Below are positions 1-64,000 of a stretch of DNA of 64,000 nucleotides, piece after piece; position 1 is the first letter of the stretch, and each line of letters starts with the position of its first letter. A program made the translations under genes and the position numbers. Source of the DNA: Vulcanimicrobiota bacterium (GTDB lineage: Bacteria > Vulcanimicrobiota > Vulcanimicrobiia > Eremiobacterales > Eremiobacteraceae); contig CAWDVP010000002.1 in NCBI GenBank assembly GCA_963805945.1, forward strand, positions 320,001 to 384,000, in the 5' to 3' direction. Below the pieces are notes generated by a model. It saw only the letters and a list, made by a program, of their open reading frames with translations, did not search any database and was not told the DNA's origin.

Positions 1-448
1 AGGTCCACGAAAACGGCGCGTGGCGGGTCAAACGGCTCTACCAGCCCTGGAAGTCCTACGCCCCGAACGTAACGGACAACCAGAAGGGCGTCGATGTCAT
101 CGTCGATCGCGTCGAGTACTATGACAAGCGCGTCCGCTGGACTGCACCATCCGCAACTCGGGAACGATGCCCGTCCGGTGTTGCCCTCGGGCAAGACGAG
201 GCTGACCATCGGCGCCGGCGCGCCGATAGCCGCGATGAACGATCCGACGTTTCCGCTCAACGATGTCGCGTACTTCGAGGGATGCGGCTCGTGCCGCAAC
301 ACCAGGCGGTCAGGTTCGTCGACTTTCCGTTGACGGAGAAGAGAGACGAAGATCGGCAGCTCACGCTGATCGTCGCGCCTGCGATTGCGGACGCCGCCGA
401 GCAGACGTTCAGCGTCGGCGTGGGCCCATGCTCCTTCGGCGTCTGTAG
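1..448 (+). CDS. Hypothetical protein, 5'-truncated by window edge, several frameshifts
   Basis: Stitched frames read VHENGAWRVKRLYQPWKSYAPN...VIVDRVEYYDKRV / PSGKTRLTIGAG...FPLNDVAYFEG / MRLVPQHQAVRFVDFPL...GVGPMLLRRL*; stop TAG at 446-448. Confidence 0.5.
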
Positions 449-625
449 CGCCAGACGGTCCGCCAGGCGGGCCGAGGCGGCCCTGGCGGTACCGGAGGAG
501 ATGGCCGAAAGCCCTACGAACCACGTCGCTGGAGTCGGGTCGCCACACGCACCGCGCGGTCGAGCCGATTCGGGGCACTGCACGTACGTGTTGCTTCTTC
601 GGATCGGCGTACGAGAGGGCTGGCA

Positions 626-1137
626 ATGCAGGTATTGCGGCGGACAGGTCTTGCACTTGGCGCAGCGGCGACGCTTTCGCGATGACCGGATGCGGCGGCC
701 TCGGCGTCAAATTCGGGTCCGGTCCGAAAGGCTCGAGCGGCGTCGACCACGTCACCATCTTCGTGACCAGCGGCGTCAACGTCCCCACCGTCAATCGCGA
801 CGTTCGCTCGCGCTGACGTGCGTGGCCTATGACGTCCGCGGTTATATCTCGACCACGCAGAGCTGTATATCGTCCACGTCATTCCCCGAATGCAGCGATG
901 GTCGTGCTCGGATTCATCCTCGGTCGGCGTGCGGCGGCATCTTGGTCTTCCTCGACCCGTCATGCGTCGCGCCGACGCCGGTCAACGTCACGGTCGACCC
1001 CAGCACGTTCATCGTGACGGTGTCGACGAAGTCCGCCACGCAGGAGTCTGCCGTGCTGGGCGAGTCGCCGGGGCACCCAGGCGCTCAACGCGACCGTCTC
1101 CGGCATCACGGGGACCGTGACGGTCACGGTCGATTAG
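626..1137 (+). CDS. Putative lipoprotein with Ig-like (Big_2-like) fold, copy 1, frameshifted
   Basis: SD-like GAGAGGG then ATG 626: MQVLRRTGLALGAAATL/FAMTG-CGG (lipobox-like). Continues VDHVTIFVTSGVNVPTV..LALTCVAYDVRG.. and ends ALNATVSGITGTVTVTVD* (TAG 1135-1137). Confidence 0.55.
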
Positions 1138-1168
1138 ACGTCGGATTTCGGCGTTCTCTTCGAGAAGT

Positions 1169-1196
1169 AGGCCGGCGGCGACCGGCCTCTTTTTTT
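1169..1196 (+). terminator. Rho-independent terminator
   Basis: AGGCCGG-CGGCGA-CCGGCCT hairpin followed by CTTTTTTT. Confidence 0.85.
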
Positions 1197-1407
1197 CGGC
1201 TCGATCAGCCTCGCTTGCTGTCGAGGCAGGCGCGGCCGCCGTGGACGTACCACGAGTACAAACAGCAGCGCCGGAGATCGCTGAAAGCCCTACAGAACCG
1301 CGTCGCTGAAGCCGGTCCACACACGTATCGCGCGGTCGAGCCATTCGGGGCGGCGCAGACGGCGTGCTTCAGCTTCTTTGTCGGATCGGCGTACGAAAGG
1401 ACTGGCG

Positions 1408-1882
1408 ATCCAGGTGTTCCGGCGGACAGTTGTTGTCACTGGCGCCACGGGGGGAGTTTTCGCGCTCGCCGGATGCGGCGGTCTTCGACGTGGATACTCA
1501 GGTCCGGTCCGAAGGGCTCGAGCGGCGTCGACCACGTCAGCATGTTCGTGACAGCGGCGTCAACATCCCCACCGTCGATCATGGTTTGCCGCTCGCGCTG
1601 ACGTGCGTGGCCTATGACGTCCGCGGTTACATCTCGACGACGCAGGGCTGCATATGGTCCACGGCGGGCCTCCGCGGGGGCATCTTGGTCTTCCTCGACC
1701 CGCGATGCGCTCGCCCGTGCCGTTCACTGTCACAAACGACCCGGTCGACCCAGCATTTCATCGGCACGACAAAGGGCGCGACACAGGATAGTCTGCGTCC
1801 TGGGCGTCGCCGGGGGAACCCAGGCGCTGCGACGCCACGGTTTCCGGCATCACCGGCAGGGTCGACGGTCACGGTAAATTCG
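1408..1882 (+). CDS. Putative lipoprotein with Ig-like fold, copy 2, frameshifted
   Basis: SD GAAAGGA then ATC 1408 or GTG 1414: (I)QVFRRTVVVTGATGGVFALAG-CGG; SGVNIPTVDHGLPLALTCVAYDVRGYISTTQGCIWST; end position approximate. Confidence 0.5.
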
Positions 1883-1913
1883 ACGTCGGATTCCGGCGTT
1901 CACTTCAAGAAGC

Positions 1914-1941
1914 AGGCCGGCGGCGACCGGCCTCTTTTTTT
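1914..1941 (+). terminator. Rho-independent terminator (identical to 1169-1196)
   Basis: AGGCCGG-CGGCGA-CCGGCCT followed by CTTTTTTT. Confidence 0.85.
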
Positions 1942-1974
1942 CGGCTCTCGCCTAGATCGACCCGCGCTCAGATA

Positions 1975-3628
1975 ATCATCGACTTCTCGCGCTTGCCGCC
2001 GTCGCAACGGCAAGCCCGCTGGCGTCACCGACAGCGACGCCCTCCCCACGCCCGCCCCCACACCCGTGCCGCGCCCGGCGGCGGTCGCCATCATATCGCG
2101 TCTCGCACCGGCGCCCGTACCTCGAGAAGAGCGTGCGCACCGCGTAGTCGCGCTCGCCGCCCCCGACACGATCGCGCCGCTGCACGCGCTGCACGCGCAT
2201 CCGCGCGCGCGCTTCTCGATGGCGCTCGACGCCGATGCGCTCGACGGTCTCGCGCATGCGGCCGTCGGCGGCGGCGTGCTCGAAGAGATGGCCGCTCGTC
2301 ATCTGCACCGGCGACGTGCGCGTCGACGATCTGCTGCGATCCTCTCGCAGGTGCCCAGCATGAGCGCCGGCCTCGCGAACACGCCGGCGGCACGACGTAT
2401 ACGCGCTAGCGGCGGGCGCGCCGCTCGCGTTCTCCGGACAACGCGCGGCGCGCTTCACCGACGCCGACTCGTCGACTTCGCGGGTTCGCCGCGATCGCGC
2501 CGCTCGCCGACGCCGGCGCGCTGCGCAGACCTCACCGCTGCTGAGAAAAGCTCGCTAGGAGCGCCGAGCCAGCCGCTGCGGAGCCAGCTCGCCGCGCTCG
2601 ACGCGGGGATCCTCGACGGGCTCAAGACCGCCGCCGCTCTGGGCAGCCCGACCGGCTCGCGGACCCAGCGGAGAACCGATCCTGCCGTTGTTCATCGACG
2701 GCGGCGGCAAGAGCGGCGCGTTCGTCGTGCTCGTCGAGGCGGTGCGGACGCCGCGTATCAAGTGGACACCGCGATGCACGTCGTGAACCCCGGCGGCGGG
2801 GCGGTCGGCGTCTATTCGCCGCACGGCGCGTACGACGACAAGACGGCCGCGCTGCTCGAACAGCATCATGCGGCGTTCTGGCACTGTTCTCAGACCGCGT
2901 GCTCCGCTCGTCGCCGTCGAGCGGCTCCAGCGAAGCCGTCGCGGCGGCCGATGCTGCGGCGTTCCACGCGTACTGCTCGAGGCGGCCGAAGGCAAGCCGC
3001 TCATGACGCTGTTCTGGCATCAGGACGACGGCGCTTCGCTGTCCGTCCTGTCGACCAGACTGCCGGCGACCGCCATGGGCGCGCGCACCCTCGAATACGC
3101 CAAAGATGCCGGCGCCCGCAGCGGCGACGGCTCGATCCTCATCGTGCGCATCGAAGCTGACGGCCTGTGGAACCGCCGCGCCGACCGGCAGCAAGTCGTC
3201 GACGAGCTCGCCGCCGCGCTTGCATCCGGCGCGACGGAGTCGGTGACGATCGCCCAATACGTGCGCGAGCATCCGCCATCGACGCAGGCGTACGGCTTCG
3301 CGCCGGCGGCGGATGAAGGCGGCCTCTCCTATTGGATGGGGACGATCAATCAGGTGTCGATGTGGCGCGCGCTTGCGACCGCTCGCGTGGACGCCGGCGG
3401 CAATGGCGCGCTCGTGCGCGAGACGTCACGCCGGCCGTTGCTCGAGGCAGAGGCCTCGCACTGGTTCTTGGCGCCGCAGCTGCTCGCGCCGGCTTGGGAG
3501 ATCCAACACCAGCTCGACGGCTTCCGGCTCCTGATCGCCGACATCTATCGTGCGGCGGGACGTCCGGTGCCCCAGAACATCGCTCCGATGCGGGCAGAGC
3601 CCTCGCCGATCCTAGCCCGCGCCCTTAA
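1975..3628 (+). CDS. GH57-like glycoside hydrolase fold protein, degenerate, multiply frameshifted; ends approximate
   Basis: Stitched motifs PILPLFID, SYWMG, LLEAEASHWF, LDGFRLLIADIYRAAGRPVP resemble GH57 conserved regions; signal-like N-terminus and PT-rich linker (SPTATPSPTPAPTPVP). Confidence 0.55.
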
Positions 3629-3651
3629 TCGGCCGAAAAGGCAAACAAGCG

Positions 3652-3682
3652 TTCTCCACAGGAGCTGTGGATATGTGGAAAA
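3652..3682. promoter_or_regulatory. Cluster of three DnaA-box-like 9-mers
   Basis: TTCTCCACA 3652-3660, TGTGGATAT 3666-3674, TGTGGAAAA 3674-3682, compared with consensus TT(A/T)TNCACA. Confidence 0.5.
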
Positions 3683-3697
3683 CTCCGAAATAGCCCG

Positions 3698-4464
3698 ATG
3701 GCGACACGTTCGAAACCCCTGATCTGCAGCATCGGATCGACAGACCCGACCGCCGCCGCCGGCATCGGTCGCGACCTCATCGTCTACGAGCGACTCGGGG
3801 CGGTCGGGGTCTTCGCGGTCGCCGCCATCACGGCGCAGAACGCGCACGGCGTCTCGGCGTCGACGCCGTCGCGCCGCGCGTCTCGCGGCGCAGCTCAAAG
3901 CGGTCTGGCAACAGCATACGCCGAAGTCATCCGCATCGGCCTGCTCCCCGACGCGAAGCTGATCGCCGTGGTCGCCGCTTCGTGCGTTCGCTGCGCAAGC
4001 GACCGCCAATCGTGATCGATCCGGTGCTGTGCGCGAGTTCGGGCGCACGCTTTCTCGGTGCCGCGGAAGTGCGGGCGCTTGAGCGCTTGCTGCCGCTGGC
4101 GACCCTCGTCACGCCGAACGTCGCCGAAGCCGAGAAGCTCACCGGCCTGCGCATCCGCGACCTCGCGAGCGCCGAGCGCGCGGCCGTACGGCTGCACGAG
4201 CGCGGCTGCGCGGTGCTGCTCACGGGCGGTCACCTGCCTGGCGCGCGCGTCACCGATATCCTCGTCGATCACAGCGGACTGCGGCGCTTCAGCGCGCCGC
4301 GCATCGAGGCGCGCATGCGCGGCACCGGCTGCACGCTCGCCGCAGCGATCGCGGTCTTTCTCGCACAAGAGCTGCCGCTCGAGCAGGCGGTGTCGCGCGC
4401 CCGCAGCTTCGTACGGCGCGAACTGGAGGCGCAGCGCCGCGCGCGGCCAAAGGGACGCGCATGA
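3698..4464 (+). CDS. thiD: Hydroxymethylpyrimidine/phosphomethylpyrimidine kinase, frameshifted
   Basis: SIGSTDPTAAAGIGRDL, AITAQN, IVIDPV, LVTPNVAEAEKL, RGTGCTLAAAIA across ORFs 3698-4015 and 3982-4464. Confidence 0.9.
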
Positions 4465-5451
4465 CGACCGCGACTTCGAAGCGCCGGCGCATCATGGCGG
4501 GCATGCGCGTGTCCGGCAAACTGCACGTGGGCCATTGGCTGGGGCGCTGCAGAACTTCGTCGCGCTCACCGTCGACAACGACTGCTTCTACGAGATCGCC
4601 GACCTGCACGGCCTCACCACGAATTTCGCCCGCAGCAAAGAGATCGCCGGCGATGCGCGTGAGATGGCGATCGACTGGCTCGCGGCCGGGCTCGATCGAG
4701 GCGCTGCACCATCTTCGTGCAGTCGCGCGTGCCGGAGATCGCCGAGATGGCGCTGCTGCTGTCGATGATCGCGCCCGTGTCATGGCTCGAACGCGTGCCG
4801 ACCTACAAGGATCAGATCAACGCGCTCGGCGGCGACATCGCGACGCACGGCTTCCTCGGCTACCCCGTGCTGCAGACCGTGGACATCGTCGCCTTCAAGG
4901 GCCAGGGCGTGCCGGTCGGGCTGGATCAACTGCCGCATCTCGAGCTGTGCCGCGAGATCGTGCGCCGCTTCAACCACCTCTACGGCGAGGTGCTCGTCGA
5001 ACCGGAGGCGGTGCTGTCGAAGACGCCTGCGCTGCCGGGCCTCGACGGCCGCAAGATGAGCAAGTCCTACGACAACTCGATCTTGCTCTCCGACAGCGCC
5101 GCCGAGACGCTCGCGAAGGTCAAGACGATGATCACCGATCCGGCGAAGATCCATAAGGACGATCCCGGTCATCCCGAGATTTGCCCGGTGTTCACGTTCC
5201 AAGAGATCTTCAACGCCGGCAATGCCGCGGACATCGCACACCGCTGCCGGACCGGCAAGCTCGGGTGCGTCGCGGATAAGGCCGACATGGCCGAGCATCT
5301 CAACACAGCGCTGGCGCCGTTGCGCGAGAAGCGCCGCGAGATCGAAGCGCGGCCGAAGTATGTGGAAGAAGTGCTCGAGGCCGGAACGCAGCGTGCGCGC
5401 GAAGTGGCGCGCCAGACCCTCGCCGAAGTGAGAACCGCGATAGGGCTGTAA
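4461..5451 (+). CDS. trpS: Tryptophan--tRNA ligase, frameshifted near N-terminus
   Basis: GMRVSGKLHVGH (HIGH motif), IADLHGLT, GYPVLQTVDI, VPVGLDQLPHLEL, KMSKS. Confidence 0.95.
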
Positions 5452-5454
5452 GAG

Positions 5455-6530
5455 GTGCGCGGACGATCATCGCTGACTTCTCGTCGTGCTGACCTGCGTG
5501 GCGGCGGCGATGCTCGCGCCTTCAGGCACGCTCGCGGCCGGCGACCCGCGGGTCCAGATCAGCACGCCGCGAGACGGCCAGCAGTTCGAACCGGGCAGAT
5601 CGTGTCGGTGACCGTGACCGTTTCCGTGCCGGTGGGTGCTGGATTCCTCGGCGTCGGCGCTCCAGGCGTGGGAGTGCTGCAGGGCGTCGGCTATAATGGA
5701 TCCAGCTATCAGGCGCACTTCACGATCCCCGCAGAGTTCGCAGGCCCGCTCACGATGACGCCGTCGGTGATCACAACGGACGGCACGCCGATCGAAGGCA
5801 CGTCGGTGACTATCATCGTGCGAGCGGCCGGTCCGCCGTCGCGTCTGCGCCTGGTGGAGGCGACGTTCTTCTTGCGGCCATCGGCGTCCATGGAGAACAT
5901 CTACGTCCAGGGCGTATATCCGAACGGCATCGAGCGCGACCTGACGTCGTCCGTCACCGGGAACGACCTACCGATCGAGCGACCCGCAGGTCGTCAAGGT
6001 CGATGCGGAAGGAGCATGTCCGCGCCGTGGGCTGGGGCGCCGCGGTGGTGATCGTCAAGAACGGCGGTGCCAAAGCGTTCGCGACGGTGTGGGTCGAGGA
6101 CCCGGCCCAGCCGCTGCCGCCGGTCGACGTCACCGATCAACTCAGGGTCGAGCGTGTGCCGGCGCAGGTCACGGCCGTGGACCCGTCCGAGAGCGGCTAC
6201 GTCCAGACGCTGCGCATCAGCAATGCGAGCTCGATACCGATCCCAGGACGGCTCTATGTCGTGGTCTCAGACCTTCCGCCGAAGGCGGTCGTGACGGAAG
6301 CCGGCAGGACCAAACACGTCGAGCCGCTTGGGTCGCTGTACTTCTGGACCAGATTGCCGGACGGCCTCACGCTCCAGCCGGGCCAGAGCGCATCCGTCAG
6401 CCTGCACATGTATACGCTGACGAACACGCCCGTCGACTACACCGTGCGCGTCTTCCGCAGCTCGGTCGAGCCAGTGAGGGCTCGCTTGAGCGGCTCTGGT
6501 ACTTCGCGAGCACCGTCTTCAGGCGCGTGA
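5455..6530 (+). CDS. Secreted beta-rich/Ig-like domain protein, frameshifted
   Basis: Beta-strand-rich segments GQIVSVTVTVSVP, VQGVYPNGIERDLTSSVTG, VQTLRISNASSIPIPG, LQPGQSASVSL; ORFs 5455-6051 and 6003-6530. Confidence 0.5.
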
Positions 6531-6599
6531 GCGCTTCGTGCAGAAGCGGGCCTGGTACTTCGCAAGCACCGTCTTGAGCCGCTTGAGCGCCTCGCGCAG
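6496..6599. repeat. 48-bp imperfect direct repeat of the aminotransferase 3' end
   Basis: 6496-6543 and 6552-6599 encode LHEALTRLKTVLAKYQ and LREALKRLKTVLAKYQ on the minus strand. Confidence 0.8.
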
Positions 6600-7730
6600 G
6601 TTCTCTTCTGAATTCGCGTACGACAGCCGGATGAAGCCTTTGCCGTTCGGCCCGAACGTCGAGCCGCCGAGCACCGCGACGTTGCCTTCATCCAAGATGT
6701 AGGCGGCGAGTTTGATGTCGTCTTTCTCGATCGCCGACATGTTCGGGAACACGTAGAACGCGCCGCCCGGCATCTGGCAGGTCACGCCCGGGATCTCGTT
6801 GAGCCCCTTCACCAACAGCTCGCGGCGGCGCCGGAACTCTTCCTCCATGCGCTGCACCGGCCGGTCGTCGCAGTGGAGCGCCTTGACGCCCGCGTCCTGG
6901 ACGAAGGTCGCGGTGCATGAGACGGTGTTGAGCATGAGCGCGCCGACCGCGTCGGCGATGTACTTCGGATACACGCCGAAGCCCAGCCGCCAGCCCGTCA
7001 TCGCCCACGCCTTGGAGAATCCGTCGACCAAGATGGTGCGCTCCGGCATGCCCGCCAGCCCGTAGTACGAGGCGAAATCCGCGTCATAGCAGTGGCGGTT
7101 GTAGATCTCGTCCGTGATCACAAGGATGTCGTGCTTGCGCGAGATCGCGGCGATGCCTTCGATGTCCTCAGGCGTGAGGATGCCGCCGGTGGGATTGTGC
7201 GGCGAGTTGATCACCAAGATCTTCGTCTTGGGCGTCACCGCGGCTTCGAGCGTGTCGAGGTCGAGGCGGAACGCTTTCTTCTCGAGCAGCGGCACCGACA
7301 CGGGAACCGCGCCGACGTAGGTCACGATCGAACGGTACGCCGGATAGGCCGGATCGGGGATGATGACCTCATCGCCCGGATTGAGCAGCGCCATCAGCGT
7401 GAAGGCGATGGTCGGCTTCGCGCCTGGGCTCACCACCACCATGTCGCGCGTCACCTCGACGCCGCGCGTCCGCTTGACGTACTCCACGATCGCGTCGCGC
7501 AGTTCGGCGATGCCCGAGGCCGGCGTGTAGTGGGTGCGGTTTTCGCGGATCGAGGCGATGCCGGCTTCTTTGATGTCTTCGGGCGTGTCGAAGTCCGGCT
7601 CGCCGATCTCCAGATGGATGATGTTGCGCCCTTGCGCCTCGAGCGCTCTGGCCCGCGCGAGCACCACGAAGGCGCTCTCGGTGCCCAAACGGCTCATCGA
7701 AGCGGCGAGCGGGAATTGCGTCGTCTGCAT
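6519..7730 (-). CDS. PLP-dependent aminotransferase class I/II (aspartate aminotransferase-like)
   Basis: GEPDFDTP, NSPHNPTG, DEIY, FSKAWAMTGWRLG, GAFYVFPN. Confidence 0.95.
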   Translation of the reverse strand: MQTTQFPLAASMSRLGTESAFVVLARARALEAQGRNIIHLEIGEPDFDTPEDIKEAGIASIRENRTHYTPASGIAELRDAIVEYVKRTRGVEVTRDMVVVSPGAKPTIAFTLMALLNPGDEVIIPDPAYPAYRSIVTYVGAVPVSVPLLEKKAFRLDLDTLEAAVTPKTKILVINSPHNPTGGILTPEDIEGIAAISRKHDILVITDEIYNRHCYDADFASYYGLAGMPERTILVDGFSKAWAMTGWRLGFGVYPKYIADAVGALMLNTVSCTATFVQDAGVKALHCDDRPVQRMEEEFRRRRELLVKGLNEIPGVTCQMPGGAFYVFPNMSAIEKDDIKLAAYILDEGNVAVLGGSTFGPNGKGFIRLSYANSEENLREALKRLKTVLAKYQARFCTKRSRA

Positions 7731-7816
7731 AGCGCTCTCGAGTTTCGGGAGCCCGAAAGAATGTCCCTAGTGTCGCGGTTGTCGCTAGTCGTGGACGGCT
7801 GTTGCCCGCGGGGCGC

Positions 7817-8419
7817 CTACGCGCCGGGCTGCGTTTCCTCGCCCTGCATTGCGCTATCTTCCGTGGCGCGCGCCTCCCGGAGGCGTTGCCGCGCATTCAC
7901 CTGATCAAAGCCGAGTTTCTGCGCCCGCTTTATGACACCCTCATAAAGATGTTCGAAATGATCCCAAAGCTTCGGGTTCAGCGCGCGCCGATGCACCGCC
8001 ACCACGTCTGCCAGACCCTCCCACGTATCGATCACCCGGCCTGAAGCGAGGTGATGGATGAGTTCGGCATCGAGAAGCTCTTGCTCGACGTACATGCCGA
8101 CCCGCTCGAACGTCCTCAAGATGACCAACTCTTTGTGCACGTTCTCATCGGCGCGGCCGACGATTTCGAGCTCCTTGCGGAACTTCGGATCGCTCATCCG
8201 TTCCGGTAATTCGTTGAGGACGAAGCGCCGCGCATCGAGGAACGTCGGGCTGGCGAGCTCGGCGAAGATGACGTTGGCGGCGTCGAGTTGCGACGCACGC
8301 CGAAGCTGGCGAAGCTGGTCGACCGTTGTCCGCAGCTGATGCCATCCGACGACGACGGTGAAGAAGATGACCAGGCCGGTGAAGACCGTGCCGATCGCGG
8401 TGACCGCTTCCCAATTCAC
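7817..8419 (-). CDS. Hypothetical membrane-anchored protein (DUF4760-like)
   Basis: SD AGGAGG then GTG 8419; N-terminal TM helix NWEAVTAIGTVFTGLVIFFTVVVGWHQL; FERVGMYVEQELLD, WDHFEHL. Confidence 0.65.
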   Translation of the reverse strand: MNWEAVTAIGTVFTGLVIFFTVVVGWHQLRTTVDQLRQLRRASQLDAANVIFAELASPTFLDARRFVLNELPERMSDPKFRKELEIVGRADENVHKELVILRTFERVGMYVEQELLDAELIHHLASGRVIDTWEGLADVVAVHRRALNPKLWDHFEHLYEGVIKRAQKLGFDQVNARQRLREARATEDSAMQGEETQPGA

Positions 8420-8430
8420 GCCACCCTCCT

Positions 8431-10341
8431 TTAGTCGTGGATGCCGTTGCCGGCCGGGCCCTCGCGGCTGAGATGGAAGTAGTACTCCACGATCGCCTGC
8501 GCCACGGGCGCCGCGTTCACGGCGCCGAAACCGCCGCTCTTCTCCATGAACACGACCACCGCGATCTGCGGATGGTCGTACGGCGCGAAGCACACGAACC
8601 AGGCGTGGTTGCGGCCGTCGGGATTGTCGGGCGTGCGCACGTTCTCGACCGTGCCGGTCTTGCCGGCGTAGTGAAATCCGGGGATGGCGACGTTGTACGC
8701 CGTGCCGTACGGACTTTCGATCGCGCCGAGCATGCCCTCGCGCACCAATTGCAGGTCGGCCGCCGAGATCGGCACGTGGCCTTCGACGGTCGGCGCGACG
8801 CGCAATGCGATGTGTCCGTGCTCGTCGCGCACGTCGTTGAGCAGATACGGCCGGTACAGCGTGCCGCCGTTGGCGACCGCGGCGCCGACGCGCAGCATCT
8901 GGATGGGCGAGGCCTCGACGTAGCCCTGGCCGATCGCCATGTTCACGGTGTCGCCGGCGTACCACTGGTCGTTGTAGATGCGTTTCTTCCACGCGGGCGT
9001 GGGCAGCGTGCCGGTGGTCTCGCCCGGGATGTCGATGCCGGTGAGCGAGCCGATGCCGTACGCGCCGGCGTACTGGTCGAGCCGCGTGATGCCGAGCTCG
9101 AAGCCCACCTTGTAGAAGAAGACGTCGCACGAGCGCGAGATCGCGTCCACCACGTGCAGCGTGCCGTGGCCGCCGCGCGCGTCGTCGTTGAAGACGATGC
9201 CCAGATCGAAATAGCCCGGGCAGTAGCGCACGCTGTCGGCGGTGAGCACGCCGCTCGCGAGCGCCGCCGAGCTCGTGATCATCTTGAAGGTCGAGCCGGT
9301 CGGATACTTGCCGGCGATGGCGCGGGTGAAGAGGGGTTTGAGCGGGTCGTTGAGGTACGCGTTGTAGCGCGCCTCGCTGATGGGCAGCGCGAAGTCGTTC
9401 GGGTTGACGTTGGGCTGGCTCACCAGCGCGAGGATCGCGCCGCTGTTGACATCTTCGACGATCGCCGCGCCCGCGACCCGATGGCCGATGCGCGCCGCGA
9501 TCACCTTGATCTGGCGGTCCATCGCCGCCTCGGCCGCGCGCTGCAGCCGCCAATCGATGGTGAGATCGAGGCTGCTGCCGGGGATGGCGTCGCGCTCGCC
9601 CAGCGTCGCGACGGCTTGCCCCGCCGAGTTGACCTTGATCGCGCGTCCGCCGCTCGTGCCGCGCATGACCGAATCGTAGGTGAACTCCAAGCCTTCTTTG
9701 CCGATGGTGTCGGTCATGCCGTAGCCGAAGGCCTTGCGCGCGTCGTACTCCTCTTTGGTGATGCGTCCGACATAGCCGATGATGTGCGAGCCGACGGTGC
9801 CGTACGGATAGTGCCGCACCGGCACGAGTTCGACCGCCATGCCCGCGAGCCGGTCGGCGCGCTCCGAGAAGCGCGCGACGGTGGCGGCGTTGAGGTCTTC
9901 GGCGATGGTCACCGGGCCGAGCGGCACCGCGCCCGCGAGCGCATCGAAGCTCGCGTAGCTCACGCCGTTCTGGCGCAATAGGCGCTGCCACAATGTCGCC
10001 GCCGGGATGCGCAAGATGCCGGCGAGCTCGTCGATCTCGGCCGCCGGATCGCTCACCTGCATCGGCACGACTTGCACGACGAACGAGGGCCGGTTGCCGA
10101 CCACGATGACGCCGTGGCGGTCGTACATCAAGCCGCGCGGCGCGGTGAGCGGGATGGTGCGCAGCTGGTTCTGATCGGCGAGGGTCTCGTAGAGCGCGCC
10201 GTGCACGAGCTGGACGTCCGCGAGCCGCCACACGAGCACCCCGAGCGCGATCGCGACGCCCGCCACGAACACGATGAGGCGCGGCATGCGCGCGCGCTTC
10301 GCGTCTTCGTCGCTCTCGCTGCGTCCGACTATGCCTTGCAT
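8431..10341 (-). CDS. mrdA: Penicillin-binding protein 2
   Basis: APRGLMYDR, GSTFK (SxxK), SCD (SxN variant), KTGT; downstream of mreD; ATG 10341 with SD AGGAG. Confidence 0.95.
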   Translation of the reverse strand: MQGIVGRSESDEDAKRARMPRLIVFVAGVAIALGVLVWRLADVQLVHGALYETLADQNQLRTIPLTAPRGLMYDRHGVIVVGNRPSFVVQVVPMQVSDPAAEIDELAGILRIPAATLWQRLLRQNGVSYASFDALAGAVPLGPVTIAEDLNAATVARFSERADRLAGMAVELVPVRHYPYGTVGSHIIGYVGRITKEEYDARKAFGYGMTDTIGKEGLEFTYDSVMRGTSGGRAIKVNSAGQAVATLGERDAIPGSSLDLTIDWRLQRAAEAAMDRQIKVIAARIGHRVAGAAIVEDVNSGAILALVSQPNVNPNDFALPISEARYNAYLNDPLKPLFTRAIAGKYPTGSTFKMITSSAALASGVLTADSVRYCPGYFDLGIVFNDDARGGHGTLHVVDAISRSCDVFFYKVGFELGITRLDQYAGAYGIGSLTGIDIPGETTGTLPTPAWKKRIYNDQWYAGDTVNMAIGQGYVEASPIQMLRVGAAVANGGTLYRPYLLNDVRDEHGHIALRVAPTVEGHVPISAADLQLVREGMLGAIESPYGTAYNVAIPGFHYAGKTGTVENVRTPDNPDGRNHAWFVCFAPYDHPQIAVVVFMEKSGGFGAVNAAPVAQAIVEYYFHLSREGPAGNGIHD

Positions 10342-10348
10342 CGCGCTC

Positions 10349-10912
10349 CTAGTAGCCCGGACGCCGGTTCGACAGCCAGCGCAGCACGACCACCGCGACC
10401 GCCGCGATAGCGCAGTTGAGCAGGATCTCCCACAGGGTCGCATGCGCGATGCGATGGTAGGTGCCGCGCTCGCCGGCGCCGATCTCGAGCACGAGATAGG
10501 TGACGGCATTGCGCACGATGGTGCCGCCCGCGACGGCGGCCACGACCACCGGCAGCGAGTCGGCGAAGAAGCGGCTGCTCAGCAAGCCGGCGAAAAATCC
10601 GACCGCGGTCGTGCCGAGCACCGCGCCGCCGCCGCCCCCGAGCGCATCCTCGAGTGCGCCGCCGAGCAGGCCGAGCCAGCCGCCGGTGGCGGGGCCGCAG
10701 CGCAGGCCCGCCCAGACGACGAGCACGGTGAGCGGGCTCGGCTGCGCGCCGCGCAGCGTCCATGCATGGCCGAAGGTCGCTTGCCAGACGACGGCGAGCA
10801 CCGCGAGCGCCAGCAGCACGCCGAAACTCGGCGCCGCCGCCGCGCCGGCATCGAGCGGCCGCTGCGGACCGAACAGCACGCGCGGCGCGCCGCGCAGACG
10901 CACGTCCATCAT
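10349..10912 (-). CDS. mreD: Rod shape-determining protein MreD
   Basis: Hydrophobic multi-TM protein (GLLGGALEDALGG) between mreC and mrdA; ATGA overlap with mreC. Confidence 0.85.
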   Translation of the reverse strand: MMDVRLRGAPRVLFGPQRPLDAGAAAAPSFGVLLALAVLAVVWQATFGHAWTLRGAQPSPLTVLVVWAGLRCGPATGGWLGLLGGALEDALGGGGGAVLGTTAVGFFAGLLSSRFFADSLPVVVAAVAGGTIVRNAVTYLVLEIGAGERGTYHRIAHATLWEILLNCAIAAVAVVVLRWLSNRRPGY

Positions 10913-11739
10913 TGCGCGACCGCCACCGTGAACACGAGCACGCGCGTGAGCGAGTGGAAGTCGACGGCCGGGTCGAGCACCGCGGTCTGATAGAGCGCGT
11001 TGTCCTTGCGATCGATCTCGCGCACGCGGCCGATCGTGATGCCGCCGGGATACACCTCGCCGCGTCCGGTCACGGCGACATCGCCGACCTGCAGCATCGC
11101 GTTCTGGTCGACGTACTTCATCTTGGCGTGCAGCCACGTGCCGGTGACGATGCCCCACGAACGCGAGCGCGTGAGGTAGGCGGGCACCGAGCTGCCGGGA
11201 TCGATGACGAGCAGCACGCGCGCCTCGTGCGGCCCTGCGCTCACGACGTGCCCGACCAGCCCGGCCCCGCTCACCACGACGCTGTCGCGATGCACGCCGT
11301 CGCGCGTGCCGCGGTCGATGGTGATCTCGCGGCCGACCGCCTCGGGCGAATAGCCGACGACGTCGGCGACCACGGAGGGCTCGGCCCGCGACTGCTTCAT
11401 CGCGAGCAGCGCCCGCAATTCGTGGTTTTCCGCCGACTCGGCATTGAGCTGCGCGTTGGCCGCGGCGAGCCGGTTCGCTTGCTCGCGCAGCGCGGCGTTC
11501 TCCGCGGCGTATTCGCCGGCGTGCGTGAGGTCATGCGCGGCCGCGCCGACGGCGGTCGCGAGGCGCGTGGCGCCGCTTTGTATCGGCGTGAAAACCGCGC
11601 CGGCGACGACGTCAAGCACGCTCTGCCGCCCGTTGCGCGCCGCGTCGAGTTCGACGAGCGTCACGAGCGACGCGACGATGATCAGCGCAACGAATACGAG
11701 GAGTTTTCTCTCATCCCAAAACGTATGGATCGCAACCAC
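10909..11739 (-). CDS. mreC: Rod shape-determining protein MreC
   Basis: TM plus coiled coil (ENHELRALL), ITIDRGTRDGV, GLVGHV, VYPGGITIGRV. Confidence 0.93.
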   Translation of the reverse strand: MVAIHTFWDERKLLVFVALIIVASLVTLVELDAARNGRQSVLDVVAGAVFTPIQSGATRLATAVGAAAHDLTHAGEYAAENAALREQANRLAAANAQLNAESAENHELRALLAMKQSRAEPSVVADVVGYSPEAVGREITIDRGTRDGVHRDSVVVSGAGLVGHVVSAGPHEARVLLVIDPGSSVPAYLTRSRSWGIVTGTWLHAKMKYVDQNAMLQVGDVAVTGRGEVYPGGITIGRVREIDRKDNALYQTAVLDPAVDFHSLTRVLVFTVAVAQ

Positions 11740-12788
11740 CTGCCGATCAGCGACGGGGGAGTCGGATAGAGCGCGCTGAAAAGTCGATCGTCTTCGAGGA
11801 TCGCCGCCCCGCCGCGCGCCACACAGAGCATCGGGTCCTCCGCGACCCGCACCGGCATGCTGAGCACGAGGCCTAGCGTGTCGGCGAGTCCCGCGATGAC
11901 CGCGCCGCCGCCGGCGAGCACGAAGCCGCCGTCGGCGATGTCGCGCACCAGCTCCGGGGGCGTGACCTCGAGCACCGACCGGATCGAATCGACGATCTCA
12001 CCGAGCTGCTCGGCGATCGCCGCTCCGATTTCTTCCTCGCGCACTTCGAACGTTCCCGGCCGCAGCGCACGGATGTCCTGGCCGGCGATGTGCGCAGGCG
12101 CACGTCCGAGCGGCCGTCCGTAATATGCGAGCGACATCTTGAGCTGTTCGGCCGTGCGCTCGCCGATGAGCAAGCCGCGCGTGGTGCGGATGTGGGCCAC
12201 GATCGCCTCGTCGAGCTTGTTGCCGCCGAGTTTGAGCGAGCGGGCGACGACGAGCCCGCCGAGCGAGAGCACCGCGATCTCGGTCGTGCCGCCCCCGATG
12301 TCGACGATCATGCTGCCGTGCGGCTCGAGGATCTGCAGGCCCGCGCCGACCGCCGCCGCGATCGCCTGCTGCACGAAGTAGACGCGCCCCGCGCCCGCGC
12401 CGACCGCCGCCTCGCGCACCGCTTTGCGTTCGATGTCGGTCGCGCTGCCCGGCACGCCGATGATGACGCGCGGCGGGATGAGCGTGTGGCCGCGCAGCGC
12501 GCGGTCGAGCAGCTGGCGCACGAGCGCTTCGGTGTACTTGTAGTTCGAGATGACGCCGTTGCGCAGCGGCCGGATGACGGCGATGCTGCGCGGCGTCTTG
12601 CCGAGCATCTGGCGCGCGCCTTCGCCGACGGTGATCACGTCGCCGGACTCGACGTCGATGGCGACGACCGTCGGTTCGATGAAGCGGATGCCGTGCCCGC
12701 GCACGTGGACGGGCGTGTTCGCGGTGCCGAGATCGATGCTGATCTCAGGCGCGATGCGCGCGTAGAGCGATTCGAAGACGCCGGGCAT
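11682..12788 (-). CDS. mreB: Rod shape-determining protein MreB (divergent)
   Basis: IDLGTANT, IRPLRNGVI, VDIGGGTTE, TPPELVRDI, LAGGG, EDPMLCVARG. Confidence 0.92.
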   Translation of the reverse strand: MPGVFESLYARIAPEISIDLGTANTPVHVRGHGIRFIEPTVVAIDVESGDVITVGEGARQMLGKTPRSIAVIRPLRNGVISNYKYTEALVRQLLDRALRGHTLIPPRVIIGVPGSATDIERKAVREAAVGAGAGRVYFVQQAIAAAVGAGLQILEPHGSMIVDIGGGTTEIAVLSLGGLVVARSLKLGGNKLDEAIVAHIRTTRGLLIGERTAEQLKMSLAYYGRPLGRAPAHIAGQDIRALRPGTFEVREEEIGAAIAEQLGEIVDSIRSVLEVTPPELVRDIADGGFVLAGGGAVIAGLADTLGLVLSMPVRVAEDPMLCVARGGAAILEDDRLFSALYPTPPSLIGRWLRSIRFGMRENSSYSLR

Positions 12789-12791
12789 GGC

Positions 12792-13385
12792 TTAGAGCAG
12801 TTCGTATCCTAAAGAAGCGAACGCGCGCCCCAGGCGCGCGAGCGGCAGTCCCATCACGGTGTAGAAATCCCCGACTATGGATGCGACAAGCAGCGCGCCG
12901 CGACCTTGGATGCCGTAGGCGCCGGCCTTGTCGCGCGGCTCGCCGGTGGCGACGTAGCGCGCGATCTCGTGCTCGGCGAGCGGCTCGAAGGTCACTTCCG
13001 ATGACTCGACCCCATCTGCCTGACCGCCGCGGGCGCGGTCCACCACGGCGAAGCCGGTATGGACGGTGTGCGCGCGCCCGGCCAGCCTTTTCAGGAAGGC
13101 CGCTGCCTCGGCATCGTCGCGCGGTTTGCCGAGGACGTCGCCGTCGATGACGACCGCCGTGTCGGCAGCGACGAGCAGCGGGGGTCCGCCGGACGAAGCC
13201 TGCGCCGCCTTGCCGCGGGCGTGCGCGAGCACCATGTCGCGCGGATCGGCGCCGGCGTCGTCATGTTCGCGCTCGTCGTAGGCGCTCAGCACGAGGACGA
13301 CCTCTAAGCCGAGGCTTTCGAGCAACTGGCGGCGGCGAGGTGAGATGGAAGCGAGCGCGACCGAACGCAGTCGCGCTTCATTCAT
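12792..13385 (-). CDS. maf: Maf family nucleotide pyrophosphatase
   Basis: LASISPRRRQLL, ADTAV, LGKP, DKAGAYGIQG, VMGLP. Confidence 0.95.
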   Translation of the reverse strand: MNEARLRSVALASISPRRRQLLESLGLEVVLVLSAYDEREHDDAGADPRDMVLAHARGKAAQASSGGPPLLVAADTAVVIDGDVLGKPRDDAEAAAFLKRLAGRAHTVHTGFAVVDRARGGQADGVESSEVTFEPLAEHEIARYVATGEPRDKAGAYGIQGRGALLVASIVGDFYTVMGLPLARLGRAFASLGYELL

Positions 13386-13794
13386 ACGTCTGGCCGTGCG
13401 CTTTGATCCAGCCGTTGAGGTGGCGGCCGGCGGGGTCGTGATGCGTCCAATGGATGACCGGACCGCCGGCGTCGAGCTCGAGCACGCCGCGCACGATGAC
13501 GTCGTCGTCGGCTGACACCGGCGCCTCGGGCGCGATGTCGGTGTTGTGCGCGACGAGGATCAACTGCTCGTCGCCGGTGCCCGTGTGCACGTCGAGCAGG
13601 AAGCGCTCGTGCTCGCCGGTGGCCGAGGTGCTCGGCGGCAGCACCTTGGCGACGGTGCCTTCGACGGTCACCTCTTGGCCGCCGCGATGCTCTTGGATGA
13701 ACTGGATGGCGCCGAGATTGTCGGGCGTGTCGGACGCAGAGGAGCACGCGGCGACGGCCAGTGCGATGGCGGCGAGGGCGATGAGGCGTCTCAT
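13378..13794 (-). CDS. DUF3465-like lipoprotein
   Basis: Lipobox LAVAA-C; HERFLL, LVAHNTDIAP, VIHWTHHDP..H.NGWI. Confidence 0.8.
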   Translation of the reverse strand: MRRLIALAAIALAVAACSSASDTPDNLGAIQFIQEHRGGQEVTVEGTVAKVLPPSTSATGEHERFLLDVHTGTGDEQLILVAHNTDIAPEAPVSADDDVIVRGVLELDAGGPVIHWTHHDPAGRHLNGWIKAHGQTYE

Positions 13795-13894
13795 GGCTCG
13801 ACCTCCGGCATGTGGTGAGCGGTTCGCGCCGGGCGATGAGTTTCGCCTGCCCGCCGGCCTGGACGGACCGCCGCCGCGTCGTGATATACTGCCG

Positions 13895-14359
13895 ATGAGA
13901 GGTCTCCACGCGCGCGCCCAATCGAGGATGCTCGTCGCGCTCATGGCCTGGGCGCAAGCGAAGGGCGTTGGACGCGTCGGCGCCGAGTGGCAATTCAAGG
14001 TGACGCCTCCGCACGAGGCGACGAGGCCGCTTGTCCCCGATGTCGCGTTCCTGTCATTCGAGCGGCTGGGATACGAGGACGAAGAAGCGGCGCAGCTTCC
14101 CTACTTGGCGCCCGACGTCGCGGTCGAGGTGCTCGCACCCGCCGACCGGCGCGCCGACATCGACGAGAAAGTGCGCGTGTATCTCGCGGCGGGCAGCACA
14201 TTGGTACTGCTCGTCGACCCGGCCGAGCGCACCTTCGTTGCGTGCGACGCCGAGGGGGCGCGCCGCTTCTCAGGTGATGAGGAATTCGTGCACCGTGCGC
14301 TGCCGGGTTTCGCCGTGCGCGTGTCTGCGATATTCGAGCCGCTCAAGCCCAAACGATAG
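13895..14359 (+). CDS. Uma2 family endonuclease-like protein (short N-terminus)
   Basis: LVPDVAF, APDVAVEVLAP, KVRVYLAAGSTLVLLVDP; extended -10 TGATATACT just upstream. Confidence 0.85.
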   Translation: MRGLHARAQSRMLVALMAWAQAKGVGRVGAEWQFKVTPPHEATRPLVPDVAFLSFERLGYEDEEAAQLPYLAPDVAVEVLAPADRRADIDEKVRVYLAAGSTLVLLVDPAERTFVACDAEGARRFSGDEEFVHRALPGFAVRVSAIFEPLKPKR

Positions 14360-14487
14360 CCGTCAAGGCGGCATCGACCGTACGTTCGGGTTGTGGGAGA
14401 TGCCCGTGCGAGGGTATACTCGATGAGCACGTGGCCGCCTGACGCCACCTCATTTTGCCGTTTGTCTCTATAAGGTTGGAAGAATTG

Positions 14488-14679
14488 ATGGATCCGCACG
14501 AGCGCAGCGCGGGGGACGACCGCGCCTATAATGCGGCGCCGGAACTGCGCCGACTCATCCGCGCCGCAGGCAATATCCGGGTGATCCTGCTCGGCCTCCC
14601 AGGCCCGGCGGGCGCGAAACGGGCGACACGGCCGATCGCGACGGGCACCTTCTCGTTTCCGGCGCTGAGCGTCAATTAA
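14488..14679 (+). CDS. Small hypothetical protein (63 aa)
   Basis: MDPHERSAGDDRAYNAAPELRRLIRAAGNIRVILLGLP...FPALSVN*; fills the gap before convergent nadD; TATACT -10 at 14415-14420. Confidence 0.4.
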   Translation: MDPHERSAGDDRAYNAAPELRRLIRAAGNIRVILLGLPGPAGAKRATRPIATGTFSFPALSVN

Positions 14680-14684
14680 CGCCT

Positions 14685-14710
14685 GAGCCGAACTAAAGTT
14701 CGGCCCCTAC
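14685..14710 (-). repeat. GTAG-type REP-like palindrome
   Basis: Minus strand GTAG-GG-GCCGAACT-TT-AGTTCGGC overlapping the nadD stop codon. Confidence 0.65.
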
Positions 14711-15309
14711 AGATATAGTCTCTTCTTCTCGATATAGCGCACGACGTCGTCGGGCGTCAGATAACGTATGGGCTGCCCCGCGCGAACGCGCTCGCGCAGC
14801 ACGCTCGCCGAAATGTCCACCAGCGGCAGATCGAGCGCGACGAAGCGCTCGCGTAATTCGCCGGGCAGATCGCCGATGATGGCGGCGAGGTCCTCCACCT
14901 CCGCGCCTTCGCGCCGCACCACGTAGAAATGTTTCAGCGCGGCGGCGACTTCTTCCAAGCGCCGCCAGCGGCTCACGGTGAGCGAGTCCATCCCGGCGAT
15001 GAAATGCAATTCGTCATCGGCGTAGCGTGTGAGCAGCAGCGCCAACGTATCGGCGGTGTACACCGGTCCGGCCTGCGTCAGCGCGGTGTCGTCGAGCTCG
15101 AAGTGCTCGGCGCCGCGGATGGCGAGCTCCACCATCGCGCGGCGATCCGCTGCAGCGGCGTGTACGGCGCGATGCGCCGGCTCGCCGACCGGCAAGAACA
15201 ACACCCGCTCCAGCTTGGCGTGGGCGCGCACCGCGTCCGCGATGAAGAGATGCCCGTAGTGGATGGGATCGAACGTGCCCCCGAGCACGCCGATGCGCCG
15301 CGCGCTCAT
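14707..15309 (-). CDS. nadD: Nicotinate-nucleotide adenylyltransferase
   Basis: GGTFDPIHYGH, YTADTL, FIAGMDS, ISASVLR. Confidence 0.95.
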   Translation of the reverse strand: MSARRIGVLGGTFDPIHYGHLFIADAVRAHAKLERVLFLPVGEPAHRAVHAAAADRRAMVELAIRGAEHFELDDTALTQAGPVYTADTLALLLTRYADDELHFIAGMDSLTVSRWRRLEEVAAALKHFYVVRREGAEVEDLAAIIGDLPGELRERFVALDLPLVDISASVLRERVRAGQPIRYLTPDDVVRYIEKKRLYL

Positions 15310-16565
15310 AGGAAGACGAACTCGCTCGCGCCGACGCGCACCTTCTGGCCCGCGCGCAGGCCGAGCTTCTCGAGCTTGCGCATGGCGCCGCTGCGCGAGA
15401 GCGCGCGGGTGAAGAACGCGCGGCCTTCATCGGTGTCGAGGTCGGTCATCGAGGCGAGGCGTTCGAGATTCGCGCCCGCCACCCGATAGGCGTCGCCCTC
15501 TTTGGTCACTTCGACCGCGCGCCGCGACGATTCTGGTTTGGGTCTGAGCACGACGGCCGCCGGGCTTTCCGCCATCGTCTTGGCGCGCGACTCGACGATG
15601 GCGGCATAGGCGGCGGCCATCAACGGCTTCACGCCGAGGCCGGTGGCGGCGGAGATGCCGAAGACCTTGGACTTCGTGGATGCCTCGACGGCGGCGAGGA
15701 CGTCCTTCGCCTCGGGCAGATCGAGCTTCGAGACCGCGATCAGCCGGTGCTTTTGGAGCAGCGCGGGATTCCACGCAGCCAGTTCCGCCTCGATCATCGC
15801 CATCTGCGCGAGCGCCTCGGCGGGCGGCAAACCGCCGTCGACCAAGTGGATGAGCACGCGAGTGCGCTCGACGTGCTTGAGGAAGCGATCGCCGAGCCCG
15901 GCGCCTCCGCTCGCGCCTTCGATAAGGCCCGGCACGTCGACGAGCACGAAGTTGGCGTCGACGTCGATCTGCACGACCCCGAGCTGAGGCTCGAGCGTGG
16001 TGAACGGATAATCGGCGATCTTCGGCCGCGCCGCCGAGACGGCCGCGAGGAGCGTCGATTTGCCGGCGTTGGGCGCGCCGACGATGCCGGCGTCCGCGAG
16101 CAGTTTGAGCTGCAGGTCGAGCTCGCGTTCCTCGCCGGGTTGGCCGCGCTGCGCGAAGCGCGGCGTCTGGTTGACCGAGGTCGCGAAGTGCTGATTGCCG
16201 AGGCCGCCGCGCCCGCCCCGCGCGACACAGACGCTGACGCCGTCCTCGCGCATGTCGGCGATGAGCTGATCGCCGTCGTACACGAGCGTACCGAGCGGTA
16301 CGGGGATGACGATGTCCACGCCGTCTTTGCCGTGGCAGTTGTCGCTGCCGCCGTTGTCGCCGGGAGTCGCGGCGAACCTGCGCTTATGGCGGAAATCGAG
16401 AAGGGTGGAGCGCTGGCTGTCGCCACGCACGAAGATCGAACCGCCGCGTCCGCCGTCGCCGCCGCTGGGGCCGCCGCGCGGCACGAATTTCTCGCGCCGG
16501 AACGCGACGACGCCGTTGCCGCCCTTGCCGCCGAGCACGGCGATATGCGCTTCGTCTACGAACAT
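15306..16565 (-). CDS. obgE: GTPase ObgE/CgtA
   Basis: FRREKFVPRGGPSGGDGG, GAPNAGKST, DYPFTT, DVPGLIEGA. Confidence 0.97.
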   Translation of the reverse strand: MFVDEAHIAVLGGKGGNGVVAFRREKFVPRGGPSGGDGGRGGSIFVRGDSQRSTLLDFRHKRRFAATPGDNGGSDNCHGKDGVDIVIPVPLGTLVYDGDQLIADMREDGVSVCVARGGRGGLGNQHFATSVNQTPRFAQRGQPGEERELDLQLKLLADAGIVGAPNAGKSTLLAAVSAARPKIADYPFTTLEPQLGVVQIDVDANFVLVDVPGLIEGASGGAGLGDRFLKHVERTRVLIHLVDGGLPPAEALAQMAMIEAELAAWNPALLQKHRLIAVSKLDLPEAKDVLAAVEASTKSKVFGISAATGLGVKPLMAAAYAAIVESRAKTMAESPAAVVLRPKPESSRRAVEVTKEGDAYRVAGANLERLASMTDLDTDEGRAFFTRALSRSGAMRKLEKLGLRAGQKVRVGASEFVFL

Positions 16566-16601
16566 CGCTTCATCTCAGCAGCGCGCCCACGAGCGCACAA
16601 C

Positions 16602-16628
16602 GAAAAACCCGCATCAGATGCGGGTTTC
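16602..16628 (-). terminator. Rho-independent terminator after rpmA
   Basis: Minus strand AAACCCGCATC-T-GATGCGGGTTTTT. Confidence 0.75.
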
Positions 16629-16659
16629 GCTGGACGTCGCGAAATTGACTTGCGTCGTA

Positions 16660-16953
16660 CTAGGCTTCGGAACCGGCCGGCGTCACGGCGACGACCTGGC
16701 GATCCTTGCCGCGGCGTGAGAATTCGACCTTGCCTTCGACGAGCGCGAAGAGCGTGTTGTCCTTGCCCATGCCCACGTTGGCGCCGGGATAGAACTTCGT
16801 GCCGCGCTGGCGCAGGATGATGTTGCCCGCGATCACGGCTTGGCCGCCGTAACGCTTGACGCCCAGGCGCTTGCTCTGGGAATCGCGGCCGTTGCGCGAC
16901 GACCCAAGGCCCTTTTTGTGGGCGAAACGCTGAAGATTAATATAGAAAGACAA
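16660..16953 (-). CDS. rpmA: 50S ribosomal protein L27 with N-terminal extension
   Basis: [37 protein letters not shown] with TTG at 16953 (alternative TTG 16959) giving [15 protein letters not shown]. Confidence 0.95.
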
Positions 16954-17015
16954 TTTCAAACGGCTCCTCGGTCGACAGATTCGGGGAAGGATTCCCGCGC
17001 GATTGGTGCTTGCGA

Positions 17016-17044
17016 AGTATACCAAACTCAGCGGGATGGGTCAA
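17016..17044 (-). promoter_or_regulatory. Sigma70-type promoter of rpmA-obgE
   Basis: TTGACC-17 nt-TATACT on the minus strand. Confidence 0.75.
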
Positions 17045-17078
17045 TTTCCAGGGCTGGTTAGCCGACAAGAGATCAAGA

Positions 17079-17717
17079 TCAACCTCGTTCTGTATTGGGG
17101 GACACAATGGCCCTTGCGCGTCTTGAAGCGGCGGCTATCGCGAGCAACGCGCACACCCAAGACACCCCGAACAGTGTGCCTCCGACGACGTCTGTCAGGT
17201 AATGCGCGCCTAGCGCGAGACGCGACCAGTCCACGCCGAGCATCCACATGATGAGCACTGTGGCGCACGTGATCTTCGCCGGTTTGGGGAGCGGTGCCAT
17301 CAGCGCGATCAACAACCAGCTTCCGAAGAACACGATCGCCGTGCAGGCATGTCCGCTGGGATACGAATAGCCTGTTTCGTGATACACGAGCCAGTGCTCG
17401 GGTCGAACGCGGTGGAAGGCGTGTTTGACCAGCTCGACCACGCCCGTTGAGAAGATCTGTGAGACGAGCACGCCGATACCGAGCCAGAGCGGCATGCGCA
17501 GCGCCGCGAGCGCGCCTATGCCGACCAAGCCGATCACCGCGATCGGCAAGGTCCGCCCCGATTCGGTGAAGACGATCGCCGCCCGCGTGCCATGACCTAA
17601 GAGCGCAGCGGCGGTTGCGACATCCAGGCGCGAAAAGGGTACCATCGTCACTGCAAAGCCGAGGACCACGAAGAGCACGAGCGCAGCCGCGCTGCAGATC
17701 CAGAGTCGCGCTGCCAC
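17079..17717 (-). CDS. PAP2 family phosphatase
   Basis: KHAFHRVRP, YPSGH, SRLALGAHYLTDV. Confidence 0.92.
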   Translation of the reverse strand: MAARLWICSAAALVLFVVLGFAVTMVPFSRLDVATAAALLGHGTRAAIVFTESGRTLPIAVIGLVGIGALAALRMPLWLGIGVLVSQIFSTGVVELVKHAFHRVRPEHWLVYHETGYSYPSGHACTAIVFFGSWLLIALMAPLPKPAKITCATVLIMWMLGVDWSRLALGAHYLTDVVGGTLFGVSWVCALLAIAAASRRARAIVSPNTERG

Positions 17718-18623
17718 CTAGTCGGCCTTGAAGCGCTTCGGAACCATCACCCTGAGCGCACGCCGATCCACCGAGAATTTCGCCGGGGTCTTCTCGAGAT
17801 AATCTCCATCGATGCAGATCGGCTGGCGCTTATCGGTCTTCACGCGGATCTTGGATGCGGAGAAATATTGCGCGTCGCTGCGCTTTGTCTGGTCGCCGCG
17901 CAAGAAAGCGATGTACGTGCCCACCTTGTCTCCGACCGACAAGCCGGTCGTCGTGAAGCATGCCAGTTCGCCGTCCGTGAGGGACGCGCTCGGCAACAGC
18001 GGCTCATCGCCGTAGAACCGTCCGTTGGCGACGATGACCTGGTGCGTCTCCAGTTTGAGCTTTCTGCCCTTCCACTTGATCACGCACGCGAACGGCTCAC
18101 GGGTGAACAGGGGGCCAGCGCCGGCGATCGCATACGCCGCGGGACCGGCCCATTTCTTCAGCGCGCGCGGCGTGCGCCGCGCGATTGCGGATGGCAGACC
18201 GATGGTGGCGAAATTGGCGAAATGCGTTCCGTTGACGACGCCGAGGTCGACCTTGGCCACTTTCCCCTTGGCGATGACGTCGACCGCATCCTCGACCGAC
18301 AGCTTGATGTCGAGGCTTCGGGCGAAGCTGTTCCCCGTTCCGGCCGGGATCACGCCGAGCACCGTGCGCGTGTGCGCGAGCTCGCCGATGATCGAGGTCA
18401 GCATGCCGTCGCCGCCGCATGCGACGATCAGCCGATGACCCGTCTTGACGGCGCTTTTGACCCGAGCGCGGAGCTTGTCGTGATCGGAGCTGGCGTACGA
18501 CTCGACGACCTCAAAACCGCGCTCATGGAGCAGCGTACGCGCCATCTTCATGTCGACCTTGCCGTGACGCGACGCAAGGCTGGCGATGATCACGGCTCGT
18601 CGCGCAGCGACCTTCTTGCCCAC
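17718..18623 (-). CDS. Diacylglycerol/lipid kinase (YegS/BmrU family)
   Basis: CGGDG, IPAGTGNSFAR, NGRFYG, IDGD. Confidence 0.92.
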   Translation of the reverse strand: MGKKVAARRAVIIASLASRHGKVDMKMARTLLHERGFEVVESYASSDHDKLRARVKSAVKTGHRLIVACGGDGMLTSIIGELAHTRTVLGVIPAGTGNSFARSLDIKLSVEDAVDVIAKGKVAKVDLGVVNGTHFANFATIGLPSAIARRTPRALKKWAGPAAYAIAGAGPLFTREPFACVIKWKGRKLKLETHQVIVANGRFYGDEPLLPSASLTDGELACFTTTGLSVGDKVGTYIAFLRGDQTKRSDAQYFSASKIRVKTDKRQPICIDGDYLEKTPAKFSVDRRALRVMVPKRFKAD

Positions 18624-18719
18624 ATCTATCCAGTTGGGCGCAGTATGGACCCGCCCTCTTTCCGTTCGGAAGCGGGTTTCGTGTTAGGGGACAAGACAAC
18701 CCGAATTCGGCGACGCGGA

Positions 18720-19835
18720 CTACTCGCTGTTCTGGATCACCACGTGCCAATGCGCGGGTATGACGCAGCGTCGCTGGTCGTGCCCGAACGACTCGTCGCC
18801 GCCTACGAGCATGAAAAGCACCGTATGGACGAGGGTGCCCGGCGGTGCGGGGGGCGGCGCGAGGACGAGCGCGGTGATGTCCAGAGAAGGCGTGGGCAGC
18901 GAGCTCGCGTCTCCGACATATGCAAAACCGTGCGGAAAATCGCTGAGATGCCCTAGGTGGCCGCGGAGCATGCGGCCGGTCGTGTGCACGTGGATCGCGC
19001 ACGGGCCGCCGCCGCTGACATCGACGCCGGACGGCGCCGCGACGAGAAACACCTTGTACACAGGTCTCACGACGATGTGATATCTGAGGTCGAAGAGCAC
19101 AAAGGCGCGGTACACGATGTCGCGGTGATGACCGCAGACATCGCCGGACACGCCGCCGCGTTGCTGGTCCGCGAATCCGACCGGCACGAGCCCCGCCGGG
19201 AACGTGGTCAAGAGCGGCTCCATCGGATGCGGACTCGTGCAGAAGAAGAGATCGGCGTCGGACGTCTCATCGCTGACGTAGGCGAAGGATTGGTCGTTCG
19301 CGTCGACGATGACCGGCGCCGGTCGACCGCAGGGCCCCTCGATGCACGTGATCGTATGGCCGCCCAGCGGCGTCGGTGTCGGACCCACGCCGGCACGAAT
19401 GGTGGTCACCTCGTGGAGCGGCGCATGCGTCGGCGTCGGCGCCACGCACGACACGGTGTAGCTCGTACGCGGTGTGGAATACACATCTGACTGGCCGCCT
19501 GAGATGGCGTGCACCCAGAGCTGATCCCAGCCGATCCCCGAGGCGGATTGAACGATCGTCTCCGCGGCGTTCACGTGTCCGCTCGCATCGAGCGTCACGT
19601 GGTGGACGGCGGGATCCACACCGCCGCCGCGGTTCCACTGCCAGGTGAAGCTCGCGCCGGGCGTGCCGGCGATGGAGCCTGTGAAAGACAACGTCACGGG
19701 GCATGGGCCGCTGTAGGTCGCGTGGTCGACCGAAAGCGTTGCGCTCGTCACGTTGGCGGACGCGCTGGTCGCCACGACGAGCGCACACGCGATCGCGAAG
19801 ATCCCGAGGCCAACACGTAGACGGCCGCTGACCAT
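18720..19835 (-). CDS. Hypothetical secreted protein with Cys pairs and PT linkers
   Basis: Signal peptide MVSGRLRVGLGIFAIACALVVATSASA; YSGPCPVTLSFTG beta-domain; PTPT linkers. Confidence 0.65.
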   Translation of the reverse strand: MVSGRLRVGLGIFAIACALVVATSASANVTSATLSVDHATYSGPCPVTLSFTGSIAGTPGASFTWQWNRGGGVDPAVHHVTLDASGHVNAAETIVQSASGIGWDQLWVHAISGGQSDVYSTPRTSYTVSCVAPTPTHAPLHEVTTIRAGVGPTPTPLGGHTITCIEGPCGRPAPVIVDANDQSFAYVSDETSDADLFFCTSPHPMEPLLTTFPAGLVPVGFADQQRGGVSGDVCGHHRDIVYRAFVLFDLRYHIVVRPVYKVFLVAAPSGVDVSGGGPCAIHVHTTGRMLRGHLGHLSDFPHGFAYVGDASSLPTPSLDITALVLAPPPAPPGTLVHTVLFMLVGGDESFGHDQRRCVIPAHWHVVIQNSE

Positions 19836-19948
19836 GTAAGCGCCCCCTTGAGAGCCGTGTTTCGGCAGCTGTTCCATGAACGGCGCAGGCGGTGCGTACG
19901 TTCCAGGGCCGCGCAACCGCTCACCCTTGAGCGCGGGACGTCCGCCCC

Positions 19949-20010
19949 TTGCAATCGGAGATACTTTGTGGTACAAAGTGTAACAGGCAAGTGACTTTGT
20001 GAGGCAAAGT
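19949..20010 (+). promoter_or_regulatory. Promoter with two palindromic operators upstream of the creD-like gene
   Basis: TTGCAA-17-TACAAA; ACTTTG-N5-CAAAGT at 19963-19979 and 19994-20010. Confidence 0.7.
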
Positions 20011-20018
20011 AGCGATCT

Positions 20019-21206
20019 ATGGCCATGCGCATCCTCGCGCTCGTCGTCATCTTCATCGCCGCCACGTTCGCGTGGGTAGTGCTCAGCGCGACGCTCGTCG
20101 TCCGCACCGAGCAAGCCGACACGGAGCAGCGGGCCGCGCTCGGTTCGCTGTGGGGACCGCCGCAGACCCAGTGCGTCCCCGAGTTCACCTATCCGGTCCG
20201 GAAGGGCTTCCAAAGCCTGCCGCTGTCGGCCAGCCGTATCGTTGTCGACCTCGCGCTCGATCAGCGGCGCAAGGGCTTGCGCTGGTACAACACCTATCGC
20301 GTGAGTTTCTCCGGCGCATATCGAGTGGTCAACACGAGCGCAGTGGCGCAGTTGCGGTTCGCGCTGCCGCTGCCGGCGGACAACGGCGTGTACGACGACG
20401 TGCGCGTGCTCGTCGACGGACGTCCGATCGCCAACACGACCGAAGGCGGAGTCGTGCGAGCGGCGTTTCCGGTGCCGCCGGGTCGCTCTGCAGAGGTCAG
20501 CGTCGCCTACCGATCGCGCGGCATCGGCACGTGGTCGTATCGGTTCGGCATCGGCAGCAACACGATCCGCAATTTTGATCTCGTGATGCACACCGACTTC
20601 AAGGCGATCGATTTCCCCGCGGGTACGCTCGCGCCGACGAATGAACGCCAGACGGCGGACGGATGGGAGCTGCGCTGGCAGTATCGCGATCTGGTCGCCG
20701 GCGTCGGCATCGGCATGCTGTTCCCCGAACGCCTGCAGCCCGGTCAGCTGGCGCAACGCATCACGATGTGGGCGCCGCTCTCGCTGCTCTTCTACTTCTT
20801 CGTGATGTTCATCATCACCACGCTGCGGCGCATCGAACTCCACCCGATGAACTACTTCTTCTTGGCAGCGGCGTTCTTCTCGTTCCATCTGCTGTTCGCG
20901 TACACGGTCGATCGCATCTCGATATTGGCCGCGTTCCTCATCTGCTCGGTCGTGTCGATGTTCCTGACGATCAGCTACCTGCGGCTCGTCGTGGGCTTGC
21001 GCTTCGCCGCGGTGGAAGCCGGCCTCGCGCAGTTCTTCTATCTGATTCTGTTCTCGTTGGCGCTGTTCAACGAGGGCTACAGCGGTTTGGCGATCACTAT
21101 CGGCTCCATCGTGACGCTGTTCGTCACCATGCAGTTGACCGCGCGCGTGGATTGGGGCGAGCGCTTCGCCGGCCCGCTCACGCCGGCGGCGGCGGCCCCG
21201 CACTGA
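20019..21206 (+). CDS. Inner membrane CreD-family protein
   Basis: N-terminal TM, WGPPQ, RRKGLRWYNTY, LHPMNY, C-terminal TM bundle ending MQLTARVDW. Confidence 0.8.
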   Translation: MAMRILALVVIFIAATFAWVVLSATLVVRTEQADTEQRAALGSLWGPPQTQCVPEFTYPVRKGFQSLPLSASRIVVDLALDQRRKGLRWYNTYRVSFSGAYRVVNTSAVAQLRFALPLPADNGVYDDVRVLVDGRPIANTTEGGVVRAAFPVPPGRSAEVSVAYRSRGIGTWSYRFGIGSNTIRNFDLVMHTDFKAIDFPAGTLAPTNERQTADGWELRWQYRDLVAGVGIGMLFPERLQPGQLAQRITMWAPLSLLFYFFVMFIITTLRRIELHPMNYFFLAAAFFSFHLLFAYTVDRISILAAFLICSVVSMFLTISYLRLVVGLRFAAVEAGLAQFFYLILFSLALFNEGYSGLAITIGSIVTLFVTMQLTARVDWGERFAGPLTPAAAAPH

Positions 21207-21307
21207 CTCCGGCGCGGTCGGCGTCCGACCATCGGTCGTGCAGCCCCCGCCGGCCTGCAGGTCGGTCTTGGCGCCTTCACCAATGGCGCGGGCAAGGAGG
21301 GCAGCAT

Positions 21308-21607
21308 ATGCACACCATCGCCGCCATCATGTGGTTCTTCGATGACAGCAGCAACGCGATGAACGCCGCCGCAGTGGGCGGGTTCATGGCAGCGTACGGC
21401 CTCTTCGTCCTCATCCTCGTCGCCTTCGAGATCTTCCTCATGTGGAAGATCGCGACGAAGGCGGGCTATCCAGGCGCCTATAGCCTGTTGATGCTGATAC
21501 CGCTCGTCAACATCATCATCTTCATCATGTTCGCCTTCACCGAATGGCCGATCGAGCGCGACCTCAAGGCGCTGCGCGGCACCCGGGGCACAACGCTCAC
21601 ATCCTGA
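21308..21607 (+). CDS. Small membrane protein (DUF805-like)
   Basis: SD AGGAGG; WKIATKAGYPGAYSLLMLIPLVNII..FAFTEWP. Confidence 0.75.
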   Translation: MHTIAAIMWFFDDSSNAMNAAAVGGFMAAYGLFVLILVAFEIFLMWKIATKAGYPGAYSLLMLIPLVNIIIFIMFAFTEWPIERDLKALRGTRGTTLTS

Positions 21608-21645
21608 TCGCGGCAGACGGCCGCTCGAAGTCCACACACAGCACA

Positions 21646-21672
21646 CGAGCCCGCGCATATGCGCGGGCTCGT
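21646..21672. terminator. Hairpin between convergent genes
   Basis: Palindrome CGAGCCCGCGCATATGCGCGGGCTCG followed by TCCTCTTCT. Confidence 0.7.
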
Positions 21673-21700
21673 CCTCTTCTATAGTGCAAGCGCGGCGGAG

Positions 21701-22282
21701 CTACGTGTGCGCGTGCGCCTGGTGGCGCTTGCGGTAGTTGCGCGCCTTGGTCCGATTGCCGCACGTGCTCATGGTGCACCACTGGCCCGAGCGGTTCTTC
21801 GTCTCGTCGAAAAACGCCCACGAGCAGCGATCAGCCGGACATGCTTTGAGCCGGCTCCACGTGCCGCTAGCCATCGCTGCGAAGGCGATCGCCAGGAGCG
21901 TACCGAGCGCGCCATCGACGCCTGGTGCGAGCGGTTCAAGACGCGCGCCGCCATCCGCTTCGAAGCGGGCGGCCAGCTGCGCGCTGCGCGCCGCTCGATT
22001 GAGGGTTTCACGCGCGTTAGGATCCGCAGCAGCGCCGTTGTTGGCGAGGGTGAGATCGCGCAACGCCTCGCGCACGGCGGTCGCCTGCCGCACGTCTGAG
22101 TCCGTCGCCGCCGCGCCACGCTTGAGCAGCCCCGCATCCACAAGCCAGCGCGTCAAGCCGGCCGGGGTCGCGAGGTCGTCGCGGCCGCTCTCCAACTCCG
22201 CGGTATTGATGAAGGCCTGCGGCAGCAGCAGGTCGCCCGGGGCGGGCTTGCTGCCGGCATACTTGAGAAGAAAGTCTTTCAT
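21701..22282 (-). CDS. CGNR zinc-finger/ABATE domain protein, putative transcriptional regulator
   Basis: AFINT, RLKACPADRCSWAFFDETKNRSGQWCTMSTCGNRTK. Confidence 0.92.
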   Translation of the reverse strand: MKDFLLKYAGSKPAPGDLLLPQAFINTAELESGRDDLATPAGLTRWLVDAGLLKRGAAATDSDVRQATAVREALRDLTLANNGAAADPNARETLNRAARSAQLAARFEADGGARLEPLAPGVDGALGTLLAIAFAAMASGTWSRLKACPADRCSWAFFDETKNRSGQWCTMSTCGNRTKARNYRKRHQAHAHT

Positions 22283-22290
22283 TGCGGCCC

Positions 22291-22320
22291 ATTATACGCA
22301 CTTCGGAGGTTACTTTTCAA
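22291..22320 (-). promoter_or_regulatory. Sigma70 promoter of the CGNR gene, probably leaderless
   Basis: TTGAAA-18-TATAAT; ATG lies 8 nt after the -10; no SD. Confidence 0.7.
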
Positions 22321-22349
22321 GCCTGCTATCCCGTAAAGTGGTACATAGT

Positions 22350-22408
22350 GTAACTATTTAACTGCATTGACAGGTTACGATAACTAGCGTAGAATGATGG
22401 CAGGTTAC
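22350..22408 (+). promoter_or_regulatory. Sigma70 promoter overlapped by two tandem TAAC-N19-GTTA operators
   Basis: TTGACA (22367-72)-17-TAGAAT (22390-95); operators GTAACTA...CAGGTTAC 22350-22378 and ATAACTA...CAGGTTAC 22380-22408. Confidence 0.8.
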
Positions 22409-22431
22409 CTCCCACACGAAAGGACACGACC

Positions 22432-22566
22432 ATGGTACATCAAGCTTCGCGCCTCTTCGGGCTCACTCTGGACGAGTACGAGCTGCCGGGCTCGCGCACG
22501 GATCTCGTCAGCATCCCGCGCGGCGCCTCGAGCTCGATCTTCGGCGGCTGGGGAGTCCGGATCTAA
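22432..22566 (+). CDS. Unannotated 44-aa small protein, SIFxGWG family copy A
   Basis: SD GAAAGGA; MVHQASRLFGLTLDEYELPGSRTDLVSIPRGASSSIFGGWGVRI*; paralog at 23777-23920. Confidence 0.8.
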   Translation: MVHQASRLFGLTLDEYELPGSRTDLVSIPRGASSSIFGGWGVRI

Positions 22567-22639
22567 CGGTGGCGCCGTTAAGAGCCGTTAACCTCAGCCG
22601 ACAAGGTCACCGCACGATAACTCCGCCAACAGCGCAGCC

Positions 22640-23563
22640 ATGAACAACAGGATGTTCGTGGCTGCCTTGTCTGTCATCGCGCTCGCGTTGTCAGGTCAGT
22701 CGGCGGCGTCGCCGACCGGCGACCCGGTGATCGCCGCCGCCGGCGACATCGCCTGTGACCCCCGCCCGAGCGCCGCGCCTGAAGCCGATGAGGGCGGCGG
22801 CAGCGTCTGTCACCAGGCGGCGACCGCAAAACTCATCGAGCTCATGCACCCGGCCGCCGTTCTGGCGCTCGGCGACGAACAGTATCCCAACGGCGCGCTC
22901 GATTCGTTCACGGCGGGCTATGCGCCGTCGTGGGGCGCCTTCAAAGCGATCACGCATCCGGCGCCGGGCAACCACGAGTATCACACCCCGGGCGCGGCCG
23001 GATATTTCACGTACTTCGGCGCAGCGGCCGGCCCGCCGGACAAGGGCTACTACAGTTTCGATGTCGGCGGCTGGCACCTCATCGCCCTCAACGCCAACTG
23101 CCAGCCCGCCGGCGGCTGTGGAGCGGATTCGCCGGAGGTGCGCTGGCTCGCGCAGGATCTCGCGGCGCACAAGGGCGCCTGTACGCTCGCCTACTGGCAT
23201 CAGCCGCGCTGGTCATCCGGACCGCACCACAGCGATCCCACGTATGACGCGTTCTGGCAGACGTTGTACGCCGCGCATGCGGACGTCGTGCTCGGCGGAC
23301 ACGACCATGACTACGAACGCTTTTCGCCACAGGCGCCCGACGGCGCGTCGGATCCGGGCAAGGGCATCACAGAATTCGTCGTCGGCACGGGCGGGCGCAG
23401 CCACTATCAGGTCAAGAGCGTCGCACCCAACAGCGAGGCGCGCAGCAACGATACTTTCGGCGTGCTCGAACTCACTTTGCATGCGCACGGCTTCGATTGG
23501 CGATTCGTGCCTGAGCAGGGCAGCACGTTCACCGATTCAGGCAGCCGCGCGTGCCATGCCTAG
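22640..23563 (+). CDS. Secreted calcineurin-like metallophosphoesterase
   Basis: Signal peptide; AAGDIA, LGDEQY, PGNHEY, YWHQP, GHDHDYER, VGTGG. Confidence 0.92.
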   Translation: MNNRMFVAALSVIALALSGQSAASPTGDPVIAAAGDIACDPRPSAAPEADEGGGSVCHQAATAKLIELMHPAAVLALGDEQYPNGALDSFTAGYAPSWGAFKAITHPAPGNHEYHTPGAAGYFTYFGAAAGPPDKGYYSFDVGGWHLIALNANCQPAGGCGADSPEVRWLAQDLAAHKGACTLAYWHQPRWSSGPHHSDPTYDAFWQTLYAAHADVVLGGHDHDYERFSPQAPDGASDPGKGITEFVVGTGGRSHYQVKSVAPNSEARSNDTFGVLELTLHAHGFDWRFVPEQGSTFTDSGSRACHA

Positions 23564-23776
23564 GTAGCTGAACCTCCAGCCCCGTTTCTGTCCCGCGACC
23601 CCCTCGTGAGCCGCTGGGAACAGGCACGCGGGCCGATTCTCCGTGCCGGGCGGCGCTAACTCCCCGTAGCTGTACCGATTCGACCCCACCCCCTGTGGCC
23701 GTACCATGGACTCAAGCGAAGGCCGGGCGAAAACGCCAGGCCTCGCACACGCGAACTGAAAGGACGTGACCACGCC

Positions 23777-23920
23777 ATGGACGCTAAGAAGAAGAACGAC
23801 TACATGATCGACGACGAGGAAGATCAAGAGAACGGCCTGCTCGACACGCACTCCACGCTGGTGCGGCTGCGCAGGGGCCCCGACACCTCGATCTTCAGAG
23901 GCTGGGGACCGAAGCTCTAA
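23777..23920 (+). CDS. Unannotated 47-aa small protein, SIFxGWG family copy B
   Basis: SD GAAAGGA; MDAKKKNDYMIDDEEDQENGLLDTHSTLVRLRRGPDTSIFRGWGPKL*; followed by a terminator. Confidence 0.8.
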   Translation: MDAKKKNDYMIDDEEDQENGLLDTHSTLVRLRRGPDTSIFRGWGPKL

Positions 23921-23931
23921 TGCGGCCCCGC

Positions 23932-23969
23932 AAGAAGAGGGCGCCTGGCTAAGGCGCCCTTTCTTTCTT
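23932..23969. terminator. Bidirectional Rho-independent terminator
   Basis: AAGAAG-AGGGCGCCT-GGCTA-AGGCGCCCT-TTCTTTCTT between convergent ORFs. Confidence 0.8.
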
Positions 23970-23983
23970 GGAGCGGTCGAATC

Positions 23984-24253
23984 TTACGAGCTGGTTCTGC
24001 TCCCGGTGAGCATGCGCACGATGAGCAGCAAGACCACCGCGCCGATAAAGGCGACGACGATGCTGCCGAGGTTGATCCCGGTGACGCCCGCATGACCGAA
24101 CCAATTGAAGATCCAACCGCCGAGGATGCCGCCGATCACGCCGACGATGAGATCGCCCATGAGGCCGCCGGGGCCCTCGCCCTTGACCACCATTTTGCCG
24201 AGCCAACCGCCGATGATGCCGACGACCGCCCATATGAGGAGGTTTTCTAGCAC
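23984..24253 (-). CDS. GlsB/YeaQ/YmgE family stress-response membrane protein
   Basis: WAVVGIIGGWLGK..G.G.GGL.GDLIVGVIGG..GGW; SD AAAGGAG; paralog at 56424. Confidence 0.9.
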   Translation of the reverse strand: MLENLLIWAVVGIIGGWLGKMVVKGEGPGGLMGDLIVGVIGGILGGWIFNWFGHAGVTGINLGSIVVAFIGAVVLLLIVRMLTGSRTSS

Positions 24254-24335
24254 TTCGATCTCCTTTCAGGATAGCGAAGCATATGTACCCTCACTTGCCC
24301 TATGCCGCGGGCGTGCTCCTGGTGCGCCCGAGACA

Positions 24336-24372
24336 ATAAAGAAGGGGCGTCGCACGGATGCGGCACCCCTCA
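24336..24372 (-). terminator. Terminator downstream of the Lys-rich micro-ORF
   Basis: Minus strand GAGGGGTGCCGCA-TCCG-TGCGACGCCCCTT-CTTTATT. Confidence 0.75.
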
Positions 24373-24400
24373 AAAGCGGAACAACGCTTACGTTATAGCG

Positions 24401-24451
24401 TTAGTGCTTTTTCTTCTTGGTCGCTTTCTTCTTGGCTTTCTTCTTGGCCAT
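24401..24451 (-). CDS. 16-aa lysine-rich micro-protein MAKKKAKKKATKKKKH
   Basis: Strong SD GGAGGTGA upstream of ATG 24451; TAA stop; downstream terminator. Confidence 0.7.
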   Translation of the reverse strand: MAKKKAKKKATKKKKH

Positions 24452-24689
24452 GGTGTGCAGGTCACCTCCATTTCGATTTTCCGGCGCTCGTGGGGCGTTG
24501 CTGTACGCCGCTTGTCTGATTCGGTTTTTCCATCCGCCGGTGCGGAGCCGTGCGGTGTGTACGCGATGCCGAAGAATACGGGGTCATCCACTGGCCCACA
24601 CGCCACACTTGTGTGTGCGCGTGACGTTCCCCTTTCGCCGTCGCGCGTCGGGCAGGAACCTCGCGCGGACGCAAACCATACTCTTCTCT

Positions 24690-25940
24690 ATGCGACTTTC
24701 GCGGCGCGTCGTCGTGACCGGACTCGGTGCGGTCACGCCGCTCGGCAACTCGGTCCCCGAATTCTGGTCGAACGTGGTCGCCGGCAAGAGCGCGGTGGGC
24801 CCGATCACGCTGTTCGACGCCGCGCCGATGCCGACGCGCTTCGCCGCCGAGGTCAAGGGCTTCGACCCGGCCGCGCTCATCGGCAAGAAAGACGCGCGCA
24901 AGATGGACCGCTTCGCGCAGTTCGCCTTCGTCGCCGCCCAGCAGGCGATCGCCGACTCCGGCCTGCAGATCAACGACGACAACCGCGACGATATCGGGGT
25001 CATCATGGGCTCGGGCATCGGCGGCCTTGCGACGATCGAGGCGCAGCACACCGTCATGATCGAGCATGGTCCCGGCAAGTTGTCGCCGTTCCTCATCCCG
25101 ATGCTCATCGGCAACATCGCGCCCGGCCTCATCTCCATCAGCCTCAAGGTGCGCGGGCCGACGCAGACGGCCGTCTCCGCCTGCGCGTCCTCGAACAACG
25201 CGATCGGTGACGCCTACCGTTCGGTGCAGCTCGGCGAGACCCAGGCGATGCTGTGCGGCGGCTCCGAGGCGCCGGTCACGCCGCTCGCAGTGGCGGGCTT
25301 TTGCGCCATGCGGGCGCTCTCGACGCGCAACGACGATCCGGCCACCGCCAGCCGTCCCTTCGACGCCGACCGCGACGGCTTCGTGGTGGGCGAGGGCGGC
25401 GGCGTCATGGTGATCGAGGAGCTCGAGCACGCGCTGCGCCGCGGCGCGCACATCTATGCGGAGATCGCCGGCTACGGCAAGTCGTCCGACGCGCACCACG
25501 TGGTCCAGCCGGATCCGGACGCGCGTGGGGTGACGCTTGCGATGCGGCGCGCGCTCCACGACGCCGAGATCGAGCCCGCGGACGTCTCCCACATCAACGC
25601 GCACGCGACGGGCACCGGCCTCGGCGATGCGGCCGAAGCGCAAGCCATCCACGGCGTGTTCGGCGAGCGCGCCAAAGCGATCCCGGTGAGCGCCAATAAA
25701 TCCATGTTCGGCCACGCGCTCGGCGCCGCGGGCGCGCTCGAGGGCATCTGCGCCATCCTCGCGATCCGCGACGGCATCATCCCGCCGACGATCAACTACC
25801 ACCACGTCGACCGCACCTGCGACCTCGACTGCGTGCCCGACGTCGCGCGCAAAGCCGACGTCGACGTCGTGCTCTCGAATTCGTTCGGTTTCGGCGGCCA
25901 CAACGCCGTGCTCGTCTTCCGCAAGTTCTCTCAAAACTGA
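24690..25940 (+). CDS. fabF: Beta-ketoacyl-ACP synthase II
   Basis: RRVVVTGLG, SACASS, INAHATGT, KSMFGHALGAAG, SNSFGFGGHN. Confidence 0.96.
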   Translation: MRLSRRVVVTGLGAVTPLGNSVPEFWSNVVAGKSAVGPITLFDAAPMPTRFAAEVKGFDPAALIGKKDARKMDRFAQFAFVAAQQAIADSGLQINDDNRDDIGVIMGSGIGGLATIEAQHTVMIEHGPGKLSPFLIPMLIGNIAPGLISISLKVRGPTQTAVSACASSNNAIGDAYRSVQLGETQAMLCGGSEAPVTPLAVAGFCAMRALSTRNDDPATASRPFDADRDGFVVGEGGGVMVIEELEHALRRGAHIYAEIAGYGKSSDAHHVVQPDPDARGVTLAMRRALHDAEIEPADVSHINAHATGTGLGDAAEAQAIHGVFGERAKAIPVSANKSMFGHALGAAGALEGICAILAIRDGIIPPTINYHHVDRTCDLDCVPDVARKADVDVVLSNSFGFGGHNAVLVFRKFSQN

Positions 25941-26658
25941 TTGAGTGAAGGCCTCTCCCGCCGCAAATCGCTCCACGTCTTAGGCGCGCGCCTCGGCCTG
26001 AAGCGCTGCGCCGAGGGCGACTGCGTACTGCTCGATGCCGCGCTCACCCACGACTCCTACGTCCACGAGAAACGGCGCACCGCCTCGTCCAACGAACGCC
26101 TTGAATTCCTCGGCGACGCGGTGGTCGGTCTGGCGACTTCAGCCTGGCTGTACGAACGCTTCCCCGACGAGGACGAAGGACAGCTGTCGCGCCGCGCGGC
26201 AGGCGCTCGTGTCACGGGCGGCGCTGGCGGCGACCGCGACACGCCTCGAACTTGCGCCGCTCCTGCGGCTCGGCAAAGGCGAGGCCGCGGGGCACGGCGA
26301 GCGCCGGCCCTCGATCCTGGCGAGCGCCTTCGAAGCGGTGGCCGGAGCGGCGCTGATCGGCGAGGGCTACGCCGCCGCGGCGCGATTCGTCGAGCGCGTG
26401 CACTTGGCGCACGTCGCTCCCGCGGCGGCGCTCGACGCGCGCACCGAACTGCAAGAGCTCGCCCAAGCGCGCTTCAAGAAAGCGCCGCCGTATGCGCTCA
26501 CGGGCGAGAGCGGTCCGGCGCATGCCCGCGTCTTCGGCGCGACGGTTTCGGTGGGCACGATAGTGGGAACCGGCAGCGGCGCGACGAAGAAAGAGGCCCA
26601 AGCGCGGGCCGCCGCCGAGGCGCTGCGCAGACTGAAGGGGATCCCACATCTACCTTAA
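25941..26658 (+). CDS. rnc: Ribonuclease III, frameshifted
   Basis: ALTHDS, NERLEFLGDAV, AFEAVAGA, dsRBD RTELQE..GSGATKKEAQ. Confidence 0.93.
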
Positions 26659-29600
26659 GAGTATCGATCTCTTCGGCTTCAAGACGTTCGCAGAGCGGAC
26701 GCGCCTCCTCTTCGAACCAGGCATCTCCGCCATCGTCGGTCCGAACGGTTCGGGCAAGTCGAACCTCGTCGACGCGGTCCGCTGGACGCTGGGCGAGCAG
26801 AGCGCCAAGCAGCTGCGCGGCGGCCGCATGGACGACGTCATCTTCGCCGGCAACAACCGCCGCAGGGCGGTCGGCATGTCAGAGGTCACGCTCACCTTCG
26901 ACAACAGCGACGGCATGCTGCCGGCGCCGTTCGCCGAGATCGCGGTGACGCGGCGCGTCTACCGCAACGGCGAAGGCGAGTACTTCCTCAACAAATCGCA
27001 GGTCCGGCTGCGCGACATCATGGATCTGCTGCTCGGCACCGGCCTCGGCCCCGACGCGTCGGCGATCATCTCGCAAGGCGAGATCGACGCCATGCTTTCG
27101 GCCAAGCCGATCGCGCGCCGCGAGGTGTTCGAAGAGGTCGCCGGCACGAGCAAATATCAGGCGCGCAAGCACGAGGCGCAGCGCCGGCTCGAGCAGACAG
27201 ACGCCAACGCGCTGCGCGTCAACGACTTGGTGGTCGAACTCGATCGCCAGGTGCCGGCCATCGAACAGCAAGTGCGCCGCGCGCGGCGGTATCAGAAAGT
27301 CGTCCAGCGCTTGCGCGATCTCGAGATCCTCTCGTTCGTGCGCAACACGGGCAACCGGCGCGCCGAACGGGAGCAGCTCGCGCTGACGCTCGGCGCGGAG
27401 GAGACGCAGCGCGCCGCCGGCGACGCGGCGCGCGCGAAGCTGGAAGCCGAGGTCAGCGCAGGCCGCTACGAAGAGTATCAGGCGACCCTTGCCCTCGACG
27501 AACGCACCACGGGCCGATCGCAGGCGGCGACCGCCGTGTCGCACGCCGCGGCGGCGCTCGCCACCGCACAGGCGCGCTTCGACGAAGCCGGCCGGCGCCA
27601 CGAGTCGGTCGAACGCACGATAGACGCGGCTGCGTTGGAGATCGCCCGTGCCGAGGCGCGCGTGGCCGAACTCGTCAATCTGCTCGCCGAGACGCGCGCG
27701 CTGCGCGACGAGGCGATGCACGAAGTCGAACGGCGCGCCGCGGCCGAACGCAGCGCGGCCGGCGAGTGGGAACGCGCCTACGGCGTGCTGCGATCGCTGG
27801 AGGATCGCCGCGCGACCGCCGCTGCCGCCGCGGCGGAGATCGAGGCGACCGCCCAGGCGCACCTCACGCACAAGGAGCGGCTCGCCGCGTCGGCCGCGCG
27901 TCTCGACGAAGAGCTGGCGTCGCGCGCAGACGCGCCTGGCCGGCGAGCAGCGCCGCAGCGAAGAGCTCACCTCGACGCCAGGCCGACCTCGAACGCGCTG
28001 TAGAGCGCGCCAAAACCGCCGCCGCCGCCGCCCATGAGGCGCGCGCGAACGCCGCAGCGGCGTTGGAAGCGGCACGCGACGACCTCGAACGAACGCGCGC
28101 AGCAGCGGTGGAGACCGCCGCGCGCGTCACCGCGCTGAGCGAGATCGACGCCTCAGGTCAAGGTCTGCCGCGTGCGGTCTCGATCCGTGCTCGACGCCCA
28201 CAAGGCGCGTTCGCTCAACGGCATACTCGGCGAAGTCGCCGCACCTGGTGGAGACGGACGCGGCGTACGCGCACGCCATCGACGTCGCGCTCGGCCCGCA
28301 TGCGCACGCGATCGTCACGCGGACCAGCGCCGATGCGCACGCCGCCATCGAGCATCTCAAGCGCACCGGCGCGCGGCCGCGCCACGTTCCTCGCGCTCGA
28401 GGCGGTGCGCCAGCAAGAATTGCCGCTGCTCGTGGACGTCGCACAACGCGAAGGCGTCGTCGGGCTCGCCCGCGACCTGGTGCGCTGCGCGGACGCGGTG
28501 CGCCCCGCCATCGAATACGCGCTCGCCGGCGTCGTCGTCGCCGATTCGCTACGCACCGCCCAGCGGCTCGCACGGGAGTTCTCGCACGCGACCGTGGTGA
28601 CGCTCGCGGGCGAAGTCGCGCGCGATGCGGCGATCACCGGCGGCAGCCGCGAGCGACGACAAGGCCCGCTGGCGCGGCGCGTCGCCATCGCCGATCTGCA
28701 GCGCAAGCTCGTAGGCGCGCAAGCCGCCGCCGCCGCCAGCGATGCCGCGCTCGCGCGCAGCCGCGAGGCGCACGCACATGCAGGCGACGCGGCCGAGGAG
28801 GCGGCGCGCGCGCAGAGCGAGGCGCTCGCGCGCAAGCAGGACGTGCTCGTCGGCCTCGAGCGCAGCGCGGGCGAAGCGGCCGGCTTGACGCGGCAGATCG
28901 CGTCGCTCACGGTGGAGCGCGACGCCGCCCACCTCTCGCTCGAGAAGATTGCCGCCGAATGGCGGACGCACGATGAACGGACCACGAAGGCGCGCGCGGC
29001 CGTCGAGGCGCTTGAAAAGGAGCTGCGCGAGGCCGCGGCGGTGAGCGACGCGCTTCAAGCGTCGCTGCGCGAGCTGCGCGAGCAGCATCGGACCGCGGCG
29101 CAAGAGGCCGCGGCGCTCGTCGAGCGCGTCGCCCAGACAGGCGATGACGTGGAGCAGGCGCGCGCCGCGGTCGTCGAGCGCCGCACGGTGCACGCGACCC
29201 GGCTGCGCGAAGCCGCGGACATCAAAGAAGAGCGCGAACGTGCGGACGCCGAGCTCGCGACGGCGCGCGAGCGTCGCGCGGTCGTGGATGCCGCGCTGCT
29301 GGAGATCGAGCACGCGAGCGAGGCGCTCGTGGCGCGCCGCGACGAGCTCATGACATCGGTCCGCGAGACCGAGGAGCGGCTGGCCGCACAGGTCGCACAG
29401 ATGCAGGAGCGTTCGCTCGAACTGGAGCGCACCCGCATCCGCCTCGCCGAGATCGACGCCGAGATGTCGGTGCTGCAGCAGACCTTCGCCCAGAATCCCG
29501 CCACGCCGCAGGAATGCGACGACGTCGCCGCGCGCTACGCCGCCTACCAGGACGACGCGGACGCGGACATCCGCAAGCTGCGCGACGAGCTCGCGCGGCT

Positions 29601-30204
29601 CGGCGGCGTCAACCTCAACGCGCTCGAGGACCAGAGCGCGCTGCTCGAACGGCGCGATTTCCTGCGCAAACAGCTCGACGACCTCGAAGGCGCGCGCCGC
29701 AGCATCCTCGCGGTCATCGCCGAGATCGACGCGGAATCGGTGCGCCAGTTCAACGCGGTCTTCGAGAAGGTCGCGGTCGCGTTCTCCGAGATGTTCGGCA
29801 GGCTGTTCGCGGGCGGCGTCGGCAAGATGTGGCTCACCGCCTCCGACGATCCGGCGCAGGCCGGGGTCGAGATCGCGGCCCAGCCGCCGGGCAAGAAGAT
29901 GCAGAGCCTCAACGCGCTCTCAGGCGGCGAACGCGCGCTCACCGCGGTCGCGCTCATCTTCGCGATCGTGAGCGTGCGCCCGAGCCCGTTCTACGTCTTC
30001 GACGAGATCGACGCGGCGCTCGACGAGGCGAACATCGGACGCTTCGGCACGGTGCTCACCGAATTCGCCAACCGCGCGCAGATCATCATCATCACCCACA
30101 ACAAGGCGACGATGACGCTCGCCGACCGGATCTACGGCGTCACCATGGGGGAGCCAGGAGTGTCCAATCTCCTCTCGCTGGCGCTGGAGCAGGTGGGTGC
30201 CTAG
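26648..30204 (+). CDS. smc: Chromosome segregation protein SMC, frameshifted; apparent ATC start
   Basis: (I)YLKSIDLFGFKTF, GPNGSGKSN, hinge ATFLAL..VVTLAGE, LSGGE, FDEIDAALD. Confidence 0.93.
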
Positions 30205-31772
30205 CGCCGCGAACGCGGCGGCCCTCCTCTCGCTTTCAGACCGCACCGGACTGGAGCCGCTTGCGCGCGCGCTCGCCGCACATGGCTATCGGCTGGTCGC
30301 CACGACCGGCACCGCGGCGGCGATCCGCGCGCTCGGGCTGGCCTGTGAGGAGGTCGGCGATATCACCGGCTACCCGCCGCTGCTCGACGGACGCGTCAAG
30401 ACGCTGCACCCCAAGATCATGGCGGGCGTGCTGGCGGACGAGAACGACCCGACGCACGCGGCCGATCTGCACGCGCACGACATCGCGGCGTTCAAAGTGG
30501 TCGCGGTGAACCTCTATCCGTTCGAGCGCGCCGTCGCGGCGGCCGGCGCGACCGAGCGCGACGCGATCGAGCACATCGACATCGGCGGCGTGACGCTCGT
30601 GCGCGCCGCGGCGAAGAACTACGGCAGCGTGAGCGTGCTCATGGACGCGTCGAGCTTCGAGGCGTTCACCGAGGCGCTCGAGCGCGGCGGGCCTAGCGTC
30701 GAAGAGCGGCGCCGCTGGGCGGCGACGGCGTTCGCGCGCTGCGAGCAATACGACGCGGCGATCGCGCGCTACTTCGCCGGCAGCGACGGCGCCGATGCGC
30801 TGCCCGACACGCTGCACGTCGACCTGCCGCTCGCGAGCCGGCTGCGCTACGGCGAGAATCCGTGGGCGCGCGCCGCGTTCTACGTCGGCGGCACGGTGGC
30901 GTTCCCGCGCCAGCTCTCGGGCAAGACGCTTGTCGTACAACAACCTGCTCGACGTCGACTCGTGCCTGCGGCTGCTCGCGCCGCTCGAAGAGCCGCGCGG
31001 TTTCCCGGCGTCGGCGCGTTCGTCGCGGCGCGCCGTGGCCGCCATCGTGAAGCACACCGTGCCGTGCGGCCTGGCGGCGCGCGGCAGCGCCGCCGAAGCG
31101 CTCGCCGCGGCGCTCGGCGCGGATCCGATCTCGGCGTTCGGCGGCATCGTCGCGTGCAACGCGCCGATCGACGAAGCGGCGGCGGCGCTGCTGCAGCCGC
31201 GCTTCTTGGAAGTGGTGGCCGCGCCCGAGTTCGCGCCGGCCGCGCTCGCGCTGCTGCAGAAGAAGAAGAACCTGCGCTTGCTGACGTTCGAGCGCGATCT
31301 GCCGACGCGCTTGCTGACGACCGCCAAGGTGCGTTCGGCGCTCGGCGGCGTGCTCGTCGAATATCCTGATCCGGAGGCGCAGCCCGATGAATGGCGCGTC
31401 GTCGGCGCCAAACGGCCGACCGACGCGCAATGGCGCGACCTGCTCTTCGGCTTCAACGCCGTGCGCCACGTCAAATCGAACGCGGCGGTGGTCATCGCCG
31501 ACGAGGTGACGCTCGGCGTGTGCGGCGGGCAGACGAACCGGGTCGCGGCGGTCGAGCTCGCCTGTCAGCGCGCGGGCGCAGCCGTCAAAGGCGCGGTGCT
31601 CGCGACCGACGGCTTCTTCCCGTTCGCCGACGGCATCGAAGCCGCGGCGCGCGCCGGCATCGCGGCCGTCGTGGCGCCGAGCGGCTCGATCCGCGACGCC
31701 GAAGTGGAAGCGGCGGCCGCCGCGGCGGGCGTCGCGCTCGTGTTCACGTCCCGTCGCTACTTCTTACACTAG
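30197..31772 (+). CDS. purH: Bifunctional AICAR transformylase/IMP cyclohydrolase, frameshifted
   Basis: GRVKTLHP, IDIGG, LRYGENP, LSYNN, KHTVPCG, HVKSNA, DGFFPF. Confidence 0.95.
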
Positions 31773-31781
31773 GCGCGGGTG

Positions 31782-32117
31782 CTACGCCGCCGTCACCGTC
31801 ACCGCGCTGCCGTAGCAGAGCACTTCGGTGACGCCGGGAGCGATCTCGGTCGCGTCGTAGCGCACCATGATGACGCCGTTCGCGCCCAGCATGTCGGCGT
31901 GTTTGATCATGAGCTCGTACGCGTCGATCCGCACCTTCTCGCACAGCTCCGTGTAGAGCGTGATGTTGCCGCCCACCAGCTGCTGCAGCCCGGCCCCGAT
32001 GTTGCCGAAGACGCTTCGCGAGCGCACGACGATGCCGCGCACCAGCCCGAAGTTCTTCGCGACCTTGTAGCCCGGCAGTTCCAGCGCCGTGGTGACCAGC
32101 GAATGATCGAAAGCCAT
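31782..32117 (-). CDS. YbjQ family protein
   Basis: GLVRGIVVRSRS, GANGVIMVRYD, EVLCYGSAV; SD AGGAGG. Confidence 0.9.
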   Translation of the reverse strand: MAFDHSLVTTALELPGYKVAKNFGLVRGIVVRSRSVFGNIGAGLQQLVGGNITLYTELCEKVRIDAYELMIKHADMLGANGVIMVRYDATEIAPGVTEVLCYGSAVTVTAA

Positions 32118-32199
32118 GGTACCTCCTTGGAGCCCCGCGCGTGGGGGTGGGGCCGCTTCCATGAGGTCTGACCGCTACCTTCTGTAGAAGAGGACGAGC

Positions 32200-32670
32200 A
32201 TGCTTGAAGCCGATTCGATAGCGCCTTCGATCCCCGTGCCCGACCAGACCGGGACGCCGCGCAGCATCGACGAGTTCCGCGGCGCATGGCTGGTGCTGTG
32301 GTTCTATCCGAAAGACCACACGAGCGGCTGAACGAGCGAGGCGTCGCAGTTCCGCGATGCATACGCGCAGTTCACCGCCGCGGGCGCGCAGCTCGTCGGC
32401 GTGAGCCGCGATTCTGTGCAGTCCCACGAGTCGTTCCGCCGCGAGCTGTCGCTGCCGTTCCCGCTGCTCGCCGATACCGAGGAGAAGCTATGCCGCGCGT
32501 ACGGCGTACTCGTCGAACGCGTCAATGAGGCGGGCGTGAAGTCCATGGGGCTCCAACGCTCGACGTTCCTCATCGATCCGCATGGCGTCATCCGCATGGT
32601 GTGGCCGAAGGTGACGGTGCTTGGACACGTCGCCGAGGTGCTCGCCGCGCTCACGGCGCTGCAGGCATGA
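32200..32670 (+). CDS. bcp: Peroxiredoxin BCP/PrxQ with in-frame UGA (putative selenocysteine) at the peroxidatic position
   Basis: MLEAD...LVLWFYPKDHTSG-TGA(32329-31)-TSEASQFRD...GVSRD..SH..F..LPFPLLAD..RSTFLID; the frame is continuous across the TGA. Confidence 0.85.
32341..32360 (+). promoter_or_regulatory. Putative bacterial SECIS hairpin
   Basis: GCGTCGC-AGTTCC-GCGATGC stem-loop starting 10 nt after the UGA. Confidence 0.6.
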
Positions 32671-33235
32671 CCGACGCGCCGCGGATGACGTAGCGCAGCT
32701 CGCCGTCTCGCATCGTCGCCTCGAGGATGCCTGTGACGCGGACGGAAGCACCGGCGCGCGCGGCCGTCGCGCGCGTTTGCTCGACATCGAAGCCCACCGA
32801 CACCGCGTCAGCGGCGCAACACGTCATGACCCGCCGCGACACCGTCGCGGGGCGCTGCCCCTCGCGCGGCGTCCACGCGCCCGTGACCGTGACGGCGCGC
32901 TCGAGCATGGCCGTCGGATCTCTGTCGAGCGCATCGAGCAGCGCGAATAGATCGCCCGCGTGCGAGCCGCCCGGCGAGCGCGTGATCACAGGCGCGGGCA
33001 GCGGCGCCTTTGGGAGGATGAGGGCAAGTGCAAGTCCGGCCGCCACCGCGGGAAGCGACATAGTGCCGGAGCGCAGCTCGGGTCGTGGGCTTCCGATCGC
33101 CGAGACGACAAGGCACACGAAGCCGAAAATGGCAACCACGACGCGCGGCATCGCGACGAGCGATCCCGTCGCGTCGATCGCGGCGGCGCCGAGCGCCATA
33201 CCGCCGATGAACGGTGCGACGAAGCGGATGCTCAT
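32651..33235 (-). CDS. DUF1980/TIGR03943 (YcgQ-like) membrane protein
   Basis: VSRRVMTCCAADAVSVG motif; coupled to the upstream permease. Confidence 0.75.
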   Translation of the reverse strand: MSIRFVAPFIGGMALGAAAIDATGSLVAMPRVVVAIFGFVCLVVSAIGSPRPELRSGTMSLPAVAAGLALALILPKAPLPAPVITRSPGGSHAGDLFALLDALDRDPTAMLERAVTVTGAWTPREGQRPATVSRRVMTCCAADAVSVGFDVEQTRATAARAGASVRVTGILEATMRDGELRYVIRGASVMPAAP

Positions 33236-34077
33236 CGCGCGGCGAGCGCGGCCACCGCACAGCCCACGGCGCCGGCGCACGCGCCGAACCACGCGCGCTT
33301 AGCGCCGAAGTGTCTGCGCAGCAGCGACAACTGGCGCACATCCAAGCACTGGCCGGCGATCACGAACGCCGCCTGCGCCGACGCAGAGCCGGTGACGATC
33401 CTCGCGAGGATCGCGTCGGCGGTGGAGCACGGGGAGAGGATGGCGCCGGCGGCGGCGGCGAGCAGCGGTTGGTGCACGCGCACGGCGTGTCCGAAGCACG
33501 TCGCGAAGATCGCACTCGCGATGGCTGCGGGGACGAGCGCCCGCAACCCGGTCTCGAGATGCGACGCGATCTCGCACAGAGCGGCGCCGATCTTCGGTCG
33601 AATGGATTCGATCGCTCCATCCTGCGGGTCGCCACGCCACAAGAGCGCGATCGTGCACGCGGCGACGGCCGCGCCCGCCATGCGGGCGGCGAAGACGTGC
33701 GGACCGAGCACGAGCCAGGTGGCGGCCAGCGCGATCGGATTGCACGCGGCGCCCCACGTCAGCGCGACGCCCGCCAGCCAGCGCGGACAGCGCGCGAGCG
33801 CGGCCGCAAAGCTGTTCATGCTGCAATCGCAGCCGGGCGCGCACATCGCGACGGCGGCCGGTAGCCAGCGCTGCGCGCTGCGGATCCGCTCGAGACTGCA
33901 CCAGGCGGCGACCGCGCCGCAGGCGACGAACGGCCCAGCCTCGAGCATGATAGAAGATGCATAGACGAACGCGCGCCGCGCGTCCGGCAGCCAACGCGCC
34001 GCCTCGAGCTGGTGCGGCGTGAAGAACACGGCCGCGAGGAGCGCGCTTCCCGCGATGAAGAAGGCTGCGCGTCTCAC
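33232..34077 (-). CDS. ArsP_1/DUF318 (YcgR-like) permease
   Basis: IMLEAGPF, PGCDCS, CNPIAL, LSPCSTADA. Confidence 0.75.
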   Translation of the reverse strand: MRRAAFFIAGSALLAAVFFTPHQLEAARWLPDARRAFVYASSIMLEAGPFVACGAVAAWCSLERIRSAQRWLPAAVAMCAPGCDCSMNSFAAALARCPRWLAGVALTWGAACNPIALAATWLVLGPHVFAARMAGAAVAACTIALLWRGDPQDGAIESIRPKIGAALCEIASHLETGLRALVPAAIASAIFATCFGHAVRVHQPLLAAAAGAILSPCSTADAILARIVTGSASAQAAFVIAGQCLDVRQLSLLRRHFGAKRAWFGACAGAVGCAVAALAAR

Positions 34078-34150
34078 ATGAATGCCACGGTTCCATGCCC
34101 TGCGACGCAAAAGGAGGGTTGCCGGGGGCCGTTCACCTATCGAACCCGGT

Positions 34151-35422
34151 GTGAAGCATGCCGCCGCGCCTCGCGGCACTTTTGACGTACTTCCCTCCGA
34201 ATCGCGCCGTTGGCAAGCCCTTGAACGCCGCATCGACGAGCTGTGCTCCCGTTTCGGCTACGCGGAGATCCGCACGCCTATGTTCGAGAGCACCGACGTG
34301 TTCGTGCGGCCGCTGGGCGAGACGAGCGACGTCGTCGATAAGGAGATGTACACGTTCGAGGATCGCGGCGGCCGCAGCATCACGCTGCGTCCGGAATTCA
34401 CCGCGCCGGTCGTGCGCGCAGCGATCGAGCACAACCTGCTGCAGACGCTGCCGCTCAAGCTGTACTATCGCGGTCCGGTCTTCCGTTACGAGCGGCCGCA
34501 GAAGGGCCGCTATCGGCAATCGCATCAATGGGGCGTCGAGTGCTTCGGCGTCGCCGAGCCCGAAGCGGACGCCGAGATCATCGCGATCGGCGTGGCGATA
34601 CTGGACGCCGTCGGCGTGCGCGACCACGAACTGCTGATCAACTCGATGGGCTGCGAGACATGCCGCACCGAGTATCGCGACGCGCTCGTCGCGTATCTTC
34701 ATGCGCGCAAGGACGACCTCAGCGAGGTGAGCCGCGAACGGCTCGAGCGGAATCCGTTGCGCATCCTCGATTCGAAGGACGAGGCGGATCGCCGGGTGCT
34801 CGAAAGCGCGCCCACGATCGACGCGTTCTGGTGCGACGCATGCCGCGCGCATCTCGCAGGCGTACGCGAACTGCTCGACGCGATGGGCATCACGAGCCGG
34901 CTCGATCCGAAGATCGTGCGCGGCTTCGATTACTACACGCGCACCGTCTTCGAATTCACCTCGACCGCCTTGGGTTCGCAAAACGCCATCTGCGGCGGCG
35001 GCCGCTACGACGGCCTGGTGCGATCGATGGGCGGGCCCGCGACGCCCGGCGTCGGTCTCGCGATGGGGATGGAACGCCTGCTCATGCTGGTGGCGACGGC
35101 CGGCAGCAGCGCGCTCGACGACACGCCGCCGCTGGACGTCGCCTTCGTGGCGATCGAGGCGCAAGACGTGCGCGCAATCGTGCCCGTCATGCACGCGCTG
35201 CGCACGCGCGGCATCGCCGCAGACATGGACTACACGCGCCGCAAGCTCGAAAAGCAGATCCGCGCTGCGGGCGAGCGGGGCGCCCGGTTCGCCGTGATCG
35301 TCGGGGGCGATGAGCGCGCGGCCGGCGAAGCGACCATTCAGGACCTCAACACGCGCGAGCGCGAACGCGTCGCGCTTGCAGACGTCGCCGAGGCGGTCGC
35401 CCGCCGCGTGCGCACCTCATAG
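34151..35422 (+). CDS. hisS: Histidine--tRNA ligase
   Basis: PRGTFD, KEMYTF, LRPEFTAP, YERPQKGRYRQ, VRGFDYY, GGGRYD. Confidence 0.97.
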   Translation: MKHAAAPRGTFDVLPSESRRWQALERRIDELCSRFGYAEIRTPMFESTDVFVRPLGETSDVVDKEMYTFEDRGGRSITLRPEFTAPVVRAAIEHNLLQTLPLKLYYRGPVFRYERPQKGRYRQSHQWGVECFGVAEPEADAEIIAIGVAILDAVGVRDHELLINSMGCETCRTEYRDALVAYLHARKDDLSEVSRERLERNPLRILDSKDEADRRVLESAPTIDAFWCDACRAHLAGVRELLDAMGITSRLDPKIVRGFDYYTRTVFEFTSTALGSQNAICGGGRYDGLVRSMGGPATPGVGLAMGMERLLMLVATAGSSALDDTPPLDVAFVAIEAQDVRAIVPVMHALRTRGIAADMDYTRRKLEKQIRAAGERGARFAVIVGGDERAAGEATIQDLNTRERERVALADVAEAVARRVRTS

Positions 35423-35433
35423 ACGGAGCGCGA

Positions 35434-35901
35434 ATGGATCTGGACAAGAAGATCCTCGACCAACTCGTCGAGCTGATGCAGCGCGACGGGCTCGACCGCC
35501 TGCGCGTGCGCGTCGGCGACCTCGATCTCGACCTGCGCATGTCCGCGTCGGGTCGCGACGTCACGGCGACGGCGCACGCCGCCGCGCCGAGCGCGGGCGC
35601 TTCCGGCGGCGTCGCCGGCGCGAGCCACGAGCAAGCCGTCAAGAGCGAGCAGGCCCCGCCGAACGTCAAAAAAGTCCTCGCACCGCTCGTCGGCGTCTTC
35701 TATCGCGCGCCGGCGCCGAACGCCGCGCCGTTCGTCGAGCTCGGCGCCACGGTGAGCGAAGGGCAGGTTTTGTGCATCCTGGAAGCGATGAAATTGATGA
35801 ATGAGATCGTGAGCGAAGTGGACGGCAAGATCGTCAAGGTCTGCGCCAAAGACGCCGAGCTGACCGCGCTCCATCAGGAGCTGTTTTGGATCGAGACGTG
35901 A
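35434..35901 (+). CDS. accB: Acetyl-CoA carboxylase biotin carboxyl carrier protein
   Basis: APLVGVFYRAP, EAMKLMNEI. Confidence 0.95.
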   Translation: MDLDKKILDQLVELMQRDGLDRLRVRVGDLDLDLRMSASGRDVTATAHAAAPSAGASGGVAGASHEQAVKSEQAPPNVKKVLAPLVGVFYRAPAPNAAPFVELGATVSEGQVLCILEAMKLMNEIVSEVDGKIVKVCAKDAELTALHQELFWIET

Positions 35902-36482
35902 CGGCCGCGCCGGCGCGCGTCAAACGCTTCGCCGACTGCATGGCCGAGCGCGCAGACCTGTGGCAAGGCGCGGACTATGCCGCCGCAGTGGAGCGCGCCG
36001 TGGACGCGATCGTCACCTGCCTGCGCGCCGACGGCAGGGTGTTCTTCTTCGGCAACGGGGGCAGCGCCGCGCAGGCGCAGCACCTCGCCGCCGAGCTGAC
36101 GGGCCGCTTCGCGCTCGAACGCCCCGCGTATGCGGGCATCGCGCTCACGACGGACACGTCGGCGCTCACCGCCATCGCCAACGATTACGGGTACGAGCGC
36201 GTCTTCGCGCGCCAGCTCGAGGGCCTCGCGCGCCGCGGTGACGTCGCCGTCGGCATCTCCACGTCGGGCGGTTCGGCCAACGTCGTCGAGGGGCTCAAAG
36301 CCGCGCGCGCGCGGGGCTGCACGACCGTCGCGCTGTCCGGCAACGGCGGCGGCGCGGTCGTCGCGCTGGCGGATATCGCGATCGTCGGCCCGCGCGGACC
36401 GTCGTGGAAAGTGCAAGAAGTGCACTTCGCGCTCGGCCACATCATCTGCGAGCTGGCGGAGCTCGAGCTCGCCCGGTCATGA
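35898..36482 (+). CDS. gmhA: D-sedoheptulose-7-phosphate isomerase
   Basis: GNGGSAAQAQH, TAIANDYGY, GISTSG, VQEVH. Confidence 0.95.
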   Translation: MTAAPARVKRFADCMAERADLWQGADYAAAVERAVDAIVTCLRADGRVFFFGNGGSAAQAQHLAAELTGRFALERPAYAGIALTTDTSALTAIANDYGYERVFARQLEGLARRGDVAVGISTSGGSANVVEGLKAARARGCTTVALSGNGGGAVVALADIAIVGPRGPSWKVQEVHFALGHIICELAELELARS

Positions 36483-37087
36483 CGTCCGCGGACGGCGGCG
36501 CGGGGACGAGCCGCATGCGCCGCAGCGCCGCATTCGTGGATCGCGACGGCACGCTCAACGTCGACACCGGCTATCTCAAGACGCCCGATGAGGTCGTGCT
36601 GATCCCCGGCGCCGCCGCGGGCGTCCGCGCGCTCGCGCACGCGGGCTTCGCGGTCGTGGTGGTGTCGAATCAATCCGGCATCGGGCGCGGCTACCTCACG
36701 GAGGCCGACGCCGATCGGGTCGACGCGCGCGTGCGCGAACTGCTCGCGCGCGAAGGCGCGCCGCTCACCGCCATGTACCGCTGCCCTCATCTGCCGGACG
36801 CCGGTTGTGACTGCCGCAAACCGAAGCCGGGCATGCTGACGCGCGCGGCGGCCGAACTCGGTCTCGACCTGCGCGCGTCGTGGATGATCGGCGACAAGGC
36901 GGCTGACATGGCCGCGGGCCGTGCCGCCGGCTGCCGCTGCGTGAGCGTGCCCGGCGCGCCGGCGCATCAGCCGCCGGAAGATCTTTCGGCCGCCCCGCCG
37001 GAGTATCGCGCGGCCGATCTGGCGGACGCCGCGCGCTTCGTCATCGCGCATGCAGGCGCGGTGCGGCCGGCGGAGAGCGCGCGATGA
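36479..37087 (+). CDS. gmhB: Heptose-1,7-bisphosphate phosphatase
   Basis: [33 protein letters not shown]. Confidence 0.93.
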
Positions 37088-38168
37088 GCCGCGCGCAACC
37101 GGCGTGGGTCGCAGACCTGTTGCGCGCCATGCGCGGCAAACGCATCGTGGTGGCCGGCGATATCATGCTCGACGAATGGCTGTGGGGCAGCGTGCGCCGC
37201 ATCTCGCCCGAGGCGCCGGTGCCCGTCGTCGAGGTCAGCTCGCAATCGTTCACCCTGGGCGGCGCCGCGAACGTCGCCAACAACCTCGCGGCGCTCGGCG
37301 CGAAGGTCCGCTTGATCGGCGTCGTGGGCGACTGACGAAGCGGGCGCCCGCACGCTCGAGCTGTGCCGCCTGCTCGACATCGACACGTCGGGCGTGGCGG
37401 TCGCCGCCGCGCGGCCCACGACACAAAAGACGCGCATCGTGGCGCATAACCAGCAGGTCGTGCGCGCCGACCGAGAGGTGACCGGAGAGCTCGACGCGCG
37501 GACGAAAGCGCGGCTCGTGAAGAGCCTGCGCGCGCTGGACGGCGCGATCGACGGCGCGATCGTCTCCGACTACAGCAAGGGGTTGGTGCGCGCGCCGATC
37601 GTCCAGGCGCTCACCGGCCACGCGCGGCGATGCGTCATCACCGGCGATCCGAAGCCCGACAACATCGCGGCCTTCGCGGGCGTGGATTGCATCGCGCCGA
37701 ACGCCGCGGAGGCGGCGAGCGCGGCGGGCATGCCGCTGCTGACGCGACGCGGATCTGTCGCGCGTCGCGAGCCGGCTGCGCGCGCTCGCGCATTGCCGCT
37801 CCGTGCTCATCACGCGCGGTGAATACGGCATGACGCTGTTCTCCGACGAGGTGCGCCGTTCACCGTGCCGGCAGTCGCGCGCCAGGTCTATGACGTCAGC
37901 GGCGCCGGCGACACGGTCATCTCCGCGCTGACGCTCGCGCTCGCAGCCGGAGCGCCGATCCGCCATGCGGTCACTCTGGCGTCGCTGGCGGCGGGCGTAG
38001 TGGTGGAGAAGCTCGGCACGGCGACCGCGACGCCGCGCGAGATCTTGCATTTCGCGGAGCGCGAAGGGGTCGCGCATCCGACCCGTTTCGTCGCCGCGCG
38101 CGCGGCGAGCCGCGCCGCGCCGCACGCGAGCCAAGAAAACTGGGAAAGCCCGTGCGCGCCGCCGCTAA
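37084..38168 (+). CDS. rfaE1: Heptose-7-phosphate kinase (HldE N-domain/RfaE1), frameshifted
   Basis: [40 protein letters not shown]; end approximate. Confidence 0.88.
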
Positions 38169-38641
38169 GATGCTGCCGCGCGAGGAGATCGCGCGCCGCC
38201 TGCCCGCGTTGCGCGAGGTGCGCGGTCCGGTCGTCTTCACCAACGGCGTGTTCGATCTGCTGCACGTCGGCCACGTGCGCTATCTCGAGTTCGCGCGCAG
38301 CCTCGGCGGCGTGCTCGTGGTCGGCGTCAACTCCGACAGCTCGGTGCGCGCGCTCGGACAAAGCGCCCGGCCGGCCGGTGGTGCCGGAGACCGAGCGCGC
38401 GGAGCTCGTAGCGGCGCTCGAAAGCGTCGACTACGTGTGCATCTTCTATGAGACGCGGCCGGACGACACGCTGCGCATCATCAGACCCGACATCCACGTG
38501 AAGAGCTCGAGCTACGCGATCGCCGATCTGCCCGAAGCGCAGACCGTCGCCGAGATCGGCGCCAGCATCGTGCTCGCGCCGCACATCGAAGGACGTTCGA
38601 CCACAGACCTCATCCGCCGCATCGCGGAGAGCCGCGAGTGA
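38152..38641 (+). CDS. rfaE2: Heptose-1-phosphate adenylyltransferase (RfaE2), frameshifted
   Basis: [34 protein letters not shown]. Confidence 0.9.
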
Positions 38642-39904
38642 GCCCACGCCTCGTCGTCACCGTCAACGGTCCGGGCGAGTTGATGGGGTGGGCGCGGCCC
38701 TTCGTGCGCGCCGTCTACGCGCTCGATCCGGGCGCGCGCGTGTCGATCGTCTTCGTGCCGTGTCCGTATGCGACCGGGCGCGAGGCGGCTGAGGCGCAGC
38801 GGCTGTTCCCGCAGGCGACCGTCGTCGCGCCCAAAGGCTACAGCCGCTTCTTGATGGGCAGAAGCGTCGCCGGTCTCGAGCGCGGCCCAGGCGCTCTGCA
38901 ATACCTCGGCGGCGACCTCTATCATGCGAACACCATCGCCAAACGCGTCGGGCTGCGCGCGATGACCTACAAGTTCTCGCGCCGCCCCTACGCGCAGACG
39001 TTCGAGCGCTTTTTCGCCATCGATGCGGCTAATGCCGAGCAACTGCGCGCGACCGGTGCTCCCGCCGAGAAGGTCCGCGTCGTGGGCAACCTCGTCGCCG
39101 ACGCAGTGTTCGGCTCGCTCGACGGCCCGGCTGCGCCGCCCGGCAAGGGCGACACGCTGTGCGTCTTCCCCGGCAGCCGGCCAGCCGAGCTGCGCGCGCT
39201 GCTGCCGTTCCTGCTCGATGCGGCTCGCGCGTGGTGCGGGCGCGTCCGGGACTGGCCGCGAGCGTCGCGATCTCGCCGTTCAACTCCGATGCCGAGGTCG
39301 AGGAGAGCGCTGCGCGCGCCGGATCCGGCGTTCGGCGGCGTGTCGCGGCGAGCTCGCCGAGAACGGCGCGGCCATCATGGCGGCAGGCACGCGCTTCTCG
39401 CTCGATCGCTCGGGCTCGTATAGGGCGCTCGCCCATGCCGCGCTCGTCATCGCCACGCCGGGCACCAAGTGCATCGAGGCGGCGGTGCTCGGCCGGCCGC
39501 TGCTCGTCATCTTGCCGATGAACAGGCTCGACGAGGTCGTGATGCCGGGCCTCGCCGGCTATCTCCATCATATCCCCATAGTGGGCGGGCGGCTCAAGAC
39601 ATGGGTGGCGCGCAAGATCGAACCGCGTTTCAAGTACGTGTCGCAGCCGAACATCGATGCCGATGCGATGCTCGTGCCGGAGCTGCGCGGCGTGCTGCGC
39701 GTCGAAGACATCGCGGCGCGCGCCGAGGCGATGCTCGCGGATCCGGCCGCGCTTGCGCGCATGGGTGCGGCGCTGGCCAAGCTCTACGCGGCGGACGCCG
39801 GCGCGGCGTCGCGCATGGCGTCTGACGCGCTCGGGGTCGCCGCAGGCGCGGGTGAGGTCGAGGCGCCGATAAGCTCGACCGCCGGCGCGGCCTCTTCACG
39901 GTGA
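38638..39904 (+). CDS. LpxB-like (lipid-A-disaccharide synthase-related) glycosyltransferase, frameshifted
   Basis: NGPGELMGWARP, VVGNL, FPGSR, PGTKCIEAAVLGRP, SQPNI, LVPEL. Confidence 0.7.
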
Positions 39905-40776
39905 GCGAAGCCACCGTCGTGATCGCGACGCGCGATCGCGCCGCGTTCCTGCGCGCGTGCCTCGCGCGGCTCGCGCTGCAGACCGCGGCAGGCCGCTTCG
40001 ACGTGGTCGTCGTCGACAACGGTTCGAGCGATGACACCGCCGCGGTCATCGCGTCAGCCGCGCCGCTCGTGCGCGGGGTCTTCGTCGCCGAGCCCAATCG
40101 CGGCAAGGCGCGCAACGCTGGCATCGCCGCCTCCGGCGGCCGCATCATCGTGTTCTGCGACGACGATACGCTGCCGCCGGAGGGTTTCGTCGCGGCGCAC
40201 CTCGCCGCGCATGGCGGCGCGACCGATCGTGTCGTGTCGGGGCCGATCGTCAACGTGCCCGGCGCCGGCGCGCTGGCGCCGGTGACGGCGGGGCACTACT
40301 CGAACGCGTTCTTCTGCACGTGCAACGCCAGCGCGCCGAAGGCGGCGCTCGACGCGGTCGGCGGCTTCGACGAGGCTTTCGACCTGTACGGATGGGAGGA
40401 CACCGATCTCGGCGTGCGTTGCGGGGGCACGGCATGCACCGCGTCTTCGCGTGGGATGCCTTCATCTATCACGTCAAACCGCCGGAGGCGATAACGCTGC
40501 AGCGGCGCATCGCGCTCGCGCGGGAGAAGGGCGAGATGGCGGCGCGCTTCGTGCGCAAATCGCCGACCTGGCCGGTGCGTCTCGCGACGGGCGCCTATGC
40601 GGTCAACTTCGTGCGCGCGTCGCTGTCGGGCGCGCCGCCTTTACGGCGTCTGTATCAACGCCTGGCCGCGGATGAAGCGCGCGACCTCGTTGCTGCCGAG
40701 GTTGGCGCGTGTCGCGCTCGTCGACGCGATATACATCGACGCGCTCCGCGCCGCGCTGCACGCCGCGCGTGCCTGA
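39901..40776 (+). CDS. GT2 glycosyltransferase, frameshifted
   Basis: VVIATRDR, VVDNGSSD, FCDDD, GGFDE, GWEDTDLG. Confidence 0.9.
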
Positions 40777-41776
40777 CGCGCCCCGTTTCCTGCTCGTCCG
40801 GCTCGACGGCATGGGCGATGCGCTCGCCTGCGTCCCCGCGCTTGAAGGGCTGCGCCGCGCGCATCCGGGCGCGCGCTTCGGCGCGATATGCTCGCCGGCG
40901 AACGCGGCGGTGTTCTCGGCCCGCATGGACACGGTGCACGTCCTCGCCGGCGACGACCGCGCGCCGCTGACGGCCGAGGTGCGCGCGCAGGCGTACACGC
41001 ACGCGCTCGTCGCGACCGAGGAGGTCGTCGGATACGAGCTCGCGCGAGCCTCGGGTGCCGCGCGGCGGTCCGGCTTCTGGCACCGCCTCGAGAAGCCGTT
41101 CAAATCGTTGTGGCAGTATGCGCAGCTCACCGACCGCGTCTACCGTCCGGCGGCGTGGACGGCGCGGCCCGAGCATGAGGTCGAAACATTGTATCGTCTC
41201 GCGTTGCCGTTCGGCGCCGCGTCTCCGCCGTCCGACGACGCCGCCGCGCTGCGGCAATGGCTTGCCGTCGCGGGAGCCGCCGCCGGCGCGCGCGCCGCGC
41301 TGGGTTTTCAGATAACCGCGAAGCTGGCGCTGGAAGGCTGGAGTGACTGCGGCGCTGGCCGAACTGTGCGCGGCCGCGCTCGATGCGTCCGGCCTGCCCG
41401 CGCTGGTGCTCGTGGCCGCTCCCGACGACGGGGGCCTCGCAAGGGCGCTGCTGGAACACTTGCCGGCGGCCGCACGGATGCGCGCGACGATCGCGCCGCC
41501 GGGCGACATGCCGCACTGGTTCGGCATCATCGATTCGCTGGCGGTGCTCGTCACGCCTGACACAGGTGCGGCGCACGCGGCCGGTACGCTTGGGGTTCCC
41601 GTGATCGATCTCTTCGTGCAGACGCGCTTCTCGCAGCTCTCGCGCCAGTGGCGGCCGTGGGCCGCGCCGCACCGCTGCATCGTCAAGCCGCCGCGGGCCA
41701 GACGACGCCCGCCGCGTTGGGCGCCGAGATCGGCGCCGGCGCCGCAGCGCTGCGCGCGCAGGATCGCCGCGCATGA
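40769..41776 (+). CDS. GT9 (heptosyltransferase-like) glycosyltransferase, frameshifted
   Basis: LLVRLDGMGD, HEVE, VTPDTGAAHAA, WRPW. Confidence 0.8.
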
Positions 41777-42819
41777 AGACCATGGGTGCGCCGCGCGTGC
41801 TCGCCATCTGCATCGGCGGCGGCGTGGGCGACCTGCTTGCTGCGACGCCTGCGATCGAAGCGCTGCGCCGCCATCTCGGGGCTCAGGTGGACCTCATGAC
41901 GTCGCCGTACGCGGCGCCGCTGCTCGCGGGGCATCCCGCCATTGCGGCCATCATCGCCGACGACGGCGTGACGCCGATCGACGAGATGGCTGGCATGCTC
42001 GCGCGCGCGGCCTATACCCACGCAGTCATGTTCTGGTCGACAGCGCGCGTCGCCGCGATCGCCGCGCGCGCCGGCATCCCCATCCGCGTCGGCCAAGCGC
42101 GCCGCTTGTACTCGTGGCGCTATACGATCCGCGTGCCGGTGCGCACGGAGACGGGCGATCGGACAAGCCAGTGGAGCGACGTGCAGATGGATTACGCGCG
42201 CGCGCTCGGCGCGCAGCCGGTGCCCCAGGACTATCGCATCGTCGTGCCTTTTGACGCCGGCGATCGCGCGGCCGCCGACGCGATCATTGCGCGCGTCGCG
42301 CCGGCTGGGCGCTTCGTCGTGCTGCACGCCGCGCGCGGCATGCGCCTCGATGGCAAACAGTGGCCGGTCGAGGCGTTCGCCGCCATCGGCGACGCGCTCG
42401 GCGCGGCGTTTGGCACACCGGTCCTGCTCACCGGCGCGGCGGACGAGGCCCGCGTCATAGGCCGCATCGGCGGCGCGATGCGCGCCGCGCACGCGTCGAT
42501 CGCGGGCGAGACGAGCCTGCGCGGGCTCGCCGCGCTGCTCGCCCGCGCGGAGGTGGTCGTCGCGCTCGACTCGGGGCCGATGCACATCGCCGCCGCGGTC
42601 GGCGCACCGACGGTCGGCATCTTCGCGCTGCGCACCGATCTGCCGCAGCGCTGGCGGCCGCTCGGCGAGCGGGTCGCCGTCGTCGGCAATTCATATCCGT
42701 GTCCGCGCGGCTGCCGCAAGGAGACGTGCCGCACCTTCGACTGCTACCGCGCGCTCGACCCGCGCGAGATCGTCGAGGCCGCGCGCAGCGTCAGCGTCGC
42801 CGCGGTGCGGGCGCTGTAG
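41773..42819 (+). CDS. GT9 glycosyltransferase
   Basis: GVGDLLAATP, KQWP, LDSGPMHIAAAVG, WRP, C-terminal Cys cluster. Confidence 0.9.
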   Translation: MKTMGAPRVLAICIGGGVGDLLAATPAIEALRRHLGAQVDLMTSPYAAPLLAGHPAIAAIIADDGVTPIDEMAGMLARAAYTHAVMFWSTARVAAIAARAGIPIRVGQARRLYSWRYTIRVPVRTETGDRTSQWSDVQMDYARALGAQPVPQDYRIVVPFDAGDRAAADAIIARVAPAGRFVVLHAARGMRLDGKQWPVEAFAAIGDALGAAFGTPVLLTGAADEARVIGRIGGAMRAAHASIAGETSLRGLAALLARAEVVVALDSGPMHIAAAVGAPTVGIFALRTDLPQRWRPLGERVAVVGNSYPCPRGCRKETCRTFDCYRALDPREIVEAARSVSVAAVRAL

Positions 42820-43765
42820 TGTCCGAGCGAAGCTCCGGAGCGTCTCGGCGCGGACCCCGCTCATCACCGTTCAGCTGTGCACCTACAACCGGCGCGCGCT
42901 GCTGGGCCGCGTGATGAGCGCGCTGTTCGATCAAGACCTCGATCCAGCGGACTACGAGATCGTGCTGGTGGATGACGGCTCGAGCGACGGCACGTATGAA
43001 GAGGTCATAGCGCGGCTGACGCCGACCTGCGCGCTGACCGTCATGAGGCAGGCCAACGCGGGGCTCGCGCGCGGCCGCAACGCCGGCATCGCACGCGCGC
43101 GCGGCGACATCATCATGTTCATGGACGACGATGTCCTGGCGACCCGCGGCCTGCTGTCGGCGCACGTCCGCTGCCATCGCGCGCATCCGCGCAGCATCTG
43201 CCGCGGCGGCGTCATCAACGTCGCGTCGTTCGACGATCTGCCGCCGGCGGCGTACGGTTGGCGCAACTATTCCGGCGCCTACTTCTGGACGACGAACGTC
43301 TCGGTGCCGCTGCAGCTCCTCAAGGCGGCCGGCGGCTTCGACGAGCGCTTCAGGGAGTACGGCTGGGAAGATCTCGAGCTCGGCCTGCGCCTGCGCAACA
43401 TGGGCGTTCCGTCGGTGCTCGCGCGCGACGCGCTCGTGTATCACCACAAGCCGCCGTTGCGCCCCGACCAGTTCGCCGGCATGGCGCGCCAGGCGCGCGC
43501 GCAGGCGCGCACCGCGGTGCAGTTCTTGCGCAAACATCCGCAATGGCGCGTGGCGATGGCCACGGGCCAGGTCGGTCCGGCGCTATGGTGGAGCCGCGTG
43601 TGGCGCGCGTTGCGCTATCCGCAACTGCTCGCGACCATCAGCAGCGGCGGCCCGGCGGAGGGGCTGCCGATGGGCGTGCGCCGCTGGGCGGCTGCGCGGC
43701 TGGCCCGCGCGGAGTACTTCAGCGAGTTGGAGCGCGCGCACGCATCCGCAGCGGCGGCGCAGTGA
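42819..43765 (+). CDS. GT2 glycosyltransferase (5' frameshift)
   Basis: ITVQLCTYNR, VDDGSSD, FMDDD, GWEDLELG. Confidence 0.9.
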
Positions 43766-44802
43766 CGTCCGCGCCGGCGTACCGACGCATCCTGCTCATC
43801 CGCACCGACCGGCTGGGCGATCTCGTGCTGTCGACGCCCGCCATCGCGTCGTTCCGGCGATCGTGGCCCGACGCGCGCATCGAGGCGCTCGTCGGCGAGT
43901 ATAGCGAGCCGCTGGTCCGCTACAATCGCGACATCGATGCCCTGCACGTGCTGCCGAGCGCGGCGAACGACATCCACGCGCGTGACATCGCGCGACGGCT
44001 CGGCGCCGACGCCGATATTGCGGTCGCGCTCGCGCCGCGCATGGCCGACCACCGGCTCGCCTGGTGGACGCGGGCGCCACGGCGCATCGGCTACGTCTAT
44101 CGCCGCCGCTACCTCTCGCGGCTGGCCGCGAACGTCATGCTCACCGACCACTGCATCTCCGAAGCCGACCCGGATCTCGCCGACCGCCATCCCGAACGTC
44201 CGGTGGCGCACGAGGTCCATCAGGTGCTCGCGCTGGTCCGGCTCGCGGGCGGCGGCGTGCTCACCGACCAGCTCGTGCTCGACATCGGCGACGATGCGCG
44301 CGCGTTCGCGCGCGCGTCCGTGCCCGAGGGCAGCGTCGGTCTCAACCTCGCGCCGCGCTGGTTCGAAGCGGACTTCGGCGCCGCGAACGTGCGCCTGCTC
44401 GTGCAGCGGCTCGCCGCCGAGCATAGGGACGTGCTCGTGACCTACGGAAACGACGTGACGGAAGCAGCGCTGCAGCTGCGCGCGGCGTCGCCCGAGACCA
44501 ACATCACGTGGCTCGGCGAAGCCGACGTCTTGCGCTGGGCCGGTTCGATCGGCAGATGCAGCGCGCTCGTGACCGTCGACTGCGGCGCGGTGCACGTGGC
44601 CGCCGCGCAAGGCATACCGGTGGTGGGCGTGTACGAGCGCCGGTACTACCGTTTGAGCTCCCAGGAATGGGCGCCGTGGCGGGTGCCGTCGGTCATCCTG
44701 CGCAAACCGCCGAGCGCTGCGCTCGCCGCACCCCTGCTCGACGACATCGCCGCCGGTGTGCGCGCGCTGCGCGCCGGCGTCGCTTCGCCCATCGGACGCT
44801 AA
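43762..44802 (+). CDS. GT9 glycosyltransferase
   Basis: ILLIRTDRLGDLVLSTP, HEV, VTVDCGAVHVAAA, WAPW. Confidence 0.88.
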   Translation: MTSAPAYRRILLIRTDRLGDLVLSTPAIASFRRSWPDARIEALVGEYSEPLVRYNRDIDALHVLPSAANDIHARDIARRLGADADIAVALAPRMADHRLAWWTRAPRRIGYVYRRRYLSRLAANVMLTDHCISEADPDLADRHPERPVAHEVHQVLALVRLAGGGVLTDQLVLDIGDDARAFARASVPEGSVGLNLAPRWFEADFGAANVRLLVQRLAAEHRDVLVTYGNDVTEAALQLRAASPETNITWLGEADVLRWAGSIGRCSALVTVDCGAVHVAAAQGIPVVGVYERRYYRLSSQEWAPWRVPSVILRKPPSAALAAPLLDDIAAGVRALRAGVASPIGR

Positions 44803-44805
44803 GAC

Positions 44806-45753
44806 ATGAGAGTATCGGTCGTCATCCCGACCTACGATCGCATCGACACCCTGCGGGTCGTGCTGCCGGCGCTGCTCGGCCAGACGCTGCCCGCCGACCA
44901 ATACGAACTCATCATCGCCGATTCGCGCAGCACCGACGGTACGGCGGAATACCTCGCGCTGCTGGCGGAGGGCGCCGGCGGCCGCATCCGCCACATCCCC
45001 GGGCTGTACGCCGGCCGCGCATCGGCGCGCAACGCCGGCATCGCCGCGGCGCGTGCGCCGCTCATCCTCTTCACGGACGCCGACATCATCGCGTCGCCCG
45101 ACCTGCTGGCGCGGCACTTGGCCGGGCACGAGGCCGCGGCCGACCGGCGCGTCGCGATCGTCGGCTGTGAGCTCCAGGTCACATCGCTCGAGGACTATCG
45201 CATGCAGCGCGACGCGCCCGAGACGCGCCGCCCCCTGCACCCGGCGAGCCGCACGAAGCTCTCGTGGCTCTACTTCCTCACCGGCAACGCGTCCGCGCGC
45301 CGCGACGACCTGTTGGCGGTGGGCGGCTTCGACGAGGACTTCACCGGCTACGGCCACGAGGATCTCGAGCTCGGCTATAGGCTGAGCAAGGCCGGCGTCG
45401 AACTGCGTTATGACGCAGGGGCGATCAACTACCATTGGCACCCCGTCGGCTACGAAGAGCAGAAGAGCAAGATGGAGCTGGCGGGCGTCTCGACGGTGCG
45501 TTTCTACCGCAAGCACCGCGACGTCGCGGTCATGACCAACCTAGGCATGACGCCGGTGTCGCTGGCGCTGCACTCGGTGCTGCATGCGGCGGGGCCATTG
45601 CGTGCCGCGATCGAGCGGGCCGGCGGCGCGCACGAAGCGCCGCGCAAGAACACCTGGCCGTTCGTGGCCCGGCAGATCGCCTTGCAATACCACTACTTGA
45701 ACGGGGTGAAGCGCGCGTTGCGCGAGCCCGAGGGAGCCGTGCAGACAGCGTGA
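44806..45753 (+). CDS. GT2 glycosyltransferase
   Basis: VSVVIPTYDR, FTDAD, GGFDE, GHEDLELG. Confidence 0.92.
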   Translation: MRVSVVIPTYDRIDTLRVVLPALLGQTLPADQYELIIADSRSTDGTAEYLALLAEGAGGRIRHIPGLYAGRASARNAGIAAARAPLILFTDADIIASPDLLARHLAGHEAAADRRVAIVGCELQVTSLEDYRMQRDAPETRRPLHPASRTKLSWLYFLTGNASARRDDLLAVGGFDEDFTGYGHEDLELGYRLSKAGVELRYDAGAINYHWHPVGYEEQKSKMELAGVSTVRFYRKHRDVAVMTNLGMTPVSLALHSVLHAAGPLRAAIERAGGAHEAPRKNTWPFVARQIALQYHYLNGVKRALREPEGAVQTA

Positions 45754-47552
45754 CATCACCTTCATCATCTTCACCCGCGCCGGCACGCGCGACGTGCGGC
45801 GAACTCACCGCGGGCAGCGCCGGCCAGCCGGTCGAGGTACGCGGTTGGGTCAACAGCTCGCGCGACCACGGCGGACTGCTGTTCATCGACGTGCGCGACC
45901 GCTTCGGCGTGACGCAGTGCGTCTTCGATCCGCGCGCGGACGCCGCCGCCGCCGAGCTGGCGGCGTCGCTGCGCTCCGAGGACGTGGTCGCGATCGGCGG
46001 CGTCGTGCGGCGGCGCCCGGCGGGCACGGAAAATCCGAAGCTCCCCACCGGCGAGGTCGAGATCGGCGCGAAGACGCTCGAGATCCTCAACCGTTCGCTG
46101 ACCCCGCCCTTCCCGATCCACGGCGACGAGCACGTCGACGAGAGCTTGCGCATGAAGTACCGCTACATCGATCTGCGCCGGCCTTCGATGCAGCACAACA
46201 TCGCGTTGCGCCATCGCGCGGTGAAGGCCATCCGCGACTACCTCGACGGGCGCGGCTTCCTCGAGATCGAGACGCCGATGCTCATCAAGCAGACGCCCGA
46301 GGGCGCGCGCGACTTCGTCGTGCCGAGCCGGCTGCATCCGGGCGAGTTCTACGCGTTGCCGCAGTCGCCGCAGCTGTTCAAGCAGCTGCTCATGGTGGCC
46401 GGCTTCCATCGCTACTTCCAGATCGCGCGCTGCTTCCGCGACGAGGACTCGCGCGCCGACCGGCAGCCGGAGTTCACGCAGATCGACCTCGAGATGACCT
46501 TCCCGACGCAAGAAGACGTCATGGAGGTCATCGAGGGCATGCTGAAAGCGATGTTCGCCGTCGCGCTCGGCGTCGACGTCGTCACGCCGTTCCGCCGTCT
46601 GACGTTCAGCGAGGCCCTGGAGCGCTACGGGTCCGACAAGCCCGATCTGCGCTTCGAGCTGCCGCTGGTGGATTTCTCGGCCGCGTTCGCCGGCACCGAA
46701 TTCAAGATCTTCGCGTCGGCGTTGGCGGCGGGCAAGGCGATCGTCGGCGTCGTCGATCCGGGCGGCGCCGCGCGCTCGCGCCGCGACTTCGACGCGCTGG
46801 CCGCGCTGGCGGGCGGCGACTGGGGCGCCAAGGGCCTGGCGTGGATCGCGTTCGCGCCGGACGGCGTGAAGACGTCGTTGCCCAAGGCGGCGCTCACCGA
46901 CGAGGTGCTGGCCGCGATCAAGCGCGCCGGCGGTGCGAAGGACGGCGATGCCGTTCTGTTCGTGGCCGACGACCGGCCGCTCGCGCTGTCGATCGCCGGC
47001 AAGCTGCGCCTGCATCTCGGCGGCGAAAAGGGTCTGCGCGACCCCAAGCGTTTCGAGTTCTGCTGGGTGCTCGACTTCCCGCTCTTCGAACGCGACGCGG
47101 TCAGCGGGGCGCTCGGGCCGATGCACCACCCCTTCACCGCGCCCGCGCCGGCGTCCGCATCGCTGCAGGGCGATCCGGAGAGCCTCCGCGCGCAGCACTA
47201 CGACGTCGTGCTCAACGGCTCGGAGCTCGGGAGCGGCTCGATCCGCATCCACGATCCAGAGACGCAGCGCAAGATCTTCGCCATGCTGGGCTACAGCGAT
47301 GACGACGTGCGCCAGCGCTTCGGGTTCCTGTTGGAAGCGTTCGCGTACGGCGCGCCGCCGCACGGCGGCATGGCGCTGGGCATCGACCGCATCCTGGCGA
47401 TGATGGTGGGCGCAGAGTCGATCCGCGAAGTCATCGCGTTCCCCAAGAACCAGAAGTTCCAAGATCTCATGATCGAGGCGCCGTCGGGCGTCGAACCCGC
47501 ACTGCTGCGCGATCTGCGTATCAAGATCGAGCAGCCGCCCGCAAAGCCGTGA
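45750..47552 (+). CDS. aspS: Aspartate--tRNA ligase, probably non-discriminating Asp/Asn type
   Basis: RDHGG (His typical of ND-AspRS), RYIDLR, PQSPQLFKQ, FRDED, GAPPHGG. Confidence 0.96.
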   Translation: MTSPSSSSPAPARATCGELTAGSAGQPVEVRGWVNSSRDHGGLLFIDVRDRFGVTQCVFDPRADAAAAELAASLRSEDVVAIGGVVRRRPAGTENPKLPTGEVEIGAKTLEILNRSLTPPFPIHGDEHVDESLRMKYRYIDLRRPSMQHNIALRHRAVKAIRDYLDGRGFLEIETPMLIKQTPEGARDFVVPSRLHPGEFYALPQSPQLFKQLLMVAGFHRYFQIARCFRDEDSRADRQPEFTQIDLEMTFPTQEDVMEVIEGMLKAMFAVALGVDVVTPFRRLTFSEALERYGSDKPDLRFELPLVDFSAAFAGTEFKIFASALAAGKAIVGVVDPGGAARSRRDFDALAALAGGDWGAKGLAWIAFAPDGVKTSLPKAALTDEVLAAIKRAGGAKDGDAVLFVADDRPLALSIAGKLRLHLGGEKGLRDPKRFEFCWVLDFPLFERDAVSGALGPMHHPFTAPAPASASLQGDPESLRAQHYDVVLNGSELGSGSIRIHDPETQRKIFAMLGYSDDDVRQRFGFLLEAFAYGAPPHGGMALGIDRILAMMVGAESIREVIAFPKNQKFQDLMIEAPSGVEPALLRDLRIKIEQPPAKP

Positions 47553-47559
47553 GGGAGCA

Positions 47560-48429
47560 ATGGTGAGCATTCCGCTGATCCGGGAGCCCGACGCGGTCGA
47601 CGAGCGCGTGCGCGAGGCGTATCGCGATATCAAAGCGTGCCTGCGCGTGCCGGTCGTCGGCAGCCTCTTCCAAGCCTATGCGGTCGTGCCGCGCTTCCTC
47701 GAATACACGTGGCGCCGGCTGCGTCCCAACGTGCTCGCGAAACCGTTCGTCGAGCGTGCGCACGCGATCGGCGCGCTCGCGCAGCGCGGCGCGGCGTTAT
47801 GGCCCGTCGGCGACGTTGCGTCCGAGGTGCGCGCGCGCGGGATCGGCGAGGGTGACCTGCTGCGCATGCGCGAGGTGGCCGCGATGCTCGACGACGTCGA
47901 CCCGAAGCTGCTCGTCATCGCGCACGCGGTGCGGCTCGCGATGGTCGGCGGCGCGCCGATCGGCGGCGCCGGCGTCGGCGGTCTGCAGGCGCTCGGCGAC
48001 GAAGCGCGCTTGGCGCATGACTACCGCGGCATGATCGTCGCCATCATCGAGGAGCGCGACGCGCCGCTGCGCGTGCGCACCGTGTACGAGGAGATCAAGT
48101 CCACCACCGGGGCGGCCTTCGTGAGCGGCGACTACCGCGCGGTGGCCGCGTTCCCCGATTGGCTGGAGCTGTGGTGGCGGGACGTGAAGAACGCGATGCA
48201 ATCGCCCAACTACGCCGCGCTGTGCCGCGAGGTCGACGACGCCGCGATCGAAGCGGCGCGCCATCTGCCCTACCTGCTCAATCTGCGCGAGGATGCGCTG
48301 ACGCGCGTGGAGATCAGCGCGGACGAACGCGCGCGGGTCGTCCGCGCCAACGATGCGCTGTGCGAGATGCTGCCGTCGGTGGTCGTCAACATGGCGGTCG
48401 CGCACCGTGGACTGACCCAGACCCCGTAG
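47560..48429 (+). CDS. DehI-family (group I haloacid dehalogenase-like) protein
   Basis: Internal duplication YRDIKACLRVPVV..PRFL..W / YEEIKSTTGAAFVSGDYRAVAAFPDWL..W. Confidence 0.7.
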   Translation: MVSIPLIREPDAVDERVREAYRDIKACLRVPVVGSLFQAYAVVPRFLEYTWRRLRPNVLAKPFVERAHAIGALAQRGAALWPVGDVASEVRARGIGEGDLLRMREVAAMLDDVDPKLLVIAHAVRLAMVGGAPIGGAGVGGLQALGDEARLAHDYRGMIVAIIEERDAPLRVRTVYEEIKSTTGAAFVSGDYRAVAAFPDWLELWWRDVKNAMQSPNYAALCREVDDAAIEAARHLPYLLNLREDALTRVEISADERARVVRANDALCEMLPSVVVNMAVAHRGLTQTP

Positions 48430-48434
48430 CGGCC

Positions 48435-48466
48435 ATGGAGCGGTCGAATTTATTCGACCGTCCACC
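48435..48466 (+). repeat. REP-like palindrome
   Basis: TGGAG-CGGTCGAAT-TT-ATTCGACCG-TCCA; near-identical copy at 49894-49925. Confidence 0.8.
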
Positions 48467-48471
48467 GACCC

Positions 48472-49887
48472 TTGCAGGAGTCGTCGTCGCGCGGCCTGCA
48501 TGGAGTGCCCGTGCGAATCGTCTGGATCGCAAGCGCCGTCTTCGCCGTGGTGCTCACGGCGCTCGGCGCGGTCCGCTATCTCACGTATCATTCCGGCGCG
48601 GACCTCGGCGTCTTCGTGCAGTCGATGGTCTCCGGCATCAGCCTTCCCAACCGGCCCGAGGGCGGCAGCCACTTCGTCCACCACTTCTCGCCGCTGCTGT
48701 ACGCGGTCGTGCCGCTGCTGCGCGCGCTGCGCTCGCCGCTCGTGCTCATCGCGTTGCAGGCGTGCGCAGGCGCGCTGGTCGCGCCGGCGATCTTCTTATT
48801 CGCGCGCAAGCGCATGGACGAAGGCCTCGCGACGCTCGTCGCGCTCACGACGCTCGTCTATCCACCGCTCGTCGGAGTGGTCTTCACCGACTTCCACGAG
48901 AACGGGTTCGCGATGGCGGCGGCCGCGTGGCTCGTATGGGCGGTGGATGGCCGGCGCTGGGCGCTCGCCGCGCTGTTCGCCGCGCTCGCGCTCGGGATCA
49001 AAGAGGATCAGGCCTTTATCCTCGCCGTGCTCGGGCTGCTGTTCGCGGCGTACTCGCTGCGCAAGGCCGACCGCGACGGCGCGGTCTTCGGCGGAGGCGT
49101 TGCCGCAGTCTCGATCGCGACGATCGTGTTCTACTTCGCGCTCATCAGGCCGATGGCCGGTGGCACCGGCACGTGGTTCGCGCTCGACTATTACCGCGCG
49201 GTGACGCCGGACACCGCGATCGGGTTCGCCGCCGTCTACGAACGGCTGAGCTACATCCTCGAGGCGTTCGGACCGCTGCTGTTCCTGCCGTGGGGAACGC
49301 GCTGGATCGCGCTCGCGCTGCCGGGCTTCATCGAGGTGCTGTCGCCGAAGTGGACGATCACCTACACGATGGGCCAGCACTACGCCGCGGTGTGGATCCC
49401 GTACGTGCTCATCGCGTTCGCGATCGCCGTGGCGTTGATCGCATCCGCGCGCCCCGCCATGGCGCGGGCGCTGGTCGTCACCTGCATCGCGATATGCCTC
49501 ATCGTCCTCGCGGCCGCGAGCCCGACGCATTGGGGTCACTACCTGCGCGCGCGCACCGCGCACGACGCGTCGCTCGACCGGATCATCGCGCTCGTGCCCG
49601 ACGGGGCGAGCGTCGCATCGTCCGACGAGGTGTACGCGCACATGTCGCTCAACCCGAACGCGCGCATCGGCATGGATGTGACGCCCGAGTACTTCGTCTA
49701 CGATTCGCATTATGACAGCGCGACATGGCGCGAGAGCACCAAGCCGCGGCTCGAGGCGGTCGTGTGCGCGGGCTACTTCGCGCCGATCGCGATGGACGAC
49801 GGCGTGACGCTCTTCAAGCGCGTCATGGACGTGCCGGAGGACGTGTACGACAAGGCGCGCCGCGCGCCGCCGACCTGCACCCTATAG
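48472..49887 (+). CDS. DUF2079-like multi-TM membrane protein
   Basis: DLGVFVQS, HFSP, DFHE, KED, HYAA; alternative GTG start at 48505. Confidence 0.8.
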   Translation: MQESSSRGLHGVPVRIVWIASAVFAVVLTALGAVRYLTYHSGADLGVFVQSMVSGISLPNRPEGGSHFVHHFSPLLYAVVPLLRALRSPLVLIALQACAGALVAPAIFLFARKRMDEGLATLVALTTLVYPPLVGVVFTDFHENGFAMAAAAWLVWAVDGRRWALAALFAALALGIKEDQAFILAVLGLLFAAYSLRKADRDGAVFGGGVAAVSIATIVFYFALIRPMAGGTGTWFALDYYRAVTPDTAIGFAAVYERLSYILEAFGPLLFLPWGTRWIALALPGFIEVLSPKWTITYTMGQHYAAVWIPYVLIAFAIAVALIASARPAMARALVVTCIAICLIVLAAASPTHWGHYLRARTAHDASLDRIIALVPDGASVASSDEVYAHMSLNPNARIGMDVTPEYFVYDSHYDSATWRESTKPRLEAVVCAGYFAPIAMDDGVTLFKRVMDVPEDVYDKARRAPPTCTL

Positions 49888-49893
49888 AGCGAA

Positions 49894-49925
49894 ATGGAGC
49901 GGCCGAATCTATTCGACCGCCTACC
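49894..49925 (+). repeat. REP-like palindrome
   Basis: TGGAG-CGGCCGAAT-CT-ATTCGACCG-CCTAC (GTAG on the minus strand). Confidence 0.8.
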
Positions 49926-49926
49926 G

Positions 49927-50781
49927 CTACATCTGCACCGCTTGGCTCGGTTTGAACTCGAAGAACATGAAGTCACGCGTCTGGCCGGCCGCCTCGACGT
50001 TCGAGAAGGTGTAGGTCACGCCGTCGTACTTGCTCGCTCCCGGCATGTTGACGTACTGGTTCGCGGCGGGCGCGTATCCGCCGAGCACCATCGACGCCGT
50101 CGTCCACTCGCTGTCGATGAGCCAGCGGCCGCGGTTGATCGTATAGCTGATGGTCCAGGGCACCGACGTCGCTTTGCCGCTGCCGAAGACGCCTGCGGAG
50201 GCGATCTGCCACACCGCGGAGCTCTCGGCATCCACCCATAGCTCGCGCAAGCGGTTGTGCAGCGGCTGGCTGACGGGCGCGAGCATCAAGTGATAGACTC
50301 TGCGGCCGTGCAGCTGCTCCTCGCCTGCGAGCGAGACGTCGTACTCACGCGCGGGTGACGACGACGGCCGTAGCTCGAGCATGCCGAAGGTGTAGATCGG
50401 CGACATCTCGGGCAGCCCGAACGGCTCGTCGATGTCAGGACTGTCGCGCACCGCGACGCCTTTTAGCTTGAGCGTGAATTTGTACGGGTTGTCGGGCTGA
50501 TTGGTCGTCGAGATGGGCTTCGAGTACGTGACGACGCGGTCGTCGCGCGTGCGGCACACCGATTGGAACTGCTCGACGAGCCAGCGGTTCTTCACCGGCG
50601 TGCGGACGGTGATCACGTACGAGAGGTAAGGCGGATAGCGCTGCGCCCGCACGAAGCCGAGCGCGCGGTCGAATATCTGGCCCGCGGTCGGCGGAGTTTT
50701 GGGGTTCGCGGCCGCAGCGGGAAGCCACGTGCCGAGCACCGCGGCGACCGCGAGCGCAAGGGCGGAGCCGGCGCGCGTCAT
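49927..50781 (-). CDS. Hypothetical secreted protein
   Basis: Signal peptide; YDVSLAGEE..VYHLMLAP..RLRELWVD; last gene of the minus-strand operon. Confidence 0.7.
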   Translation of the reverse strand: MTRAGSALALAVAAVLGTWLPAAAANPKTPPTAGQIFDRALGFVRAQRYPPYLSYVITVRTPVKNRWLVEQFQSVCRTRDDRVVTYSKPISTTNQPDNPYKFTLKLKGVAVRDSPDIDEPFGLPEMSPIYTFGMLELRPSSSPAREYDVSLAGEEQLHGRRVYHLMLAPVSQPLHNRLRELWVDAESSAVWQIASAGVFGSGKATSVPWTISYTINRGRWLIDSEWTTASMVLGGYAPAANQYVNMPGASKYDGVTYTFSNVEAAGQTRDFMFFEFKPSQAVQM

Positions 50782-50787
50782 GGCTGC

Positions 50788-51861
50788 TTAGCGCAGCGCC
50801 CGGACGAGATCCGGAGGCGCGATGACGTAGACGGTGCCGTTCGAGCCCGCCAGCCACGCATGCGCGAACTGCGCGCGCTTGTAGACGCGGCGGATCGCGC
50901 CCGGTTCGCCATAAGGATCGTTGACGATGACGTCGCCCGACGGCGTGAAGCCGCGGATGACGAGCAGATGACCGGCGGTCTTCGGATACGGGGCTCCATC
51001 GAGTTCGTGCGGCTGCACGGCGATGGACGCGATAACCGGGATGCCGCGCGACACGAGCAGCGCGACGTCGTCGAGCGATGGGAACTGGCGCACGAATCCC
51101 GCGAGACCGTGCTCCGAGACGAAGGCGACGTTGAACGGCCAGTTGCCGCACCCGTCGTACACCGGATCGTACACGCCGTCGGCGACCGCCGCGACGTCCA
51201 CGTCCCATTGCGGATGGCCGGTCGAGCGCGCCCAGTACGCCATCACCATCGAGACGCTCGTCGGACTGCACCACGAGTCGCCGCCGCCGCCTTTCGCGTC
51301 CGACGACGTCGCGATGCGCTGCGTCCGCTCCGGCACGGGCAGCTCGCGCGCCGCGCCGGCGGGTGCGCGGCCATCCGTGACGCCGTCCGGCGCCAGCGAC
51401 GTGGCGACCGCGAGCAGCCGCAGCGCGGGCGGTCGTCCATCGGCGCCCGCGATCGGCGTCGCGCGCACGGCGAAGGCGTCCGCGGCATGGGTGAGCGTGA
51501 GCGTGTCGGTGTCGACGTCACCGTCCGCGTCCCTCTGGCCTGCGGTCGAACGGCGTTCGCTCGCGACCGTAGCGCTCCACAGGCCCATCGAATACCACTT
51601 CGTCCAACGGCCGCCGACGCGGGCGCGCAGATCGATCGCGAGCGCCGAACCGCCGCTCGTGCTCACGTTCCACGAGACGACCACAGCGGTGAAGCCGCCG
51701 GCGACCTCGGTCACGGCCGTCTCGAGCGGCAATGCCGGCGCGCGCTCGTACTGCTCGATCCACACGCGGTCGTTCGGGTCGGGGCCGGACGGTGATGCCG
51801 CGCTCACGAGCGCGCTCGCCAGCGCGACGCAGCCGAGACCGGCATGCTTCAGATTTCCCAT
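50788..51861 (-). CDS. Peptidase C39-like family protein, secreted
   Basis: ERTQR..WCSPTSVSMV, GNWPFN, PVIAS, GHLLVIRGF, VIVNDP. Confidence 0.85.
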   Translation of the reverse strand: MGNLKHAGLGCVALASALVSAASPSGPDPNDRVWIEQYERAPALPLETAVTEVAGGFTAVVVSWNVSTSGGSALAIDLRARVGGRWTKWYSMGLWSATVASERRSTAGQRDADGDVDTDTLTLTHAADAFAVRATPIAGADGRPPALRLLAVATSLAPDGVTDGRAPAGAARELPVPERTQRIATSSDAKGGGGDSWCSPTSVSMVMAYWARSTGHPQWDVDVAAVADGVYDPVYDGCGNWPFNVAFVSEHGLAGFVRQFPSLDDVALLVSRGIPVIASIAVQPHELDGAPYPKTAGHLLVIRGFTPSGDVIVNDPYGEPGAIRRVYKRAQFAHAWLAGSNGTVYVIAPPDLVRALR

Positions 51862-53472
51862 TCCCAGCAGTTCCAGAAATCCGTGATGACAGGCGACATC
51901 TTGAAATGGCGCAGATCCGCGTTCGCCGCGACGACGCTCTTATCCCAATACACGACGACCGCCGGTACCTCATCGAGCATGATGGCCCAGGCGCGCTCGT
52001 AGTCGCGGCGGCGCACCGCTTGGTCGCTCTGTCGCTGTGCGTCGCGCAGCAGCGCATCGACCCGCGGGTTGCAGTAGAAGTCCGTATTGGCGCCCTGGGG
52101 CGGGAAATAATCGCAGCCCCACGATCCGATATCGTCCGGGTCGGTGCCCCTCGGTATTGACGATCCACGCCATGTCGTAGGTGCCGCCGTACAGCGGTCC
52201 GTGCTCCGCGAACAGCAGCGCGCCCGCGTAGTTCTTGACGCGCAGCTCGACGCCGATCTGCTTGAGCTGCTCGGCGATCATCGCCTCCGCCGACTCGCCG
52301 GCGCGGTTGCCGGCCGCGCTCGAGATCGACAGCGACAAACGCGTGCCGGCCTTGACGCGGATCCCGTCTGCGCCGGCTTGCCAGCCGGCGGCGTCGAGCA
52401 AGCGCCGCGCCTCCGCCGGATCGTAAGGGATCGGCGCGAGGTCGTTCGCCGCCCAGGAGAACGGCGGGATGTCGGTCGCCGCACGGACGCCGTAGCCCGC
52501 GTAGATCGTGTTGATGATGCGCTCGTAGTCGATGCCACGAGCGACGGCGCGGCGCACCGCGACGTCGGCGAGCAGCGGGTTGCGCAGGTTGAAATCGAGA
52601 TGGCGGTAGTTCGCCGTCACCTGCGTGTAGACGCGGATGCCTTGGATGTCGGGGAGATCGCGGATCAGCGGTTTGCTGATGCCGTCGACGAGGTCGATCT
52701 CGTGGGTCCGCAAGAGCTGCACGGCGGTGTTGGTGTTGGGGATGATCTTGATGTGGATGTGGTCGAGGCGCGGCCGGCCGCGCCAGTAGCGCGGGTTGGC
52801 GGCGAAGACGAGATCCGAGCCATGCTGCCACTGCTCGAGCACGAACGGTCCGTCGCCGATCGGCGCGGCATCGTACGGGATGTCGTTGAGCGTGCGCAGG
52901 CCGGTGAGCAGATGCGCGGGCAGCGGCGGGAAGTCGCCTTCGGAGAATAGGTAGACCGCAGGGCCGAAGGGCTCTTTGAGCACCACCGTGACCTGATGCG
53001 GGTTGTCGGCGAGGATCGTCTTGATCTTGTCGAAACCCGACGTGCGCACGACCGGGTTGTCGCCGCTCATGATCGCGCGCCAGGTGAAGATGACGTCGTT
53101 CGCGGTGACCGGCGCGCCGTCCGACCACAGCGCGGGCCGCAGCTTGAAGGTGATGCGCAAGCCGTCCTTGCTGATGAGGCCGTTGCGCGCCGTGGGAAAT
53201 TCGGTCGCCAGCCCCGGCACCGGGCGCTCGTGCTCGTCGAAGCGGAAGAACGGCTCGAAGAGCAAGGCGGTGACGTCGTCGGCGGAGGCCTGATTCGAGA
53301 ACATGCGCACGAGCGTGTTCGGCTCTTCGGCTTCAGCGATGCGGACGACGCCATGGATCGTCCACGGATTGCCGTGATCGCCGGTGCCGGCGCTCTGCGT
53401 GCCGGTCTTGGAACACGCGGCGACGAGCAAAGCCATCGTGATGACAAAGGCGACGGCGCCCGCTCGGAACAC
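51849..53472 (-). CDS. Peptide ABC transporter substrate-binding lipoprotein (family 5), frameshifted near C-terminus
   Basis: Lipobox LVAA-C, WSDGAPVTANDV.FT, PIGDGPF, VRRAVARGID; true end WNCWEWEI*. Confidence 0.9.
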
Positions 53473-54554
53473 TACAACGCCGCTCTAGCGGCGCGCGAGC
53501 GCCACTTGGGCGTGTTCCGCGCCGCTTCGCGCACGGCCGACCATAACGCTGCGCCGCCGAAACGCACCACGTCGTCGGCCGGCAGACCGGTCTGCGCACG
53601 CGCTCCCGCGATGGCGGCCTTCGCCGCGGCATCGCCGAGGCTCGCGGTGTTGACGGCGATCGCGCAGCAGCGCGCGGGCTTGACGGGAGCGAGCAGCGCC
53701 TCGTACGCGCGGACGATCTCGGGCAGCGGCGGCAGCGGCACGTCGTACTCCTCGATCGCGGTGCGGTCGGCGTCGACGCACAGCACGAGCAGGTCAGGAG
53801 CGCAGCCGAAGAGCAGGCCCACCGTCACCGGCGCGTAGGCCGGATGATAGATGCTCCCTTGGCCTTCGACGAGCGTCACGTCGGTGTCGGGGGCGACGCC
53901 GAGCACCAGCCGCTCCGCTGCGCCGGTGATGAAATCCGAGATGACGCGGTCGACCGCGATCCCCTTCCCCGCGATGAGCACGCCCGTCTGTCCGGTCGCG
54001 ACGAATTCGGCGCGATCGCCGGCCGCAGAAGCGGCGCGCGCGAGTTCGATCATGACGGTCTTCTTGCCGACCGCGCAATCGCTGCCGACCGCGAGCACGA
54101 CTGTCTGCGGTGCGCGATACGCGGCGCCGGAGAAGAGCGGTATGTCGTCCGGCGGCACGCGCACGTCCCACAGCCGCGACCCGCTCGCGCGGGCGCGCGC
54201 GACGAACTCGGGGTCAGCGTTGAGCAGCTGGTGCAGCCCGCTCACGATCTCGAGCTTCGCGTCGATCGCGTCGAGGATCTGCGGCCGGAACGCCGGTGGG
54301 ATGAAGCCGCCTTGGTTGGCGACGCCGAGCAGCAAGGCCGTCGGGTGATAGACAAGAGCGTCGCGCAGCGAGGCGACGATCGGCGCTGCGCGGCCGAGGC
54401 GCGGCAGGACGTCGCGCAGATCGCGTCCGGCGAACTGCGAGTCGATGACGGCGGCGATATCGTCGCGTCCGTATTGCAGCACGCCGTGCGCGGTCTTGGC
54501 GCGCCGGTCGAGCAGATGCCCTTCCGTGAGGATCGCGTAGCGGCGGGGCGGCAT
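53472..54554 (-). CDS. DUF1611 family protein (DgcN-like)
   Basis: AKTAHG, SGLH, GSDCAVGKKT, ATGQTG, EGQGSIYHP. Confidence 0.9.
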   Translation of the reverse strand: MPPRRYAILTEGHLLDRRAKTAHGVLQYGRDDIAAVIDSQFAGRDLRDVLPRLGRAAPIVASLRDALVYHPTALLLGVANQGGFIPPAFRPQILDAIDAKLEIVSGLHQLLNADPEFVARARASGSRLWDVRVPPDDIPLFSGAAYRAPQTVVLAVGSDCAVGKKTVMIELARAASAAGDRAEFVATGQTGVLIAGKGIAVDRVISDFITGAAERLVLGVAPDTDVTLVEGQGSIYHPAYAPVTVGLLFGCAPDLLVLCVDADRTAIEEYDVPLPPLPEIVRAYEALLAPVKPARCCAIAVNTASLGDAAAKAAIAGARAQTGLPADDVVRFGGAALWSAVREAARNTPKWRSRAARAAL

Positions 54555-54563
54555 GAAAAGTGT

Positions 54564-55586
54564 TTACGCCGCGGTTCGCGCGCGGACCCCCAGGCCGGGC
54601 CGGTCGGGCAGGCGCAACGATGCGCCGTCATAGGTCACACCTTCGAACGGATCGTCCACGACGAGCAGCGGGCCGTCGATGTCGGCGTAGTCGGCGAGCG
54701 GCGTGAGATGGGCCGCCGCCGTCGCGAGCACCGATGACTCGACCATGCACCCGAGCATCACCTTGAGCGTGGCGGCGCGCGCCGCGCGGATCATGCGTGC
54801 GGCTTCACGCATGCCGCCGCACTTGACGAGTTTGACGTTGATGCCGCTCACGCAGCCGGCGAGACGCGGCACGTCGTCGGCGGTCACCGAGTCCTCGTCG
54901 GTGAAGATCGGGATCGGCGAACGCTCGTGCACGTAGCGCAGCCGCTCGGGATGGCCGGCCGGCACCGGCTGCTCGCAGAACTCGATGTCGTAGCGCTGCG
55001 CCTGGCGCAGCAGCCCGACCGCTTGCTCCGGCGACCAGCCTTCGTTCGCATCGACGCGGATGACGCCGGTATAGAAGGAGCGGATCGCGTCGAGCGTCTC
55101 GAGCTCGCTGCCTGCGCCGAGCTTGACCTTGAGGATGGGCATGTGCGCGGCTTCGCGCACCTTGGCGAGGGTCGTCTCGAGATCGGCGATGCCGATGGTG
55201 AACGAGGTCGGCTTCGTCTGCGCCGGATCCAGGCCGAAGAGGGCGTACGCCGGGACGCCCATCACGAGACCGGCGTGGTCGTGCAACGCGAGATCGAGCG
55301 CGCACATGGCGCCGCGTTGCGACGGCGGCACGCGTGCCAGCGTCGCCTCCAGGTCGAGCAGATTCGCGTCTGCGAGGGAGATGCCGCGCAGCTGCTGCGC
55401 GATGAGGTCGACGCTTTCGCCGTAGCGGCTCGAGGGCGTCACCTCGCCGAGCGCCTCGACACCGCCGGCGTGCAGCCGCACGATCAGGCTCTCGGAGACG
55501 TCCTCAAATCCGCGCGCGATGGCGAAGCGATGCCGCAACCGCAGCGCGATAGGCTCGAGCACCAGGCTTGGCACGGCTGGATCCAT
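54564..55586 (-). CDS. Dipeptide epimerase (L-Ala-D/L-Glu epimerase, enolase superfamily)
   Basis: FAIARG, KVKLG, RVDANEGW, EQP, DEDS, NVKLVKCGG, GCMVES, DIDG. Confidence 0.92.
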   Translation of the reverse strand: MDPAVPSLVLEPIALRLRHRFAIARGFEDVSESLIVRLHAGGVEALGEVTPSSRYGESVDLIAQQLRGISLADANLLDLEATLARVPPSQRGAMCALDLALHDHAGLVMGVPAYALFGLDPAQTKPTSFTIGIADLETTLAKVREAAHMPILKVKLGAGSELETLDAIRSFYTGVIRVDANEGWSPEQAVGLLRQAQRYDIEFCEQPVPAGHPERLRYVHERSPIPIFTDEDSVTADDVPRLAGCVSGINVKLVKCGGMREAARMIRAARAATLKVMLGCMVESSVLATAAAHLTPLADYADIDGPLLVVDDPFEGVTYDGASLRLPDRPGLGVRARTAA

Positions 55587-55641
55587 TCGACCGCGCTAGT
55601 TGACGTTCAGCCGCTCCGGGGCCTGCGCTGCGCGAGATGCT

Positions 55642-56313
55642 TCAGGCGACCAGCGTGGTCTGAATCTCGCCCAACGGCGGATAACGCCGCGACAAGTCCG
55701 ACGGATCGTCGAAGATCGCGCTTGCGCCGCGCAATGCGCTATCCGGCCAGCCGCCGCAGCGCAACGCGATGCAGGGCACCCGCGCGCGCAGCGCAGCCTC
55801 GATGTCGTAGGGCGTGTCGCCGACCATGACCGCCTCACCGTGTTGGACGCCCAGCCGATCGAGCGCGGCTTGCACGATATCCGGATATGATGTGCCGTTC
55901 GCCGAGTCCGAACCCGTCGCTGTCGCATCGAAGCAGCCCTCGAGGCCGCCGGCCCTGAACAACGCCTCCACTTCGTCGTGCTCCGCGGATGAGGCGAGCG
56001 CCAGCTTCAGCCCTCTCGCGCGTGTGAGTGTGATGAGTTCCTTAGCGCCTGGGGTCGGCCGGACGTCGGCGAGGTACTTCGAGAGCAAGGCATCTTTGCG
56101 GGCTCGCTTCACGGCGTCACCCTTGGCGGACGACAGGCCCGGAGCGAGGCGGGCGATGATCTTGTCAGCGCTCATGCCGATGAGCGAACGTATCTGCTCG
56201 AAGGGCACTCGTATGCCGGAATCACCGAACGCTCTGGCCCAAGCGCGCGCCTGCGCGGCGTTGCTGGACACGAGCGTGCCGTCGAGATCGAAGAGAATAG
56301 CGCTGAGCTGCAT
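55642..56313 (-). CDS. HAD family hydrolase
   Basis: FDLDGTLVSSN, LASSA, VGDTPYD. Confidence 0.9.
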   Translation of the reverse strand: MQLSAILFDLDGTLVSSNAAQARAWARAFGDSGIRVPFEQIRSLIGMSADKIIARLAPGLSSAKGDAVKRARKDALLSKYLADVRPTPGAKELITLTRARGLKLALASSAEHDEVEALFRAGGLEGCFDATATGSDSANGTSYPDIVQAALDRLGVQHGEAVMVGDTPYDIEAALRARVPCIALRCGGWPDSALRGASAIFDDPSDLSRRYPPLGEIQTTLVA

Positions 56314-56385
56314 GCTGCCGTTGCCTTTTTTCCTTTAGAGAGGTGAGCACAGACACCCGAAGCTGAGCTCGGGTGTCTGATCCCG

Positions 56386-56410
56386 CCCGCGCTCGCAAGC
56401 GCGGGACTAC
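56386..56410 (-). repeat. GTAG-type REP-like palindrome; adjacent hairpin at 56351-56378
   Basis: Minus strand GTAG-T-CCCGCGCT-TGCG-AGCGCGGG. Confidence 0.5.
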
Positions 56411-56423
56411 GCGCGCGTGGAGA

Positions 56424-56687
56424 TCAGGTCGTGACGCGTCGACCCGTGAGCGCTCGGACGATGAGCAGCAAGACCACGCTGCCGACGAACGCCACCAGAA
56501 TGCTCCAGATGTTGAGTCCCGTCGCGCCCGAGTGGCCGAAGTAGTTGAAGAGCCAGCCGCCGACGATAGCGCCGATGACGCCGACGATCAGGTCGCCGAG
56601 CACGCCGCCAGGGCCTTCGCCCGGGACGACGTTCTTGGCGAGGAAACCGGCGACGATGCCGACGATGATCCAGGCAAGAATATCCAT
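56424..56687 (-). CDS. GlsB/YeaQ/YmgE family stress-response membrane protein
   Basis: MDILAWIIVGIVAGFLAK..PGEGPGG..GDLIVGVIGA; SD AAGGAG. Confidence 0.92.
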   Translation of the reverse strand: MDILAWIIVGIVAGFLAKNVVPGEGPGGVLGDLIVGVIGAIVGGWLFNYFGHSGATGLNIWSILVAFVGSVVLLLIVRALTGRRVTT

Positions 56688-56737
56688 GAGTGAACTCCTT
56701 CAGCGATCTATGATGATGAGACTTGATCACTCACAGT

Positions 56738-56763
56738 ATTCCCGCTTCCATCGCTCGCTAAAC
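56738..56763 (-). promoter_or_regulatory. SigB/SigF-type general stress promoter
   Basis: Minus strand GTTTAG-14 nt-GGGAAT. Confidence 0.6.
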
Positions 56764-56811
56764 ACGCGATGAGAGGGACGAGCGTTTTCGCTGTGGCGGC
56801 TTATGCGGCGG

Positions 56812-57234
56812 TCAGGAAGAAGATGGACTGGTGCGTGGCATCGCGAGCGAGATGATCCACAGCGGACCGATCAGCAGATGCACCAGGTTGTGCAAGAACG
56901 CCGGACTCTTGCCTTCGTAGCGGTGGCCGACGAACTGGAAGATCCAGCCGACGACGAAGGCGCCGACCGCGACCGGCCACGGCGTGTAGCGGCCGGCGGC
57001 GTAGAAGATGGCGAACGCGACGAGCGCGACGAGGCTGAGCTTGAGGTCGAGGCGCGCGTAGAACGCGAGCACGAGCACGCCGACCATCATCGCGAGGTCG
57101 ATCGGCCCGATCCTCACCAGCTCGAGCAAGGAGAAGATCGACCACAGGATGAGCGGTATGCCGATCTCGTGACAGATGAGGTTGCGCCGGTCGGTGTGCA
57201 CCAGCGCGTAATCGGCGAAATATCTGTCGACCAT
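56812..57234 (-). CDS. DUF962/Mpo1-like membrane protein
   Basis: YALVHTDRRNLICHEIGIP, QFVGH.YEGKSPAF, LLIGP. Confidence 0.88.
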   Translation of the reverse strand: MVDRYFADYALVHTDRRNLICHEIGIPLILWSIFSLLELVRIGPIDLAMMVGVLVLAFYARLDLKLSLVALVAFAIFYAAGRYTPWPVAVGAFVVGWIFQFVGHRYEGKSPAFLHNLVHLLIGPLWIISLAMPRTSPSSS

Positions 57235-57309
57235 GTCTGCGACGCTCCTGGCTGCGGACCTTCGCATGATGCGGGAGCCTTCCTTGGAACGGCCGAAAGA
57301 AAAGCGGCT

Positions 57310-59097
57310 ATGCGTTATTTCATGTTCACAGTCGCCTGCGCTTTTGTCATGCTCGCGGCGCCGGCCACCGTCCGGGCGCAAGACTCGGCGCACGACCGTC
57401 TGACGAAGCTCGCGCAGGACATGACCTACACGACCGCCCGTTTGTATCCGATGGAAGCCACGGATCTCGGCATCCCGGGTCACGACGCCGATCTCGAGAC
57501 GCCGAGCGAAGCGGAGCGCGCCGCATACACCGCGCTGCTGCGGCAGTGGCAGGCGCAGCTGCGCGCGATCGCACCGCCGGGCGATGCGACGCTGTCGCTC
57601 GTCGATCGCGACGACGCCGCGCTGCTCGGGGCGACGCTCAACGGCCAGCTGAACCAGCAACTCATCTATCAGACCGACCGCAAGGACTACACCGCCGCGG
57701 GCAACGCCATCGCCAACGCGATCTTCGTGCAGTTCCTGCACCTGCCGATCGCCGGCCAGAACGGCGCCACGCGGGCGGACGTCGACAAGGCGTGGAGCGA
57801 CATCACCGTGCGGCTGTCGAAAGCGCCTGACTACATCGTCGCGGCGCAACGCCTCGTCACCATGCCCGGCCACCTCTTCAACACGGTCGGCAGCGACGAG
57901 CTCGCCGGCGTGCCCGACTTCTTCAACGGCGCGCTCACTGACGCGGCGAAGAGCCAGCTCGATCCCACCGCGTTCGCCCGGTTCGCGAAAGCGCGCGACG
58001 CCGCGCTCGCCACGATCGCGCAAAGCAAGGCCTACGTCGACGCGCACGTCGCGTCGTGGCCCGAGAACTTCTCCATCGGGCGTGCCGCGTACGACCGCAT
58101 GCTGCGCGATGAGCAGCTGCTGCCGTACGATGCGACCGACGTGATCCGGATGGGCGATGACGAGCTCGCCCATGGCTGGGCGGAGGAAGCCTGGCTCACC
58201 TCGGTGTCCAAACAGACCGGTCAGCTGTTCGGGCCGCAAAGCGGCGGCGGCATGGCGCCGTCAGGCCCGCCGCTCATCGCCTACTATCGCGATTGCATCG
58301 CGCAGCTGCGCACGTTCGTCATCGAACACGACATCGTCACGGTGCCCGACTGGCTCGGCACGATCGACGTCGTAGAGACGCCGCCGTTCTTGCAGCCTGT
58401 CTCGCCGGGTGCGTCCATGAATTCGCCGCGTCTGTTCTCGGCCTCGACCACCGGCTTCTATTTCATCACGCCGCCCAGGTCGCTCGCGGCGGCGGCGGCG
58501 CGGCTGGACATGAACCAGGACTTCGACCGCGACCGCATCTTATCGACCGCCGCGCACGAAGCGATGCCCGGCCACTTCCTGCAGTTGTCGATCGCGAAGC
58601 GCAATCCTGATTTCGTCCGTAAGATCCAGGAGAGCGGCGTGTTCTCCGAGGGTTGGGCGTACTACGGCGAGGAGATGCTCGTGCGGCTCGGGCTGTACGG
58701 CGATCACCTCGACGGCCGCCTCGACGTCGCGCGCTGGGAGCGCGTGCGCGGCGCGCGCGCCATCGTCGATTCGAAGCTCGCGACCGGCGAATGGACGTAT
58801 CGCCAGGCCGCGGACTTCTTCGCCAAGCAGACCGATTTCACCAAAGATGCTGCCGACGCGGCGGTCGCGGGCATCGCGACCAGCCCTGGATACGTCATCG
58901 CCTACACCGTCGGGCGCGTGCAGCTCGACGATCTGCTCGGCGAGTACATGTTGCGCATGGGCGCGCGCGCGTCGCTCCACGACTTCCACGACCGCCTGCT
59001 CTCGTACGGTTCGGTGCCGTTCGCGATCGTCGGGCCTGAACTGCTCGCCGATCTCGGCAAACCGGTGAGCGAAGTGCGCGCCGCCGCGGACTACTGA
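57310..59097 (+). CDS. DUF885 family protein, secreted
   Basis: Signal peptide; HEAMPGHFLQ, EGWAYYGE, PGYVIAYTVG, FHDRLL. Confidence 0.9.
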   Translation: MRYFMFTVACAFVMLAAPATVRAQDSAHDRLTKLAQDMTYTTARLYPMEATDLGIPGHDADLETPSEAERAAYTALLRQWQAQLRAIAPPGDATLSLVDRDDAALLGATLNGQLNQQLIYQTDRKDYTAAGNAIANAIFVQFLHLPIAGQNGATRADVDKAWSDITVRLSKAPDYIVAAQRLVTMPGHLFNTVGSDELAGVPDFFNGALTDAAKSQLDPTAFARFAKARDAALATIAQSKAYVDAHVASWPENFSIGRAAYDRMLRDEQLLPYDATDVIRMGDDELAHGWAEEAWLTSVSKQTGQLFGPQSGGGMAPSGPPLIAYYRDCIAQLRTFVIEHDIVTVPDWLGTIDVVETPPFLQPVSPGASMNSPRLFSASTTGFYFITPPRSLAAAAARLDMNQDFDRDRILSTAAHEAMPGHFLQLSIAKRNPDFVRKIQESGVFSEGWAYYGEEMLVRLGLYGDHLDGRLDVARWERVRGARAIVDSKLATGEWTYRQAADFFAKQTDFTKDAADAAVAGIATSPGYVIAYTVGRVQLDDLLGEYMLRMGARASLHDFHDRLLSYGSVPFAIVGPELLADLGKPVSEVRAAADY

Positions 59098-59131
59098 TCC
59101 ACAGGAACGAACGTCCGGCGAAAGTCAAGAC

Positions 59132-59160
59132 TTGCAATCGGCGTGCGCAGGTGCTACCGT
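59132..59160 (+). promoter_or_regulatory. Sigma70 promoter of the 6S RNA
   Basis: TTGCAA-17-TACCGT with extended TG. Confidence 0.6.
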
Positions 59161-59189
59161 AGGGCCACGCGCGAGCGATCGCGTGAAGA

Positions 59190-59367
59190 TCTCCCTGCAG
59201 TGTGCGCCAGTCCGCTAGTGATTGAACCAACACAATCACAACGGGAGCCGATCTCCGAGCCGCTTTGAGCAAGCCCTCCACGAGAGGGAAGCCTGTGTCC
59301 GGCCGGTTGGGCACCCACCTGCGAAGGCAGGTTCAAATCCCCTGCGGGCAACGGCACTTCGGGGCAG
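59190..59367 (+). ncRNA. ssrS: 6S RNA (Firmicutes-type)
   Basis: About 180 nt, intergenic; 5' CCCTGCAGTGT pairs with 3' GCACTTCGGGG; carries GGGAGCC, GGCACCCACCTGC..GCAGGTTCAAA and GCAACGGCAC blocks resembling Bacillus 6S-1; flanked by a promoter and a terminator. Confidence 0.85.
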
Positions 59368-59370
59368 TAC

Positions 59371-59406
59371 AAAAAACGGCTCGCCGCACGCGGGCCGTTT
59401 TGCTTT
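59371..59406. terminator. Bidirectional terminator
   Basis: AAAAAACGGCTCGC-CGCAC-GCGGGCCGTTTT-GCTTT. Confidence 0.8.
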
Positions 59407-59421
59407 CGCCGAGCCGGCGCT

Positions 59422-59829
59422 TCACGTGAGCGCCCTTTCGACCAACGCCCCGATGCCGGAGACGTTCTGCATGAGCCCTTCGGGCACGGCGTAGCGCTGC
59501 TGGAGGATCTGCGGGTCTTCGTACGCCACCCACACCCGCTTGTCCGCATCTTCCCACGCGAGCACGCGCAGCGGCAGCTCGATGGCGATCGCCGGCACGG
59601 CTTGCATGACCGGCGTGCCCGCGCGCGCATTGCCGAAGATGAGCACTTGCGTCGGCCGCATCTCAAGCCCGCTCTTGGCCGCCTCCGCGGCGTGGTCGAT
59701 GAGCGCGAAGAACTGGAAGCCTTTCGACCTGACGATCTCCTGCAGTCGGCCGATCGCCTGACCCACCGAGTATTTGCTCGGCACGACGATCAGCCCGTGT
59801 TCGGTGCGCGCGTCCGTGGTCATCGCCAT
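59422..59829 (-). CDS. DUF302 family protein
   Basis: IDHAAEA..GL, LIFGNARAGTPVMQ, IELPLRVL. Confidence 0.9.
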   Translation of the reverse strand: MAMTTDARTEHGLIVVPSKYSVGQAIGRLQEIVRSKGFQFFALIDHAAEAAKSGLEMRPTQVLIFGNARAGTPVMQAVPAIAIELPLRVLAWEDADKRVWVAYEDPQILQQRYAVPEGLMQNVSGIGALVERALT

Positions 59830-59844
59830 ACCTCTCTTATCGTC

Positions 59845-60526
59845 CTAAAGAACTCCGAGCCAGCGCGCCAAACCGGCGTCGTCGAGCGACCCGGACTCGT
59901 CTTCGAGCGAGATGAAGCCGCGGAAGCGCTGCATCGCCGCGCCGTCGCTGCCGTCCGGCGACGCCACCATGATGACGGCGTCGCGCGCCAGCTGCTCCCA
60001 CGGCACCGTCGCCGGCGCCGCAAGCCGCAGCCACGCCGAATCGCATTCCTTGAAGGCGCGCTTGACGTCGGCGGTGCCGTCGATCATCGAGCCGGGGCGC
60101 GGCTGCACCGCGAGCGTCACGTTCGCCTGTTTGGCATGCTCGCTCGACGCCTTCAGGCCGCGGATCAGCTCGCGCCACGCGATGCCGGGCGAGCCCGACG
60201 CGGGCGCGCAGGAGAAGCGCAGCAGCGGCGCGCCGATCGTCTGCGGCGAGATCGATCGCGGCGTTGAGCGCCTCCACGTCGGGCTCGATGTCCGCCGCGC
60301 CGAACGAGAGGCCGATCGTGGCGGCCGCCACGGTGAGACCGCGGTCGGCGCACAGCTTCTTGATCTGGGCCAGATACTCGGCGTCGCGCCGGGGAAAATG
60401 CTCGACCGAGCAATCGACGCCGCCGAGCGCCGGCTGCGCGCAGCACAGGTCGATCCACTCGAGCTGCGTCAGCCGTCCGTCGGCGAGCGCGCGCGCGAAA
60501 CTCCGCGAAGAACAGCACCATCTCAT
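59845..60526 (-). CDS. Sugar-phosphate isomerase/epimerase TIM-barrel-like protein, frameshifted
   Basis: MRWCCSSRSFAR..LTQLEWIDLC, YLAQIKKLCADRGL, NVTLAVQ, FRGFISLE. Confidence 0.65.
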
Positions 60527-60609
60527 CGCCACGGCGGTTCTTCGCGGCGCGTCCTCGCCCTTTCAGTCCTCGGGAGTAGCCGGCGCCGGCGCGCGCGAAG
60601 CCACCCCGC

Positions 60610-61086
60610 ATGGACGAGGCGCCGCTGCTGCTGTTCGTATGCTCCGGCAACATCTGCCGCAGCCCGATGGCCGAGGCGATCGCGGCTGACGCCGCCCGGC
60701 GCGCCGGCGTGCGCGTCCGCGTGCAGAGCACGGGCACGGCGGCAGACGTCGGTTACCCGGCCGAAGCGACCGCCCTCGAAGCGCTCGCAGAAGTTGGCCT
60801 CGCGCTGCCGGGCCACGTCGCGAAGCAGACCGAACATCGGCACGTGCGCGAAGCCGCGCTCGTCGTCGGCGCGACGCGCTCGCATCGCGCCATCCTGCGC
60901 CGGATGCATCCCGAACGCGCGGCGGCGATCGTGAGCTTCGATGAGCTCACCGGCCTGGGCGATATCCCCGACCCCTACGGCGGCACGCTCGCGGACTATC
61001 GAGCGGTGCGCGACATGCTCGTCGCGGGGATGCCGCACGTGCTCGCCGCGCTCAAGGCCACCGCGGCGGCGAAGGCGAAACCGTAG
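60610..61086 (+). CDS. Low-molecular-weight protein Arg/Tyr phosphatase (YwlE-like)
   Basis: FVCSGNICRSPMAE, DIPDPYGG; upstream of rpiB-glyA. Confidence 0.92.
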   Translation: MDEAPLLLFVCSGNICRSPMAEAIAADAARRAGVRVRVQSTGTAADVGYPAEATALEALAEVGLALPGHVAKQTEHRHVREAALVVGATRSHRAILRRMHPERAAAIVSFDELTGLGDIPDPYGGTLADYRAVRDMLVAGMPHVLAALKATAAAKAKP

Positions 61087-61095
61087 CCCGTCTGC

Positions 61096-61566
61096 ATGAA
61101 TAAGAAGATATTTCGCGTCGCCGTCGGCGCCGACCACGCCGGTTTCGCCTACAAGCAGCAGCTCGCCGAACTGCTGCGCCAGATGGGGCACGAGGTCGTG
61201 GACTTCGGCACGTACTCGACCGACCCGGTGGACTACCCGCTCATCGCGTTCAAGGTCGGCGAGGCGGTCGGCGGCGGCGAGTTCGAGCGCGGCGTGCTGT
61301 GTTGCGGCTCGAGCATCGGCATCGCCATCGCCGCCAACAAAGTGCGCGGCGTGCGTGCGGCGCCGGTCGCGGAGCCTTATTCAGCTCGCCTGTCACGCCA
61401 GCATAACGACGCCAACATCATCTGCTTCGCGGAACGGCTCACCGGCTGGGAGATGGTCGTCGAGTGTCTCAACGTCTGGCTCGAGACCGAGGCCGAAGGC
61501 GGTCGCCACGCGCGCCGGGTCGCAGAGCTCAACGATTACGATCCCGACGCCGAGGACAAGGGCTGA
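61096..61566 (+). CDS. rpiB: Ribose-5-phosphate isomerase B
   Basis: [39 protein letters not shown]. Confidence 0.95.
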
Positions 61567-61567
61567 T

Positions 61568-62835
61568 ATGAACGCGCGCACCCTCGAGCAGGCGCTGCTC
61601 GCGACCGCCGATCCGGCGGTCTATGACGCGATTCTCAAAGAAGAAGAGCGCCAGCGCAAGAACCTCGAGCTGATCGCGTCGCGAGAACTACGTCAGCGCG
61701 GCGGTCCTCGAGGCGGCGGGCTGCGTGCTGACCAACAAGTACGCCGAGGGCTATCCCGGCAAGCGCTACTACGGCGGCTGCGAGTACGTCGACGTCGTCG
61801 AGAACCTCGCCATCGAGCGGCTGCAGAAGCTGTTCGGCGCCGAGCACGCCAACGTCCAGCCGCACTCCGGCGCGCAGGCCAACATGGCCGTCTACTTCGC
61901 GGCGCTCAAGCCCGGCGACACGGTGCTGGGCATGAGCCTCGCCCACGGCGGGCACCTCACGCACGGCAGCACGGTCAACTTCTCGCGGCAAGCTCTACAA
62001 CGTCGTCGGCTACGGCGTCGATCCGAAGACCGAGCGCATCGACTACGACGCAGATCGCGACGCTCGCGCAGCGAGCACCAGCCGAAGATGATCGTCGCCG
62101 GGCGCGAGCGCCTATCCGCGCATCATCGACTTCGCAGGCGTTCGCGCGAGATCGCCCACGAGGTCGGGCGCCGTGCTCATGGTCGACATGGCGCACATCG
62201 CCGGCCTGGTCGCCGCCGGGCTGCACCCGAGCCCGGTGCCGCATCGCCGACTTCGTCACGACCACGACGCACAAGACGCTGCGCGGCCCGCGCGGCGGCC
62301 TGGTCCTGTGCGACGGCTGGAGCGCGGCAAGGGTCATCGCCAAGCACGTCTTCCCCGGCATCCAGGGCGGCCCGCTCATGCACGTCATCGCCGCCAAGGC
62401 GGTCGCGTTCGGCGAGGCGCTGCAGCCGGAGTTCAAGGACTACGCGAAGCAGGTCATCGCCAACGCGCAAGACGCTGGCCGAGGCGCTGCAGGGACACGG
62501 CTTGCGCCTCGTCTCCGGCGGCACCGACAACCACCTCATGCTGGTCGACGTCGTCCGTGCGCGGCCTCACCGGCAAGGACGCCGAGGCCTAGCTCGACGA
62601 GGTCGGCATCACCGTCAACAAGAACACGATCCCCTTCGACAAGAACCCGCCGATCGTCACGAGCGGCATCCGCGTCGGCACGCCGGCGATCACCACGCGC
62701 GGCATGCGCGAGGAGCACATGCGCGAGATCGCCGACATCATGGGCGCGGCGATGGACGACATCGGCGCGCGGGCGCGCCTCGACCAGCTGCGCGATCGCG
62801 TCTTCGAGCTGACGTCGCACTTCGACGTGCCGTAG
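61568..62835 (+). CDS. glyA: Serine hydroxymethyltransferase, many frameshifts
   Basis: [59 protein letters not shown]. Confidence 0.95.
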
Positions 62836-62848
62836 GCGGGCGCACACG

Positions 62849-63319
62849 GTGAAAGAGACGCTGCCCCAGATCCCCGAGCCGCCGCACGACGACCGACCGT
62901 CGTGGGATGAGTATTTCATGGCGATCACGCGCGCGGTGGCGACGCGCGCGACCTGCTCGCGCCGCAGCGTGGGCGCGGTGATCGTCAAGGACAAGCGCAT
63001 CCTCGCCACCGGCTACAACGGCGCGCCGATCGGCCTGCGCCACTGCGACCACCGCGACGGCGGCGACCTGCGCGACGGGCACTGCGCGCGCTCGACGCAC
63101 GCCGAGCAGAACGCGCTGGTCCAGGCCGCACGGCACGGCATCGCGATCGCGGGCGGCACGATCTACTGCACGGACCACCCGTGCCTGACGTGCGCGAAAC
63201 TGCTCATCAACGCCGGGCTCCAGCGGGTCGTGTACGAGGCGTCGTATCCCGACGAACTCGCCGCCGCGCTGCTGCGCGAGGCGGCGATCCCGCTCGATCG
63301 TTTCGCGGCGCGCCGCTGA
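62849..63319 (+). CDS. dCMP deaminase family protein
   Basis: [28 protein letters not shown]. Confidence 0.92.
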
Positions 63320-64000
63320 TGGCGCCGCCGCTGCTCGCGCTGCTGCCCACCGCGCTGGCGAGCCCGATCCGTTTCGACGTCAACATCTACTGGCTGTGCG
63401 CGATCACCTTCGCCCTGAGCCTTGCCGCCTGTCTGCTCATCACGCCGCTCGTCATCCGCATGGCGGTGCGCCTCGGGCACTTCGACGTCCCCGACGAAGA
63501 GCGCCACGTGCACACCGAGCCGACGCCGCGCATCGGCGGCATCGCGATCTACCTGAGCTTCATGCTGTCGCTGTTCGCCGTGCTCAACGTCGCGCTCACC
63601 AACAACAGCGTCATCACGCGCTATCTGAGCGACCACGACACCGCGCGCATCATCGGCTTGCTGTTCGGCGGCACGCTCATGATGGGCGTGGGCCTGTGGG
63701 ACGACGTCATGGGCATGCGGCCGCGCAACAAGTTCTTGGCGCAGTTCGTCGTGGCGTCGATCGCCGTCGTGCTCTACGGCTTCACCATCTACCATTTGCG
63801 CCTGCCGCACTTCGGGCTGGTCGAACTCGGCTGGTTCGGGATACCGTTCTCGCTGTTCTGGTATCTGGGCATGGTCAACGCCATCAACTTCCTCGACGGG
63901 TTGGACGGACTCGTCGCCGGCTACACCGTCATCGCCGCGGTCGCGCTCACCGCGATCTCGCTGCTCAAGGACCAGTACCTCGTCGCGATCACCGCGTGCG
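63319..64000 (+). CDS. WecA/TagO (GT4/MraY-like) undecaprenyl-phosphate GlcNAc-1-phosphate transferase, 3'-truncated
   Basis: DVPDEERHVHTEPTPRIGGIA, GLWDD, NAINFLDGLDGL; open to the window end. Confidence 0.92.
   Translation, partial: MAPPLLALLPTALASPIRFDVNIYWLCAITFALSLAACLLITPLVIRMAVRLGHFDVPDEERHVHTEPTPRIGGIAIYLSFMLSLFAVLNVALTNNSVITRYLSDHDTARIIGLLFGGTLMMGVGLWDDVMGMRPRNKFLAQFVVASIAVVLYGFTIYHLRLPHFGLVELGWFGIPFSLFWYLGMVNAINFLDGLDGLVAGYTVIAAVALTAISLLKDQYLVAITAC

Follow-up and report, generated by a model that had tools for sequence, protein, structure and literature searches.

Two short open reading frames whose products share a C-terminal ending flank the gene for a secreted phosphoesterase in a 64,000-nucleotide stretch of DNA (the window) from a Vulcanimicrobiota bacterium. 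The locus raises the questions of whether these frames are genes, whether they belong to a described family, and what their products might do in the cell. The initial annotation placed them at 22432-22566 (ORF A) and 23777-23920 (ORF B), and both were found there with the translations that it gave, each behind the Shine-Dalgarno sequence GAAAGGA that it had reported. The genomic context examined here comprises three orthologous loci, namely the window and two 16-kb loci from two other genomes, designated L001 and L002. The two genes and their ribosome-binding sites are as follows.

22418-22424, plus strand: Shine-Dalgarno sequence GAAAGGA of ORF A, with GAAAGG kept in L001 and L002
22432-22566, plus strand: ORF A, micro-protein of 44 amino acids, A clade, tail GWGVRI (orthologues, dN/dS, GC3, HMM E 4e-18)
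23758-23764, plus strand: Shine-Dalgarno sequence GAAAGGA of ORF B, within a conserved upstream region
23777-23920, plus strand: ORF B, micro-protein of 47 amino acids, B clade, acidic N terminus, tail GWGPKL (orthologues, dN/dS, GC3)

ORF A and ORF B are genuine coding genes. Orthologues of ORF A lie at 6725-6856 in L001 and 6695-6832 in L002, and those of ORF B at 8001-8141 and 7992-8132, respectively, and the ribosome-binding site GAAAGG is conserved for both. The check by dN/dS that had been proposed gave 0.08-0.13 for ORF B and 0.12-0.47 for ORF A over the three genomes (dS about 0.6-1.4). Third codon positions are GC-rich, as described earlier, with GC3 values of 0.84 for ORF A and 0.87 for ORF B versus 0.82 in the neighboring phosphoesterase gene. 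Inter-genome identity is 77-78% for ORF B, equal to that of FabF (77-78%), and is 66% for the CGNR regulator and 71% for the phosphoesterase. The alternative that both are noncoding, chance open frames has in its favor that they are short and that spurious ORFs are many in high-GC DNA, but it is refuted by dN/dS well under 1 with synonymous sites saturated, by GC3 at gene level, by conserved Shine-Dalgarno sequences and by the 191 related clusters with a conserved stop.

The two proteins are paralogues, one from each of the two clades of a single family. Their last 20 residues align without gaps, as the initial annotation had it, with 10 of 20 identical, and BLASTP gave E 9e-7 (single comparison). 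Within the 64 kb, the regular expression [ST]IFxGWG, applied in six frames, matches at ORF A and ORF B only. An HMM search of the kind suggested recovered exactly two copies per locus: the family HMM, run over the window, L001, and L002 as 2126 six-frame segments, gave six matches with E values from 1e-20 to 8e-18, the next best being at E 1.5, and each locus has exactly one A and one B. A first homologue search returned 19 matches, and a search of 1.84 billion proteins returned 32 representative clusters of 39-59 amino acids; the family has at least 191 clusters (E ≤ 0.01), with members of about 45 amino acids. All seven matches that carry an organism name are from Eremiobacterota (Vulcanimicrobiota at NCBI), and ORF B occurs in at least two orders of that phylum. 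A contig scan with the B-specific pattern DTSIFRGW gave two loci, a count that is no measure of distribution. No fused or longer forms were found; the only long matches among 35 were P0029, P0030, and P0043, and the two that were read, P0030 and P0043, proved to be repetitive sequence.

Clustering of 128 members gave 73 A-like and 52 B-like sequences, and a quick tree splits them 74 versus 54 with an SH-aLRT of 94. The conserved module extends over 27 residues with the consensus L-x3-R-[TS]-x-L-V-R-x-[PR]-x-G-x-D-[ST]-[ST]-[LI]-F-[GR]-G-W-G-[VIP]-[RK]-[IL]-stop. Phe at position -8, Gly at -6, Trp at -5, and Gly at -4 are invariant (135/135), and the residues after GWG are VRI in 63 members, VKI in 23, PKL in 18, IKI in 10, and PKI in 8, with others making up the remainder. 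The protein ends exactly three residues past F-x-G-W-G in 135 of 136 members, so that homologues do keep both motif and stop; because this end is fixed, recognition of the free C terminus fits. The earlier description of the N termini as unrelated holds only in part, since in family alignments the similarity continues upstream for about 10 more residues, to L-27. Their description as acidic applies to the B-like proteins (mean N-terminal net charge -5.0) but not to the A-like proteins (-0.4).

Comparison with sequence collections suggests that the family is undescribed. With ORF A and ORF B as queries, Pfam and NCBIfam gave no families at E ≤ 1, and when the 128 members were scanned singly no family was matched by more than one member (lowest E values 0.095 for Pfam and 0.089 for NCBIfam). 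No PADLOC family matched, PHROGs gave a single match only, at E 0.17, and among PDB sequences a profile search picked up nothing beyond chance similarity to KaiC (E about 1). The ESM Atlas held no usable match for ORF B or ORF A, and tblastn of ORF B and the A-clade member P0057 against plasmids and phages gave nothing at E ≤ 1. Literature searches on the string FGGWG returned, among the papers listed and by titles and the beginnings of abstracts, only unrelated topics (streptococcal bacteriocins and llama antibodies), searches on other tail strings of the family gave no match, and papers on Eremiobacterota small proteins were unrelated by their titles. A VR[IV]P-like segment of the family suggested the strand of the AbrB/MazE domain; none of the 128 members matches the SpoVT_AbrB family of Pfam even at E ≤ 10, and membership of that domain family was rejected. 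The newness is that of the family, to which no known family or system examined could be joined. The claim that the proteins are unannotated does not hold entirely: some homologues have been deposited as "hypothetical protein." AlphaFold2 models based on 128-row alignments had pLDDT 56.2 and pTM 0.13 for ORF A and pLDDT 63.2 and pTM 0.18 for ORF B, with one helical turn in each, and both proteins are predicted to be disordered on their own.

The block consisting of the CGNR regulator, A, the secreted phosphoesterase, and B is the same in the two other genomes, and the surroundings of the micro-protein genes are housekeeping in character. The features of the locus outside the two frames are the following.

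21308-21607, plus strand: conserved membrane protein of 99 amino acids with a weak DUF805 match, left edge of the syntenic block
21701-22282, minus strand: regulator of 193 amino acids with ABATE and CGNR zinc-finger domains (PF07336, 2.4e-16; PF11706, 8.7e-18)
22291-22320, minus strand: divergent sigma-70-like promoter of the CGNR gene, TTGAAA, 18 nt, TATAAT
22307-22408, plus strand: three AGGTTAC repeats (22307, 22372, and 22402), candidate CGNR operators, to which binding would be by the regulator
22367-22395, plus strand: sigma-70-like promoter of ORF A, TTGACA, 17 nt, TAGAAT, 11 of 12 matches, with -35 and -10 kept in L001 and L002
22576-22591, plus strand: direct repeat CGTTAA, two copies 10 bp apart just past the ORF A stop, kept in L001 and L002
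22640-23563, plus strand: secreted calcineurin-like metallophosphoesterase of 307 amino acids, related to purple acid phosphatases, its signal peptide read from the sequence
23634-23776, plus strand: conserved noncoding region 5' of ORF B, including the Shine-Dalgarno sequence, with blocks invariant in three genomes despite dS of about 1
23936-23972, plus strand: terminator-like (intrinsic) hairpin and T-rich tail at the end of the ORF B transcript, with equivalents in L001 and L002

The phosphoesterase orthologue in L001 is at 6922-7863. The conserved synteny is with a protein that bears a signal peptide and therefore, once folded, would be out of reach of a peptide in the cytoplasm, an observation that speaks against the docking role considered below. 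Downstream of ORF B the genes are convergent. A hairpin at or after both stops had been claimed; the one after ORF B is terminator-like, with its stem region at 23936-23962, but the one at the ORF A stop has a stem of only 5 bp and is absent as a conserved feature from L001 and L002. The CGTTAA repeat accounts for two of the three matches to that string in the window. The string CCGTACC, from a conserved block upstream of ORF B, shows no enrichment in the window (4 copies versus 3.8 expected). An Rfam search of 21500-24500 at E ≤ 1 gave nothing in the leaders of ORF A or ORF B; two sub-threshold matches to Leu_leader sit on a bidirectional terminator at 21645-21672. RNAalifold, run on three sequences of the ORF A region and of the stretch 5' of ORF B, had too few informative pairs to define a structure.

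Control of ORF A by the divergent CGNR regulator, proposed in the initial annotation, is plausible from the arrangement of sites. AGGTTAC has three copies in the 64 kb versus 0.63 expected. All three fall between CGNR and ORF A, in an intergenic region of 100 bp, and overlap both divergent promoters; the first two are conserved as GGTTA[CT] in L001 and L002. The CGNR orthologue in L002 is at 5904-6563, and its L001 counterpart reads as a split gene. Literature searches on CGNR and ABATE gave only a 2009 structure paper and incidental mentions. Homologues of the regulator at 55-60% identity occur in Thermoleophilaceae and Gaiellaceae, and no family match carries the name of either lineage. This side observation, which runs against the docking role, indicates that the regulator does not need the micro-protein.

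The explanation that we prefer, tentatively and with low confidence, is that the locus encodes a pair of trans-acting docking micro-proteins with a putative partner in common, A gated by the CGNR regulator and B serving a housekeeping role; this develops the docking or inhibitor peptide that the initial annotation put forward. The C-terminal module with its free C terminus would dock onto one conserved cellular partner and fold upon binding, and the variable N-terminal part, strongly acidic in B and neutral in A, would set the effect; we infer both the action in trans and the sharing of the partner. B would be a stand-alone gene of housekeeping grade with its own upstream control region and terminator, in keeping with the terminator directly after it, the convergent genes downstream, and the identity equal to that of FabF. 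A would have a strong promoter gated by the ABATE/CGNR protein through the AGGTTAC sites, as suggested by the near-consensus promoter overlapped by a string that is absent elsewhere in the window. Since the regulator would gate that promoter, A would be produced only under the regulator's inducing condition, the phosphoesterase probably being expressed together with it. A could then take the place of B on the shared partner or compete with it there, a step that is pure conjecture.

The placement of A 5' of the phosphoesterase gene also fits a cis-acting role. Ribosome-arrest and leader peptides such as SecM, TnaC, and SpeFL are short, with a conserved C-terminal stretch and a fixed end. If ORF A were such a peptide, translation of the module up to its fixed stop would control the phosphoesterase, either by opening a hairpin over its start codon or by attenuation. 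A lies 73 nt upstream of that gene in the window and, in three of three loci, directly before the putative regulated gene on the same strand, which is not so for B. The phosphoesterase lacks a Shine-Dalgarno sequence, as read from the sequence, and the spacer between A and the phosphoesterase contains conserved blocks. A stable hairpin encloses the phosphoesterase ATG at two loci (window, -27.2 kcal/mol, z -3.75; L002, -36 kcal/mol, z -5.3); in its place L001 has a GC hairpin with a run of T after it, just within the coding sequence. The likeness to the arrest peptides thus takes in the short ORF with its fixed end, a conserved stretch of about 27 residues, close to the length of the exit tunnel, and a position directly 5' of a gene with a structurally masked start codon. 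Several features nevertheless make a leader function unlikely. B has the same module, yet a terminator and convergent genes follow it directly, so the module cannot be specific to such a function. About 49 nt separate the stop of ORF A from the hairpin base, a distance at which a ribosome terminating there could not melt the structure directly, and the L001 fold is not significant (z -1.6). In contrast to the known arrest peptides, ORF B stands alone with its own terminator and the family has two ancient clades; strong Shine-Dalgarno sequences on both genes and the conservation of B at the level of a housekeeping enzyme, FabF, are more typical of a functional product.

Somewhat less probable still is that the micro-proteins are precursors or scaffolds of RiPP type, the module or the N-terminal part being modified by enzymes encoded elsewhere. 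PqqA and MftA are RiPP or cofactor precursors with an invariant C-terminal core. Like these and the lasso precursors, the family members are small, disordered peptides with a variable region beside an invariant C-terminal segment of fixed end. Two residues before the conserved Leu at -20, at position -22, 79 of 135 members have Thr and 53 have Ser, together 132. Asp is at position 9 counted from that Leu in 114 of 135, a pattern that superficially resembles lasso precursors, in which Asp or Glu at core positions 7-9 closes the ring, Thr is at the penultimate leader position, and the cyclase and leader protease are encoded adjacently. Against this reading, 21 of the 135 members, ORF A among them, lack that Asp, and the genes lie in a housekeeping neighborhood, outside any biosynthetic cluster, with FabF-like conservation. 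A Pfam scan of 51 window and 9 locus proteins, which left out 13 short or doubtful window ORFs, showed no radical-SAM, YcaO, ATP-grasp, lasso cyclase, PqqD-like, or LanM-like protein, and no maturation enzyme was found in the 64 kb or the two 16-kb loci; the statement that no modifying enzyme is visible in the window stands for the 51 proteins scanned. Lasso precursors were rejected specifically on the missing ring Asp (ORF A has no acidic residue among its last 20) and on the lack of Asn-synthase-like and transglutaminase-like proteins from the window and the two loci. Double-glycine leaders have a Gly-Gly cleavage site and a C39 ABC transporter nearby; they were rejected in that 105 of 135 members have Gly at position -7 and 21, among them ORF B, have Arg there, and the sole Peptidase_C39_2 protein, at 50791-51861, is 27 kb away and lacks an ABC domain.

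A quite improbable variant is a phylum-specific scaffold or tag pair, in which enzymes encoded elsewhere would process or conjugate the F-G-G-W-G tail and fixed C terminus. If true, this would mean a new RiPP, cofactor, or protein-tagging chemistry centered on a Gly-flanked Trp, with B as the housekeeping isoform and A as a stress-gated isoform under ABATE/CGNR control. The nearest known tags, Pup and UBact, have a C-terminal GGQ or GGE and ligase, deamidase, or proteasome genes nearby; they resemble the family in being small and intrinsically disordered, with the conserved part at the C terminus and an exact end that matters. The family differs in ending with [VIP][RK][IL], no C terminus being GGQ or GGE or closing in Q or E, and in having no similarity to any Pfam or NCBIfam model. 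The suggestion of a Pup-like tag is unsupported, because there is no such end and the Pfam scan showed no ligase, deamidase, or proteasome gene among the 51 window and 9 locus proteins.

It is very doubtful that the C-terminal module works as an anchor, at the membrane periphery or the surface, for the variable N-terminal part. Aromatic and basic C-terminal ends act as membrane-targeting sequences, and the tail does present Phe, Trp, a basic residue, and a terminal Ile or Leu in 135 of 136 members, with no transmembrane segment or signal peptide (peak 15-residue hydropathy 0.74 for ORF A and -0.19 for ORF B). The strict invariance of F-x-G-W-G and of residues 20 positions upstream, however, exceeds the usual needs of lipid binding, and no helix is predicted in the Gly-rich tail.

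Slightly more doubtful again is that ORF A is a protein ligand or anti-repressor of the divergent ABATE/CGNR regulator, in a feedback loop with a small antagonist. The ligand of the ABATE domain is given as unknown in PMC2954205. The genes form a divergent pair in the window and L002, with the regulator gene of L001 reading as split, and B-clade proteins and CGNR orthologues come from contigs of equal lengths (5931, 14237, 9549, and 94480), so that they probably lie on the same contigs. The module is common to B, however, which has no regulator of its own, and the Thermoleophilaceae and Gaiellaceae regulators come from lineages that supplied no named family match. Co-folding of the CGNR protein (44-row alignment) with ORF A (128-row alignment) scored 0.00 versus a mark of 0.32 and, run without controls, is evidence neither way. 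The arrangement recalls SinI/SinR, where a small antagonist is encoded beside its regulator, in that a small ORF adjoins a transcription regulator by which it is probably controlled; it differs in having no sequence or domain relationship to that pair and in the ABATE/CGNR type of its regulator.

For the ABATE/CGNR class, whose ligand and targets are so far unknown, the locus supplies a concrete candidate operator (AGGTTAC) and a candidate target operon. Eremiobacterota (WPS-2), a barely cultured phylum, occur abundantly in soils and in cold deserts. Because B is conserved as strongly as FabF, has a plausibly regulated paralogue, is present in at least two orders, and matches no described family, it points to a cellular interaction or chemistry that is specific to this lineage, unrecognized so far and probably important.

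Both micro-proteins proposed in the initial annotation lie at the positions and have the translations given there: ORF A (22432–22566, + strand) encodes 44 residues and ORF B (23777–23920, + strand) encodes 47. The gapless match of their last 20 residues was reproduced, with 10 of 20 identical (BLASTP E 9e-7 for this single comparison), and a six-frame regular-expression scan of the 64-kb window found no further copies of the motif. A GAAAGGA ribosome-binding site precedes both ATGs, at 7 nt in ORF A and 12 nt in ORF B, and the third codon positions are GC-rich as described (0.84 and 0.87, similar to the 0.81–0.82 of neighboring genes). The alternative frames overlapping ORF A and ORF B have third-position GC contents of 0.60 and 0.73, in a window of 68.5% GC. 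Two 16-kb loci from other genomes, L001 and L002, contain the same block of genes as the window. Among the three genomes, dS is 0.6–1.4, so that synonymous sites are near saturation, and dN/dS over the last 30 codons is 0.08–0.13 for B and 0.12–0.47 for A; the start codons and Shine-Dalgarno blocks of both are retained. ORF A and ORF B are thus genuine members of a larger gene family. Across the ORF B stop (23918–23930), the sequence TAATGCGGCCC is identical in all three genomes and includes an ATG that overlaps the stop; the short frames after the stop are probably non-coding because their lengths differ among the genomes.

A search with a profile of the two ORFs returned 19 proteins of 44–47 residues, 18 of them B-like (ORF B of the window included) and one A-like at 93% identity. 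Reference genomes were scanned with a single B-specific peptide pattern, DTSIFRGW, which recovered L001 and L002, two loci in MAG records of Candidatus Eremiobacteraeota; each contains one B orthologue, and an A orthologue absent from the scan results lies about 1.2 kb upstream of it. A profile search of all 1.84 billion representative proteins gave 35 matches at E ≤ 1e-3. Because 32 of these are proteins of 39–59 residues that share the tail and, of the three long matches (P0029, P0030, and P0043), the two that were read, P0030 and P0043, are repetitive sequences, no fused or domain-embedded form was recognized among the sequences read. A wider word-indexed search gave 191 clusters at E ≤ 0.01. 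Organism names accompany seven of the 120 listed (five Candidatus Eremiobacteraceae, one Candidatus Eremiobacteraeota, and one Candidatus Tumulicola), and the NCBI taxonomy places these seven in two orders of a single phylum, Vulcanimicrobiota. No match to the family was found on plasmids or phages.

Average-linkage clustering of 128 members produced two large groups and three singletons. The A-like group (73 members) has a tail that is mostly VRI, a proline at −16 (numbered back from the C terminus), and an N-terminal net charge of −0.4, whereas the B-like group (52 members) has an acidic N terminus (net charge −5.0) and tails of the form P/I-K-L/I. The same division, 74 versus 54 rows, appears in a quick maximum-likelihood tree with an SH-aLRT of 94. 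When 2126 six-frame segments were searched with the family HMM, exactly one A and one B were found in each of the three loci, and the best remaining match outside these six had an E value of 1.5. The simplest reading of the three loci is that each genome has two ancient paralogues.

The fixed C-terminal motif originally described is conserved, but it extends over about 27 residues instead of 20, as shown by residue counts from 136 family sequences that continue upstream of −20. Among 135 of these, Phe−8, Gly−6, Trp−5, and Gly−4 are invariant, and Arg−23 (126), Thr or Ser at −22 (132), Leu−20 (127), Val−19 (131), Gly−14 (115), and Asp−12 (114) are conserved in most. The stop position is conserved as well, with 135 of the 136 members ending exactly three residues past GWG (the exception is the single protein P0051). 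These final three residues are [VIP][RK][IL], and the most frequent length in the family is 45 residues.

In the three orthologous loci, the genomic context is a conserved block with the following order (coordinates of the window):

21308–21607, + strand, membrane protein of 99 residues that weakly matches DUF805
21701–22282, − strand, ABATE/CGNR zinc-finger regulator (CGNR)
22432–22566, + strand, A
22640–23563, + strand, calcineurin-like phosphoesterase with a signal peptide, a relative of purple acid phosphatases
23777–23920, + strand, B

To the left of the block is a CreD-like protein in the window versus an unrelated protein in L001 and L002. The farther neighbors are housekeeping genes (L27, Obg, NadD, MreBC, PBP2, FabF, RNase III, and SMC). 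B-clade proteins and CGNR orthologues are found on contigs of equal size (5931, 14237, 9549, and 94480 bp), which suggests that the two are linked in at least four more assemblies, equal size not being proof of the same contig. Identity between genomes is 77–78% for B and for FabF and 86–87% for L27 and Obg; it is 66% for CGNR, 71% for the phosphoesterase, and 54–59% for A. The CGNR gene of L001 (5967–6603) reads as two overlapping ORFs in different frames (6112–6603 and 5967–6254), owing to a frameshift or to an indel in the assembly. The window has two paralogous Transgly_assoc (GlsB/YeaQ-type) small membrane proteins (23984–24253 and 56427–56687), and the copy adjoining ORF B, on the right of the block, is replaced in L001 and L002 by a Cys/Met PLP enzyme. 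Several window genes, at 3698–4461 and 37084–38641, appear broken into neighboring fragments by frameshifts or by indels in the assembly: a phosphomethylpyrimidine kinase is in two ORFs (profile positions 1–81 and 86–235), and a PfkB kinase is likewise fragmented.

The signals around ORF A are as follows:

22307–22313, AGGTTAC, copy 1
22367–22395, + strand, ORF A promoter, TTGACA-17-TAGAAT, near-consensus
22372–22378, AGGTTAC, copy 2, abutting the −35 box
22402–22408, AGGTTAC, copy 3
22576–22591, direct repeat of CGTTAA, two copies 10 bp apart, just past the ORF A stop

A divergent promoter is present for the CGNR gene. AGGTTAC occurs three times in the 64-kb window (0.63 expected), each time in the 100-bp CGNR/ORF A intergenic region, and copies 1 and 2 are kept as GGTTA[CT] in L001 and L002. 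This location and conservation support the proposal that A is a target of CGNR; we infer that CGNR binds these sites, and AGGTTAC is a candidate operator. We know of no binding site for this regulator class. The membrane-protein and CGNR genes converge on a GC-rich hairpin (21645–21672), a perfect palindrome of 12 bp, which is probably a bidirectional terminator and is the origin of two sub-threshold Rfam Leu_leader matches. The hairpin directly downstream of ORF B is terminator-like. ORF B is preceded by about 140 nt (23634–23776) that are conserved in the three genomes despite saturated synonymous sites; several blocks with GTACC and a TACCAT box lie in this region, which has no Rfam match.

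The CGTTAA repeat is kept in L001 and L002, and its two copies are among only three in the window. The phosphoesterase gene that follows has no Shine-Dalgarno sequence, and its ATG is inside a strong hairpin in the window (22634–22665, z −3.75) and in L002 (∼6877–6936, z −5.3). In L001, a GC hairpin with a T run just within the coding region (∼6943–6972) is not significant (z −1.6). These hairpins may reflect translational masking or attenuation. The main rival to a trans-acting role is that A acts in cis, as a leader or arrest peptide controlling this structurally masked start; it applies to A only, and we consider it unlikely.

Slightly less probable is a RiPP or scaffold peptide whose enzymes are encoded elsewhere. 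The family resembles lasso precursors in having Thr/Ser two residues before the conserved Leu and Asp nine residues after it, but a lasso precursor was rejected because the acidic residue is missing in 21 of 135 members, including ORF A, and neither a cyclase nor a protease is encoded nearby. A double-glycine leader was rejected because Arg-Gly is present in 21 of 135, including ORF B, and there is no adjacent C39 transporter. The Pup-like tag initially suggested was discarded, since the family lacks a GGQ/GGE end and ligase and proteasome genes are absent nearby. A resemblance of the LVR[VIL]P strand to AbrB/MazE domains was not supported, with none of 128 members matching.

The AlphaFold2 model of A from the 128-row alignment had pLDDT 56.2 and pTM 0.13, and that of B had 63.2 and 0.18, with a single helical turn in each at the [ST]IF position; on these predictions, A and B most likely stay disordered until they encounter a partner. 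No hydrophobic segment or signal peptide was found in A or B. A membrane or surface anchor is improbable. A role as CGNR ligand or anti-repressor has a marginally smaller chance. One paper proposes an ABATE-domain protein as a signal-dependent regulator and describes the ligand of the domain as not known (PMC2954205).

We tentatively favor, at rather less than even probability, the reading of A and B as trans-acting docking micro-proteins. It is based on how strictly the module is conserved in the two clades, on B standing alone as a gene with housekeeping-level constraint, on the disorder of the monomers, and on the lack of fused forms and adjacent enzymes. Searches of the literature and of PDB sequences gave no match to the family, and the Pfam, NCBIfam, PADLOC, and PHROGs profile libraries hold no described family that matches it. 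The novelty lies in this sequence family, and the mechanism is a proposal: the 27-residue module with its fixed free C terminus would dock onto a single conserved partner, and the isoforms would differ in their N-terminal parts, B being the acidic, housekeeping one and A the neutral, CGNR-gated one.
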